A DNA stretch of 64,000 bases, taken from contig CATNEN010000039.1 of the NCBI GenBank assembly GCA_950097015.1, positions 11,036,001 to 11,100,000 of the forward strand, in the 5' to 3' direction. The translations under genes were made by a program, and so were the position numbers. The notes below the pieces were generated by a model that was not told where the DNA came from, searched no databases, and saw only the letters and a list, made by a program, of their open reading frames with translations. This stretch comes from Macrostomum hystrix. Its lineage: Eukaryota > Animalia > Platyhelminthes. Shown piece after piece: positions 1 to 64,000 of the stretch (the stretch's first letter is position 1; every line of letters starts with the position of its first letter).

Positions 1-2505
1 TCGCAGCAAGATCCATATCTAGAATCGCAGCAAGATCCATATCTAGAATCGCAGCAAGATCCATATCTAGAATCGCAGCAAGATCCATATCTAGAATCGC
101 AGCAAGATCCATATCTAGAATCGCAGCAAGATCCATATCTAGAATCGCAGCAAGATCCATATCTAGAATCGCAGCAAGATCCATATCTAGAATCGCAGCA
201 AGATCCATATCTAGAATCGCAGCAAGATCCATATCTAGAATCGCAGCAAGATCTATATCTAGAATCGCAGCAAGATCTATATCTAGAATCGCAGCAAGAT
301 CCATATCTAGAATCGCAGCAAGATCCATATCTAGAATCGCAGCAAGATCTATATCTAGAATCGCAGCAAGATCCATATCTAGAATCGCAGCAAGATATAT
401 ATCTAGAATCGCAGCAAGATCTATATCTAGAAACGCAGCAAGATCTATATCTAGAATCGCAGCAAGATCCATATCTAGAATCGCAGCAAGATCCATATCT
501 AGAATCGCAGCAAGATCCATATCTAGAATCGCAGCAAGATCCATATCTAGAATCGCAGCAAGATCCATATCTAGAATCGCAGCAAGATCCATATCTAGAA
601 TCGCAGCAAGATCCATATCTAGAATCGCAGCAAGATCCATATCTAGAATCGCAGCAAGATCTATATCTAGAATCGCAGCAAGATCCATATCTAGAATCGC
701 AGCAAGATCCATATCTAGAATCGCAGCAAGATCCATATCTAGAATCGCAGCAAGATCCATATCTAGAATCGCAGCAAGATCCATATCTAGAATCGCAGCA
801 AGATCCATATCTAGAATCGCAGCAAGATCCATATCTAGAATCGCAGCAAGATCCATATCTAGAATCGCAGCAAGATCTATATCTAGAATCGCAGCAAGAT
901 CTATATCTAGAATCGCAGCAAGATCCATATCTAGAATCGCAGCAAGATCCATATCTAGAATCGCAGCAAGATCTATATCTAGAATCGCAGCAAGATCCAT
1001 ATCTAGAATCGCAGCAAGATATATATCTAGAATCGCAGCAAGATCTATATCTAGAAACGCAGCAAGATCTATATCTAGAATCGCAGCAAGATCCATATCT
1101 AGAATCGCAGCAAGATCCATATCTAGAATCGCAGCAAGATCCATATCTAGAATCGCAGCAAGATCCATATCTAGAATCGCAGCAAGATCCATATCTAGAA
1201 TCGCAGCAAGATCCATATCTAGAATCGCAGCAAGATCCATATCTAGAATCGCAGCAAGATCCATATCTAGAATCGCAGCAAGATCCATATCTAGAATCGC
1301 AGCATGATTCATATCTAGAATCGCAGCAAGATCCATATCTAGAATCGCAGCAAGATCCATATCTAGAATCGCAGCAAGATCCATATCTAGAATCGCAGCA
1401 AGATCTATATCTAGAATCGCAGCAAGATCCATATCTAGAATCGCAGCAAGATCTATATCTAGAATCGCAGCAAGATCTATATCTAGAATCGCAGCAAGAT
1501 CTATATCTAGAAACGCAGCAAGATCTATATCTAGAATCGCAGCAAGATCCATATCTAGAATCGCAGCAAGATCCATATCTAGAATCGCAGCAAGATCCAT
1601 ATCTAGATTCGCAGCAAGATCCATATCTAGAATCGCAGCAAGATCCATATCTAGAATTGCAGCAAGATCCATATCTAGAATCGCAGCATGATTCATATCT
1701 AGAATCGCAGCAAGATCCATATCTAGAATCGCAGCAAGATCCATATCTAGAATCGCAGCAAGATCCATATCTAGAATCGCAGCAAGATCTATATCTAGAA
1801 TCGCAGCAAGATCCATATCTAGAATCGCAGCAAGATCTATATCTAGAATCGCAGCAAGATCTATATCTAGAAACGCAGCAAGATCTATATCTAGAATCGC
1901 AGCAAGATCCATATCTAGAATCGCAGCAAGATCCATATCTAGAATCGCAGCAAGATCCATATCTAGATTCGCAGCAAGATCCATATCTAGAATCGCAGCA
2001 AGATCCATATCTAGAATTGCAGCAAGATCTATATCTAGAATCGCAGCAAGATCCATATCTAGAATCGCAGCAAGATCTATATCTAGAATCGCAGCAAGAT
2101 CCATATCTAGAATCGCAGCAAGATCCATATCTAGAATCGCAGCAAGATCCATATCTAGATTCGCAGCAAGATCCATATCTAGAATCGCAGCAAGATCCAT
2201 ATCTAGAATTGCAGCAAGATCCATATCTAGAATCGCAGCAAGATCCATATCTAGCTCGAAGAATCGCAGCAAGATCCATATCTAGCTCGAAGAATCGCAG
2301 CAAGATCCATATCTAGCTCGAAGAATCGCAGCAAGATCCATATCTAGAATCGCAGCAAGATCCATATCTAGCTCGAAGAATCGCAGCAAGATCCATATCT
2401 AGAATCGAGAATCTAGAATCGCAGCAGGAGTTGAAGCTAGAATCGCAGCAGGAGTTGAAGCTAGAATCGCAGCAGGAGCCCTACTTGCCAACTAGAATCG
2501 CAGCA
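1..2505. repeat. Minisatellite, 24-bp unit TCGCAGCAAGATCCATATCTAGAA (runs off the window start)
   Basis: About 100 tandem copies with point variants, degenerating at the right end. Explains the QQDPYLES ORF. Confidence 0.97.
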
Positions 2506-3052
2506 GATTATTTTTTGCACTCCAACTACTCTACTCATAGCAGCAAATCGCAGTTTATCCAGTGTCCAAGCAATTTTGTTGCAACTTTCCAATTTCAGGA
2601 CTTCATTCTTCTGCTGAATCTTGAAGCCAATTTGATGGCTCAATCTAATTTTCTGAGCCTTTGATTTAAAGATATGCGGTTCAAAAAAACGTTATTAAGG
2701 GGACATTTTTCCCATCACCTCCTATTCCCAGTGACATGAAGCAAATGAGACGGGTTGGAGAATGAACATCAAAGAGGGTTTGAAAGAGTGCCAAGAAAGG
2801 AGACAGCGACAGAGAAAGGCCTCAAAGCTGAGCCGAGACAAAAAGCAAAAGTGAGAAGAAGTGACGGTACACCAGAGTATTGGAAGACAATGCTGCAAGA
2901 AAGGAAAAAATGCGCAGAAAAATGCTGGGATCAAAGAAAAGTATAGTGGGCGAAGTTGAGACTGATGCCTTCATTTACAACCAGTTAGTATGGCTAGGGG
3001 TAAAAACGTTGATATTGTACAAATCTACTTACAAAGATAGAAGGTTAATCAT

Positions 3053-4055
3053 AGAGACAGTGGGTGACTCTCAGAGACAGTGGGTGACTCTCAGAGACTG
3101 TGGGTGACTCTCAGAGACAGTGGGTGACTCTCAGAGACAGTGAGTGACTCTCAGAGACAGTGGGTGACTCTCAGAGACAGTGGGTGACTTTCAGAGACAG
3201 TGGGTTGACGGTGGGTGAATCTCAGTGACGGTGGGTGAATCTCATGACGGTGGGTGAATCTCAGTGACGGTGGGTGAATCTCATGACGGTGGGTGAATCT
3301 CAGTGACGGTGGGTGAATCTCATGACGGTGGGTGAATCTCATGACAGTGGGTGACTCTCAGAGACAGTGGGTGACTTTCAGAGACAGTGGGTTGACGGTG
3401 GGTGAATCTCAGTGACGGTGGGTGAATCTCATGACGGTGGGTGAATCTCAGTGACTGTAGGTGAATCTCAGTGACTGTAGGTGAATCTCAGTGACTGTAG
3501 GTGAATCTCAGTGACGGTGGGTGAATCTCATGACGGTGGGTGAATCTCAGAGACAGTGGGTTGACGGTGGGTGAATCTCAGAGACAGTGGGTTGACGGTG
3601 GGTGAATCTCAGTGACGGTGGGTGAATCTCAGTGACGGTGGGTGAATCTCAGTGACGGTGGGTGAATCTCAGTGACGGTGGGTGAATCTCATGACGTTGG
3701 GTGAATCTCAGTGACGGTGGGTGAATCTCATGACGGTGGGTGAATCTCAGAGACAGTGGGTTGACGGTGGGTGAATCTCAGAGACAGTGGGTTGACGGTG
3801 GGTGAATCTCAGAGACAGTGGGTTGACGGTGGGTGAATCTCAGTGACGGTGGGTGAATCTCAGTGACGGTGGGTGAATCTCAGTGACTGTAGGTGAATCT
3901 CAGTGACGGTGGGTGAATCTCATGACGGTGGGTGAATCTCAGAGACGGTGGGTGAATCTCATGACGGTGGGTGAATCTCAGAGACAGTGGGTGAATCTCA
4001 TGACGGTGGGTGAATCTCAGTGACGGTGGGTGAATCTCAGTGACGGTGGGTGAAC
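3053..4055. repeat. Minisatellite, 19/20-bp unit CA(G)TGACGGTGGGTGAATCT / CAGAGACAGTGGGTGACTCT
   Basis: Tandem copies. The last unit runs directly into the HCN N-terminal reading frame. Confidence 0.95.
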
Positions 4056-4390
4056 CCGGACCCGCAGACAGTGACTCGGGTAGCCGGACGCCGCTGCTGG
4101 ACCGCAGCGAATCATTTTCACTGCCGGTGGAAGACGATCTCGGAGTCTCGGAGCGGCTGCAGTCGATTCCGATTGGTCGACGGCAAAGCCCCAATAGCGG
4201 CTTCGGGGGCAGCTTCCGTTCGATGCGAGCCTTCAAATCCCTGGACACGGCCGGTGGATCTGCCGGCGGAGGCACAGGTCAACGATTCGATTCGATGGAA
4301 CAGCAGCAGCAGCAGCTGCAGCAGCATCAACAGTCGATGGAACAGGAAGTGACAAATATCAATCATGTTAACAGCGGAAGCCTTCAGCAG
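4040..4390 (+). CDS. HCN: HCN channel, putative first coding exon (low-complexity N-terminus; start uncertain, GTG 4040 or ATG 4223)
   Basis: Open frame ending at the strong donor CAG|GTAAGC (4391) in phase 0. Joins in frame to the exon at 4657. Confidence 0.6.
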
Positions 4391-4656
4391 GTAAGCATGG
4401 AAACCTGCGCTACTGGGCTCAAAGTTTTTCCTATCCCTAATTCACCTTATAAATACAACTTATTCCTCATCCAATGTCTCACCTTGATAGCAAAGATAAT
4501 TTCAGCAGGGCTGAAGGCAATGGCAATTTATCTAGTCACAGTAGACCAACAGTCAGCAAGGAGGCAATTCTGCCCATTTCACTGACTCTTGAACACACAC
4601 TCGCACACGTGTGTACCTCACATGATCCCTCATTCCGCACCACTAACACACAATAG

Positions 4657-5171
4657 CCACATCTGCCGGTGTCGGCGTCATTCGGCGCCGGGGTTGTCGG
4701 CATCACTGGCATCAGCGGCGGCGGAGGCAGCGCCGCGGGCGGCAGCTCCGGTGTCGGCGGCGGTGGCGGCGTCAAGCGGTTTCCAAGCTTTCGAGCGAGG
4801 CTGGTCGGTAGATTCAGCTCGGTTCGACAGCCGCACGGCTTCCACAGGCAGCAGCAGCAGCAGCAGCATCGACTCGGCCATCACCACTCACTAGGCGGCG
4901 GGCCCAGCGAACCGCTGATAAGCTCGATGGAGCCCGGCTGCGAGGCCGCGGGCAGGCGAAGCCAGGATGCGGCAAGCGCAGGCATTGACATAGGGTGCGA
5001 TCAGCAGCAGAGCACCTCCAGCTACCTCAAGGAGCAGTTCTTCGCCTTCTTCCAGCCCTCCGACAATAAGTTGGCCATGAAGCTGTTTGGCAACAAGAAC
5101 GCTTTGCTAAAGGAGAAGCGCCGGCAGCAGCAGTCTGGCAAATGGATCATCCACCCGTGCAGCAACTTCAG
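4657..5171 (+). CDS. HCN: HCN exon: Gly/Gln-rich N-terminus and HCN domain
   Basis: Branch-like CACTAAC at 4641, acceptor TAG ending 4656. Encodes YLKEQFFAFFQPSDNKLAMKLFGNKNALLKEKRRQQQSGKWIIHPCSNFR, typical of invertebrate Ih. Donor AG|GTAAGA at 5172. Confidence 0.9.
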
Positions 5172-5305
5172 GTAAGACGAAGCCGGGCACCATTGGTGGC
5201 GCAGTAACCAAACTTGCCCTAGCAACAGTCTCCGGGCTGCAGTGTGCATGTCAGGAGGTCTAAAAGCAAAAATGGGCCAAAGACAGGCGCCCTCCGAACA
5301 CCTGC

Positions 5306-6215
5306 ATGTCTCATCTCTCCCGTGTCTCATCTCTCCCGTGTCTCATCTCTCCTCTCTCATCTCTCCCGTGTCTCATCTCTCCCGTGTCTCATCTCTCCCA
5401 TGTCTCATCTCTCCCGTGTCTCATATCTCCCGTGTCTCATATCTCCCGAGTCTCATCTCTCCCGTGTCTCATCTCTCCCATGTCTCATCTATCCCGTGTC
5501 TCATATCTCCCGAGTCTCATCTCTCCCCTGTCTCATCTCTCCCGTGTCTCATCTCTCACTTGTCTCATCGCTTTTGTCTCATCTCCCACTGTCTTATCTC
5601 TCCCCTGTCTTATCTCTCCCCTGTCTTATCTCTCCCGTGTCTCATCTCTCCTGTGTCTCATCTCTCCCGAGTCTCATCTCTCCCGTGTCTCATCTCTCCC
5701 ATGTCTCATCTATCCCGTGTCTCATATCTCCCGTGTCTCATCTCTCCCTTGTCTCATCGCTTTTGTCTCATCTCCCACTGTCTTATCTCTCCCCTGTCTT
5801 ATCTCTCCTGTGTCTCATCTCTCCTCTGTCTCCTCTCTCCCCTGTCTCATCTCTCCCCTGTCTCATCTCTCCTGTGTCTCATCTCTCCTGTGTCTCATCT
5901 CTCCTGTGTCTCATCTCTCCCTTGTCTTATCTCTCCTGTGTCTCATCTCTCCTGTGTCTCATCTCTCCCCTGTCTCATCTCTCCCCTGTCTCATCTCTCC
6001 CCTGTCTCATCTCTCCTGTGTCTCATCTCTCCTGTGTCTCATCTCTCCTGTGTCTCATCTCTCCTGTGTCTCATCTCTCCTGTGTCTTATCTCTCCCGTG
6101 TCTCATCTCTCCCCTGTCTCCTCTCTCCCCTGTCTCATCTCTCCCCTGTCTCATCTCTCCTGTGTCTCATCTCTCCTGTGTCTCATCTCTCCTGTGTCTT
6201 ATCTCTCCCGTGTAT
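5306..6215. repeat. Intronic pyrimidine-rich minisatellite, about 16-bp unit TGTCTCATCTCTCCCG
   Basis: Tandem copies inside the HCN intron. ORFs in all three + frames are artefacts. Confidence 0.95.
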
Positions 6216-7002
6216 CAGCTCTCACATGTCTTATCTCTTTCATTGGCTCTCATCTGATCTCGTCACGTTGCCTATTTTATCTTATCTTATCTCTCTTTCT
6301 CCATCTCATCTCAGCATCTCTCCTCTGTAGATCTGATCCCACTGGGATGTTTTAAATCTGGATTTCCTCTTCTGCCCGCAAGGCCTCTTCCCATTCTGAT
6401 GTAAGGAAAGTGCAGCTACTTGGCGCCGCTGCGCTGTTATGTTTATCACGTCTGTCACTTCTCCGTCTCGGATTCGAAGCCCTCGATCCCATTTGGCATC
6501 TCCGCCACAGCGGATAAGCTGACAAGCTGATAAGCCTGATGGCTGACCAACCTGAAGCTGAAGCCAGGTTTATTCCCCAATTTTAGAATTGTCTCGTGTT
6601 CACCTGAAGATTGCAGTCTTTGGATACAAATCGATGGTTAAGCATCATAACTTAGAGATGTCTGTGAGATATATGGGCTAGTGCAAAAACTGCACAAAAT
6701 GTGCCGCAATTATCTTACAATCGAATCCGAATCCCATGTCCCGCGCATTCTTCCTCATCAGAAACTATTCGCAGTTCTGGTCTGTTCCCTTCGATCTCGA
6801 TTCAGCGGTGATTGACAGGGCAGGCGGTTCCGCCGGTTTACAGGCTAAAGCGGGTTTTCACCGCGAAGAAATTGCTAGAGATCACTCAGACCGGTCAGCA
6901 CCGGACAGCTAATCTCAAGCTTGCGAAATCGTCAAGCCTAGCGCGAGGCTTTCCTAGAAACGTCAATTTTCATTTATGAAGAGGAGATTTCGCTGCGCCT
7001 GT

Positions 7003-7070
7003 GGGGGTCGAGTGGCAGAGCAATCTAAGTCGGTTCGCCTCTCGCAACAAGGTCCCTGAGCTCGATTCAT
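7003..7070 (+). mobile_element. tRNA-derived SINE head fragment (family 1)
   Basis: GTGGCAGAGC...CCTCTCGCAACAAGGTCCCTGAGCTCGATTC matches the reverse complement of the heads at about 59420-59485 and 25053-25132. Confidence 0.6.
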
Positions 7071-7265
7071 TTTTTCACAGCCGCGGAGACAATGCTTGGG
7101 TGCTTTCTCTAAGGGTCAATCTACAAGGCACAGAGCGAGTGGCCACTGCCTGAAAATAACCGAGTCAGAACAGATGTACAGTCACTGTTTTTCGTGTGTG
7201 TTCCTCTAGCTGGCTGGCCTCAGCCCCCCCCCTGCAAAAACAGCCCTTGCCTCCGCCCGCCGCAG

Positions 7266-7429
7266 GTTCTACTGGGACCTGCTGATGCTGGTGTTGCTGA
7301 TCACCAACCTGGTGGTGCTGCCCGTCGCCATTTCGTTCTTCAACGACGACCTGAGCGCCCACTGGATAATTTTCAACTGCGTCTCAGACACCATCTTCCT
7401 CAGCGACATTGCAGTGAACTTCCGAACAG
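7266..7429 (+). CDS. HCN: HCN exon: S1-S2
   Basis: CAG acceptor. Encodes (R)FYWDLLMLVLLITNLVVLPVAISFFNDDLSAHWIIFNCVSDTIFLSDIAVNFRT(G). Ends at the non-canonical donor G|GCAAGC. Confidence 0.93.
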
Positions 7430-7742
7430 GCAAGCGGGGCTGGAAGGGGCGTTCAGTGCCGATCGCATCGATTCGACGGTCGGGAGGGGATAATTCTAAC
7501 TCATCTAGCCCCTATAGGAGAAAATCTAGAAACACTGCTCAGCTGGGTGGAGACTTTGAAGGGCTCAACTTGGGCACGCTGACAAGCCTCCCACAGCGCT
7601 CCAACGAGTGCCAAATGAAGCGAGAGCCAACTCAGCTTCCCACTCCATTCCATCGGCTTCTGCTCAATTTGCTACCAATGGACAGCTTGAGTCCGATCGC
7701 ACTTTTACACGCTTCACCGTTGAATAACTCCTTCTGTTGCAG

Positions 7743-7910
7743 GCGTCATCACGAATGACTTCGCAGAAGAGATCATCCTGGACCCAAAGCTGATCGCGCA
7801 GCACTACCTGAAGTCCTGGTTCTTTCTAGACCTCATCTCTTCCATACCAATGGACTACATCTTTCTGGTGCTCAATCAGAGGAACAATGTCAGCCAGTTG
7901 GTTCACGCAG
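7743..7910 (+). CDS. HCN: HCN exon: S2-S3 loop and S3
   Basis: TTGCAG acceptor. Encodes [55 protein letters not shown]. Donor G|GTGAGA. Not shown in this frame in the ORF track. Confidence 0.93.
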
Positions 7911-7999
7911 GTGAGACTGGGACTGCTCAAATTCTTGCCCTGGCTTCAATTTTGGTTCAGCCAGTGGGAGCTCATGGCAAACCAACTTCGCCTCCTTAG

Positions 8000-8097
8000 G
8001 CCGAGCTCTGCGCATTCTGCGGCTGGCGAAGCTTCTCAGCCTGCTGCGCCTGCTGCGCCTCTCGCGATTGGTCCGCTACGTCAGCCAATGGGAGGAG
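8000..8097 (+). CDS. HCN: HCN exon: S4 voltage sensor
   Basis: TTAG acceptor. Encodes [32 protein letters not shown]. Phase-0 donor GAG|GTGAGA. Confidence 0.95.
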
Positions 8098-8229
8098 GTG
8101 AGATAATTTTCTACTTTTAGTAGCTGCATTTTTACTTCTAAAGTGACGCAACAAGAATCTTGTGTCGAGTCCAAGGTACTCCAAACCGTAAACTTCCCCT
8201 CGACTTCCTTATTCCCTATTATTTTACAG

Positions 8230-8379
8230 TTCTTTCAAATAGCCAGCAAATGCTTCGGCATTATAAAGCTGGTGCTGATCATGATGCTCTTGGGCCACTG
8301 GAATGCCTGCTTCCAGTTTCTCATTCCGTTCCTAAGCGAATTCCCGGACGACTCGTGGGTGGCCAGGAGCGGCCTGAAG
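8230..8379 (+). CDS. HCN: HCN alternative S4-S5/S5/turret exon A (150 nt)
   Basis: TTTTACAG acceptor, AAG|GTGATG donor. Encodes FFQIASKCFGIIKLVLIMMLLGHWNACFQFLIPFLSEFPDDSWVARSGLK. Confidence 0.85.
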
Positions 8380-8771
8380 GTGATGCCCGGCTGGGGTCTA
8401 CTGTCGGGTTTCTGTTGCGTTGGCAACTTGCACCAGCTTTGGCCCCTGTGCGTCTCTCGCTTATCAGTGTCAAACCTGTCAGCCTCCGCTAACCAATCGA
8501 TAATCAATCAATAAATAGATCCCTTTAACCTGCGCCCATTGCACCGCAGCTATAATGTGCCTTACCGAGTTCTGTAGCCACGAGCACTCGCCGCACATCC
8601 CGACTCACCGCTCCGTTTCTAGAGAGGCCTTAGTTTTCTGCCTGTTCTGTCTGTGTGGCCAAACAAGAGTTCTTAGAGTTTTTACAGGATTTTTCGTAGA
8701 CGATCATTCAACATGACCAAGTGCCGGACGCTGCTAAATTCCAATCCTAGTCACCTTCCCCACATTTGCAG

Positions 8772-8921
8772 CTCCTGAGTGCAGCCAATAAGTTCATGGG
8801 TATTTTCAACCTGGTCCTCCTGATGCTGCTGTTGGGCCATTGGAATGCCTGCCTGCAGTATCTCATTCCGTTTCTGCAGGACTTTCCCGAGCAATCTTGG
8901 GTTGTCAGGTGCAACTTGAAG
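8772..8921 (+). CDS. HCN: HCN alternative S4-S5/S5/turret exon B (150 nt)
   Basis: TTTGCAG acceptor, AAG|GTGAAG donor. Encodes LLSAANKFMGIFNLVLLMLLLGHWNACLQYLIPFLQDFPEQSWVVRCNLK. Confidence 0.88.
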
Positions 8922-9361
8922 GTGAAGAAAGATAAAAATACACTAATTAATCCGTTTGGCGCATCGAGCGAATCCATTTACTCTGTCTCGGCTCACATTC
9001 ACCTGGCAGCCTTTCCCATTCAAAGCTGTACTTTCTAGAATTATAGATCCCCCAGACGCATTAACTGCTCGATAATTTGCACCGTGTCAAATTTCATCGG
9101 CACAATTGACTGCCAGTTTGTTTGGCTTTGCTGACATACGTTTTTAATTAGAAAGCTGTGCTGATTAAGAGCAGCAATGGTGATTGTTTGCCTGTCTGCA
9201 TGCCGCTGGTCAAGCCCATGAAATCGGAGTCTTCATGAGAAAAATGCATCGACCTCCAGATAGAAAATAAAATGCTTAAGCACGATCTTAAAGCATTCTT
9301 AAAACTTCCTAAAAACTGTTGTATAGTCTCCCTCGAAAAGATTGAAAAATCAATGCCATGG

Positions 9362-9550
9362 GGAATTTCTAGAACCGGCTAGCTGGGAACCCCCAGTGAC
9401 GTCTGCGGAGATCGCACGAATTGGAATTTCTAGAACCGGCTAGCTGGGAACCCCCAGTGACGTCTGCGGAGATCGCACGAATTGGAATTTCTAGAACCGG
9501 CTAGCTGGGAACCCCCAGTGACGTCTGCGGAGATCGCACGAATTTCGTGC
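9362..9550. repeat. 61-bp unit x3 in the intron between exons B and C
   Basis: GGAATTTCTAGAACCGGCTAGCTGGGAACCCCCAGTGACGTCTGCGGAGATCGCACGAATT starts at 9362, 9423 and 9484. Ends in the near-palindrome GCACGAA-T-TTCGTGC. Confidence 0.9.
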
Positions 9551-10398
9551 AATAGTTCTCTTTGGCTAGCGAACTTCGCCAGTCATAAGCATCCGTGAGT
9601 GTCTTCACAATTGTAATCGGAAAGTGAGATCAACGTTAGTGGCCATCGTTGATGGCAATAAAATGCATCGAGATAGTTTGGACGGAAGTGTAGTGACTGT
9701 GGTCGGTTAGGGATCCCCGGCCTACGTTAGGACGCTCACACAGTACTCCTTAGTAAGATGGTGCAGTACAGGCCTGGCACTCCGAAAGGAAAGACACGAA
9801 TGCAGCGCCTACAGGATGATGCAGGTGGCTTCTCTGACAATTTCGGTGTGTCTGATTTCTTTCATGCAATAAATTTAGTCTTTGCAGTAAGATACCGTCT
9901 TTTCGGGCTGGACTGATAAGGTCAAAATAAAAGTCAAGCTAACGGCACGCAGGGAGGGGTAGGGTTGTACGCGCTGGCCGGGTGGATGGGCAGAGCTGAT
10001 TGGCGGGAAGGCCAAAACCACTCGGGCCTGTGGTAAGGGTTGGCAGACAATCCCCGCGCCCAGCCAATCAGGTGGCGGCACAGGGCAGACAGGGCAGGGA
10101 CGGGTAAGAGGGTGAAAGAGGGCGAGGCCAAGGCCGAGCCAACCATACCGGCCTGAAATAACGGCCTTGGCGGGCAGTCAACAATGCCCAACCGCATCCT
10201 GAACACAGGTCTTGCGAAAGTAAAACACGATGTCTTCAATGGCGAGTCAAAATGTTGAGCAGTCATAGTCATAGCTGTTTTAAAACTTTGAGCTTTGAAA
10301 ATAAATTCTTGTTTGTGTGTAAGTTCTCTGTTTGACAATTACCGCTGCAGACGGTCACCGCGATAGTTCCAAAGCGCTTCTTGACTGCCCCCTTTCAG

Positions 10399-10548
10399 TT
10401 GCTGAACGTGGCCTCAGTGTTTATTCGTGTTGTAAACCTGGTCTGTTTGATGCTGCTGCTCGCTCACTGGAACGGCTGCCTGCAGTTCCTCGTGCCAGCC
10501 ATTCAAGACTTCCCCAAAGACTCCTGGGTTAGGAAGCTGAACATCCAG
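10399..10548 (+). CDS. HCN: HCN alternative S4-S5/S5/turret exon C (150 nt, most canonical)
   Basis: CCTTTCAG acceptor, CAG|GTACCT donor. Encodes LLNVASVFIRVVNLVCLMLLLAHWNGCLQFLVPAIQDFPKDSWVRKLNIQ. Confidence 0.9.
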
Positions 10549-10742
10549 GTACCTGCCGGGTGCGGACGGCCAATCTCATGGCTACCTACCTCGGAGCTCT
10601 TTGATTTGTGCAAATTTTTCTTGCCTTTTTAGTTTTATTATATAAATCTGTCAATCAGTTTGAAGTTGACCTGACGGAGCACTCTTGTCACACTAATATT
10701 TTGAGTAAAGCGATGGAATCAATTAAGATGGAGCTTTCTTAA

Positions 10743-11064
10743 CAGTAAGAACTACCATGCGACGGTATTTTTGAAAAAAATAACAGGTAGTATTTTTGAA
10801 AAAAATATACAATTTAATCAATCCAAAATAGTTACCAATGACAGCCAAGATGAAATTTTGTGAGCAGAAAAATTATACCTATATTTTATTCGTTGAATAT
10901 CTCGACGATGCCGATGTTTTGTGATTCCGGAAGTTGTTTCATCGAATAGAGCGGAAAATTTTAGCCCGTGTTCATGATTTTCATGGTGATTGGTTGGATA
11001 TTTTGGGAGATACAGAATAAGAAAAATGTGGGTAGTTAAAACAGCCCCCGTGGTCTTTCTACTG
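10743..11064. mobile_element. MITE / non-autonomous DNA element flanked by TTAA
   Basis: TTAA|CAGTAAGAACTACCATG ... CGTGGTCTTTCTACTG|TTAA imperfect terminal inverted repeats. Related copy at 13381-13608. Confidence 0.7.
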
Positions 11065-11248
11065 TTAAAGCAGAGTCAACTTGAATAGCTGAGCCCTGTA
11101 CTTTATTAGCTTTATACTATTAGCAAAGCTGCATGCTGCAATCGTGCTCGGTAACTATTCCTTGTCGCCTTGCTTTTTGCCTTTTAGCTTCCTTTGCCCT
11201 GCACCTCAAACTAAAAAACCGCGTTGTTGTCTTAATGGTTAATAGAGA

Positions 11249-11543
11249 CAGCTCATACATGCAAGATTCACAGCTCAGACATGCCAGATTCACAGCTCAG
11301 ACATGCAAGATTCACAGCTCAGACATGCAAGATTCACAGCTCAGACATGCAAGATTCACAGCTCAGACATGCAAGATTCACAGCTCAGACATGCAAGATT
11401 CACAGCTCATACATGCCAGATTCACAGCTCAGACATGCAAGATTCACAGCTCAGACATGCAAGATTCACAGCTCAGACATGCCAGATTCACAGCTCAGAC
11501 ATGCAAGATTCACAGCTCAGACATGCAAGATTCACAGCTCAGA
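11249..11543. repeat. Intronic minisatellite, 22-bp unit GATTCACAGCTCAGACATGCAA
   Basis: About 13 copies, ending about 20 nt before the pore-exon acceptor. Confidence 0.95.
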
Positions 11544-11564
11544 TATTGTTTCTTGATTCCGCAG

Positions 11565-11783
11565 GAGGCGCATTGGTTCCGCCAGTACACGTGGGCCCTG
11601 TTCAAAGCCATGAGCCACATGCTGAGCATCGGGTACGGCCAGCACCCGCCAACCAGCATCAGCGAAGCCTGGATCACCATCGTCAGCATGATGACCGGCT
11701 CGTCCTGCTACGCGCTATTCGTTGGCCACGCAGCCGCCCTCATCCAGAGCTTCGACACATCGAAGCGACTCTACCGAGAGAAG
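11565..11783 (+). CDS. HCN: HCN exon: pore helix, selectivity filter (SIGYG), S6, start of C-linker
   Basis: CCGCAG acceptor. Encodes [73 protein letters not shown]. Donor AAG|GTAGTA. Confidence 0.95.
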
Positions 11784-12603
11784 GTAGTACAAACAGCTTC
11801 TTTTTCCTGGCTTCCAGGACCTGACGACATGAGTTTGTGTGTGGCAGAGAGTTCGCAATTAATACCCGTAGAGGCTCAGGTTGATGCGTATATACTCCAA
11901 GCAGATCTAACAGCGCACAATGAGCATATTCCAACAGTTGGACGTCACTCTAATAGGCACAATTTCTTATGCCTTCGTTGTGCCCCAGGCATGACACTGG
12001 GCCAAACTTATTAAGTCCGTGCAGCTTGGCAGAAGGAGATAATTAGATAGGTTTTTCCTAATCTACTGCTGGTCTTTGCTTTCCTATTTTCAAACGGCTT
12101 ATCAATCAATCCCCGATTTCGAAATAGTTGGCTATAGAAATAACTTGCGTAGGCCGACTGTGTGTTGGTGAATAAGCTAAGAATTTTGAACCGAGTCAAT
12201 ATTAAACCCACTGTTGATAGTCAGCATGTTGCATTCTTTTAATCAAGTAAGAATGAGGGACACGATTCACAAGCTCCAGGTTGAGCCACGGAGGTCCAAA
12301 AAACGCACGGCCTCTCAGCACTACGCACATCTATTTATAGCACCGACCCCATGGGGTGGCACAAAGAAAAGTTAACATCACATCCTCCACCACAAGAACG
12401 AAGCCGGATCAAAATTCAGGATCAAAACACTCAATAATTCACTTTCGGGAGTAGCTAGGCTAGTAGTTTGTGATTGCTGTTTGTGTGCCAACGCGAACTA
12501 ATGCCTCTACTATTAACTTGTTAACTTGTAACGGGAGCTTTCAGAGACAAGCCATGAAGACATGCTTACACTTGCTCATCTGGCCCAACTCAAACCTGTT
12601 CAG

Positions 12604-12750
12604 TTCAAGCAGGTGGAGGAGTACATGGCCTACAGGAAGCTTCCCAGAGCACTCAGGCAGCGGATAGCGAATTACTACGAGCACCGATATCAGGGCAAGA
12701 TGTTCAACGAGGGCGACATTCTGAGCGAACTGTCCGAATGTCTCCGAGAG
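12604..12750 (+). CDS. HCN: HCN exon: C-linker
   Basis: Encodes [52 protein letters not shown] acceptor, GAG|GTGAGG donor. Confidence 0.95.
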
Positions 12751-13189
12751 GTGAGGCGCCCAGCATCCTGTTTGAGTACCCATCCGCGTGTTTCAGTCTG
12801 TAAAGCGAGTTCTTCATTGCTTTTTGAAGCTTTTTAGCTTTGTGCAGGCCGCTGGGTGCGAGGTACCGAGAATTTCCTCTTTATTATCTCTTCCTCAGCG
12901 AAATGAGGACAGGAACTCAGGTGGGTCCCCGTGCGGGGCAGGCTTCCGCAGTTTTAATTAGCTGTCGGGAGCATTTCCCCCTGGTTTTATTCTAGCTAGT
13001 GCAGAGTAAACTGCACACCCAGATTATTTGCGAATTATTAGGAAATTAATAGGCTTAGAAAAGCGATTGCTTCTCTCGAGCTGATGCGGGTAAGTACATT
13101 TGAGATTCTATCACTCTACGCTCGATTGTCCTTTTTCGATCGCGCGCGATTCACGGACTCGTTCTAGCGTGAATAAAAAATACAAATTA

Positions 13190-13675
13190 TAATTAATAAC
13201 TGACTACACTGGTCTTAATTGTGTAGCCGACAGCACAGCCGACAGTACCGCGGAAATAGAGCGGGGTATTTGAAGGCTGTTCAGTCCATGCTTTGGGAGG
13301 GCACCACACCTCCCAAACTAATGCTGGTTTAAAAGCATTGTTGGTTCACCCAGCAGTGAACTGGTGTGATGCAGAGTTAACAGTAGAAAGATCACGCTAT
13401 TTTTTCCACTTGCAAAAAACCACAGGGGTATTTCGAATACCCACTGACTACTTCACGATAGCTCCCAAACCGAATGAACTATTTTCGTGAAATTCCACCA
13501 TATGGATCAAAATTTTCTGGATTTTCATGGCACTTGGTTGATTATTTTAGGTGATAGATAAAAAAGACAATTGTGGTTATTTGAAATGTCCCCATGGTAT
13601 TTCCACTGTCAATTGCTTCGGGAATCGAACCCCAGACATTCAAGTCGTGAGTCCGACTTTCTAAACACTAGCCTG
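13190..13675 (-). mobile_element. tRNA-derived SINE (family 2) interrupted by a MITE
   Basis: Body GCCGACAGCACAGCCG...GCTGTTCAGTCCATG...GCAGAGTTAA is shared with the copy at 24640-24950. The tRNA-like head (AATCGAACCCC) resumes after 13612. Confidence 0.65.
13381..13608. mobile_element. MITE copy nested in the SINE
   Basis: TTAA|CAGTAGAAAGATCACG ... CATGGTATTTCCACTG|TCAA. Internal GATTTTCATGG..TTGGTTG is shared with 10743-11064. Confidence 0.65.
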
Positions 13676-13751
13676 CAACCCCTTTACTTGACTGCAACCC
13701 ATTTGCTACGCAATTAAACTCGCCAAATCGGTTCTCACTCGTTACCCCCAG

Positions 13752-13995
13752 CAAATCATCAACTATAACTGCCGCGCCCTGGTGGCGGCCGTTCCGTTCT
13801 TTACCTACGCCGACCAGGACTTCGTGTCCGAGGTGGTCACCCGTCTGAAGTACGAGGTGTTTCAACCAGGAGATCTCATCATCAAGGAAGGAACCATCGG
13901 CACCAAGATGTACTTCATCCAGGAGGGCATAGTAGATATCATCACCAAGGATGGCGAGGTTGCTACCAGCTTGTCTGACGGCTCCTACTTTGGTG
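13752..13995 (+). CDS. HCN: HCN exon: cyclic-nucleotide-binding domain, part 1
   Basis: Encodes [81 protein letters not shown]. Donor G|GTAAGG. Confidence 0.95.
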
Positions 13996-14084
13996 GTAAG
14001 GATGTTCAAGACAACAGATTTACTGCTAACTAAGGTATCAAATTATCTAGGCAATTACTCATTGTAATAACAAATAATAATAAC

Positions 14085-14360
14085 AATAATTTCAGGAGGG
14101 TTTTGGGCAATGGCACATCATTCTGTGACAGTAGACCCGCAGCCAGCGAGGACTCCTAAACACACACGCACACAGGGGTGTACTCCTGCCCAGACTTTTT
14201 CATTGTCTGGGCAGTGTACACACTAACTGTGCCTTGGCTCTGACCTTCAAGCCCCAAATGCTCTCTCCGAGGCTCCGAAATATACCAAATTAAAGGTGGC
14301 ATCATCGCAGTTTTAAGCTCACGGACCTTGGTGAGGGACCCAGACAGGTTAGCTGTCCAT
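14085..14360 (-). mobile_element. SINE family 1 copy
   Basis: GCAGCCAGCGAGGA...CACACAGG.GTGTAC...ACTGTGCCTTGG...GGACCTTGGTG is shared with 59140-59490 and 32478-32670. Confidence 0.65.
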
Positions 14361-15730
14361 AAACTTAGACTTTGCGCTGGAAATCAAGTTTATTACTGCT
14401 TAATAGCCTGTAGCTGTGCACCAAAAAAACGCAATAGAAATGCTTAAAATCTAAATAGTATGGCAATAAAAACTTTGGTTGCAGCGGTAGATTTTCTGCC
14501 TATTCTTAGTTTGCATTTGCATCTACGCCGCATATATTTATCTGCGGACAGAATAGTACACCACACACTGCATAGAACTGCCATCTATGAAATAGAAATC
14601 TCTGATTGTAGAGCTGATATCCTTCACGATATCCTAAATAATGATAAGATGAAATAAGTGGCATTATTTTAGGCTGCATATAACAATGACGCTGCACTAT
14701 TCACGACTGTGATTTCACACTCCCAGTTGTCCAGGTTCAGCACTGATTAGTGTCGAGCTGCTCAGACTAGGAGGCATTAAGAGGCATTTTCGATCATGTA
14801 CGAGCACAAATAGAATGTATTCATGTTCATTTTGTGCATCATTAATTATCGCACGCCAGGCCTAGTCGCTAACGAAGACGAGAAATAAAATCGACATTGA
14901 AGGCGCGCTCGATACATGACATTGTTTCGAATCGCGAGGCCCTCCGAACTGAACAAATATATCAATTCCTAGCCTTCAGGTAGAAAACTAACTCCTGGAT
15001 GTTTTTTGAAAATATTGTGAAGCTCGTTTGATACATTTTATAGATTTACGGTACAATAGTACTGTACGCATTTCATTCTGACATTTTCAGTTAAACCTTC
15101 CTACTGGTTTTGCCTGGTTTGATGGGTTTATCGTTCATAAATTTTATTGATCTATAAGCCAATGACTGTTCCGAATTTCGTGAAAAAAAGTTGTAGCAAA
15201 AACCACAAATAAAATATGAGAACAATAAAGAACTTTCTTCACTATAGAAAGTTTTAGCGGAATAAAAAAACAGTTTGGCAAAATCTTCTTATCAGCATGT
15301 TTGCGAAATTCGTTTATACAGCGCAGAAGCTGAGGATCAGCTCTTGTGAGGGCGACCTAGCATGACCTTTAGCAGAACCCAGTACTCCTATTTGCAGCCC
15401 TGACCTTTACGCTCCGCAGTCATTTGATTTGCCTTTTATTTTAAGAGGCTTATGGCAAAATAATAATAGGAACCATGGGCCCGGCAATATACAGAGCTAA
15501 ACTCTATCTACGCTAGCAATTTCTGCTTCAACCCCAACGGCATAAACTAGGCCAGGGTCAATTTGGTTAGGCAACCTTTTTTCGCCTAAATTGGGCATGA
15601 ATTGATGAACGAGGCCAAGTTTCCATGAATCATCAATGATAATTTTGGGATCCCATAAGTCTTGCGTGTCTCTTTTTTTAAGACTGAGTGATGGAGTTTG
15701 CGGATTACCCCCAATCGAACGCTCACGCAG

Positions 15731-16191
15731 AGATCTGCCTGCTCACCAACGCCCGTCGCGTCGCCAGCGTCCGAGCCGAGACCTACTGCAACCTGTACTC
15801 ACTGGAGCGGGAGAACTTCCTCTCGGTGCTGGACAATTACCCCCTGATGCGCCGCACCATGGAGTCCGTGGCGGCCGAGCGGCTGAGCAAGATCGGCCAG
15901 AACCCGCAGCTCGTAAGCAACCGGGCGGACCTGAAGGAGGACCTCAACTTGGTCAAGGAGATTGTCAACCAGGCTGCGACGCCACTTCATCCGGACGAGG
16001 AGGAGCATTTCCTGCTGGACGCCTCTCCGTCGGATGAGGCGGCCGGTCAGCAGCTGCCGCCGGCGTCCCCGCAGGCGTCTGGCGGCGACTCGCGGCGCAA
16101 GTCGGTGGTCAAGCTCGGCTTGCAGCGCCTCGGCTTGGTCCGGCCGAAGCTCCCCAGCCCGTCCGATGGACCCGACGAGTCCGCGGTGTGA
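15731..16191 (+). CDS. HCN: HCN last exon: phosphate-binding cassette, C-helix, C-terminus ending ESAV
   Basis: ACGCAG acceptor. Encodes (E)ICLLTNARRVASVRAETYCNLYSL.... Stop TGA at 16189-16191. AATAAA at 16368. Confidence 0.95.
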
Positions 16192-19100
16192 AAACTTCAG
16201 CTCCACGCGACTTTGCACTTTTGTTTGTTTCCTTAGTTTGTTCTTGTTTTCTTTCTTGCTCGGTCAGTTAACCAAAGCAGTCAGGAAAACGTATCAGTCA
16301 GCCACGCTTGGCGCTAGTATCATGATGCCCCCACTGGCAGTGCAAATTTTATGCGGAATCTGTGGAAAATAAAGCCGAAAGTCGATAGTTCTAGCAGTCA
16401 ATATGTATCCATTATCTTTTTTTCTTATGGTTGTTTGCTTGCAATGGAATTCATAAAGGCTCATATTTTTCACTCTCGATTCAAAAGCTTTCCGAACCTC
16501 CCAATCAGAACCCTTGCATAATTCATTCCTATAGAACAGTTCGTGGTATTGGAGTGACCTTAATTATTTCGTACAGTATTTGAATTTCTGCTGTTTCACT
16601 CGGTTAGTCGTTAAAAAATATTTTTATCACTATAACGACAGATTTTTCAAATAAAAGGTCCTATTAAGCTGAACGTCTGCCCAATCAATGATGCCCGTTG
16701 TTTTACTTGGTAAAATTAGTTTACTCGCTTGAATAAAACAGCAGTTCAATTGTTGTTGACTACTCACTAATTTGTTATTTCAAGACTGTAATACTCTTGT
16801 ACTCTCCTGTGTCGTGTGTTGAATAATGTACTTTTTGCGCAATACTTAAGAAAAGCTGCATTATATTTAATATCAGGAAATTGCCAGCCGATGGAAGCAG
16901 TCAGAGACCGTCTATGGTAAAAACTGTCGGAACTGCGTTCCTTTTAGAAACCATGACCATTCTTCGCTCGTAATAAGAACTAAAAAATTCATTGTCGATT
17001 GTCATATAGTATAGCCAACAAGTGAGACAGAAAAATGGAGATTTTACCATAGCCAATCAACAGTCAGAGTGAAATAATGCTCCTGTCTATGGCCCCACTA
17101 TTGGCTCTTCAATATGACAAGGTGATAGAAGCACGGCTTGCGGGAAAAAACAACCCCACAGACAGTCGTGCGCTACGCGCACTCGTGGTCCTAGGCGTTG
17201 TTGGACTCGCAATCCGTGACTTGACTATATTTCCATTGGTCAGCATCTTCGTCGTGATCAGTCGGCGATCCAGAGCCAGCGAGGAGATGGTCTGGTAGTC
17301 TACATCAAAGTACTGCACCAGAGCATCCCGCATCTGCTGTATGCTCAAAAGTTAATTCTCTTCGACCTTGATCATAAATTCCACACGAACTGCTTTCGGA
17401 TTAACTTAAAAGCATTTTAGCAATCTCTCCAACAAAAGACCCTCTCTTAATTGTTGGCCCGATGAACACATACTTTTCGTTAGATATCTTTTGATAAGCC
17501 ATCGTCGACTTGATAAGCCGTTTGAAAAGTGTTTGTGTGTTCGTGTGTGTGCAGATTTAGATTTTTAAGACAGTTCTGTGCCCATGTGTCGCAGTCAATC
17601 TATCAGGGAGTTCGTTCGCCAGTGTACTAGAGTTGAATTCCCAACTCGCTATCTTCGGGATCTGTTGAAGTTGCCGAAATCCCTTCGCTCATTCCCGTGA
17701 GGTTAGAGGTGCGGATTAGATGTTTGATATGAGATTAAGTGAAGAAAATTTGCATGAATACTCGACTGCACTCAGGCGCACTTGTCGCTTCCATTGGTAA
17801 ATGTCAGATTTGTCACGCGCTCAGGGGATTAAGGTATGACGAAGGCAAGGGCACACTTATTCAGAGTTAATTGAAGAGTTAACTGACAGTTGCCTCGACT
17901 CGTGGTATTTTTGCCAATTAAAAATTCTTCCACTGCCACTTCAAACAGGAGTTTAAGCCTAGGGGGCTCTTGCACCACAGGGGGGAATTGATAAAATCTT
18001 CGGACTTTAGCTAACATGTCTTCGGCTAGGAGCTTAGATGCAGACTGTGGCTCCAGACCAATAAGATTTTATTAACCTTCCTACGGATTACGCTCCTACG
18101 GTTGTAAAAATGGAAGCCTTGATGCATGTGTGTGTACATAAATATCCTGTGTTTTGATGTAGCAGCTTCTGCTCTGACAGCAAAACTGATCCCAAGTTAA
18201 AGACAGATTGAGTATGCCACTTAAGAGACAAAAACATGGTGTCGAAAATATTTTTCTCACATGTAGTGCAGACAGTTTTACATAATGTATTTACTAAACC
18301 AGCATTTAACAGTAGAACTACCCGGGGACATTTTCCCACCTGACAATTTTTGCTGCACCCGAACGGAGCAACGCAAGCACACGAAACTCTAGAACACAAG
18401 CCAGCTTTTTTGCGCATCTTCTGAAACAAGAATCAAGTCGCCGGCTCTTCAGACCGTCGAGATATTCAATGGTTCTGACCGAACGTCGTATTTTTCCCTC
18501 AAGCGCTAGTGTATTTGATACACCCCTATACATGAATTAGCACTGCGCCTCAGTGCGGCCTTGCCAGGCCTTCAAAATGTATCAGCATGTCACCCGAATG
18601 TGCCTGCATCATCTCCGTCTTCGGTGGTCACCTACCTTAATCTAGACGGACTGCTGGACCTTCAAGGGCTACAACTGGTGGAAATAGGCCACAATGAACA
18701 CCCTGACGCGAATTTATCCAACTTCACTGATAAATCCTAAATATAAGGCGCAGCTCAACCACAGGACACCCTCGCCTAGTCTGTCAACCAATCAGTCACC
18801 ACCCAACGCTATTAGCATTCGGGCGCTGCCAAAAAAATTCCTGGGGGTGTGAAATTCCCCTTGTTATAAAAACGGGCGGCAAAATGGCTTGGTAGTCCTA
18901 CTCTTCATGACATCGAAAGATCTGTCTTTCCTGTCTCAGACGCTTGGTTCGGCTGTTCAACATGAACGAGTTCTTATCTGACGAGCTTGGCCCACTGCTG
19001 GAGCAGATCAAATGAGCTCAAGCCGCAGTCTCAGCGGGAGTACTTAATCAGCGGCCGAGTGCCGAATAGCCAAGACTGATCGCGGCTGGCCCTGGCCACT

Positions 19101-19355
19101 CGCAGTGGGAGAGCAAAGATGGGTGTTTGCTGGATTGTCAATTGTAGCGTTTCGTTCGCTAACGCTGTTTAAACGCAGCGGGGGCGGTCCCGTTTGAGCT
19201 GTCAGTTGTTGTTTTTTGTGTCAGAGCTTGTCTAGCAATTAAATATTGTTCAGCCTATTGTGCTGAAAATATATACTGAGAATAGACTAGTCATTTTCAA
19301 ATTTTCGAATAGAATGAACGGTGCAAAGCAGCTTGTCACACTTTTTTCTGTATAA

Positions 19356-20287
19356 ATGGCGCGACGCAGAAAAGTTCTGAGCGCTTTGCAGTAAAAAAAT
19401 ATTACTCGTTGTTTCTGTTAGTTACTCATAGGTATACTTACTGTAAGTGGAGGACATGTCGGGTAAGAATTTTCTCACAGTGAACTGCAGGTTGGAGCAG
19501 ACTTACCAGGCACAGCTGAGCAGCCTGTACCGCCAGCATGTAAGTGCCATGGCAGACTGGGAGCACGAGCGGCTTAGCGCCTCCCGTCTGCTGACGTCCA
19601 TTCGCAGCTGCCCGTCAGATGAGGAGCCGCTGTCTGTCAAGTGAGTATTTTTAGTTTTTCCAGTAGCTTACTGTTGAATGAGGGAAACTAACCACAGATT
19701 TTTCTGCATTTTAAAGTCAGACAATTATATGCCATAGGTTCCTTGGACCGCCGACTAGAAAGAAACCGTCGAAAGACAAGCGCCTGCAAGAGCTTCGTCA
19801 TCAGGCGCAGCTGCAAAAGGAGCAGCTGGAAGAAGCAACTCAAATGGCTCCAGACGCTTCTGACAGACTAAAGCCCTCGACAGCGACCAGGGCTGCTCAA
19901 ACTCCACGGACAAACGTCTTCGCGCCGCACCAGTTGGAGCGTTCGAAGACATTTGCAGCTTCCACCACCGCAGCGGTGCCAACTGTCCAGCCACAGCCAG
20001 TTGTAGCAGCGACCCCTGCAGCTCCCAGAAGCAAGCGCCGTCAGCGAACTCCTCTGCCCACAAAGCTCGAGCGGTTCTACACGAATCTGGACGTGACGAA
20101 GGCCAACTGTGGCCTGGCTGTAGTAGACGCCACCCAGACGGAAGGCTTCCTTCGAGGCTCCTTCACTCTGTCCAAAGCCGACTGGCTGGAAAAGTTGGCC
20201 AGAATTGATCCGGAGTTCTTTAAGAATGTGCAGAACACTCGCGACGATGCGGAAGTCAGCGAGCAAGACGACGATCAATCGAATTGA
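19356..20287 (+). CDS. Uncharacterised spliced gene (exons 19356-19390 tentative, 19491-19640, 19738-20287)
   Basis: CTGCAG acceptor at 19490, AA|GTGAGT donor at 19641 and TAG acceptor at 19737 give a continuous frame LEQTYQAQLSSLYRQH...PLSVKFLGPPTRKKPSKDKRLQELRHQAQ...DDQSN*. AATAAA at 20587. No domain recognised. Confidence 0.6.
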
Positions 20288-20667
20288 CCTCTAATATGCA
20301 ATTTCGGGACTATGGAGCCTACCATCACTATTCATAATTCTAGGAATTCTTTGAAAATTCATGGAAACTTGTGATTTAGGAATGCTAATCGTCCTAAAAT
20401 AAGTAGTTGCACAGTAACTGTAAGACAATATATTCAGGAGAAGTCAGATAAGGTCAGATAAAGTATAATTTTTCACCAATTAAGAACGCATCTTTCTTTG
20501 GTTTTGTTAGCCGAGTAGGGTAGGTGATTGCTTTTTTCTGACCAACCTCTTTTCAGCTTTTTCATGCCTAACTTCGCTTGGTTTGAAATAAAAGTTCTAC
20601 AAAAATAGAATGTAGAATCCGTGCAGTTTTTTAGTCCTTAAAAACTCACAGCAGTATTTCGCAATGA

Positions 20668-22524
20668 TTAAGCCTCGAAAATTTTGTCTTTACGTTCAAC
20701 TTTTGGCGGCATTCGGATCTGACTGCGGCAGTCTTCAACGCGCGAGGAGCCGTCATCGCTGATGCTCTGAGCGTGCAAAGAAACCACCGAAGTTCTTGTG
20801 GAACGCGCATCTTTTTCAGCTACCGCATGACCGACACTGCAGTATCCTGCCAGCCAGATCCCGAGGACGTTGTGCAGCAGCTCAAGCAGCTCAAACAAAG
20901 TCAGCAGCGAGCAGCCTAGAAAAAGCCCAAGGATGCCGCCGACATCAGACACGAATTCCAGGAAAGAGTAAGACCGCGACATTATCACCGTCGGGCCCAT
21001 GATCTTGCCCGTGCGAATAGTAACCTTCGTTATAACCTGCGAGGCGTAGCTCTCTAGCATCGCCTTGCCCGCAGCGGTGACATTCGACTCGATCGCTGTG
21101 AACATGGCGGCCAGAACTGTGTAGGCCGGGAACGGCAGGCCGCGCATCGCCAGCATCTTCTCCTGGGCGACGCGCAGGAAAATTCTGTGCAGCACGGTAT
21201 CCTGGATGCCGTTAAAGGTTGGCCACTTGCTGGAGTAGGCGCGTGCATTATAGATTAGCTTCGAGCAGGGTCGCCGACCATTGCAGACCGATTGAACGAG
21301 ATCGAGATTGTACGGAAAATTTCTACCTCGCATGGCGCGGCTGGTCTGTAAGAACGCTGCACGCCGTCCCAATCGATCATTAGAAGCTGCGTTGACACCG
21401 AGGAACTGTGTGGCATCGAAGCATCGGCTGAGGTTGCTGAACTCCTTCAACCAAGGGGCGGCATTGTCGATGCAGGAGGCGTTCTGATAGCGCAGACGCT
21501 CCTTGAACTCAATCCAGCAGAAGTCGTCATTGTACTCGTAGAGTTGCGCCTGCTGGCTGTACGGATCGATCACGGAAATCTGGGGTGGCGACTCCGTGCA
21601 CGGGATGCCATCCTTCATGACCTCCAAACTCATGTCCGCTAGCACTTGATAGTCTCTGCCGGGCTCAAGGTACACATGCGCGGCGTTGTCAGTGGGGTAG
21701 TGGCCCGGCGCAACTAGACTGAGTCGCATCGAAGCGCCGCTTCTGTACGCCATGCCACTCCGAATGTCCCAGATTGGAAATTTTACACCGCCTGAAATGT
21801 TAACGTAGGGCACCGACTTCAACAGCTTGTTGGTCGGATAAGTCCCGTTAATCGCCGAGTCGTAGAACAAATAGAGAGTGAAAGAGTTCCACGAGTCTTT
21901 CATGAAGTTCCGCCTCTCCTCAGTCAGGTTGATGAACATGCAATTGAGATGAGCCGGACTGTGAAACCGGATCAACGAACCTGACTTGTTGATTGCGACC
22001 TCCTGCTCGACCTCGTCCGAGAATATGTCATTGTACAGAGTCTGCTGAGCCTGGTGTCCGAACGCGTCGCTGAGCAGCTTGTAAGGCATGGTGCTCAGCA
22101 AGATGCGGATAAAAGTCTCTGCGTCGGCGTCGTCCTGTGGAGTAAAGTTAAAGGTCCTGGTTATGCCGTCAATGTAGCTGTTAACGAGCAGAGCGGTGGC
22201 ATTGTCTATAAAATTTCCATAGCTTCCGGAGATGATCGGCTGCGGGCAGATGTACAAGTCCGGGAACACCATACCGATGGAGTCCTCCTGAATAGTCGTG
22301 GTCTCAGGCAGTTGCAGCAGCTTCAAGATGAAGCCACGCGCTTGAAGGCTGAAAATGGCAGCCATCGCAAGGAACAGCAGCAGCCAGGTGAGTTTAACGT
22401 ACACTGGCCGATTGCCGACCAGACGCGAGAGACCATGGGTGGTCGTCTCAGCCGCCGAAGTGCTGATGGCATCAATCAATGGCCTCGAGCTGGATATGGG
22501 CCCTTCGAGTTCTTTCATCGACAT
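20668..22524 (-). CDS. DEG/ENaC (amiloride-sensitive channel superfamily) subunit, intronless
   Basis: About 618-aa ORF (first ATG 22524). Pre-M1 TTHG motif, TM1, FPDLYIC, cysteine-containing ectodomain, TM2 SDVGGILGLFLGCSLLTLFELLE (GxS filter). Confidence 0.93.
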   Translation of the reverse strand: MSMKELEGPISSSRPLIDAISTSAAETTTHGLSRLVGNRPVYVKLTWLLLFLAMAAIFSLQARGFILKLLQLPETTTIQEDSIGMVFPDLYICPQPIISGSYGNFIDNATALLVNSYIDGITRTFNFTPQDDADAETFIRILLSTMPYKLLSDAFGHQAQQTLYNDIFSDEVEQEVAINKSGSLIRFHSPAHLNCMFINLTEERRNFMKDSWNSFTLYLFYDSAINGTYPTNKLLKSVPYVNISGGVKFPIWDIRSGMAYRSGASMRLSLVAPGHYPTDNAAHVYLEPGRDYQVLADMSLEVMKDGIPCTESPPQISVIDPYSQQAQLYEYNDDFCWIEFKERLRYQNASCIDNAAPWLKEFSNLSRCFDATQFLGVNAASNDRLGRRAAFLQTSRAMRGRNFPYNLDLVQSVCNGRRPCSKLIYNARAYSSKWPTFNGIQDTVLHRIFLRVAQEKMLAMRGLPFPAYTVLAAMFTAIESNVTAAGKAMLESYASQVITKVTIRTGKIMGPTVIMSRSYSFLEFVSDVGGILGLFLGCSLLTLFELLELLHNVLGIWLAGYCSVGHAVAEKDARSTRTSVVSLHAQSISDDGSSRVEDCRSQIRMPPKVERKDKIFEA

Positions 22525-23542
22525 TGATGGTTTCACGGATTCAAAATGTTGCGCTCTGCAAAGGACGTTAAATCGCAGTCGAGAAATTCTTGGGACTCAG
22601 TGCCGTCTGCTAGTTTTCTTGTAGGCAAGCAAGAATAAAGCTGCGGCATAAATGACTGGTTGAGATGGTTTTCTATCCGTTTCCTGAGTCAATACACTTC
22701 TCCGATTCTCTAGAGTTCCGCCAGTGGGATAGGATCCTTAGTGCACTTAGTGAATGTGCGTGTGTACATACGCAGCTGGCTCAGCTGCATTCCCACAAAA
22801 AGTTCCCATGAGGTCTGTAAGCAGCAGCAAGCCATTGTTCTTTTAAAGGAAACAAGCAGCTCTGCCAGAAAAAAGCACTCGCAGAATAGCTTTGAACCAC
22901 TCTGCATTTGCAAATAGGATGGCCAATTGCATGCTATGCTGTAAAGGCGTTGTATAGCTTTCTTTGTTTCGAAGGAGAGAAGTGAGAGTTTCATTTAAAT
23001 TTCACATGAAGTTCATCAAGGGTGTCTAGCCATTGTTTGAACAGCTGCTTTAAAGTTATGTTAGGTCATGGATCCAATTATAATTCAAAATTTTTGTGCA
23101 GATATCATAATTGCGTAGAAAATGTCAAGTGGATATGAGACGCCAATTATCTTCCATTAGAAACATTTAGGAATATAAAAAAGTTTTTCTGCTACTATTT
23201 AAAATACTTGTTAATTAAAACGCTTGGTCTAACTTTTTAATTTTGAGCTTGCAAAGTCAGGTCGATAAAAACTCTTAATTATAAAAATTCAAGTCGACAC
23301 GCGGTGATTTAGACACGATTTTAACACACAATAATTGCTAAAAAGCTAAATTATTAAAAGTGTGTTGCTAGAAGTAAATTTTTGAATGATTAAAATGTAA
23401 ATTAAAGTATTTAACTTACAGATGATAAACAAGCTCGCATCAGAATAAAAATTGTTGATTGCATGTTTTCCCACTGTTACAAAATTAGTATTTTCTAGGA
23501 AGTAAATGTTAAATTCATTTCCGTGGAACATCTTGAAGAGGC

Positions 23543-24062
23543 TGCTGCTTCAGTGTCTCAGTACCTCTTTATGAGTACATGTCCATTCACAGATACATTT
23601 ATTTTGTTTTGATGTAAAAGAAAGTTTTTAAGACATTTATTTATTTATTATCATAACTTTCAAGTCTTTTTTGTCCTAAAAAAGATAAAAGATAAAAGTC
23701 CTAAAAGATAATTTATTTCAAAAGTAAATTGTGTGCTTATTACATAATATTTATATTACAACTGTTTATACAAAAAATTGGATTTAGGTGAAAAAAACTA
23801 ATGAATAGAATTTAATTTAAATAATCTAGTCTAATAAACAATTTAATCAAATCAATCATAGTTGTAGTTTTTAATCTTCTTTAAATTGTATTCTTAGTAA
23901 TATATTCTAGTCAAATAAATAAACCTGCTGCTTCAGTGTCTCAGTACCTCTTTATGAGTACATGTCCATTCACACGTACATTTATTTTGTTTTGATGTAA
24001 AATAAAGTTTTTAAAACATTTATTTATTTATTATCATAACTTTCAAGTCTTTTTTGTCCTAA
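23543..24062. repeat. Pair of about 140-bp AT-rich direct repeats (about 23543-23680 and 23925-24062)
   Basis: CTGCTGCTTCAGTGTCTCAGTACCTCTTTATGAGTACATGTCCATTCAC...TTTTTTGTCCTAA occurs twice. Confidence 0.85.
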
Positions 24063-24394
24063 TATATACGAATCATTTTTCAGTAATTTCGAATTATCAA
24101 AAATGAAGAGTTTAAATACGATTTTGGATTTCTTATACTGGATCAAGGACCACTAGGTAGTCCTTGTGGTCCTTCTACTCCTAGTGGTCCTTGCTCTGGA
24201 CACCTTGAAACTTATGCATTTTTTCAAGAGTAAACACTAAATTAACTTGATTCTTATGTACTTGTTAAATATCTAACACATTATTGCTGAAGCAGGGCAA
24301 AGAAATCTGAAATCCTTAGCATCAAATCGATTTCAAAAGTAGCATCTCGCTTTCCTTGCAGATAAATAGCCATTCAAGACATCACGATAGCGAC

Positions 24395-24511
24395 ATGGAA
24401 CTCAGCGAAGAGAAAAAGGTCCTAGTGAAGGGTTGGATGCTGAAATCGCCGCCGTTTGCTACCGAGTCATCGCGTATACTCATCTTTCGCAGGCCGAAGC
24501 CTTTGAGACCA
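24395..24511 (+). CDS. Gab: Gab/DOS adaptor exon 1 (start of PH domain)
   Basis: Encodes MELSEEKKVLVKGWMLKSPP..., the Gab-type GWLxKSPP motif. Donor CCA|GTAAGT, phase 0. Confidence 0.8.
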
Positions 24512-24639
24512 GTAAGTTGCTTCTCTTTGAACAAGAGACAGTCGTCTTTTTAGCCATCTAAAGTCACATTGCAGAAACATATTTTCGTAGGCCCTTCAAC
24601 TAGAAAATGCAGTTTTCTTCTGTCTCATCAATAATTAAT

Positions 24640-24950
24640 ACTAATAATAATAATAACTGATTACACCTGCGCCAATTTGGGCCAGATGTGCAGCCGACAG
24701 CACAGCCGCAGCTATTGCACGGTGAATCTGAGGGCTGCTTACAGCTGTTCAGTCCATGGACTGGGGGGGCGTCACACCCACCTTCAATAATCCCAGCTAA
24801 TGCTGTTACTCATTTAACACCTGGGTGAACTGAAGCGAAGCAGAGTTAAGTGTCTTGCTAAAGGACATATATTGTTCCAGTGGAGTGGGCAATCGAACCC
24901 CCGACCTTCAAGTCCAACGTAAGTCCAACGCCCTAACCACTGGGCTACAA
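24640..24950 (-). mobile_element. tRNA-derived SINE (family 2) with (TAA)n tail
   Basis: TAATAATAA tail, core GTTAAGTGTCTTGCTAAAGGACA, tRNA-like head AATCGAACCCCCGACCTT...CCTAACCACTGGGCTAC. Confidence 0.7.
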
Positions 24951-25052
24951 CGTAGGCTGTCTCATCAATGCAAGCACAAAAACGAAAACGATTGAGCCGT
25001 TGATAAAAAATCCCTGCAGAAGCATAAGAAAAATGCGAAAAATCTCCGCGAC

Positions 25053-25132
25053 TGTGGCCTCACCGCGGAATCGAGCTCAAGGGATGTTTGTGCGAGCGGC
25101 AAACAAGTTAGACCTCTCTGCCACTTAACCCC
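25053..25132 (-). mobile_element. SINE family 1 head fragment
   Basis: GTGGCCTCACCGCGGAATCGAGCTC...CTCTGCCAC matches 59415-59485. Confidence 0.6.
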
Positions 25133-25385
25133 CTGCAATAGCTACCACTATGCAAAAATTCAATGTGGGTGGTTAATTTTTTGATGATAGATTTCTAGTA
25201 AAATCTATCCTAGGATTATTCTCTTTAAATATATTTTTTTGCATCATTTAATAATAATTTCGTAGTCTTTGTCATTTAAATTGTAAAATTGAACTGAAAG
25301 CATCTTATTGAATCGTTTTCGGAATACACATTTTTCGAAACATATCGGGTCCATACAAGCCCACCCCACTCCCCACTCCACCCAG

Positions 25386-25863
25386 CGCTGGCGCCGGCGC
25401 TACTTTGTGTTGTATCGCATCAGCGGAAGCGCCGGTTCACGCGGACAAGGCTTTGCCCACTGCCTGCTCTACTACAAGAGCAAACAGATGGCCAAGGTCA
25501 AGGGTTCCATCGACCTAGACAAGGCCAGGAACATTGTCACCCACGTGATTCCGCCTGACAGCATTCTGTCTGACATCCCCAATCGGCTTGTTCGACACTT
25601 CAGCGACAGCCAGCTGCCATTCTTCCAGTTGGAGACCAAGCACAAATCGCACGACAGGACCTATTTCTTCCTGCCAGACAGCGACAGTCAGATGGAGGCC
25701 TGGGCTCGCAGCATCAGCAAGGCCTGCGGACTCGCCGAGGATGATGACAACACAGCTGGTGACGACCTCCCGGCTCAGCCGCTGCCGTTTCTTGGAGGCG
25801 TTTCAATGTTGCAGACCAGCCAATTTCCCGGCAACAATCACCTACTGGTGCCGCAGCAGCCAG
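25386..25863 (+). CDS. Gab: Gab/DOS exon 2 (PH domain body)
   Basis: CCCAG acceptor. Encodes RWRRRYFVL...LLYYKSK...KGSIDL...RTYFFLPDSDSQMEAWARSISKACGL. Donor G|GTGGGC. Confidence 0.85.
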
Positions 25864-25877
25864 GTGGGCGGAGCAGG

Positions 25878-26666
25878 GCGGAAACCTCTAATTCTCATCC
25901 CAACCCCCGAGTCTTCATTGCGGAAGCCTCTCATTCTCATCCCAACCCCCGAGTCTTCATTGCGGAAGCCTCTCATTCTCATCCCAACCCCCGAGTCTTC
26001 ATTGCGGAAGCCTCTCATTCTCATCCCAACCCCCGAGTCTTCATTGCGGAAGCCTCTCATTCTCATCCCAACCCCCGAGTCTTCATTGCGGAAGCCTCTC
26101 ATTCTCATCCCAACCCCCGAGTCTTCATTGCGGAAGCCTCTCATTCTCATCCCAACCCCCGAGTCTTCATTGCGGAAGCCTCTCATTCTCATCCCAACCC
26201 CCGAGTCTTCATTGCGGAAGCCTCTCATTCTCATCCCAACCCCCGAGTCTTCATTGCGGAAGCCTCTCATTCTCATCCCAACCCCGAATCTTCAGGGCGG
26301 AAGCCTCTCATTCTCATCCCAACCCCGAATCTTCAGGGCGGGAACCTCTAATTCTCATCCCAACCCCCGAGTCTTCATTGCGGAAACCTCTAATTCTCAT
26401 CCCAACCCCCGAGTCTTCATTGCGGAAGCCTCTCATTCTCATCCCAACCCCGAATCTTCAGGGCGGAAGCCTCTCATTCTCATCCCAACCCCGAATCTTC
26501 AGGGCGGAAACCTCTAATTCTCATCCCAACCCCGAATCTTCAGGGCGGAAACCTCTAATTCTCATCCCAACCCCGAATCTTCAGGGCGGGAACCTCTAAT
26601 TCTCATCCCAACCCCGAATCTTCAGGGCGGAAACCTCTCATTCTCATCCCAACCCCGAATCTTCAG
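25878..26666. repeat. 41/42-bp minisatellite filling Gab intron 2
   Basis: Units GCGGAAGCCTCTCATTCTCATCCCAACCCCCGAGTCTTCATT and ...CCCCGAATCTTCAGG. Confidence 0.95.
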
Positions 26667-27134
26667 GTACTGAATCCTCCACTTCCTCTGTAATTTTGAC
26701 AACTTCTCGTCAATCCACCGCAGCAGGTCTGACATTCGCTCAGACTCAGCATCAGAGGCAGCAGCCACCGCAGCGACCTCTGAATCTGCCGAAAACGATT
26801 GCAACAACTAACAACGTCGGCAACGGCAATGGCCCCCCGGCGCACCCAGACAGAGACAGCGGGGTGTACAAGTCGCCGGCCGAGCTGACCGCGGACTCTC
26901 TAGCCGAAGATGTGTACCGGGTGCCAAGTCTTGGCGATCCCGCCGACCCGGTCTACGGCGTGCCGGATGCCGCATATCATGACAGGCCAGCCGAAGAGGA
27001 CGCGTATGGCCAGCCGGTGCCATTGTCAGCCGAGCAGCAGCAGCAGCAGGATCCAGATGCCGCCAATGCGGCGCCTCCCAGACCGCCGCCAAGAAAGTCG
27101 GTCAAACCTGCCCCAGATTCACAGGCCGACGTTG
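26667..27134 (+). CDS. Gab: Gab/DOS exon 3 (YxxP motifs, proline-rich SH3 ligand)
   Basis: In frame after TCTTCAG. Contains YKSP, YRVP, YGVP, YGQP and PPRPPPRK. Donor G|GTAAGT. Confidence 0.8.
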
Positions 27135-27155
27135 GTAAGTTTTTTCCCCGGACCG

Positions 27156-27820
27156 TGATCCCGAACCCTGATCCCGAACTCTGATCCCGAAACCTGATCC
27201 CGAAACCTGATCCCGAAACCTGATCCCGAAACCTGATCCCGAACTCTCATCCCGAAACCTGATCCCCAATCCTGATCCTGAACCCTGATCCCAAACCTTG
27301 ATCCCGAAACCTGATCCCGAACCTTGATCCCGAACTCAGATCCCGAACCTTGATCCCGAACCTTGATCCTGAACCCTGATCCCAAACCTTGATCCCGAAA
27401 CCTGATCCCGAACCTTGATCCCGAACTCAGATCCCGAACCTTGATCCCGAACCTTGATCCCGAACACTGATCCCGAAACCTGATCCCGAACCCTGATCTC
27501 GAACCTTGATCCCGAACTCAGATCCCGAAACCTGATCGCCAAACCTGATCCCGAAATCTGATCCCCAAACCTGATCCCGAAACCTGATCCCGAACTCTCA
27601 TCCCGAAACCTGATCCTGAACCCTGATCCCGAACACTGATCCTGAACCCTGATCCCGAACCTTGATCCCGAACCTTGATCCCGAACACTGATCTCGAATC
27701 CTGATCCCGAACTCAGATCCCGAAACCTGTTCCTTAAAATCAGATCCCTTAAACCTGATCTGAAATCCTTAACCCAAAATCTGATCCCAAACCCGAAAAC
27801 TGATCCCGAATTCTGATCCT
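27156..27820. repeat. Intronic 12/13-bp minisatellite CTGATCCCGAAAC
   Basis: Degenerate tandem copies starting about 20 nt after the donor. Confidence 0.92.
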
Positions 27821-28278
27821 TCAAACCTTCATCCCCAACAAGATACCCACCCGAAAGCCTAACTCGCATAGAAAAGGGGGTCAGTCGTTATCTATGAAAT
27901 CAGTGCATTTTACTAAAAATAGCTTGCCCGGATCCAACATTGCCTTGAACGACGATAGCAGCCGGAATAAGAATTCAGATTTGGTATATTCCAAAACAAG
28001 CCGTCTAGTTTATTAGTTTTTGCCTGAAAACCAGCACATTCGCTTTGTTTCTGTTATCATTTTTATTGTTCCTGTCACATCTTGTATGCAGTCACTGGTA
28101 TTCAGCTTTTTTGTCAACCAGATTGACTAAATTAATCTACCAGGTTGACACATCTACGAGCTAGTTAATCCTTATCGCAGTTTTAATCCTAATCCCGCAT
28201 CAATAATCGAAATCCCGCCATTCCCGTTCTTTAACAAGCCTGTGCACCAAGTTTTATAGATATTTTTATTTTACTAAG

Positions 28279-28560
28279 AACCACCCCAACGCTAATGGAG
28301 CCTTTGGCGAACAAATTGCTGCGGTTCCGCTGGCTCAGCGCTCGGCCCTGTCCCGCATCTTCACCCTGCGAAAAACAGCTCAGCCGCAGCAGCAGCCGCT
28401 GACGTCAGAGTCGCCGCCGCCGATGCCGCTTCCTCGGAGACGGCAGGGAACCAACACGAGCAGCGAGGAGGAGCCGACGTCAGGAGCTGGAGCTACCTCT
28501 GACTCGGAATCTGGAGACTCGAATTCAGGAGATAGCGGCTCTGTTGACAGCGACCTTGCG
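28279..28560 (+). CDS. Gab: Gab/DOS penultimate exon (5' boundary unresolved, 28279 or 28301)
   Basis: Open frame ...SESPPPMPLPRRRQ...SVDSDLA with donor GCG|GTGAGA. Phase with exon 3 fits only a weak GAG acceptor at 28300, or there is an unseen small exon. Confidence 0.6.
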
Positions 28561-28563
28561 GTG

Positions 28564-28990
28564 AGATCCCAGATCCCGATCCCAGATCCCGATCCCAGAT
28601 CCCGATCCCAGATCCCGATCCCAGATCCCGATCCCAGATCCCGATCCCAGATCCCGATCCCAGATCCCGATCCCAGATCCCGATCCCAGATCCCGATCCC
28701 AGATCCCGATCCCAGATCCCGATCCCAGATCCCGATCCCAGATCCCGATCCCAGATCCCGATCCCAGATCCCGATCCCAGATCCCGATCCCAGATCCCGA
28801 TCCCAGATCCCGATCCCAGATCCCGATCCCAGATCCCGATCCCAGATCCCGATCCCAGATCCCGATCCCAGATCCCGATCCCAGATCCCGATCCCAGATC
28901 CCGATCCCAGATCCCGATCCCAGATCCCGATCCCAGATCCCGATCCCAGATCCCGATCCCAGATCCCGATCCCAGATCCCGATCCCGATC
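28564..28990. repeat. Intronic 13-bp minisatellite AGATCCCGATCCC
   Basis: Near-perfect tandem copies beginning within the donor GTGAGATCCC. Confidence 0.95.
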
Positions 28991-29357
28991 CTGAATCTCT
29001 GAACCATCATCCTGTTTTAAAAGTAGAAAACAAGTTATTTATTTGTATTTATACGACTTTTAGATTTAATCGGTCCAGAGTGTCCGCACAGTAAGTTTCT
29101 GCTTTATTAGCAAGGCAGCATGCAAAACTAGCATTTTGCTGGGACAGAATCTAAACACAATGTTTAACTCGCTCACGCAGCTTTCATAACTAACGCTATC
29201 GAGACAGTTTGTTTCAGAGCTCACTAACTCTAAACAACGTTCTTCATTCTAAACAAACATTTGCCGACTGTTTATTATCTTAACGATTAACGCACTAAAG
29301 TAGCGAGTAATGGAATGACAAAAACGTTAACAAGATCCCGACGCATCGTGCCCGCAG

Positions 29358-29474
29358 ACTCGTGGCTACGCCCAGCTAGACTTCAGCAGTCGGCCTGGTC
29401 CGCACCGCCCAGTTGCCAGGGGCTTTGAGTACGCCGAGATTGTGGCTCGAGTTCTACCTCGGGACAAGAGCTGA
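29358..29474 (+). CDS. Gab: Gab/DOS last exon with tandem SHP2-type tyrosine motifs
   Basis: CCCGCAG acceptor. Encodes TRGYAQLDFSSRPGPHRPVARGFEYAEIVARVLPRDKS*. Confidence 0.8.
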   Translation, partial: TRGYAQLDFSSRPGPHRPVARGFEYAEIVARVLPRDKS

Positions 29475-29607
29475 AGCTAGCTGCTGAGACTATGCTCATT
29501 TTTGTGATTTTTCTTTGTCTTCTGCAAACGCACAAGCTTGTGCCAAGCTTTGCCTCATTTTATTTATCATCATTCTGTTTGTGCCCATAGAATGCCAGCC
29601 ATCGTTA

Positions 29608-30387
29608 GATCTGGGATCTGAGATCTGGGATCTGAGATCTGGGATCTGAGATCTGGGATCTGAGATCTGGGATCTGAGATCTGGGATCTGAGATCTGGGA
29701 TCTGAGATCTGAGATCTGAGATCTGGGATATGAGATCTGGGATCTGAGATCTGAGATCTGAGATCTGGGATCTGAGATCTGGGATCTGAGATCTGGGATC
29801 TGAGATCTGGGATCTGAGATCTGGGATCTGAGATCTGGGATCTGAGATCTGGGATCTGAGATCTGGGATCTGAGATCTGGGATCTGAGATCTGGGATCTG
29901 GGATCTGGGATATAAGATCTGGGATCTGGGATATAGGATCTGGGAACTGGGATCTAGGATCTGAGATCTGGGATCTGAGATCTGGGATCTGAGATCTGGG
30001 ATCTGAGATCTGGGATCTGAGATCTGGGATCTGAGATCTGGGATCTGAGATCTGGGATCTGAGATCTGGGATCTGAGATCTGGGATCTGAGATCTGGGAT
30101 CTGAGATCTGGGATCTGAGATCTGGGATCTGAGATCTGGGATCTGAGATCTGGGATCTGAGATCTGGGATCTGAGATCTGGGATCTGAGATCTGGGATCT
30201 GAGATCTGGGATCTGAGATCTGGGATCTGAGATCTGGGATCTGAGATCTGGGATCTGAGATCTGGGATCTGAGATCTGGGATCTGAGATCTGGGATCTGA
30301 GATCTGGGATCTGAGATCTGGGATCTGAGATCTGGGATCTGAGATCTGGGATCTGAGATCTGGGATCTGAGATCTGGGATCTGAGAT
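29608..30387. repeat. 14-bp minisatellite GATCTGGGATCTGA
   Basis: Tandem copies. The reverse complement resembles the upstream GATCCC arrays. Confidence 0.95.
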
Positions 30388-30997
30388 CTATTTCTTTTCT
30401 TGTTTTTTTCCTAGCAAGCTCTTCCCCAAACGTTTGCATAAATTTTACTCTGCTCTGGTGCTGAAAGCTCTTGACAATTCTTCCAGACCTGTCTAAATTA
30501 GCAAATATAGCGTTAAGCTGCATTCGCCCAGAAATCTTGCATGCTTTTTGCCTGCTGTGAGTAGTATATCGCGTTCGTTTTTAACACTATTTTACTTTGC
30601 ACTTTTGTAATCTCGCTTCAGTTGGACGGAAATTAACTTACAGTTCGTGGATTTTTCAGTCAAAATGGTTAACGTTTCTGTTTTGATGGAAACTTTGCCA
30701 ACAGTTATTATTTGATTCATCATGTTGAAAACAGTTGGTTTGTTTTCTGTTTTTTGTGAGCAGTATGATGTGAATATTACAAATGATTTTTAATGCATTC
30801 CATGCAAGTAAAAATTTATGATAAAAGTGGGGCAAACTTATATTATTACTCAAAAGTAACGGAAGATCCACGCCTACGTTACTTTTCTCGAATAGTGACT
30901 GCGATCGTAACTTCCGTTACCTATTCATAGCGACAAAACAGATTTTTCAGGCAATTTGCATTAGTTATTTTGACTTTTTTTAGTTTTCTAGAATCTT

Positions 30998-31195
30998 TCG
31001 TTACTTAATCTACCCGGACACAGGAGAAGCTTACATTTCGCTCCGTTACTCGGTAATATTTCGTTACTTTATATACCCAGACACAGGAGAAGCTTACATT
31101 TAGCTCCTTTACTCGCTAGTATTTCGTTACTTTATCTACCCAGACACAGGAGAAGCTTACATTTCGCTCCGTTACTCGGTAATATTTCATTACTC
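30998..31195. repeat. About 62-bp unit x3
   Basis: TTCGTTACTT..TACCCAGACACAGGAGAAGCTTACATT..GCTCC.TTACTCG repeated three times. Confidence 0.85.
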
Positions 31196-31710
31196 TATAA
31201 ATTTCTCTTGTTACATTTTCCTTTTATTTAAAAATTGAAAAAAGTCGTTACTTTGAAACTATCGATGATTTGATACTTACGTTAATTTATTAGAATTCCG
31301 TTAATTTTAAAACTTGTAACGCAACTTTTGCTTTGTGGCACACTTGCATTGCTGGTGAAATTTTTATTTTTATTTGGAAATTATCGTTAGTTTATCCAAG
31401 GAAACAAATCAAACCATGATCAAGATCTTCTATGATACGCCGGAAAAGGAAGACACTGCTGTGAGTAGTGGCACCTGTGCTCTCCCACCAGCTCAGAGCT
31501 GCTAATTATTCTTCGATGATACCTCATTTTAAGCCTGATTTTTCTGTTTAATCTCAAAACAGGAAGTTGATTAGACAGAAAGCTTTCACACAGCTCAAAC
31601 TTGGCGTGCCGATTTCCATTTCACCTGATCCTATTTTCCTACAAAGCGGACTCACAGCTTTCATCTCTGTTGGCTTTTGCGACTCCAGTACAGCATTTAT
31701 TCTCTCCTGT

Positions 31711-31995
31711 CCCAGCTCATCTATACTCCCCCGATCTTATATCTACTCTCACAGCACATCTCTATTCTCCCAGCTCATCTCTACTCTCCCAGCACATCTC
31801 TACTCTCCCAGCTCATCTCTACTCCCCCGATCTTATATCTACTCTCCCAGCTCATCTCTACTCCCCCGATCTTATATCTACTCTCCCAGCTCATCTCTAC
31901 TCCCCCGATCTTATATCTACTCTCCCAGCTCATCTCTACTCCCCCGATCTTATATCTACTCTCCCAGCTCATCTCTAGTCTCCCAGCTCATCTCC
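31711..31995. repeat. 39-bp minisatellite CTCTCCCAGCTCATCTCTACTCCCCCGATCTTATATCTA
   Basis: Tandem copies. Confidence 0.9.
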
Positions 31996-32477
31996 CTTCA
32001 CTATGAGAGCTACATTTGCATTTCTCACAACCGATGGCATGTGTTGTCCAGTGTGCATTGTGGAGGATTGCACTAGGCCTAGCCTTCAACATGGCTTGAG
32101 TTTGTCTTACTCACACTGTGTCTGGCATGAGCTCACCCGTACTCAATTTTGCCACTGAGCTCCCCCCGCCAGTGCATCCTGTAGCGATCGATAACTGGTA
32201 CCGGTGCTGAAACAATGGGCGCGCACGTACAATGCCATTGTGGGAAGGGGATAATTTTAAGCAACTGATGGCGTGGAAGAAAGACAGACAACGGTGGCAG
32301 GAGGGTACAGTGGTACAGTCGCTGTGTTATGACTCTCCTAGGCAATCTCGCACGGCCCCCATAGCCCGATGCAGCAGCAGCAGCAGCAGAAAAATTATTT
32401 TTTAAGCCTAATGCTTTTCTGCTAGTGTCGTGCCAATTTTTTCCCAGCACTGAAATTTCACATAATTTGAATAATGA

Positions 32478-32670
32478 CTGCAGGAGGGCTGCAAGCATAT
32501 TTTATAGCGATGGTAGACACGCTGCCAGCGAGGAGACAGTTCCGCTGACTCCTGAGCACACAACCACACAGGTGTGTATACATCTGACCTGACTTTCTCA
32601 TCGTCAGGCAGAGTACACTCTCACTGTGCCTTGGAGTGAGAGTCCCCTAAGCCCTCTCTCTGCGGTTGCG
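32478..32670 (-). mobile_element. SINE family 1 body (further partial copies at about 36750-36870 and 48815-48880)
   Basis: GCCAGCGAGGAG...CACACAGGTGTGTA...TGACTTTCTCATCGTCA...CACTGTGCCTTGG. Confidence 0.65.
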
Positions 32671-32737
32671 CTCTAAAGTGTTAAATCCGTTAAATCCGTT
32701 TATTATTATTGATATTTGATAATCTACTTAGTTGAGG

Positions 32738-34145
32738 CATGAGAGTGAGAGTATGAGAGTGAAAGCATGAGAGTGAGATTTTGAGAGTAAGAGTATGAGA
32801 GTGAGAGGATGAGAGTGAGAGGATGAGAGTGAGAGGATGCGAGTGAGAGTATGAGAGTGAGAGCATGAGAGTGAGAGGATGAGAGTGAGAGCATGAGAGT
32901 GAGAGGATGAGAGTGAGAGTATGAGAGTGAGAGCATGAGAGTGAGAGTATGAGAGTGAGAGCATGAGAGTGAGAGGATGAGAGTGAAAGCATGAGAGTGA
33001 GAGGATGAGAGTGGAAGCATGAGAGTGAGAGGATGAGAGTGAGAGCATGAGAGTGAGAGTATGAGAGTAAGAGCATGAGAGTGAGAGTATGAGAGTAAGA
33101 GCATGAGAGTGAGAGTATGAGAGTAAGAGCATGAGAGTGAGAGCATGAGAGTGAGAGCATGAGAGTGAGAGCATGAGAGTGAGAGTATGAGAGTGAGAGC
33201 ATGAGAGTGAGAGCATGAGAGTGAGAGCATGAGAGTGAGAGCATGAGAGTGAGAGTATGAGAGTGAGAGCATGAGAGTGAGAGGATGAGAGTGAGAGGAT
33301 GAGAGTGAGAGGATGAGAGTGAGAGGATGAGAGTGAGAGGATGAGAGTGAGAGGATGAGAGTGAGAGGATGAGAGTGAGAGCATGAGAGTGAAAGCATGA
33401 GAGTGAGAGGATGAGAGTGAGAGGATGAGAGTGAGAGGATGAGAGTGAGAGCATGAGAGTGAGAGGATGAGAGTGAGAGGATGAGAGTGAGAGGATGAGA
33501 GTGAGAGGATGCGAGTGAGAGTATGAGAGTGAGAGGATGAGAGTGAGATGATGAGAGTGAGAGCATGAGAGTGAGAGCATGAGATTAAGAGCATGAGAGT
33601 GAGATGATGAGAGTGAGAGCATGAGAGTGAGAGCATGAGAGTGAGAGCATGAGAGTGAGAGCATGAGATTGAGAGCATGAGAGTGAGATGATGAGAGTGA
33701 GAGCATGAGAGTGAGAGCATGAGAGTGAGAGTATGAGAGTAAGAGCATGAGAGTGAGAGTATGAGAGTAAGAGCATGAGAGTGAGAGTATGAGAGTAAGA
33801 GCATGAGAGTGAGAGTATGAGAGTAAGAGCATGAGAGTGAGAGTATGAGAGTAAGAGCATGAGAGTGAGAGCATGAGAGTGAGAGCATGAGAGTGAGAGC
33901 ATGAGAGTGAGAGTATGAGAGTGAGAGCATGAGAGTGAGAGCATGAGAGTGAGAGCATGAGAGTGAGAGCATGAGAGTGAGAGTATGAGAGTGAGAGCAT
34001 GAGAGTGAGAGCATGAGAGTGAGAGCATGAGAGTGAGAGCATGAGAGTGAGAGCATGAGAGTGAGAGTATGAGAGTGAGAGCATGAGAGTGAGAGCATGA
34101 GAGTGAGAGCATGAGAGTGAGAGTATGAGAGTGAGAGCATGAGAA
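32738..34145. repeat. 14-bp minisatellite GAGAGTGAGAGCAT
   Basis: About 100 copies with variants. Confidence 0.96.
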
Positions 34146-35799
34146 TAAGTTCATGAGAGTCCGGGCAAGGCAGGTGAGCACAGATGAATTGAATGACACG
34201 GAGAGGTGAAAGGAAGCATTAGCTGCAGCTGCTGAGGTTAAGCTGAGTCAGTCCCTGTGTCGCAGGTGCAAATTTGTGAGCAAGCTAATTTGAGTGAGGC
34301 CCCATGAGCATTTTCAGCGCTCAGATACGCGCTGAATCAGCAAGGCAGCATTCTAATCCAATGACTAACAAACAGCAGGCTTGAAAACCCACCTTGGCAT
34401 GGCAAGCAACAGCCGCCAGCGACATTGCAGACGTTTGCAAGCTGAAAAATAAATGCATCGCCAAAATTTTGCTCCCTTCCCAGGACCCGCGGCCATTGTT
34501 CTTCTGATGGCGCAGTTTGCAAAACAACTGCAGCAGCAGCAGCGGCAGCAGCAGCGGTGAGGGAGACAGCGCAACATTGCGCACGTTAAAGAAAAACGAG
34601 AGGAACAGAACTGACGTGTTCCCCATCCAATTCTCTTCCCCTGCTTTCTCTCTTCGCCTCCCGCCTTGTTCAGATGAGCAGAGTGCGGAGAGGAAGGGCC
34701 TAGCTTTGCCATACACCTATTTCTCCTTCTCCCGCTCTCATTCTCTTTCATTTCATCCCAAAAATCCATCTGGCTCTTCCCTCCTCCCGCCTTCAATACC
34801 CGGAACACGGAGGCTGGGGTGGCTGTCCCAGGTGAAGGGACTCGCCCATTTTTCTCCTCACAAAACTCAATGACTCGTGGGGCACGTGGGGAGTGAGCAG
34901 AGCGAGAGGGGTCGGGAAAATGAGAGGGCCGGTGCAAGTATCGATCCATCAAAAACAGCGGGGAATATGTCTAAAGTCGTGTTGTGTGTGCGCGACTGCG
35001 TGTGTTGAAGCTGAATGCGCGTCTCAAAATGGAGACACATCGGCCACCCCCCGATTTGATTTCATTGCTTGCGAATGCTTAAAAATTTTCTAACCGGTTG
35101 TAGCAAATCCGTCCCGTATCACAGCTTCACATTTCTTCCCCGTCCCACTAATTCCCATCCTTCATTACTAGCTTCCTTTTCGAATATTATGTAAGCTAAT
35201 AATATTCCATTGCCGTTCTCTCCGACAATCACTCGTAGAGTTTTCTAGCCCATACAACAATAACGTAGACAATTTGGCCTCTATAAACTGCAGTTTCCTA
35301 CTCATGCCATCTGTTCTCCAATTCTGTTCTACCTTTGCTTGCTATAACAATGGGATGACTATGCCCTGTGCCTTGCGCATACACGTCGGCGCGCATGTGG
35401 GACCGAGAACGGGAATATTCCTACGCCATTCTCTCCTCCCATTATCCCAAGCACAACATCCCCAGTCATACTCATGCCAAAACTCCGCATAGGTAGATCG
35501 CCTCCCCTCCTATACCCTCCCATCCCTCTCTCCTCTCCCCTTCCACCTGTGTCCCAACGGCAAAGCGTTGCCACACCTGGGCCACATGGGCCCTCGATTG
35601 CGTGGGCCACAACCACCCCTCCATTCTCCCCATTCCCCATCGCCCCTTTCGCCTGCTCCCATCTCCCCCCCACCCGTTCTGGCATTGGGGTGGGTTTGGG
35701 AAGGGAGTTTGAGAACACCTGGACGGATTTCATTGGCTAGCAGAGACTCACTCACGGGGGGGTTCTGAGTGAGGCGGCTGGAGATGAGGGGTCTGAGCT

Positions 35800-35982
35800 C
35801 CTGTATAAAATGAACGAATAATGGCGGGCGGACTCAGACGGCAAGAGCAGGATCCAGAGCGCGCTGTCACTCTTTAGCAGGGCGGCAATGCGTCCGCCAT
35901 ATTATTCTCAGCCTTTCAAACCCACTCAGGTCTGCTCAAACCATTGCAAACAGCTTCTCAATGACGGAAGCTCAAGGTAAGT
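35800..35982 (+). promoter_or_regulatory. Candidate TATA promoter and first exon (ATG ACG GAA GCT CAA G|GTAAGT)
   Basis: TATAAAA at about 35804, and a consensus donor AAG|GTAAGT at 35977 just after ATG 35961. No downstream exon identified. Confidence 0.35.
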
Positions 35983-37249
35983 CTACTCAACTGCGCTAGG
36001 GTTTCGCTAGACCTGGAAGACTAGTGATTTGTTGTCCCGATACCGGCAATGCCGAGTCGCTTCTGCTGTTGCTCATCTCAGCCAGCAGCCAAAGCCGGAG
36101 CTGCAGCGAATGACAGCCAGCCAGACTGTCAGAAATTTGCTGCAGTGACCTGCTTGGCTTTTTGGCCAGAGAAGCTCGCAGAGCTAACAACCGATTGACA
36201 ACCTGTCACTGGCTTCCACGTCGCGAACCCTCAATCAACGATTAATTGAGCTGCTAGTTTTAGCCACTTACTAATACGACCGTAATAATCAAACCAGTGC
36301 TTGCTATGAAATACACGATTTAAACGTCAATGTGCAATTTCAGCATGGACAGGTCATGCAAAAACCTGCTTTTGTTCGCGTATTTTTATCTAATTTTTTT
36401 CTAATTTTTCTTTTTCTTACTGGTGCGTTAAACAAGCATTCAGACAGGCTCATAAAAAAGACTGAATTGAACAACGAAAAGTAAAAAATCTAGATAAAAT
36501 GTATGAAGTTTGCACTCAACACTACCAACAGTAGCTATTGAAAAAATTAATTCAACTGAAGGAAAATCACGAACATTTTAATTTAATTAAACAAAAATTT
36601 AACAGTCGACTGAGTTAAGCGACCATGAGTTTAGATTAAGCTTAAATAATCGTGAATTACAATTGAGCAATATTCAATATTAGCGGTGTGCTTCGTGTGT
36701 TGAATGTTAGCTACATCTGTTAAAGGACTACTTAATAATAATAGTAATATTTGCAGGATGACTGTAGCCAAAGCGACACCATTTATGAGCTCATAGGCTC
36801 ACAGATACTGTAAGCAGGCATGCGCTCACACAGGTGTGTACAAATGATGCCCTGACTTTCTCATTGAAAACCCATTGTCACACCGCCAAAATACTACCGC
36901 AGTGTATGACAATTATTGGTCCTTGAATCTGTGACGAATAGGAGACTAAAAGTTTTACATTCTACAATTCCTACATAATTCTGCTGCTTACCATTTAGTC
37001 GGTAATTATTGTGCTTACCTGTCTATACTGCTTATAAACAGAACCTGCATATTTACGTAGGTACATGTACATTTCCATACATATCAGTACCGGTTGGCCG
37101 GACAACTTGCATCCAACCTGTCATTCGGACCACTATTCTACCGTAGTTTAAATATGTCAAAAAGCAAAGCTACTGTTCAAACAACATTCTCCAACCAGTA
37201 ACATATTATTGATAACTTAATCTGCTAAAGCATAGAAAGTAGGAAGCAT

Positions 37250-38340
37250 AAAAAATCCTACCTTTGAATTAGTCCACTATCCTGACTGCTAATAGTCCAC
37301 TATCCCACCTGCAAATAGTCCACTATCCTGACTGCTAATAGTCCACTATCCCACCTGCAAATTGTCCACTATCCCACCTGCAAATAGTCCACTATCCCAC
37401 CTGCAAATTGTCCACTATCCCACCTGCAAATAGTCCACTATCCTGACTGCTAATAGTCCAATATCCCACCTGCAAATAGTCCACTATCCAACCGGTTAAT
37501 TAGTCCCGATCCTACTTCTAAATTAGTCCACTAATCCTACCTGTATATTAGTCCACTAATCCTACTTATAGATTATTCCACTAATCCTACCTGTAAATTA
37601 GTCCACTAATCCTACCTGTAAATTAGTCGACTAATCCTACCTGTAAATTAGTCCACTAATCCTACCTGTAAATTAGTCCACTAATCCTACCTGTAAATTA
37701 GTCCACTAATCCTACCTGTAAATTAGTCCACTAATCCTACCTGTAAATTAGTCCACTAATCCTACCTGTAAATTAGTCCACTAATCCTACCTGTAAATTA
37801 GTCCACTAATCCTACCTGTAAATTAGTCCACTAATCCTACCTGTAAATTAGTCCACTAATCCTACCTGTAAATTAGTCCACTAATCCTACCTGTAAATTA
37901 GTCCACTAATCCTACCTGTAAATTAGTCCACTAATCCTACCTGTAAATTAGTCCACTAATCCTACCTGTAAATTAGTCGACTAATCCTACCTGTAAATTA
38001 GTCCACTAATCCTACCTGTAAATTAGTCCACTAATCCTACCTGTAAATTAGTCCACTAATCCTACCTGTAAATTAGTCCACTAATCCTACCTGTAAATTA
38101 GTCCACTAATCCTACCTGTAAATTAGTCCACTAATCCTACCTGTAAATTAGTCCACTAATCCTACCTGTAAATTAGTCCACTAATCCTACCTGTAAATTA
38201 GTCCACTAATCCTATCTGTAAATTAGTCCACTAATCCTACCTGTAAATTAGTCCACTAATCCTACCTGTAAATTAGTCCACTAATCCTACCTGTAAATTA
38301 GTCCACTAATCCTACCTGTAAATTAGCTCACTATCCGATC
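37250..38340. repeat. 25-bp minisatellite CTAATCCTACCTGTAAATTAGTCCA (23-bp variant at left end)
   Basis: Tandem copies. Confidence 0.96.
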
Positions 38341-40018
38341 TGCTAATAATCCACTATCCTAAATGTCAGTTTGCTTACCTATACAACAATCAACACTTTA
38401 GTACCAGTTATAAACAACTGGTACTTTAGCTAGAAAATGTAATTTAAAGGGCCATTATGTATCAATGTAAATAAATATTTTACTGCATCCAAGTCATACG
38501 TACTAAATTAGACAATGTCTCTAGGGCACTACTGTCAATAGACTGAATTGTAAATTGTTTAAATAACCAGAAATGAGTCATTCATGATTTCAGAACGTTT
38601 TCACAATTGAAATTTCTTTGTTTCAAAAAATTGCAGCCGCCAAATTCATATTTATTTATTGATTTTCTTATCTCAACTCTTTCAGGATCAGCAAAAACAC
38701 GGGGCCGAAAGCAGAAAAATATGCATCTGTTTGGGCTGTTGTGTGTGTATGAGTCAGAGCAGCAGAGTCTGAAAGCTAGAAAACACTCAAACAGAATGAA
38801 ATTGAAATGAGAGTGACACACGCGAAGGCCAGACAGGTGAGTGTGCGAAAGCGTCAGCGGGGAGAAAATAGCTGGAACAGACACAAATTATGCTTTTTCT
38901 ATTTTATGTTTGCATTAAAAATATACAATCATGCGTACAGTTAGTTACTAGCTATTAAATACGGACAATGTAACTTGCAATTGAACAGTTAAAACTGCAG
39001 CCACAGGGCGAATAATGCATTAGCAACTGCTTTGAAACAGATTTAAAACAACAATCAATAATATATAAATACACTTATATAAACTGTTAAAACAATACAG
39101 AAAGATACCGAGGGTATATCCTATACAGTCCTATACAATCTAAGCTATGAACGAATGCAAACAATTTGATTATCTAGTTACATGGTGGTAGCGTTGGTGA
39201 CAATGCTTAGTTTATTCACAGGATTGGATGGAGCTCATAGCCTTTGTAAAGTACAATTAACTTAATTATCTATTTAGTAAACTGCACCAGAATATATAAA
39301 ATCTGGGAGTTTGCGGAATCGAACCACTAACTACACGTTGGTAACTTGTGCGCGCGAATTTTGCATCAATGGCGTGGGAATAATGGAATAAAAACAGCAC
39401 AGCACGCTTCTGTCAGGCCCTGCTTCTGCGCTCATTGTTCACAGACATCTGCCTGATTATTTTCTGCAAGCATTACGAAACACACAGGCAAACAGAGAGT
39501 TGCTGATTTGCCAGCCTTCAAAGTGTTTTGCTTTTGCAGTCTGTACAATCAGAAATCTGCTAACAACGCGGACTGCAATGGGATTGCTAATTAGAGGAAT
39601 TTAGGGTATTCAATGAGACAACAAGCTGGATACTAATGGGAGTCAAGTAGGTGCTCACTTTCAAGTCTACACAAGCTGGTTGGTTGTCAGTTCTCACAGA
39701 AAGTCGAGCTCAACTAAAACTTGAACTTCAAGAAAGTTTGAAAATTGAGAAACAAAAATAAAACATGGCTAAAATGGTGCGACAGAAAGTTAATTGAATC
39801 TGCAGATCAGAACAGTCAGTTCAGAATTTCATCCAGCAAGCAGTATTAAACAGACTGGCATGTGTAAATCCCAATTATCCTGCCTTAAATATTTTTAGAT
39901 TTTTAAATTAGTGCCAAATGAGAATAGCATAACAAATGAATAATGGCAGGTAATAAGGAGTTGCAGTCCAGCCTATTTAAAAAATGAGATGAAACTGCAA
40001 TTCACAGAAACAGATTCG

Positions 40019-40936
40019 CTAGGCGAATGACAGACACTCGGGCCCAGCTGAACAGAAGCCAATACCGAAATTGCCGAAACCGAAACCGAATGCCGAGGTG
40101 GATGCGCCCGATGAAGTCGAGGCCACCTGCTGTCGGCAGCTGCTGCCCCAGACAGACATTGTCAGGTCCAGGAACGATGCCTGCAGGTTGCGCAGGCCGC
40201 TGCTGTCGCCGATCTCCGCAGACGTCGCCGAAGCCGCGGCTGCCGACTCCTCGATGCAGTCATCTTCGTCTTCAGATGACACACTCTGCCGGGTTCGCTT
40301 CGGATGAGGACTGACTGGCTGCTTTCTCTTGCGAGACAACTGCTGCGACGGCTGCTGCTGCTGTGGAGGCTGCGGTGATGGCGGCTCGTCGAGGTCTAGG
40401 ATTGAAAACTCTACCGAGGACATCACAATGGCATCGGCGCTGGCGCTCAGAGCGTCGTCGTCGGCGTCGTTGTGTTCCCCGTCGCGAATGTTCAATTGAT
40501 TGTCAGTCACACCGATGCTGTCAACCAGGCCGATGGATAGGCTGCTACTGCACCGGCTCTCTTCTGAGGCAGAGCAGTAGCCAAAAGCAGACTCCGACTG
40601 TGACTCAAGCGGCTCCTGCTGATGTTGAAGCAGCCGATTCGGAGAGGCGCAGCCGTAGCCAGTTGGTGGCAGCATCTGCGGCCGGGCCTCTAGGAACTCA
40701 AGCGCTCGCTCGTGCAGCATACCAGCCCGGGCCTTGCTCATGGCGCTGGCTATAAGTAGGGTCCGGCGCAGATCGTTCTGCTGCCTGCGACGTCGTTGCC
40801 CGCTAGAGCTAGCCGGTGACAGCTTATTGATGGACCACTGTAGGATTTTGGCATAGGCCGGCTGCTCTTCCTCCGACTCATATTCCGCTGCGTCGTCAAC
40901 AAAATGCGAATGATGCTGCTGGCTGCTGCTGTACAT
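40019..40936 (-). CDS. Intronless SERTA-domain / immediate-early-response-like nuclear protein
   Basis: 305-aa ORF. KILQWSINKL...DLRRTLLIASAMSKAR resembles the SERTA/IER motif (SxxKL...LRRxxLI). RKRK and KRTR are NLS-like. Acidic/Ser-rich remainder. Confidence 0.65.
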   Translation of the reverse strand: MYSSSQQHHSHFVDDAAEYESEEEQPAYAKILQWSINKLSPASSSGQRRRRQQNDLRRTLLIASAMSKARAGMLHERALEFLEARPQMLPPTGYGCASPNRLLQHQQEPLESQSESAFGYCSASEESRCSSSLSIGLVDSIGVTDNQLNIRDGEHNDADDDALSASADAIVMSSVEFSILDLDEPPSPQPPQQQQPSQQLSRKRKQPVSPHPKRTRQSVSSEDEDDCIEESAAAASATSAEIGDSSGLRNLQASFLDLTMSVWGSSCRQQVASTSSGASTSAFGFGFGNFGIGFCSAGPECLSFA

Positions 40937-41152
40937 TTCTGCTGTCGACTGAGGAATTTACACATGCGAAGCTGGTAATGACTTTGTACAGAAAGAGACG
41001 TAGGCAGATTGATTGCTAAAGCCGTCTTTTTCAGTTTTTTTGTTTTTTTAATATAGAAATGAAAGGACGGGCATGCGCCCTGAGTAACACTCCTCCCGAT
41101 GAAATGCGCTAGCTGTGTGGGTTTGGGCTTGAGAGAGGCCAAATTTGTCAAG

Positions 41153-41237
41153 CCTTATCTGGCTTTATAGCAAAGCTCTCCCTCTCCCTTATCTGGGTCT
41201 GGGGTGTGGGGTGGCTCACACCAGGGTCTCTTATTGG
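41153..41237 (-). promoter_or_regulatory. Promoter of the SERTA-like gene: TATA flanked by two CArG-like/GATA elements, plus CCAAT
   Basis: CCTTATCTGG at 41153 and 41187. CTATAAAG (- strand) at 41163-41170. CCAAT (- strand) at 41233-41237. Confidence 0.5.
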
Positions 41238-42419
41238 ATGATCTATTTTTAGCCGCTCAGTCCGCTGCCTTCCATACAAAAAGCTTGGCTTGAGGTGGCA
41301 AGAGGGTAGAGTAAAGGCTTCGATTTTCTTAGCGCAAGCCTACCCCAACTGTGCACCACCCCCTCCGGTCCCGTACATTCCCTGCGTACTAATTTCGCTG
41401 TGTGAGTCCTTAGTTGGAAGTGGATTTCCCCACCCCTGCAAACACTGGGCGTCCATATACAAAACTAGAAGGCCTTCAATGTACATTGCATGCACTACAC
41501 TCACCTAGGAAAATGGCTTGCCGTCCTAGCAACTTGCAAAACACAAAGCAAAAAGCACCCCCACTAAGTGGATGCAATCTGGGGCCACTTTTCAGAGTCC
41601 CACCCAAACGTGCGTCATCTTTTCTACATGGAGAAACGGATACGATGCTTTTGGGCAGTGAATAGATGACATTGTAAAATATAATAAAGGAAAATCGTCC
41701 CTTAGGATTTTTAGTTTACGAGATCTGCCCCCAACGAATTATGTCAGCAGACTGATGAATCACGCATTCAATATACGATCGCCTTCGATAAGATAAGAAT
41801 TATCGCTTGGAACTAAAAGCAATACATGTGGGAACCAAGTTACTGCCTCTTCTTCCCTCTGGGCCTTGCCTTCTGAGGCTGTAGCATATCAAATATGGCG
41901 CGTCAGCGATATGATGCGCGATACCCTCACTAATCCTCACTAGCCCCCGAACTCCGCTCGCGCACAAATATTTGCAAGGGCACAGTCTCCAGCAAACTTG
42001 TGTGAAGCTTTGAAGAGCCTCAATTTGGTTGCGGCAATAAATTTTCTGTAGCTGAAAATTATTTCACAGTTCTCTCTCTCTCTCACGCGCACGGGCCAGG
42101 GGCCCAGAAAACAGTGACGAAAGCAGAAAATATAGTTAGCTTACCTTGCAGCTCGAAGGCGCTGGGCAAGTTACAGTACGAAACAAAGAATATGCTTAGC
42201 TTGCAACCCTGCACATTTTGTTAGGGTTAAACGAACAACAAGCAGACTAGGGCAGTTTCTGACACTCCTCTCTCAAGACAGCGAATAAATTAAAAGATAG
42301 AGTATATTCCAGTACCCCTTCAGTTCGCAAGAAACCTTTCTTCTATTGCGCTCCATTTATAATTAATTGGCGACTCAACTCTCGCTAAAACCATGCTTTC
42401 TCTGTCCTCTCTCATGTGA

Positions 42420-43995
42420 CTCACCCCTGTTCTCTCCCTGCCTCTCACGTCTGTTCTCTCCCTGCCTCTCACGTCTGTTCTCTCCCTGCCTCTCACGTCT
42501 GTTCTCTCCCTGCCTCTCACCCCTGTTCTCTCCCTGCCTCTCACGTCTGTTCTCTCCCTGCCTCTCACTCCTGTTCTCTCCCTGCCTCTCACGTCTGTTC
42601 TCTCCCTGCCTCTCACGTCTGTTCTCTCCCTGCCTCTCACCCCTGTTCTCTCCCTGCCTCTCACGTCTGTTCTCTCCCTGCCTCTCACTCCTGTTCTCTC
42701 CCTGCCTCTCACGTCTGTTCTCTCCCTGCCTCTCACTCCTGTTCTCTCCCTGCCTCTCACGTCTGTTCTCTCCCTGCCTCTCACTCCTGTTCTCTCCCTG
42801 CCTCTCACGTCTGTTCTCTCCCTGCCTCTCACTCCTGTTCTCTCCCTGCCTCTCACGTCTGTTCTCTCCCTGCCTCTCACTCCTGTTCTCTCCCTGCCTC
42901 TCACGTCTGTTCTCTCCCTGCCTCTCACTCCTGTTCTCTCCCTGCCTCTCACGTCTGTTCTCTCCCTGCCTCTCACTCCTGTTCTCTCCCTGCCTCTCAC
43001 GTCTGTTCTCTCCCTGCCTCTCACTCCTGTTCTCTCCCTGCCTCTCACGTCTGTTCTCTCCCTGCCTCTCACTCCTGTTCTCTCCCTGCCTCTCACGTCT
43101 GTTCTCTCCCTGCCTCTCACTCCTGTTCTCTCCCTGCCTCTCACGTCTGTTCTCTCCCTGCCTCTCACGTCTGTTCTCTCCCTGCCTCTCACGTCTGTTC
43201 TCTCCCTGCCTCTCACCCCTGTTCTCTCCCTGCCTCTCACCCCTGTTCTCTCCCTGCCTCTCACCCCTGTTCTCTCCCTGCCTCTCACCCCTGTTCTCTC
43301 CCTGCCTCTCACCCCTGTTCTCTCCCTGCCTCTCACCCCTGTTCTCTCCCTGCCTCTCACGTCTGTTATCTCCCTGCCTCTCACGTCTGTTATCTCCGTG
43401 CCTCTCACCCCTGTTCTCTCCCTGCCTCTCACCCCTGTTCTCTCCCTGCCTCTCACGTCTGTTCTCTCCCTGCCTCTCACCTCTGTTCTCTCCCTGCCTC
43501 TCACGTCTGTTCTCTCCCTACCTCTCACCTCTGTTCTCTCCCTGCCTCTCACGTCTGTTCTCTCCCTACCTCTCACTCCTGTTCTCTCCCTGCCTCTCAC
43601 TCCTGTTCTCTCCCTACCTCTCACCTCTGTTCTCTCCCTGCCTCTCACTCCTGTTCTCTCCCTGCCTCTCACGTCTGTTCTCTCCCTGCCTCTCACTCCT
43701 GTTCTCTCCCTGCCTCTCACTCCTGTTCTCTCCCTGCCTCTCACTCCTGTTCTCTCCCTGCCTCTCACTCCAGTTCTCTCCCTGCCTCTCACTCCTGTTC
43801 TCTCCCTGCACTCGCACCTCTGTTCTCCCACCTGCACTCTCACCTCTGTTCTCCCACCTGCACTCTCACCTCTGTTCTCCCACCTGCACTCTCACCTGTG
43901 TTCTCCCACCTGCACTCTCACCTCTGTTCTCCCACCTGCACTCTCACCTGTGTTCTCCCACCTGCACTCTCACCTGTGTTCTCCCACCTGCACCC
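42420..43995. repeat. 24-bp minisatellite CTGTTCTCTCCCTGCCTCTCACNN, grading into a related about 26-bp unit
   Basis: Tandem copies. The long ORFs over it are artefacts. Confidence 0.96.
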
Positions 43996-44819
43996 TCTCC
44001 TCTCGATCAGAGCTAAACTGAATCATAAACAACAGTGTATAAACAAGAGTGTGAATAATGATTGCATTGACTGCATTCCGAGGGTCAGCTGACCTCAAGT
44101 CCTTTTAGTAAAACCTAGCGTACGGTCTGTGTAATGTCTATTTTTAGCATTTGCGCACAAACCCTACTGGATAGTCAGTCTTCTATTCCTCTCCCAGTTC
44201 CAATTAGTGAAGGCCCCCCTTAAACCGATAGGAAAATTCCAGCCTCTCGTCTGCTTTCACATCAATTATCCCCTTTCCAAGAGATATGTAGCACGCCATC
44301 ATCTGTCTTCCGCATCGTCAGGCAGCGAAGGTAGACTGTGGAGGAGGTAGGCAGCGGAGGTAGACTGTGGAGGAGGTAGGCAGCGGAGGTAGACTGTGGC
44401 TGTTGCTATATTCATACTCAGCTGTACAGTTTTTGAACCGGGTAAGCCATTCTGATGTCACACTGTGCCCTGTCCTGTCTTGAATCAGGTCCCTCAGTTT
44501 TTTATTGCTGTACAATTCGAAAGACTTGCGACAGTCCCTTTATAGTAGAGATTTTACTATCAATAAAAATGCCACAATCAGCATTGACGCAGTTGGTTGA
44601 CGCAGGGGCCAAGCAAAAGTTTTCAGCTTTTAAGTGTTTTGCTCCAAATTGGCCTTTGGTATTACAATTCTTAGTCACTAACTAGTGACTATCTCAGAAG
44701 GCACCTCAACACATTTGTTTGGGGCTAAAATTACTTTTTAGTTCGCTGTGATACAGAATCTAATGTGGCCTGTTTTACTCAGCCTGAAACTCAAAGCCTA
44801 AAAACCTGAAAACCTGAAA

Positions 44820-46595
44820 TGACAACCGCACTGACAACCTCACTGACAGCATCATTGACAGCCTCACTGACAGCCTCACTGACAGCCTCACTGACAGCAT
44901 CATTGACAGCCTCACTGACAGCATCACTGACAGAATCACTGACAGCCTCACTGACAGCATCACTGACAGCCTCACTGACAGCCTCACTGACAGCCTCACT
45001 GACAGCATCATTGACAGCCTCACTGACAGCCTCACTGACAGCCTCACTGACAGCATCATTGACAGCCTCACTAACAGCCTCACTGACAGCATCACTGACA
45101 GCCTCACTGACATCCTCACTGACAGCCTCACTAACAGCCTCACTGACAGCATCACTGACAGCCTCACTGACAGCATCACTGACAGCATCACTGACAGCCT
45201 CACTGACAGTCTCACTGACACACTGACAGCCTCACTGACAGCCTCACTGACAGCCTCACTGACAGCCTCACTGACAGCCTCACTAACAGCCTTACTGACA
45301 GCCTCACTGACAGCCTCACTGACAGCCTCACTGAGAGCATCACTGACAGCCTCACTGACAGCCTCACTGACAGCCTCACTGACAGCCTCACTGAGAGCAT
45401 CATTGACAGCCTCACTGACAGCCTCACTGACAGCATCACTGACAGCCTCACTGACAGTCTCACTGACACACTGACAGCCTCACTGACAGCCTCACTGACA
45501 GCCTCACTGACAACCTCACTGACAGCCTCACTAACAGCCTCACTGACAGCCTCACTGACAGCCTCACTGACAGCCTCACTGAGAGCCTCACTGACAGCCT
45601 CACTAACAGCCTCACTGACAGCCTCACTGACACACTGACAGCCTCACTGACAGCATCACTGACAGCCTCACTGACAGCATCACTGACAGCCTCACTGACA
45701 GCCTCACTGACAGCATCACTGACAGCCTCACTGACAGCATCACTGACAGCCTCACTGAGAGCCTCATTGACAGCCTCACTGACAGCCTCACTGACAGCAT
45801 CACTGACAGCATCACTGACAGCCTCACTGACAGCATCACTGACAGCCTCACTGAGAACCTCATTGACAGCCTCACTGACAGCCTCACTGACAGCCTCACT
45901 GACAGCCTCACTGACAGCCTCACTGACAGCCTCACTGACAGCCTCACTGACAGCATCACTGACAGCATCACTGACAGCCTCACTGACAGCCTCACTGACA
46001 GCCTCACTGACAGCATCACTGACAGCATCACTGACAGCCTCACTGACAGCCTCACTGACAGCATCACTGACAGCCTCACTGAGAGCCTCATTGACAGCCT
46101 CACTGACAGCCTCACTGACAGCATCACTGACAGCATCACTGACAGCCTCACTGAAAGCCTCACTAACAGCCTCACTAACAGCCTCACTGACAGCCTCACT
46201 GACAGCATCACTGACAGCCTCACTGACAGCCTCACTGACAGCCTCACTGACAGCCTCACTGACAGCCTCACTGACAGCATCATTGACAGCATCACTGACA
46301 GCCTCACTGACAGCCTCACTGACAGCATCACTGACAGCCTCACTGACAGCCTCACTGACAGCATCACTGACAGCCTCACTGACAGCATCACTGACAGCAT
46401 CACTGACAGCATCACTGACAGCCTCACTGACAGCATCACTGACAGCCTCACTGACAGCATCACTGACAGCATCACTGACAGCCTCACTGACAGCCTCACT
46501 GACAGCATCACTGACAGCCTCACTGACAGCATCACTGACAGCATCACTGACAGCATCACTGACAGCCTCACTGACAGCCTCACTGACAGCCTCAT
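44820..46595. repeat. 12-bp minisatellite GACAGC(C/A)TCACT
   Basis: About 145 copies. Confidence 0.96.
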
Positions 46596-47164
46596 TCACT
46601 AAACAAAAGACGTAAATATTAATTATTTCAATTCATACTCTGTCTTTGAGTCATCTCATAGCCCGATGTCTATGGCCAGTAGCCAAAATTCATTTAACTG
46701 GTAAATCTTTGTTTCCTAACAAAGACCTGACTAAGGCTATATTTGGCTACGAACAAAGACCTAAATCCTTTTTACTCCACAAAGAGGCCTCTCAAACGGC
46801 TATGCTGTCTTTTATTCCGCTACGAAGCGCGATGTGTGATGGTCCTACCAGCCACGCGACACTCCGTTGGGTGAGTCATTGTGCCGTGGGGGCCCCACGG
46901 AGGGAGTGACTAACTGAACCAACTTGGGGACCCCAGCTCGAGGGCCCGCCGCGGAGTGACTCAGAACCCCCCTGTGGGGAGTAATGTCAGGATCAGCTAT
47001 TGCAGACACACACACAAGCCTAACCTACTGCATGGACATAAAGGTGCCTGGCTGGGCAGAATGCAAAAACTTTACAGGAGACAAATAATGTGAGATCTAG
47101 TGTGATTCTCATTTGGTCCAGTATACTCGTGATTGCAGCGGTTTTCATACTCCCCCAGATATTC

Positions 47165-47425
47165 TCCCAGTAAAGGGGAGAATAGGAGAAGGGAAGAATG
47201 GGAGAACGGGAGAAGGGGAGAGTGGGAGAAGGTGAGAAGGGGAGAGTGGGAGAAGGGGAGAGTGGGAGAAGGAGAGAATGGGAGAAGGGGAGAATGGGAG
47301 AAGGGGAGAGTGGGAGAAGGTGAGAAGGGGAGAGTGGGAGAAGGAGAGAATGGGAGAAGGGGAGAATGGGAGAAGGGGAGAATGGGAGAAGGGGAGAATG
47401 GGAGAAGGGGAGAATGGGAGAATGG
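47165..47425. repeat. Purine-rich repeat GGGAGAAGGGGAGA(A/G)T
   Basis: Tandem copies with G-runs. Confidence 0.9.
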
Positions 47426-47789
47426 GCTAAGGGTTAAGCATTTTGAACAGGCGCTTGCGGGGGCTGTACAGCGCAGATAAGTGTTGATAAGAAATCTGAA
47501 TTTAGAAGCAAGGCAAGGCTTTGAGCTGCTTTGCTCATAGGCAAAAAATTATTCTCTTGAGCTTCATCCTTCTCTCGCCAAGCAGGAAGCACAGGCCAGG
47601 CTGCTCTGCCAGCCGTGAGTCTTTCATTGAAAGTCTCCCCGTGCGGGACGGGACAGGAAATGGGAAGAAAGCGAGACTGAGTCAGATTTTGGGAAGAGAG
47701 ATGGATTTTAATTTTTTGGCGCGAAAGACAGGCTCGGAAAAAAACTGCATGACACAGGGAAGAGATGCATGGGTATCAGACTTTATGAG

Positions 47790-48135
47790 AGAAGGCGAGA
47801 GATTTAGGAGAGACGGCGAGAGATTTAGGAGAGACAGAGAGAGATTTAAGAGAGAATGTGAGAGATTTAGAAGAGACCGTGAGAGATTTAGGAGAGACAG
47901 AGAGAGATTTAGGAGAGACGGTGAGAGATTTAGGAGAGACAGAGAGAGATTTAAGAGAGACGGTGAGAGATTTAGGAGAGACAGGGAGAGATTTAGGAGA
48001 GACAGAGAGAGATTTAGGAGAGACGTGAGAGATTTAGGAGAGACGGTGAGAGATTTAGGAGAGACAGAGAGAGATTTAAGAGAGATAATGAGACACGGAG
48101 ACACGGGCAGATTTAGGAGAGAACCGGGCAGATTT
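47790..48135. repeat. 21-bp repeat GAGAGATTTAGGAGAGACNGN
   Basis: Tandem degenerate copies. Confidence 0.9.
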
Positions 48136-48918
48136 AGTCAGTGAGAAATTTAGCAGAGACACGGGCAGGAAGAGACTCAGTTCGGGAGAAGAGATTAGAC
48201 GGGAAGGTCGAGTAGAGGCTCATTGCAAAGCGAATGTACTCGGGTGTACTTGTCTCAGAACAAAAACAACAGCGGATTTCAGAGTCAGCTGACACTCGCA
48301 ATCGCCTGGGATGTGAACAAACTACTGGACTTCGGGATTGAAATCCCATGTACAGCGTGGGCCTCCCGTCTCTCCTCGCGCTGCCCAAGTTGCTTATCGA
48401 CTTCCAAATTTGGCACAGCCCCTGCCCGCTCACAGAAATCCCGCCGCTTCTCAAATCCCCTTAGCAACCCAAGCCTCACCCTGCCGTCCACCCACGCATA
48501 CCCGGCCCCACCAATTCCCTCCCCCCCAGTAACGCAAAGTCGATCGCCATTCACTCAAGCTTTTCTTAGCCCCCCGCACTTTGCCAGCTGTGAGCAGCGG
48601 CCTGTTGTGGCAGGGTAGGCAAACTCGCTGAGCTGGGCTGAAATCGCCTACACAAGCAGAATTACTTTTTCTTGGGGTTGCTTCCTGGAAAGTCTTCGCT
48701 CACATGAAATTAATTCACTGCATTGGTAAAAGCTGACAGTGCATATTTAACGGCTACAACACCTGCCACTCGGTTCTTAACTTATCCATGCCAACATTTG
48801 AGTACAGACACCACCTTATTGAGTACACACACGCACACAGGTGTGTACACCTGCCATCGTTTTCTCATCGATGAAAATATTTTCCTGCAAGCAGAAGATA
48901 ATAAGTATGCTGCTATTC

Positions 48919-49875
48919 GCTGCTGTTAGTTGCTAAGCATTACTGAATCCCCAGCTGCTGTTAGTTGCTAAGCATTACTGAATCCCCAGCTGCTGTTAGT
49001 TGCTAAGCATTACTGAATCCCCAGCTGCTGTTAGTTGCTAAGCATTACTGAATCCCCAGCTGCTGTTAGTTGCTAAGCATTACTGAATCCCCAGCTGCTG
49101 TTAGTTGCTAAGCATTACTGAATCCCCAGCTGCTGTTAGTTGCTAAGCATTACTGAATCCCCAGCTGCTGTTAGTTGCTAAGCATTACTGAATCCCCAGC
49201 TGCTGTTAGTTGTTAAGCATTACTGAATCCCCAGCTGCTGTTAGTTGTTAAGCATTACTGAATCCCCAGCTGCTGTTAGTTGCTAAGCATTACTTAATCC
49301 CAAGCTGCTGTTAGTTGCTAAGCATTACTGAATCCCCAGCTGCTGTTAGTTGCTAAGCATTACTGAATCCCCAGCTGCTGTTAGTTGCTAAGCGTTACTG
49401 AATCCCCAGCTGCTGTTAGTTGCTAAGCATTACTGAATCCCCAGCTGCTGTTAGTTGCTAAGCATTACTGAATCCCCAGCTGCTGTTAGTTGCTAAGCAT
49501 TACTGAATCCCCAGCTGCTGTTAGTTGTTAAGCATTACTGAATCCCCAGCTGCTGTTATTTGTTAAGCATTACTGAATCCCCAGCTGCTGTTAGTTGCTA
49601 AGCATTACTGAATCCCCAGCTGCTGTTAGTTGCTAAGCATTACTGAATCCCCAGCTGCTGTTAGTTGCTAAGCATTACTGAATCCCCAGCTGCTGTTAGT
49701 TGCTAAGCATTACTGAATCCCCAGCTGCTGTTAGTTGCTAAGCATTACTGAATCCCCAGCTGCTGTTAGTTGTTAAGCATTACTGAATCCCCAGCTGCTG
49801 TTATTTGTTAAGCATTACTGAATCCCCAGCTGCTGTTAGTTGCTAAGCATTACTGAATCCCCAGCTGCTGTTAGT
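48919..49875. repeat. 35-bp minisatellite GCTGCTGTTAGTTGCTAAGCATTACTGAATCCCCA
   Basis: About 27 head-to-tail copies with no spacers. Confidence 0.96.
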
Positions 49876-50311
49876 TTTTCCACATTCTAGAATTTTCTTC
49901 GCATTGAAATAGTTTTATCGAGTTTGCCTGAAAGATCAGCTCTATACTCTAAGTATTCTACTGACAACTGGAAAAGTAGCATAAAAGCTTTGACAACGCG
50001 AAAATTGTTTTACAGCATTTTTTGTTCCTATGTTTGATCCAAATAGATCTTTGTATTGTAAGATTTTTTTAAATTAGCTTTTTTAACTAAATTATTTAGT
50101 AATGAATGTTTGATGAACTTGGCAAGCATCAAGATTTGGTTTGTGTTAGATATTTTCTCAAACAAGTCGTCAAATTAAACAAATAATTTCATAATTCATA
50201 AAAAACTTTTGGTTCTATCATTGAAATTTCTGTCCAGGAAAAGTACGTATTAATAAAATTGTTACAAGTTCATTGAGTCGCTACCTAAAAGTACAAAGCC
50301 TGGGTGTCCCA

Positions 50312-50618
50312 TTAGGGTGGCGGTGTTTTCCAGATCAGGTAGACCCGGTTTCCCAGTTTGAAGAAGAAGCTCATCTCGGGTTCGTGACTATAGCTGGCAA
50401 AGTACTGGCCCATCACAATGACCACCTGCCACAGCTTGCCGAACTCGGCGTCCAGGTGCTGCTTGATGTCATTGGAGATGTCACGCTCGTCGCGGAATCT
50501 GCCGCACGATCTGCGAACAGCCTCCACGATGATGACCTGCATCCACTCCGCCATGCTGCTGCTGATGACTGCGACTTCCGTGGGCAGCCCGCCCTGCACT
50601 TTGCGGCGGTACAAACGA
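50312..50618 (-). CDS. TAL-like protein, exon 3: dynein-light-chain-like domain
   Basis: Acceptor CCGCAG. Encodes RLYRRKVQGGLPTEVAVISSSMAEWMQ...DIKQHLDAEFGKLWQVVIVMGQYFASYSHEPEMSFFFKLGNRVYLIWKTPPP*. Confidence 0.9.
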
Positions 50619-50649
50619 CTGCGGTGCGGAGTGAGAGGGTTGAACCACT

Positions 50650-53600
50650 GGCTGACCCACTAGACACGACTCAGAGGTGAGCTGACCGACTAGATACCCA
50701 CTAGAAACGACTCAGAGGTGAGCTGACCCACTAGACACGACTCAGAGGTGAGCTGACCCACTAGACACGACTCAGAGGTGAGCTGACCGACTAGATACCC
50801 ACTAGACACGACTCAGAGGTGAGCTGACCGACTAGATACCCACTAGAAACGACTCAGAGGTGAGCTGACCCACTAGATACCCACTAGACACGACTCAGAG
50901 GTGAGCTGACCCACTAGACACGACTCAGAGGTGAGCTGACCGACTAGATACCCACTAGACACGACTCAGAGGTGAGCTGACCCACTAGATACCCACTAGA
51001 CACGACTCAGAGGTGAGCTGACCCACTAGATACCCACTAGACACGACTCAGAGGTGAGCTGACCCACTAGACACGACTCAGAGGTGAGCTGACCCACTAG
51101 ACACGACTCAGAGGTGAGCTGACCGACTAGATACCCACTAGACACGACTCAGAGGTGAGCTGACCCACTAGATACCCACTAGACACGACTCAGAGGTGAG
51201 CTGACCGACTAGATACCCACTAGACACGACTCGGAGGTGAGCTGACCCCACTAGACACGACTCAGAGGTGAGCTGACCCACTAGACGTGACTCGGAGGTG
51301 AGCTGAACCACTAGACACGACTCGGAGGTGAGCTGACCGACTAGATACCCACTAGACACGACTCAGAGGTGAGCTGACCCCACTAGACACGACTCAGAGG
51401 TGAGCTGACCCACTAGACGCGACTCAGAGGTGAGCTGACCCACTAGACGTGACTCGGAGGTGAGCTGAACCACTAGACACGACTCAGAGGTGAGCTGACC
51501 CACTAGACACGACTCAGAGGTGAGCTGACCCACTAGACGTGACTCGGAGGTGAGCTGAACCACTAGACACGACTCAGAGGTGAGCTGACCGACTAGATAC
51601 CCACTAGACACGACTCGGAGGTGAGCTGAACCACTAGACACGACTCAGAGGTGAGCTGACAGACTAGACACGACTCAGAGGTGAGCTGACCCCACTAGAC
51701 ACGACTCAGAGGTGAGCTGACCCACTAGACGTGACTCGGAGGTGAGCTGAACCACTAGACACGACTCAGAGGTGAGCTGACCGACTAGATACCCACTAGA
51801 CACGACTCGGAGGTGAGCTGACCCACTCGACACGACTCAGAGGTGAGCTGACCCACTAGACACGACTCAGAGGTGAGCTGACCCACTAGACGTGACTCGG
51901 AGGTGAGCTGAACCACTAAACGCGACTCGGAGGTGAGCTGACCCACTAGACGTGACTCGGAGGTGAGCTGACCCACTAGACACGACTCAGAGGTGAGCTG
52001 ACCCCACTAGACACGACTCAGAGGTGAGCTGACCCACTAGACGTGACTCGGAGGTGAGCTGAACCACTAGACACGACTCGGAGGTGAGCTGACCGACTAG
52101 ATACCCACTAGACACGACTCAGAGGTGAGCTAACCCACTAGACACGACTCGGAGGTGAGCTGACCCACTAGACACGACTCAGAGGTGAGCTGACCCACTA
52201 GACGTGACTCAGAGGTGAGCTGAACCACTAAACGCGACTCGGAGGTGAGCTGACCCACTAGACACGACTCAGAGGTGAGCTGACCCACTAGACGTGACTC
52301 GGAGGTGAGCTGAACCACTAAACGCGACTCGGAGGTGAGCTGACCCACTAGACGTGACTCGGAGGTGAGCTGACCCACTAGACACGACTCAGAGGTGAGC
52401 TGACCCACTAGACGTGACTCGGAGGTGAGCTGACCCACTAGACGTGACTCGGAGGTGAGCTGACCCACTAGACACGACTCAGAGGTGAGCTGACCCACTA
52501 AACGCGACTCGGAGGTGAGCTGACCGACTAGATACCCACTAGACACGACTCGGAGGTGAGCTGAACCACTAGACACGACTCAGAGGTGAGCTGACCCCAC
52601 TAGACACGACTCAGAGGTGAGCTGACCCCACTAGACACGACTCAGAGGTGAGCTGACCCACTAGACGTGACTCGGAGGTGAGCTGAACCACTAGACACGA
52701 CTCAGAGGTGAGCTGACCGACTAGATACCCACTAGACACGACTCGGAGGTGAGCTGACCCACTCGACACGACTCAGAGGTGAGCTGACCCACTAGACACG
52801 ACTCAGAGGTGAGCTGACCCACTAGACGTGACTCGGAGGTGAGCTGAACCACTAAACGCGACTCGGAGGTGAGCTGACCCACTAGACGTGACTCGGAGGT
52901 GAGCTGACCCACTAGACACGACTCAGAGGTGAGCTGACCCCACTAGACACGACTCAGAGGTGAGCTGACCCACTAGACGTGACTCGGAGGTGAGCTGAAC
53001 CACTAGACACGACTCGGAGGTGAGCTGACCGACTAGATACCCACTAGACACGACTCAGAGGTGAGCTAACCCACTAAACACGACTCAGAGGTGAGCTGAC
53101 CCACTAGACGTGACTCGGAGGTGAGCTGACCCACTAGACACGACTCAGAGGTGAGCTGACCCCACTAGACACGACTCAGAGGTGAGCTGACCCACTAGAC
53201 GTGACTCGGAGGTGAGCTGAACCACTAGACACGACTCGGAGGTGAGCTGACCGACTAGATACCCACTAGACACGACTCAGAGGTGAGCTAACCCACTAGA
53301 CACGACTCGGAGGTGAGCTGACCCACTAGACACGACTCAGAGGTGAGCTGACCCACTAGACGTGACTCAGAGGTGAGCTGAACCACTAAACGCGACTCGG
53401 AGGTGAGCTGACCCACTAGACACGACTCAGAGGTGAGCTGACCCACTAGACGTGACTCGGAGGTGAGCTGAACCACTAAACGCGACTCGGAGGTGAGCTG
53501 ACCCACTAGACGTGACTCGGAGGTGAGCTGACCCCACTAGACACGACTCAGAGGTGAGCTGACCCACTAGACGTGACTCGGAGGTGAGCTGACCCACTAG

Positions 53601-55083
53601 ACGTGACTCGGAGGTGAGCTGACCCACTAGACACGACTCAGAGGTGAGCTGACCCACTAAACGCGACTCGGAGGTGAGCTGACCCACTAGACACGACTCA
53701 GAGGTGAGCTGACCCACTAGACACGACTCAGAGGTGAGCTGACCCACTAGACGTGACTCGGAGGTGAGCTGACCCACTAGACACGACTCAGAGGTGAGCT
53801 GACCCCACTAGACACGACTCAGAGGTGAGCTGACCCACTAGACGTGACTCGGAGGTGAGCTGAACCACTAGACGTGACTCGGAGGTGAGCTGAACCACTA
53901 GACACGACTCAGAGGTGAGCTGACCGACTAGATACCCACTAGACACGACTCGGAGGTGAGCTGAACCACTAGACACGACTCAGAGGTGAGCTGACCCACG
54001 AGACACGACTCAGAGGTGAGCTGACCCACTAGACGTGACTCGGAGGTGAGCTGACCCACTAGACACGACTCAGAGGTGAGCTGACCCACTAGACACGACT
54101 CAGAGGTGAGCTGACCCACTAGACGTGACTCGGAGGTGAGCTGAACCACTAGACACGACTCAGAGGTGAGCTGACCGACTAGATACCCACTAGACACGAC
54201 TCGGAGGTGAGCTGAACCACTAGACACGACTCAGAGGTGAGCTGACAGACTAGACACGACTCAGAGGTGAGCTGACCCCACTAGACACGACTCAGAGGTG
54301 AGCTGACCCCACTAGACACGACTCAGAGGTGAGCTGACCCACTAGACGTGACTCGGAGGTGAGCTGAACCACTAGACACGACTCAGAGGTGAGCTGACCG
54401 ACTAGATACCCACTAGACACGACTCGGAGGTGAGCTGACCCACTCGACACGACTCAGAGGTGAGCTGACCCACTAGACACGACTCAGAGGTGAGCTGACC
54501 GACTAGATACCCACTAGACACGACTCGGAGGTGAGCTGACCCACTCGACACGACTCGGAGGTGAGCTGACCCACTCAACACGACTCAGAGGTGAGCTGAC
54601 CCACTAGACGTGACTCGGAGGTGAGCTGAACCACTAGACACGACTCAGAGGTGAGCTGACCGACTAGATACCCACTAGACACGACTCGGAGGTGAGCTGA
54701 ACCACTAGACACGACTCAGAGGTGAGCTGACAGACTAGACACGACTCAGAGGTGAGCTGACCCCACTAGACACGACTCAGAGGTGAGCTGACCCCACTAG
54801 ACACGACTCAGAGGTGAGCTGACCCACTAGACGTGACTCGGAGGTGAGCTGAACCACTAGACACGACTCAGAGGTGAGCTGACCGACTAGATACCCACTA
54901 GACACGACTCGGAGGTGAGCTGACCCACTCGACACGACTCAGAGGTGAGCTGACCCACTAGACACGACTCAGAGGTGAGCTGACCGACTAGATACCCACT
55001 AGACACGACTCGGAGGTGAGCTGACCCACTCGACACGACTCGGAGGTGAGCTGACCCACTCGACACGACTCAGAGGTGAGCTA
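50650..55083. repeat. About 30-bp minisatellite CCCACTAGACACGACTCAGAGGTGAGCTGA, filling TAL intron 2
   Basis: 4.4-kb array with higher-order variant blocks. Confidence 0.96.
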
Positions 55084-55158
55084 AACTATAAGGTAGCTAC
55101 TCAAGGAAGAGCTAGCTGGAATCAGCATCAACCGGAAGATTTTTCGCCAAGCACTCAC

Positions 55159-55247
55159 GCATTTTTCGATTGCAGGCCCAGAACTTCGCAGAATTCGTCT
55201 AGGCTGATGATGCCGTCGCTGTTCAGGTCGAACATGGTCAGCCATTT
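55159..55247 (-). CDS. TAL-like protein, exon 2: second EF-hand
   Basis: TAG acceptor. Encodes KWLTMFDLNSDGIISLDEFCEVLGLQSKN(A). Donor GC|GTGAGT. Phases 0 and 2 match the flanking exons. Confidence 0.9.
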
Positions 55248-55309
55248 CTATGTTGAAGCGGCGGTTGAGTAACTTTGAGTAGTACGTTTAAGTAGGACGG
55301 AATAGCAGA

Positions 55310-56835
55310 CGGAATGACAGACGCACGTCAGAACAGAGAATGACATGCAAAGCGATGGGCAGAATGACATCAAAATGAAACCAGAACGACAGGAATAATG
55401 ACATCAGAATGAAATCAGGATGACATCAGGATGACATCAGAATGAAAGCAGAATGACAGCAGAATGAAGACAGAATGACATCAAAATGAAACCAGAACGA
55501 CAGGAATAATGACATCAGAATGAAATCAGGATGACATCAGGATGACATCAGAATGAAAGCAGAATGACAGCAGAATGAAGGCAGAATGACAGCAAAATGA
55601 AAGCAGAATGACAGCAGAATGACAGCAAAATGAAAGCAGAATGACAGTAGAATGACAGCAAAATGACAGTAGAATGACACCAGAATTACAGCAAAATGAA
55701 AGCAGAATGACAGCAAAATGACAGCAGAATGACAGCAGAGTGACAGCAGAATGAAAGCAGAATGACAGCAAAATGAAAGCAGAATGACAGCAGAATGACA
55801 GCGAAATGACAGTAGAATGACACCAGAATGACAGCAGAATGAAAGCAGAATGAAGGCAGAATGACAGCAAAATGAAAGCAGAATGACAGTAGAATGACAG
55901 CAAAATGACAGTAGAATGACACCAGAATGACAGCAAAATGAAAGCAGAATGACAGCAAAATGATAGCAGAATGACAGCAGAGTGACAGCAGAATGAAAGC
56001 AGAATGACAGCAAAATGAAAGCAGAATGACAGCAGAATGACAGCGAAATGACAGTAGAATGACACCAGAATGACAGCAGAATGAAAGCAGAATGAAGGCA
56101 GAATGACAGCAAAATGAAAGCAGAATGACAGCAAAATGACAGCAGAATGACAGCAGAATGACAGCAGAATGAAAGCAGAATGACAGCAAAATGAAAGCAG
56201 AATGACAGCAGAATGACAGCGAAATGACAGTAGAATGACACCAGAATGACAGCAGAATGACAGCAGAATGAAGGCAGAATGACAGCAGAATGAAAGCAGA
56301 ATGAAGGCAGAATGACAGCAAAATGAAAGCAGAATGACAGTAGAATGACAGCAAAATGACAGTAGAATGACACCAGAATGACAGCAGAATGACAGCAGAA
56401 TGAAGGCAGAATGACAGCAGAATGAAAGCAGAATGACAGCAGAATGACAGCAAAATGAAAGCAGAATGACAGTAGAATGACAGCAAAATGACAGTAGAAT
56501 GACACCAGAATGACAGCAGAATGAAAGCAGAATGACAGCAAAATGAAAGCAGAATGACAGCAAAATGACAGCAGAATGACAGCAGAATGACAGCAGAATG
56601 ACAGCAGAATGAAAGCAGAATGACAGCAAAATGACAGCAAAATGACAGCAGAATGACAGCAAAATGACAGCAGAATGACAGCAGAATGACAGCAGAATGA
56701 AAGCAGAATTACAGCAAAATGAAAGCAGAATGACAGCAAAATGACAGCAGAATGACAGCAGAATGACAGCAGAATGACAGCAGAATGACAGCGAAATGAA
56801 AGCAGAATGACAGCAGAATGACAGCAAAATGACAG
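55310..56835. repeat. 11-bp minisatellite GAATGACAGCA, filling TAL intron 1
   Basis: Tandem copies. Confidence 0.96.
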
Positions 56836-56849
56836 GCAGGCGGGCTCAC

Positions 56850-57065
56850 CTTGATGAAGCTCTCCTGGAAGTTGTTTTTCTTCATGTAGACGCGAAGCTC
56901 CTCCACGGTGATGGTCTCGCTGCCGTCCTGATCGATGGCGATGAAGGCGTCAAGGAAAGGATTGGCTTCAATTGCTGGCTCCTCCTCCTCCTTGGCGTTT
57001 GGCGGGGGGGACCGCAGGTGATGCGTCTGGCGGTACACGCTGGCCAGGTCCGGTCTGGTGTCCAT
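56850..57065 (-). CDS. TAL-like protein, exon 1: first EF-hand
   Basis: Encodes MDTRPDL...NPFLDAFIAIDQDGSETITVEELRVYMKKNNFQESFIK. Donor AAG|GTGAGC. Confidence 0.9.
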
Positions 57066-58311
57066 GGCTCAGGATATCAGCTGCCTTCGACCAATTAGCT
57101 GACAATAGTTGCTACCGTTGGTATGGGCCACAAAATTATCTTCCAAAAGCTGAGTTGCAGCGGTTTAATAGCCCCCGCCTATTATTCGTGCTTCGTGCAG
57201 TTCATCTGTTGGCCGTCAAAATGTTTTATACGCATTTCAACCATTTCCAACCCCCCCACGGGCATCTCAGCAGCAATTCAACTGCAGACCAACCCAAACA
57301 AAACCCCTTGGCTTCGCTGGGCGGTACCTGCGCAGGTATGTGTCTAATTCAGTTCATTTTTGTCTGGCGAGTTTTACTGCGGCAGCTGTTGCACCCGTGC
57401 CAAATGAATGAGAACTCTCCCACCCGCCTTCTCTGACAAACACACAATGAGCTTTTCTTTTCCTGCTCTACAAATTCCATATACTCCTAGTTTTTATAGG
57501 CACAGTTGATGAAAACAAACTTAAAATTTGCATTGAAACACCACCGGCTTGAAGTTGAATTTTTAACACTGATTGCAGCTGGTTACGGACTCAAACGAGA
57601 GGTCACAAGTTCGAATCTTCAGTGGTGCAATCATGGACTAATTGAACTAAAAGAAGTTTTCCTATAATTAGCTACCCTGAGCTCAAACGCGAGGTGAGCA
57701 GTTGAGCATTCATTCTAGGTCATTCTAGGCGCACTGCAGATGCAAGTTTGGGGGTTGTTGTGCTGATGCAACCCTAACAAATGGAATTCGTGCTCAGCTG
57801 CTTCTGGCTCAAGATCTGAGTGTTTTCACGTGTGCAAGGCTTATTGTTTGGCTTACTAGCACAAGCTCTGGTCAAGCCACTCATTGTATTGCCAAACAAA
57901 CAGGTGGCAACTAATTTGGCTACTCAGCTGCAATGTTGCGAAACAAACTGCTGCTATAAAACTACTTTTTTAAGTCTCTGCAATGGCCCAGTGGCACATA
58001 CGGGTGCAAATTCATGGGCAAGATAAGCTAGTAAGCCCCTTCACTTCACCTCCAGCTTTATGAAGGCAGCTTCATCTCAGACGGGAGAAAATGCAAGCGG
58101 CGAGCTGTCAGAAACAGACAGCAAGCTTGTGTGACCCTGGCAAACACTGATAAATATCTAACTCGTAATAGCGTTGCTAGCTCGTTGCCAACCTCGATCC
58201 CACTATGCCACCTGTGCAATCGGTGACCTTTGATGTAACTGGGAGACACAGCTGCAGAATTGCATGGCTGCCTTGGCTAACCTAGCAAAGCTGCGGTCGG
58301 GTTCGTCATGC

Positions 58312-59055
58312 GGCTAGTGTGAGTGAGGTGAGGCTAGTGTGAGTGAGGTGAGGCTAGTGTGAGTGAGGTGAGGCTAGTGTGAGTGAGGTGAGGCTAGTGT
58401 GAGTGAGGTGAGGCTAGTGTGAGAGAGGTGAGGCTAGTGTGAGAGAGGTGAGGCTAGTGTGAGTGAGGTGAGGCTAGTGTGAGAGAGGTGAGGCTAGTGT
58501 GAGTGAGGTGAGGCTAGTGTGAGTGAGGTGAGGCTAGTGTGAGTGAGGTGAGGCTAGTGTGAGTGAGGTGAGCCTCTTGTGAGTGAGGTGAGGCTAGTGT
58601 GAGTGAGGTGAGGCTAGTGTGATTGAGGTGAGGCTAGTGTGAGTGAGGTGAGGCTAGTGTGAGAGAGGTGAGGCTAGTGTGAGTGAGGTGAGGCTAGTGT
58701 GAGTGAGGTGAGCCTCTTGTGAGTGAGGTGAGGCTAGTGTGAGTGAGGTGAGGCTAGTGTGAGTGAGGTGAGGCTAGTGTGAGTGAGGTGAGGCTAGTGT
58801 GAGTGAGGTGAGGCTAGTGTGAGAGAGGTGAGGCTAGTGTGAGTGAGGTGAGGCTAGTGTGAGTGAGGTGAGGCTAGTGTGAGTGAGGTGAGGCTAGTGT
58901 GATTGAGGTGAGGCTAGTGTGAGAGAGGTGAGGCTAGTGTGAGTGAGGTGAGGCTAGTGTGAGTGAGGTGAGGCTAGTGTGAGAGAGGTGAGGCTAGTGT
59001 GAGCGAGGTGAGGCTAGTGTGAGTCAGGTGAGGCTAGTGTGAGTGAGGTGAGGCT
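58312..59055. repeat. 20-bp minisatellite GTGAGTGAGGTGAGGCTAGT
   Basis: About 37 copies. Confidence 0.96.
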
Positions 59056-59139
59056 GTTGGGTGGGAGAAAAATTAAACGTGGAAAAGACGCGGAAAACTA
59101 ACAAACCAAGCTGGTTGAAAAACAATAGTAATTCAATGA

Positions 59140-59490
59140 TAATTGCAAGAGGGCTGCGGGCAGTGTCAAATCATTTGGTGACACTAGACCGGCAGCCAGC
59201 GAGGAGGCAATTCTACCCATTTCGCTGACTCCTGAGCGCACACGCACACAGAGACCTACCCAGGCACACGCTCACACAGGTGTGTACATCGGGCCTGACT
59301 TGCTCATCGTCACGCAGTGTACATTTCACTGTGCCTTGGAGGTTGGCCCTCAAGGGTGTAAATTGCACGACAAGCCCCCAAGCCTTCTCTCCAAGGCTGC
59401 ACCCCAAATAAATGTGGCCTCGCCGCGCGGAATCGAGCTTAGGGACCTTGGTGCGAGAGGCCAACGCGTTCACCGCTCTGCCACTCACCC
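59140..59490 (-). mobile_element. Most complete SINE family 1 copy (tRNA-derived head)
   Basis: Minus strand has GTGGCAGAGCGG (A-box-like) and GCTCGATTCC (B-box-like). Body is shared with the copies at 14085 and 32478. Confidence 0.7.
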
Positions 59491-60061
59491 CGAAGCAAGC
59501 TGGCTTAGTGGCAGCTATCACGTGTACTTTATGAAGTACACTCCACCTGACATCACCTGAAGCACGTTAAGTTGCTAATGCGTTTGCAACTTAAATGCGT
59601 AACAATTGTGAAATTTCAGATTTATCAAGAAGAAGCCAAATCCGCTGGTTTCGCTGTTTGGTGAGAAGCCTGGCAACCGCAAGCGAGTTTTGATACTCGA
59701 AGATTTGTGGCAGCATTGCTAACTGCGACAGTACTAACTGTGAGCTCTGTTTATGTGTCGCAGGGACTCACTTGGCTTGTTATTTTGTTCTTCAGTGCAA
59801 AAACAAACTGACCTCGCGCTGAAAAAAATATATTTTGTGGAATTTATTTTCCACTTCAACAACGCGGGTGACTCATCGCAGTAGGCCTAGCGCGGGATTT
59901 GAGGTTCCTACTGGGAAACACGGAAGTGAAATTGCAGAAGACCTTCTCAGCTGGTTATTTTTATCCCTCAGAATTGCGCTTTTCTCTGCTGAGGTACACA
60001 ACAATGTCAGCCGCCTTACACTATTTGTGCGCATCAGTGTAGGAAGTGCCAACCACCGAAG

Positions 60062-60245
60062 ATGGCTTCCTACTGCGGCGATGCGGGGGTTAACGTCAAC
60101 AGGAAAGACGGCGTGCTTGGCTGCACCGACGACCTCATCCTGCTGCCCTCAGCCGTACGGCTCGTAGATGGCGCCCAGCTGGACAGGCTGGCTGGCGCTG
60201 CAGCGAGCGTCGGCCTGGTGGTCAATATGAAGAAGACCGTCGTGC
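60062..60245 (+). mobile_element. Decayed RTE-like reverse-transcriptase fragment
   Basis: LGCTDDLILL (degenerate YADD) followed by LDRLAGAAASVGLVVNMKKT. Confidence 0.6.
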
Positions 60246-60259
60246 TCTGCCGTCGAGTT

Positions 60260-62300
60260 TGCGGTTTCTTTCAGCGCAGTCGCGAGGGAAAAGGCGACAG
60301 TCAGATTTGCTCGGGTTGATTTGGCAAGTCTGGGCCCAGGACTTTACCCGTTGCAGAGCAAGCTGGAGACGCTCAGTCACTCCTTTCAGATTGCGGCCGT
60401 GGCCCAAAGGGCCAGGTCATCAGCATATCCACTGTAGCTAACGTCCGGGACCGTACAATCGTTCCAGGCGGTTGACGTAGATTAGGAAGAGAATCGGTGG
60501 GCAACAGCTCTCTGGGCAGTCCTTCACGGAGCCGCCTCCACTTCTCTATGGCGTTGAAAATCCTGTAGCTATCTGCCTCCCTTCCAGGAAGCTATCAAAG
60601 CATGAAACCATACAAGCACACGTCACGAGATAAGGCACGAAAACAGTCCAGCGGGATAGCGATTGTTTAAAGGTGCGGATTGCATCCCGGATGGCCTGCA
60701 CACGTCTGGTGAGTTTTCCAGTAGCGGTCGAAGGTCCCATCCAATCTGTCAATGCCATCGGGTCCACATTTTTGTTCCCTGTCCATTTTGGACAAGGCAC
60801 GGCGCAGTTCGCCCATGTTGAGTGGTCTATGGTAGCCTCCTGGGGTCCGTTTAGTAACTCTGGAGCCGGTTGGCGACCTCAACTTTGAACTTACGGTCGG
60901 CAACATCGAGCTTGAGCGTGCTGACACCTTCAAAGTAGAGTCCGATGTTATCGGCTTTTTTAAGGTCTGTTAGTGCTCAGTGCACTCTCTCCACCCCTCG
61001 CTCTCTCCACCTACGCGCGTGTACGCTCTACTCGTATGCATGCGATTATGTAACGCCTCGTCCGCACGTTGCCGGCGTCCATCTACAAATAGCCAAATAC
61101 ACACGGCCCAAAGCGGCCTGATGTTTTTCTCACTAGCAAACAAGTGCACTACAAGGTCTGAGGGCCTCAGATCTTTTTTAAGGGCCCTTGCCCAAAGGCA
61201 ATGAGAGTCTCCTGCTGATTGTCGCGTTTTCCACCGTTGCCGAGACTTTTAATCGTTCTCCAGACTTTGCAGAGATTTTTTTAGTCCAAAAGTTTGCTGA
61301 CAAACTCACGCTAGTACTCCCGTTTCTTCTCAGTGCATTTACTCGTGACTTTTGGCGACCCATTCCACCGGGTATGCTCACTTCTCTCTGAGGCGATTGC
61401 GTTCCTTACGTAGATTGGTGAGCTTCTCATCCCAGTATGGGCGAGCCTTGTTGAGGTCGTCAGCAAAGCTCTCGAGTTGTTCCTGGTTGCCGGTTCAGTC
61501 CGCAATCTTCCAGGGCCATCCCAGGCGCGAGCGTTCCAACAAGCTTTGCCGAGTACAGTTGACAGAAATGAGGATCCGTTTGTTATCGGATTCTAGCTCA
61601 TTCAGGCAGGTCCTGGTGCATTTGGAGGCCAGCAGCTCGCTGGCAATGGAGAGGTCCGGGACACTTGTCCGCTGGTCCCCGTTGTAGCCAGCAGTCTATG
61701 CTCGGATTTTAATGCGAATCTTCACCCTCAATACGGATAGAAGGGTGATAGACCCTTGGTCAAGATGATATTATCGCGGGCCGTCGTATTGATGACAACG
61801 CGACATCCTTCTGTGCAGCCTCCTGACCAGCCGCGCAGCTTTCTGTATGGGATACCGTTCCGGAGAAACAGAAGCAGGCCCCCTTCTGATAGAGGGGTCA
61901 AGCAGCGCCACTCTGCGGTCTTTGCGAATGGTGCTGTAGCCGGGAATTTTCGGGGTCTTCAAGAAGGATGCTAGCTTAGCTGCAGGCGCACCGCCAGCTC
62001 TTCCAGTTCACCGAGCTTGTTGTTGATGCCGTCAGCGTTCCACTGCAAAATTTTTAGGGATCCTTGGTTCAGCAGCCACTCCAAACTCCTGCCGGGGTTG
62101 GGTCAGCCTCGGGTGAAGAGTGATTGGATCGGCTAGAAGCGGTAGTACAGGGCTGGCGGCACCAAAGACCCTGGCGAACGTCATTCCTTTGCGAATATGC
62201 CTTCGCGCGATTCCATGGTGACAATTCCATGCATTTCCAGTCAGGTTTGTCCGCGGCATAACGGCTGAGGCCGTTAAGCGTTGCAGCACAGGAATTTATG
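60260..62300 (-). mobile_element. Decayed non-LTR retrotransposon (APE endonuclease and RT fragments)
   Basis: LKILQWNADGINNK at about 62060, KIPGYSTIRKDR, ELRRALSKM..KCGPDGI and RLQLALQRVKSW..INPSKS. Frameshifts and deletions throughout. Confidence 0.75.
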
Positions 62301-62671
62301 CTAGAGCGCCTGCCGCCAGTGACATAGCCAGGGTTTTGTCTGGGGTTGGGGGGCAGCGCCTTTTGGGGGTGCCACTACTGGGGAATGAGCCACTACTGCC
62401 ACAGGATGGTGACCAAAAGGATTGATGACACACTCAGGCAGTCCTGGTGTTCGTGTTATGGTGCTATTCAACCTCGCTCTGCTTGTGTAATCGACGTTAA
62501 CCTCCGCGACAGAAACGCGGCATTAAAGAGGACACACCGCGGGGCGATGTACCGTTCGTTGAGACCGCGGGATATTGATGTTCTTGCTGCTATTGTTGCC
62601 ATTGTTAGTCTTGTTTTGAAAACTGTGCTTTGTTCTCAGCTACGTTGTTGTAATGTTGTTGTATCACGGTG

Positions 62672-63730
62672 ACAGTGTGTGTGCATCAGTGTCATTACAG
62701 TGTGGATCAGTTTCATCACAGTGTGCATCAGTGTCATCACAGTGTGTGTGCATCAGTGTCATCACAGTGTGTGTGCATCAGTGTCATTACAGTGTGGATC
62801 AGTTTCATCAGTGTGCATCAGTGTCATCACAGTGTGTGTGCATCAGTGTCATCACAGTGTGCATCAGTGTCATCACAGTGTGTGTGCATCAGTGTCATCA
62901 CAGTGTGCATCAGTGTCATCACAGTGTGTGTGCATCAGTGTCATTACAGTGTGGATCAGTTTCATCAGTGTGCATCAGTGTCATCACAGTGTGTGTGCAT
63001 CAGTGTCATCACAGTGTGCATCAGTGTCATCACAGTGTGTGTGCATCAGTGTCATCACAGTGTGCATCAGTGTCATCACAGTGTGTGTGCATCAGTGTCA
63101 TCACAGTGTGCATCAGTGTCATCACAGTGTGTGTGCATCAGTGTCATCACAGTGTGTGTGCATCAGTGTCATCACAGTGTGTGTGCATCAGTGTCATTAC
63201 AGTGTGGATCAGTTTCATCACAGTGTGCATCAGTGTCATCACAGTGTGTGTGCATCAGTGTCATTACAGTGTGGATCAGTTTCATCAGTGTGCATCAGTG
63301 TCATCACAGTGTGTGTGCATCAGTGTCATCACAGTGTGCATCAGTGTCATCACAGTGTGCATCAGTTTCATCACAGTGTGCATCAGTGTCATCACAGTGT
63401 GCATCAGTGTCATCACAGTGTGTGTGCATCAGTGTCATCACAGTGTGCATCAGTGTCATCACAGTGTGTGTGCATCAGTGTCATCACAGTGTGTGTGCAT
63501 CAGTGTCATCACAGTGTGCATCAGTGTCATCACAGTGTGTGTGCATCAGTGTCATCACAGTGTGTGTGCATCAGTGTCATCACAGTGTGTGTGCATCAGT
63601 GTCATCACAGTGTGTGTGCATCAGTGTCATGACAGTGTGAATCAGTGTCCTCATAGTGTTCCAGTGTGTGTGCATCAGTGTCATGACAGTGTGAATCAGT
63701 GTCCTCATAGTGTTCCAGTGTGTGTGCATC
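62672..63730. repeat. 21/25-bp minisatellite GTGCATCAGTGTCATCACAGT(GT)n
   Basis: Tandem copies. The Cys-rich ORFs over it are artefacts. Confidence 0.95.
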
Positions 63731-64000
63731 AGTATAAGCTGAACATCAGTGGTACATCATACGACACACTTCCAGTGGATATGTTTTTCTTAGAACTGGG
63801 TCCTTGTCGCAATGTCGGGTTCGGGCTATTAATAACTATAAATGTCATCATTTATGAAGTCCCACAGCTCAATAAGATGTCAAGCACTACTTTAAAAGGC
63901 CTAGATAGAGTACGCGCTTCTACATCCCAATCGTCTTTACTTGGGGGGGGGTAGAATGAAAATGAAATCTGCTCGTGACATTCGTTTTTACTGCCGCAGC

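What the first reader, a model, noticed from the sequence alone, without database searches (positions are those of the whole stretch)
8230..10548. HCN channel with three paralogous, apparently mutually exclusive exons for the S4-S5 linker, S5 and turret
Seen: between the S4 exon (ends ...QWEE, 8097) and the pore exon (11565) lie three exons of exactly 150 nt (8230-8379, 8772-8921, 10399-10548). All are phase 0/0 with AG/GT sites and no stops. They align without gaps (LxHWNxCxQxLxPxxxxFPxxSWV) while the flanking introns show no extended similarity, which suggests purifying selection. Known: an HCN subunit has a single S5 helix, and the S4-S5/S5 region couples the voltage sensor to the gate. Inference: including two exons would duplicate S5 and invert the topology, and including none would delete it, so one exon per mRNA is expected. 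One gene would then make three subunits with different gating-coupling modules, possibly mixed in heterotetramers. I do not know of a triplicated S5 cassette described for an HCN gene, but I could not check the literature.
Basis: partly seen in the sequence, partly recalled or inferred. Interest (0 to 1): 0.92.

Follow-up and report, generated by a model that had tools for sequence, protein, structure and literature searches.

The report
Three alternative S5 exons in HCN
A Macrostomum flatworm pacemaker-channel (HCN) gene holds three interchangeable, selection-maintained copies of the exon for its S5 helix, so one gene can probably make channels with different gating; exon swapping like this is familiar in ion-channel genes, and the same HCN exon is also duplicated in snails, copepods and tube worms.

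Summary
Three 150-nt, phase-0, AG/GT-flanked homologous exons (A 8230-8379, B 8772-8921, C 10399-10548) lie between the S4 exon and the pore exon of an HCN gene.

The same A-B-C array is present in two other ancient paralogues of this genome. Synonymous sites between the copies are saturated, yet omega is 0.05-0.24 for A and B, so all three exons are under purifying selection.

Transcript-derived M. lignano GenBank models join S4 to A to the pore exon, or S4 to C. All annotated neodermatan HCNs carry a B-type exon.

The exons differ at known gating residues. The spHCN R367 position is Gly in A, Gly in B and Arg in C. The N370 position is Lys in A, Asn in B and Asn in C.

One-exon-per-mRNA use is likely but unproven.

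RefSeq isoforms of a copepod and of gastropods already swap a duplicated copy of this same exon, and siboglinid annelids carry a tandem pair. I found no paper describing it.

The scan noted the same cluster earlier on the paralogous pieces of this genome.

Verdict: a real, new member of a known kind, of moderate interest.

The parts
4951..5171 (+). End of the N-terminal coding exon of the HCN gene (HCN-specific Ion_trans_N domain). The exon starts further upstream, with weak similarity from about 4064. Donor is CAG|gtaaga.
   Evidence: Pfam PF08412, E 2e-24; tblastn with M. lignano P0155/P0166; splice site read.
7266..7429 (+). S1-S2 exon (RFYWDLL...NFRTG), with an apparent GC-AG intron donor (CAG|gcaagc).
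   Evidence: Pfam Ion_trans, E 3e-6; 96% identical to M. lignano proteins; boundaries read.
7743..7910 (+). S3 exon.
   Evidence: tblastn; boundaries read.
8000..8097 (+). S4 voltage-sensor exon. It has regularly spaced R/K residues and ends with the QWEE motif. Donor is GAG|gtgaga, phase 0.
   Evidence: The QWE motif is the S4 end that contacts S5 in spHCN.
8230..8379 (+). Alternative exon A (S4-S5 linker, S5, start of turret). Gly at the spHCN R367 position and Lys at the N370 position.
   Evidence: Conserved in paralogues C34 (92% aa) and C11 (72% aa) with omega 0.05-0.24. Spliced S4|A|pore in M. lignano PAA85143.1. Residue mapping.
8772..8921 (+). Alternative exon B (S4-S5 linker, S5, start of turret). 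Gly at the R367 position and Asn at the N370 position. It is the type carried by all annotated neodermatan HCNs.
   Evidence: 86% and 82% aa identity in paralogues, omega 0.05-0.08. Similarity to neodermatan S5.
10399..10548 (+). Alternative exon C (S4-S5 linker, S5, start of turret). It keeps Arg and Asn, is the most conserved of the three, and is closest to the S5 of other animals. It is the only type present in the fourth paralogue.
   Evidence: 100% aa identity in C34 and C11 and 96% in C37, omega about 0-0.02. Spliced S4|C in M. lignano PAA78447.1. Tree.
11565..11783 (+). Pore helix, SIGYG selectivity filter and S6 exon. It contains the Asp equivalent to spHCN D471 (QSFDTS).
12604..12750 (+). 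C-linker exon.
   Evidence: tblastn, 96-98% identical to M. lignano and the paralogues; boundaries read.
13752..13995 (+). First exon of the cyclic-nucleotide-binding domain.
   Evidence: Pfam PF00027, E 8e-9; boundaries read.
15731..16191 (+). Second exon of the cyclic-nucleotide-binding domain plus the C-terminal tail. The open frame runs to a stop after 16188. Whether further 3' exons exist was not determined.
   Evidence: Pfam PF00027.

Best explanation
The window holds one of four HCN (Ih) channel genes of a Macrostomum flatworm.

Between the S4 exon and the pore exon lies a cluster of three tandem-duplicated exons. Each encodes the whole S4-S5 linker, the S5 helix and the start of the turret. 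All three are working coding exons kept by purifying selection.

The most likely use is as alternatives, with each mRNA taking one of them. One gene would then give three subunits identical except for S5.

- Exon C is the ancestral-type, most constrained version. It keeps the S5 Arg (spHCN R367) that pairs with the S6 Asp, and the S5 Asn (N370) that faces the QWE end of S4.
- Exon B lacks the Arg (Gly instead).
- Exon A lacks the Arg and replaces the Asn with Lys.

[quoted passage not shown] The isoforms are therefore predicted to differ in voltage dependence or closed-state stability.

Shown here: the anatomy, the selection, conservation in paralogues and in M. lignano, single-exon splicing of A and of C in transcript-derived M. 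lignano models, and the residue differences.

Inferred: strict mutual exclusivity, use of B in Macrostomum, the gating consequences, and heteromer mixing.
For: Anatomy and splice sites.

Gene identity: Pfam Ion_trans_N, Ion_trans and cNMP_binding on separate exons. The exon profile matches HCN1 and HCN4 S5 in solved structures.

Paralogues: the same A-B-C order occurs at C34 and C11 of this genome, with exact 150-nt length, open frames and AG/GT sites in all nine exons.

Selection between paralogues:
- dS is above 1 (saturated)
- omega A 0.05-0.24
- omega B 0.05-0.08
- omega C 0-0.02
- omega of constitutive exons 0.01-0.03

Introns between paralogues do not align. The only shared block is an 84-nt dispersed repeat with at least 1610 candidate copies.

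M. lignano transcript evidence: PAA85143.1 reads QWEE|A|EAHWF, skipping B and C. PAA78447.1 reads QWEE|C, skipping A and B. The GenBank annotation of that assembly was built from a genome-guided transcriptome.

Precedent elsewhere: Tigriopus isoforms X2 and X3 are both 1180 aa, and two Biomphalaria isoforms are both 1243 aa. In each pair the isoforms use one or the other of two tandem S5 exons.

Residue mapping onto spHCN R367, N370 and D471 and their described roles.

The same structural positions (HWN.C.Q.L.P, FP..SWV) are conserved in all three exons. This fits substitution in one structural slot.
Against:
- No transcript evidence for exon B in Macrostomum.
- UniProt/MetaClust M. lignano models join A+B+C or A+B in series. 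Biomphalaria XP_055882957.1 (1293 aa) has both of its exons. Routine co-inclusion is therefore not excluded.
- Each exon is 150 nt and in frame, so nonsense-mediated decay (NMD) would not remove double or triple inclusion.
- The A-B and B-C introns are 392 and 1477 nt and all are GT-AG, so neither steric hindrance nor spliceosome incompatibility applies.
- I found no docking/selector RNA pairing above shuffled controls.
- A and B evolve faster than C, which could also mean minor or relaxed use.
Confidence: 0.72

Rival explanations
1. Exon C is effectively constitutive. A and B are rarely or never included leftovers of old duplications, or are included only in unproductive transcripts.
For: C is 100% identical in protein across three paralogues and is the only type in the fourth. 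A and B are 72-92% identical. No transcript evidence for B in Macrostomum.
Against: At saturated dS, A and B keep open frames, exact length and splice sites in all three paralogues, with omega 0.05-0.24. A is the exon used in the transcript-derived M. lignano model PAA85143.1. The B type is the S5 of every annotated neodermatan HCN.
Confidence: 0.1
2. The exons are alternative but not strictly exclusive. Besides single-exon mRNAs, the gene also makes double, triple or skipped forms, which would give non-conducting or dominant-negative subunits.
For: All combinations stay in frame (150 nt each). No enforcing mechanism was found. RefSeq has a both-exon Biomphalaria isoform next to the single-exon ones.
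Against: Two S5 helices would put the pore loop on the wrong side of the membrane. The both-exon models may be gene-predictor products. The only transcript-derived Macrostomum models show a single exon.
Confidence: 0.1
3. All three exons are included together, giving a channel with three helices between S4 and the pore. An odd number of helices keeps the topology, as in the UniProt M. lignano models.
For: M. lignano models P0165, P0166 and relatives read QWEE|A|B|C|EAHWF. Three helices preserve the in/out topology.
Against: - The middle copy would sit inverted in the membrane, yet it keeps the same conserved positions as its homologues.
- PAA85143.1 has A alone.
- The fourth paralogue and every other HCN examined function with one S5.
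- Copepod and snail RefSeq isoforms of equal length swap the exons.
Confidence: 0.06
4. Assembly artefact: a collapsed or expanded repeat created false exon copies.
For: The window is rich in tandem repeats.
Against: The three exons differ by 31-45% in nucleotides. The same array is present at two other diverged loci and in M. lignano proteins from independent assemblies.
Confidence: 0.01

Closest known systems
Tandem S5-exon pairs in other protostome HCN genes: Tigriopus californicus LOC131879150 isoforms X2/X3, Biomphalaria glabrata HCN4-like isoforms, and the tandem pairs in Ridgeia and Lamellibrachia
   Same: The same exon with the same boundaries (after ...QWEE, before the pore exon; about 50 codons, phase 0) is duplicated in tandem. 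In the copepod and the snails, RefSeq isoforms of equal length contain one copy or the other.
   Different: Those are pairs, not triplets. In the exon tree they look like separate, lineage-specific duplications. Both copies keep the S5 Arg and Asn. The flatworm A and B exons replace them. I found them only as database annotations, not in a paper.
Mutually exclusive tandem-duplicated exons in other voltage-gated-like channel genes, for example Lymnaea Cav3 exons 12a/12b (PMC9694082) and human tandem duplicated exon substitutions (PMC9741552)
   Same: Homologous, equal-length adjacent exons substitute one transmembrane or loop module and tune channel properties (abstracts seen).
   Different: A different channel family and module. 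Here the swapped module is the S4-S5 linker plus S5 of a non-domain-swapped, hyperpolarization-activated channel. Exclusivity is not yet shown by RNA.
Drosophila Ih (DmIh) splice variants (Gisselmann et al. 2005, as summarised in PMC4382183 and PMC3344876)
   Same: A single invertebrate HCN gene diversified by alternative splicing, giving at least 12 isoforms.
   Different: [quoted passage not shown] Every insect protein among the listed hits carried the same S5 type.
Docking-site/selector RNA pairing that enforces mutually exclusive splicing (Dscam1, 14-3-3xi; PMC4691838, PMC6071210)
   Same: A cluster of three or more homologous alternative exons with long introns, which is the situation in which such pairing is the known solution.
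   Different: No candidate docking/selector helices exceeded shuffled controls in this locus or its two paralogues. No intron sequence is conserved between the paralogues.

Membership tests
[quoted passage not shown] | HCN-type N-terminal domain (Ion_trans_N) before S1 | tested here: met
   PF08412, E 2e-24, on window:4951-5172.
[quoted passage not shown] | Six-helix voltage-gated-like core with a long, regularly charged S4 ending in QWE, and a GYG pore | tested here: met
   Ion_trans hits on the S1-S2 and pore exons. S4 with spaced R/K residues and QWEE, and SIGYG in the pore exon, read directly. Best solved matches are HCN1, HCN3 and HCN4.
[quoted passage not shown] | C-linker plus cyclic-nucleotide-binding domain | tested here: met
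   PF00027 on two exons. C-linker exon is 96-98% identical to M. lignano HCN.
[quoted passage not shown] | Opens on hyperpolarization and is modulated by cAMP | not testable with these tools
   Needs electrophysiology of expressed isoforms.
Cluster of mutually exclusive exons derived from tandem exon duplication | Adjacent homologous exons of equal length and phase with intact splice sites | tested here: met
   3 x 150 nt, phase 0/0, AG/GT, 42-60% aa identity.
Cluster of mutually exclusive exons derived from tandem exon duplication | Each copy maintained by purifying selection | tested here: met
   Omega 0.05-0.24 (A), 0.05-0.08 (B) and 0-0.02 (C) between paralogues at saturated dS. Introns are unalignable.
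Cluster of mutually exclusive exons derived from tandem exon duplication | Exactly one exon of the cluster in each mature mRNA | tested here: inconclusive
   Transcript-derived M. lignano models show A alone and S4>C. Other database models co-include the exons. No reads could be laid. The short-fragment search found no Macrostomum transcripts.
Cluster of mutually exclusive exons derived from tandem exon duplication | A mechanism that enforces exclusivity (steric hindrance, U2/U12 incompatibility, NMD of double inclusion, or competing RNA pairing) | tested here: not met
   The A-B and B-C introns are 392 and 1477 nt. All sites are GT-AG. 150-nt exons keep the frame. No helices above shuffles. 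Protein-factor control cannot be tested here.

The most novel reading that the evidence does not exclude
The S5 exon of HCN may be a recurrent target of tandem duplication and alternative use across protostomes: flatworms, gastropods, copepods and siboglinid annelids, apparently independently.

In flatworms the B/C split may predate the divergence of Macrostomum from the parasitic Neodermata. The parasites would then have kept only the Arg-less B-type S5, while Macrostomum keeps the ancestral C type, the B type and a further derived A type (Arg lost, Asn replaced by Lys).

That would be a natural series of rewired S4-S5-S6 closed-state locks in a channel whose coupling mechanism is still debated.
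Probability: 0.35. Interest if true: 0.65.

Novelty: new member of a known kind. Interest (0 to 1): 0.5.

Why it matters
How HCN channels couple a conventional voltage sensor to a gate that opens on hyperpolarization is still being worked out. The contacts between the end of S4, S5 and S6 are central to current models (PMC7078272).

Here evolution has built, and kept for a very long time, three versions of exactly that module in one gene. The versions differ at two residues (spHCN R367 and N370) whose roles in stabilising the closed state that paper discusses; N370 was tested there by mutation. Expressing the three isoforms would give a ready-made, naturally validated mutational series.

It also matters for annotation. 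Gene predictors join the three exons in series in public M. lignano proteins, giving wrong channel models.

All annotated HCNs of parasitic flatworms carry the Arg-less B-type S5. This may be relevant if these channels are considered as drug targets.

Tried and rejected
I could not check whether neodermatans have unannotated A- or C-type exons.

2. Short-fragment protein search with the three-exon profile. It returned only single-exon genomic ORFs of other taxa and no Macrostomum transcript fragments.

3. Docking/selector RNA pairing. I ran an inverted-repeat scan, perfect WC/GU helices between all intron pairs in three paralogues against shuffles, and RNAduplex of candidate docking and selector windows against dinucleotide shuffles (best z = -2.0, 2 of 40 shuffles as good). 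Nothing exceeded chance. A first RNAduplex run timed out.

4. Conserved intron elements between paralogues. The only block, 10893-10959, is a dispersed repeat with at least 1610 candidate copies.

5. Relics of A or B in the fourth paralogue (C37). None were found. That intron is filled by a tandem repeat.

6. Literature. Eight full-text searches and eleven paper look-ups (one id not held) found no description of an S5 cassette in any HCN gene. The lobster PIIH paper (Ouyang et al. 2007) and Gisselmann et al. 2005 are not held, so I could not check whether the lobster variants include this exon.

7. Joined model. Exons were searched one by one, and database proteins of M. lignano served as the spliced reference. 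In one search the dN/dS counts of three constitutive exons were pooled. Per-exon values are given there too.
Full report
**What is there.**
- A (8230-8379), B (8772-8921) and C (10399-10548) are each 150 nt and 50 codons, with no stops.
- Each follows a pyrimidine tract ending in AG and is followed by GT.
- The upstream exon ends ...QWEE at 8097 before gtgaga. The next exon starts at 11565 after ccgcag.
- All junctions are phase 0, so any one exon, or any combination, stays in frame.
- The exons align without gaps. A/B share 104/150 nt and 30/50 aa, B/C 95/150 and 28/50, and A/C 83/150 and 21/50. There are 18 invariant columns.
- Identity is highest at codon position 2 and lowest at position 3.
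- The 100 nt on either side are at background identity of 25-38%.

**The gene.**
Searched exon by exon, the surrounding exons hit Ion_trans_N (E 2e-24), Ion_trans (S1-S2 and the pore) and cNMP_binding (two exons).
- A profile of the three exons matches the S5 region of solved HCN1 (residues 290-332) and HCN4 (411-456) at E about 1e-18.
- Exon boundaries were read from the sequence and are listed under parts. The S1-S2 exon appears to use a GC-AG intron.
M. lignano database proteins served as the spliced reference.

**The organism.**
The best full-length relatives are flatworm HCNs, with Macrostomum lignano closest.
- M. lignano P0166 is 92-99% identical to the window over the cluster exons and the downstream core exons, and lower over the N-terminal and C-terminal exons.
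- The window is therefore from a Macrostomum species close to, or the same as, M. lignano.

**The decisive internal control: paralogues.**
A six-frame search of the window's own 220-Mb genome with exon B, followed by tblastn on fetched stretches, shows four HCN loci.
- C39 (this window), C34 and C11 each carry A, B and C in the same order between their S4 and pore exons.
- C37 has only a C-type exon and no relic of A or B.
- All nine cluster exons, plus the single C-type exon of C37, are exactly 150 nt, open, and flanked by AG/GT.
- The gene copies are old. Synonymous divergence is saturated (dS above 1 in every comparison), and the introns do not align at all.
- The only shared intron block is an 84-nt dispersed repeat with at least 1610 candidate copies.

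Against that background:

| Exon | Protein identity between copies | omega |
|---|---|---|
| A | 72-92% | 0.05-0.24 |
| B | 82-86% | 0.05-0.08 |
| C | 96-100% | 0-0.02 |
| Constitutive exons | not computed per exon class | 0.01-0.03 |

A and B are therefore not decaying duplicates.

**Is one exon used per mRNA?**

Indirect evidence comes from M. lignano.
- GenBank protein PAA85143.1 (P0155) reads ...QWEE | A-type exon | EAHWF..., skipping B and C.
- PAA78447.1 (P0017) reads ...QWEE | C-type exon, skipping A and B, and then breaks off.
- The GenBank annotation of that assembly was made from a genome-guided transcriptome (StringTie/TACO plus de novo transcripts; PMC5730564). These two models therefore reflect assembled RNA. 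Linking the PAA accessions to that annotation rests on their Mlig locus-tag format, which is my inference.

Against this:
- UniProt/MetaClust M. lignano models from another annotation string A+B+C or A+B together.
- These are probably gene-predictor products, because all the splice sites are good and in frame, but I could not verify that.
- I found no transcript evidence for B in Macrostomum.

Three would restore the topology, so topology alone does not exclude the A+B+C form.

What argues against the A+B+C form:
- The middle copy would sit upside-down, yet it conserves the same positions as its homologues.
- Every other HCN, including the fourth paralogue, has one S5.

**No enforcing mechanism found.**
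- The A-B and B-C introns are 392 and 1477 nt, so there is no steric hindrance.
- All sites are GT-AG.
- Double inclusion stays in frame, so NMD would not police it.
- Inverted-repeat scans and helix and duplex searches between introns of all three paralogues gave nothing beyond shuffled controls.
- An earlier scan note on a paralogous piece says the exon is "picked as it folds onto itself". My tests do not support that here, though weak or protein-mediated control is not excluded.

**What the exons change.**
I mapped the exons onto sea-urchin spHCN (P0230) and used Ramentol et al. 2020 (PMC7078272).
- In that paper's spHCN model, built on the closed, S4-up hHCN1 structure, E356 of the QWE motif at the end of S4 points at N370 in S5.
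- R367, one turn below, pairs with D471 in S6.

| Position (spHCN) | Exon A | Exon B | Exon C |
|---|---|---|---|
| R367 (exon position 10) | Gly | Gly | Arg |
| N370 (exon position 13) | Lys | Asn | Asn |

- The D471 equivalent is present in the common pore exon.
- C can therefore make the canonical lock. B lacks the Arg-Asp pair. A also lacks it and puts a Lys opposite the acidic end of S4.
- That the isoforms differ in voltage dependence or closed-state stability is a reasoned prediction, not a result.

**Comparison with other animals.**
A profile search of 1.8 billion representatives gave, as its very best hits, short read-through ORFs with two S5 exons in tandem.
- One is from the annelid Lamellibrachia. 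Ridgeia has the same pair.
- RefSeq isoforms of equal length swap two tandem S5 exons in three species:
  - the copepod Tigriopus californicus (XP_059081373.1 and XP_059081374.1, both 1180 aa)
  - the snail Biomphalaria glabrata (XP_055882984.1 and XP_055882978.1, both 1243 aa)
  - a second gastropod
- Biomphalaria also has a both-exon model of 1293 aa.
- Every insect protein among the listed hits carried the same S5 type.
- Published fly Ih variants are described as N-terminal and loop-length differences, not an S5 cassette.

Duplication and alternative use of exactly this exon therefore recurs in protostomes and is already present in annotations. I found no paper that describes it.

**History within flatworms.**
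Every annotated neodermatan HCN (trematodes, cestodes and a monogenean) has a B-type S5 with Gly at position 10.

In a 50-column ML tree:
- A is a tight clade next to Macrostomum B.
- The B types sit with the neodermatan exons.
- C falls with the S5 of all other animals (split support 97/89).

Forcing A+B+C into one clade costs 11 log-likelihood units (AU p = 0.047). This is marginal, and the group was named after the tree had been seen. The result is suggestive only: the B/C pair may predate the split between Macrostomum and Neodermata, with A a later Macrostomum derivative of B.

The gastropod, copepod and annelid pairs look like separate duplications.

**Verdict.**

It is a new member (three exons, flatworm, with changes at coupling residues) of a well-known kind, namely tandem-duplicated alternative exons in ion-channel genes. 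The scan had already noted the same cluster on the paralogous pieces of this genome.

Noticed in passing
window 1-2661: A very long tandem array with a 24-nt unit, open in two frames (SQQDPYLE / AARSISRI repeats), runs off the start of the window.
   Followed up: no
window 5220-6350: Another long repeat, open in all three + frames (LISPVSHLSRVSS-like units), lies in the intron between the N-terminal exon and the S1 exon of the HCN gene.
   Followed up: no
window 9362-9544: Three perfect copies of a 61-nt unit in the B-C intron (TRF score 366).
   Followed up: no
window 11248-11543: 13.5 copies of a 22-nt unit end about 20 nt before the pore-exon acceptor. Each unit can form an 11-bp helix (including 2 G-U pairs) with 8155-8165 in the S4-A intron, but that length is what shuffles give.
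   Followed up: partly
window 10890-10973: An 84-nt dispersed repeat (MITE- or SINE-like) with at least 1610 candidate copies in the genome, 92-96% identical to each other. It also lies in the HCN introns of paralogues C34 and C37.
   Followed up: yes
window 7429/7430: The S1-S2 exon seems to end at a GC donor (CAG|gcaagc), a GC-AG intron. Required by the reading frame relative to M. lignano proteins.
   Followed up: partly
G000:C37:3954001-3956000 (L017/L018, minus strand): The fourth HCN paralogue has only a C-type S5 exon. Its S4-C intron (1147 nt) is almost entirely a tandem repeat that is open in all three frames.
   Followed up: partly
database proteins P0417-P0434 (Mytilus, Mizuhopecten): Bivalve HCN RefSeq isoforms differ just upstream of S5: ...RYVQQWEE versus ...CGRRRRPG. 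This suggests a different alternative event at the end of S4 in bivalves.
   Followed up: no
database proteins P0165, P0166, P0167 and cluster members (M. lignano, UniProt A0A1I8...): Public M. lignano HCN models join A+B+C or A+B in series, giving proteins with two or three S5 helices. These are probably annotation errors caused by the exon cluster.
   Followed up: partly
window 25890-29000: Further coding-looking tandem repeats (FSSQPPSLHCGSLS units and DPRSRSQIPIPDP units) inside long open frames downstream of the HCN gene.
   Followed up: no
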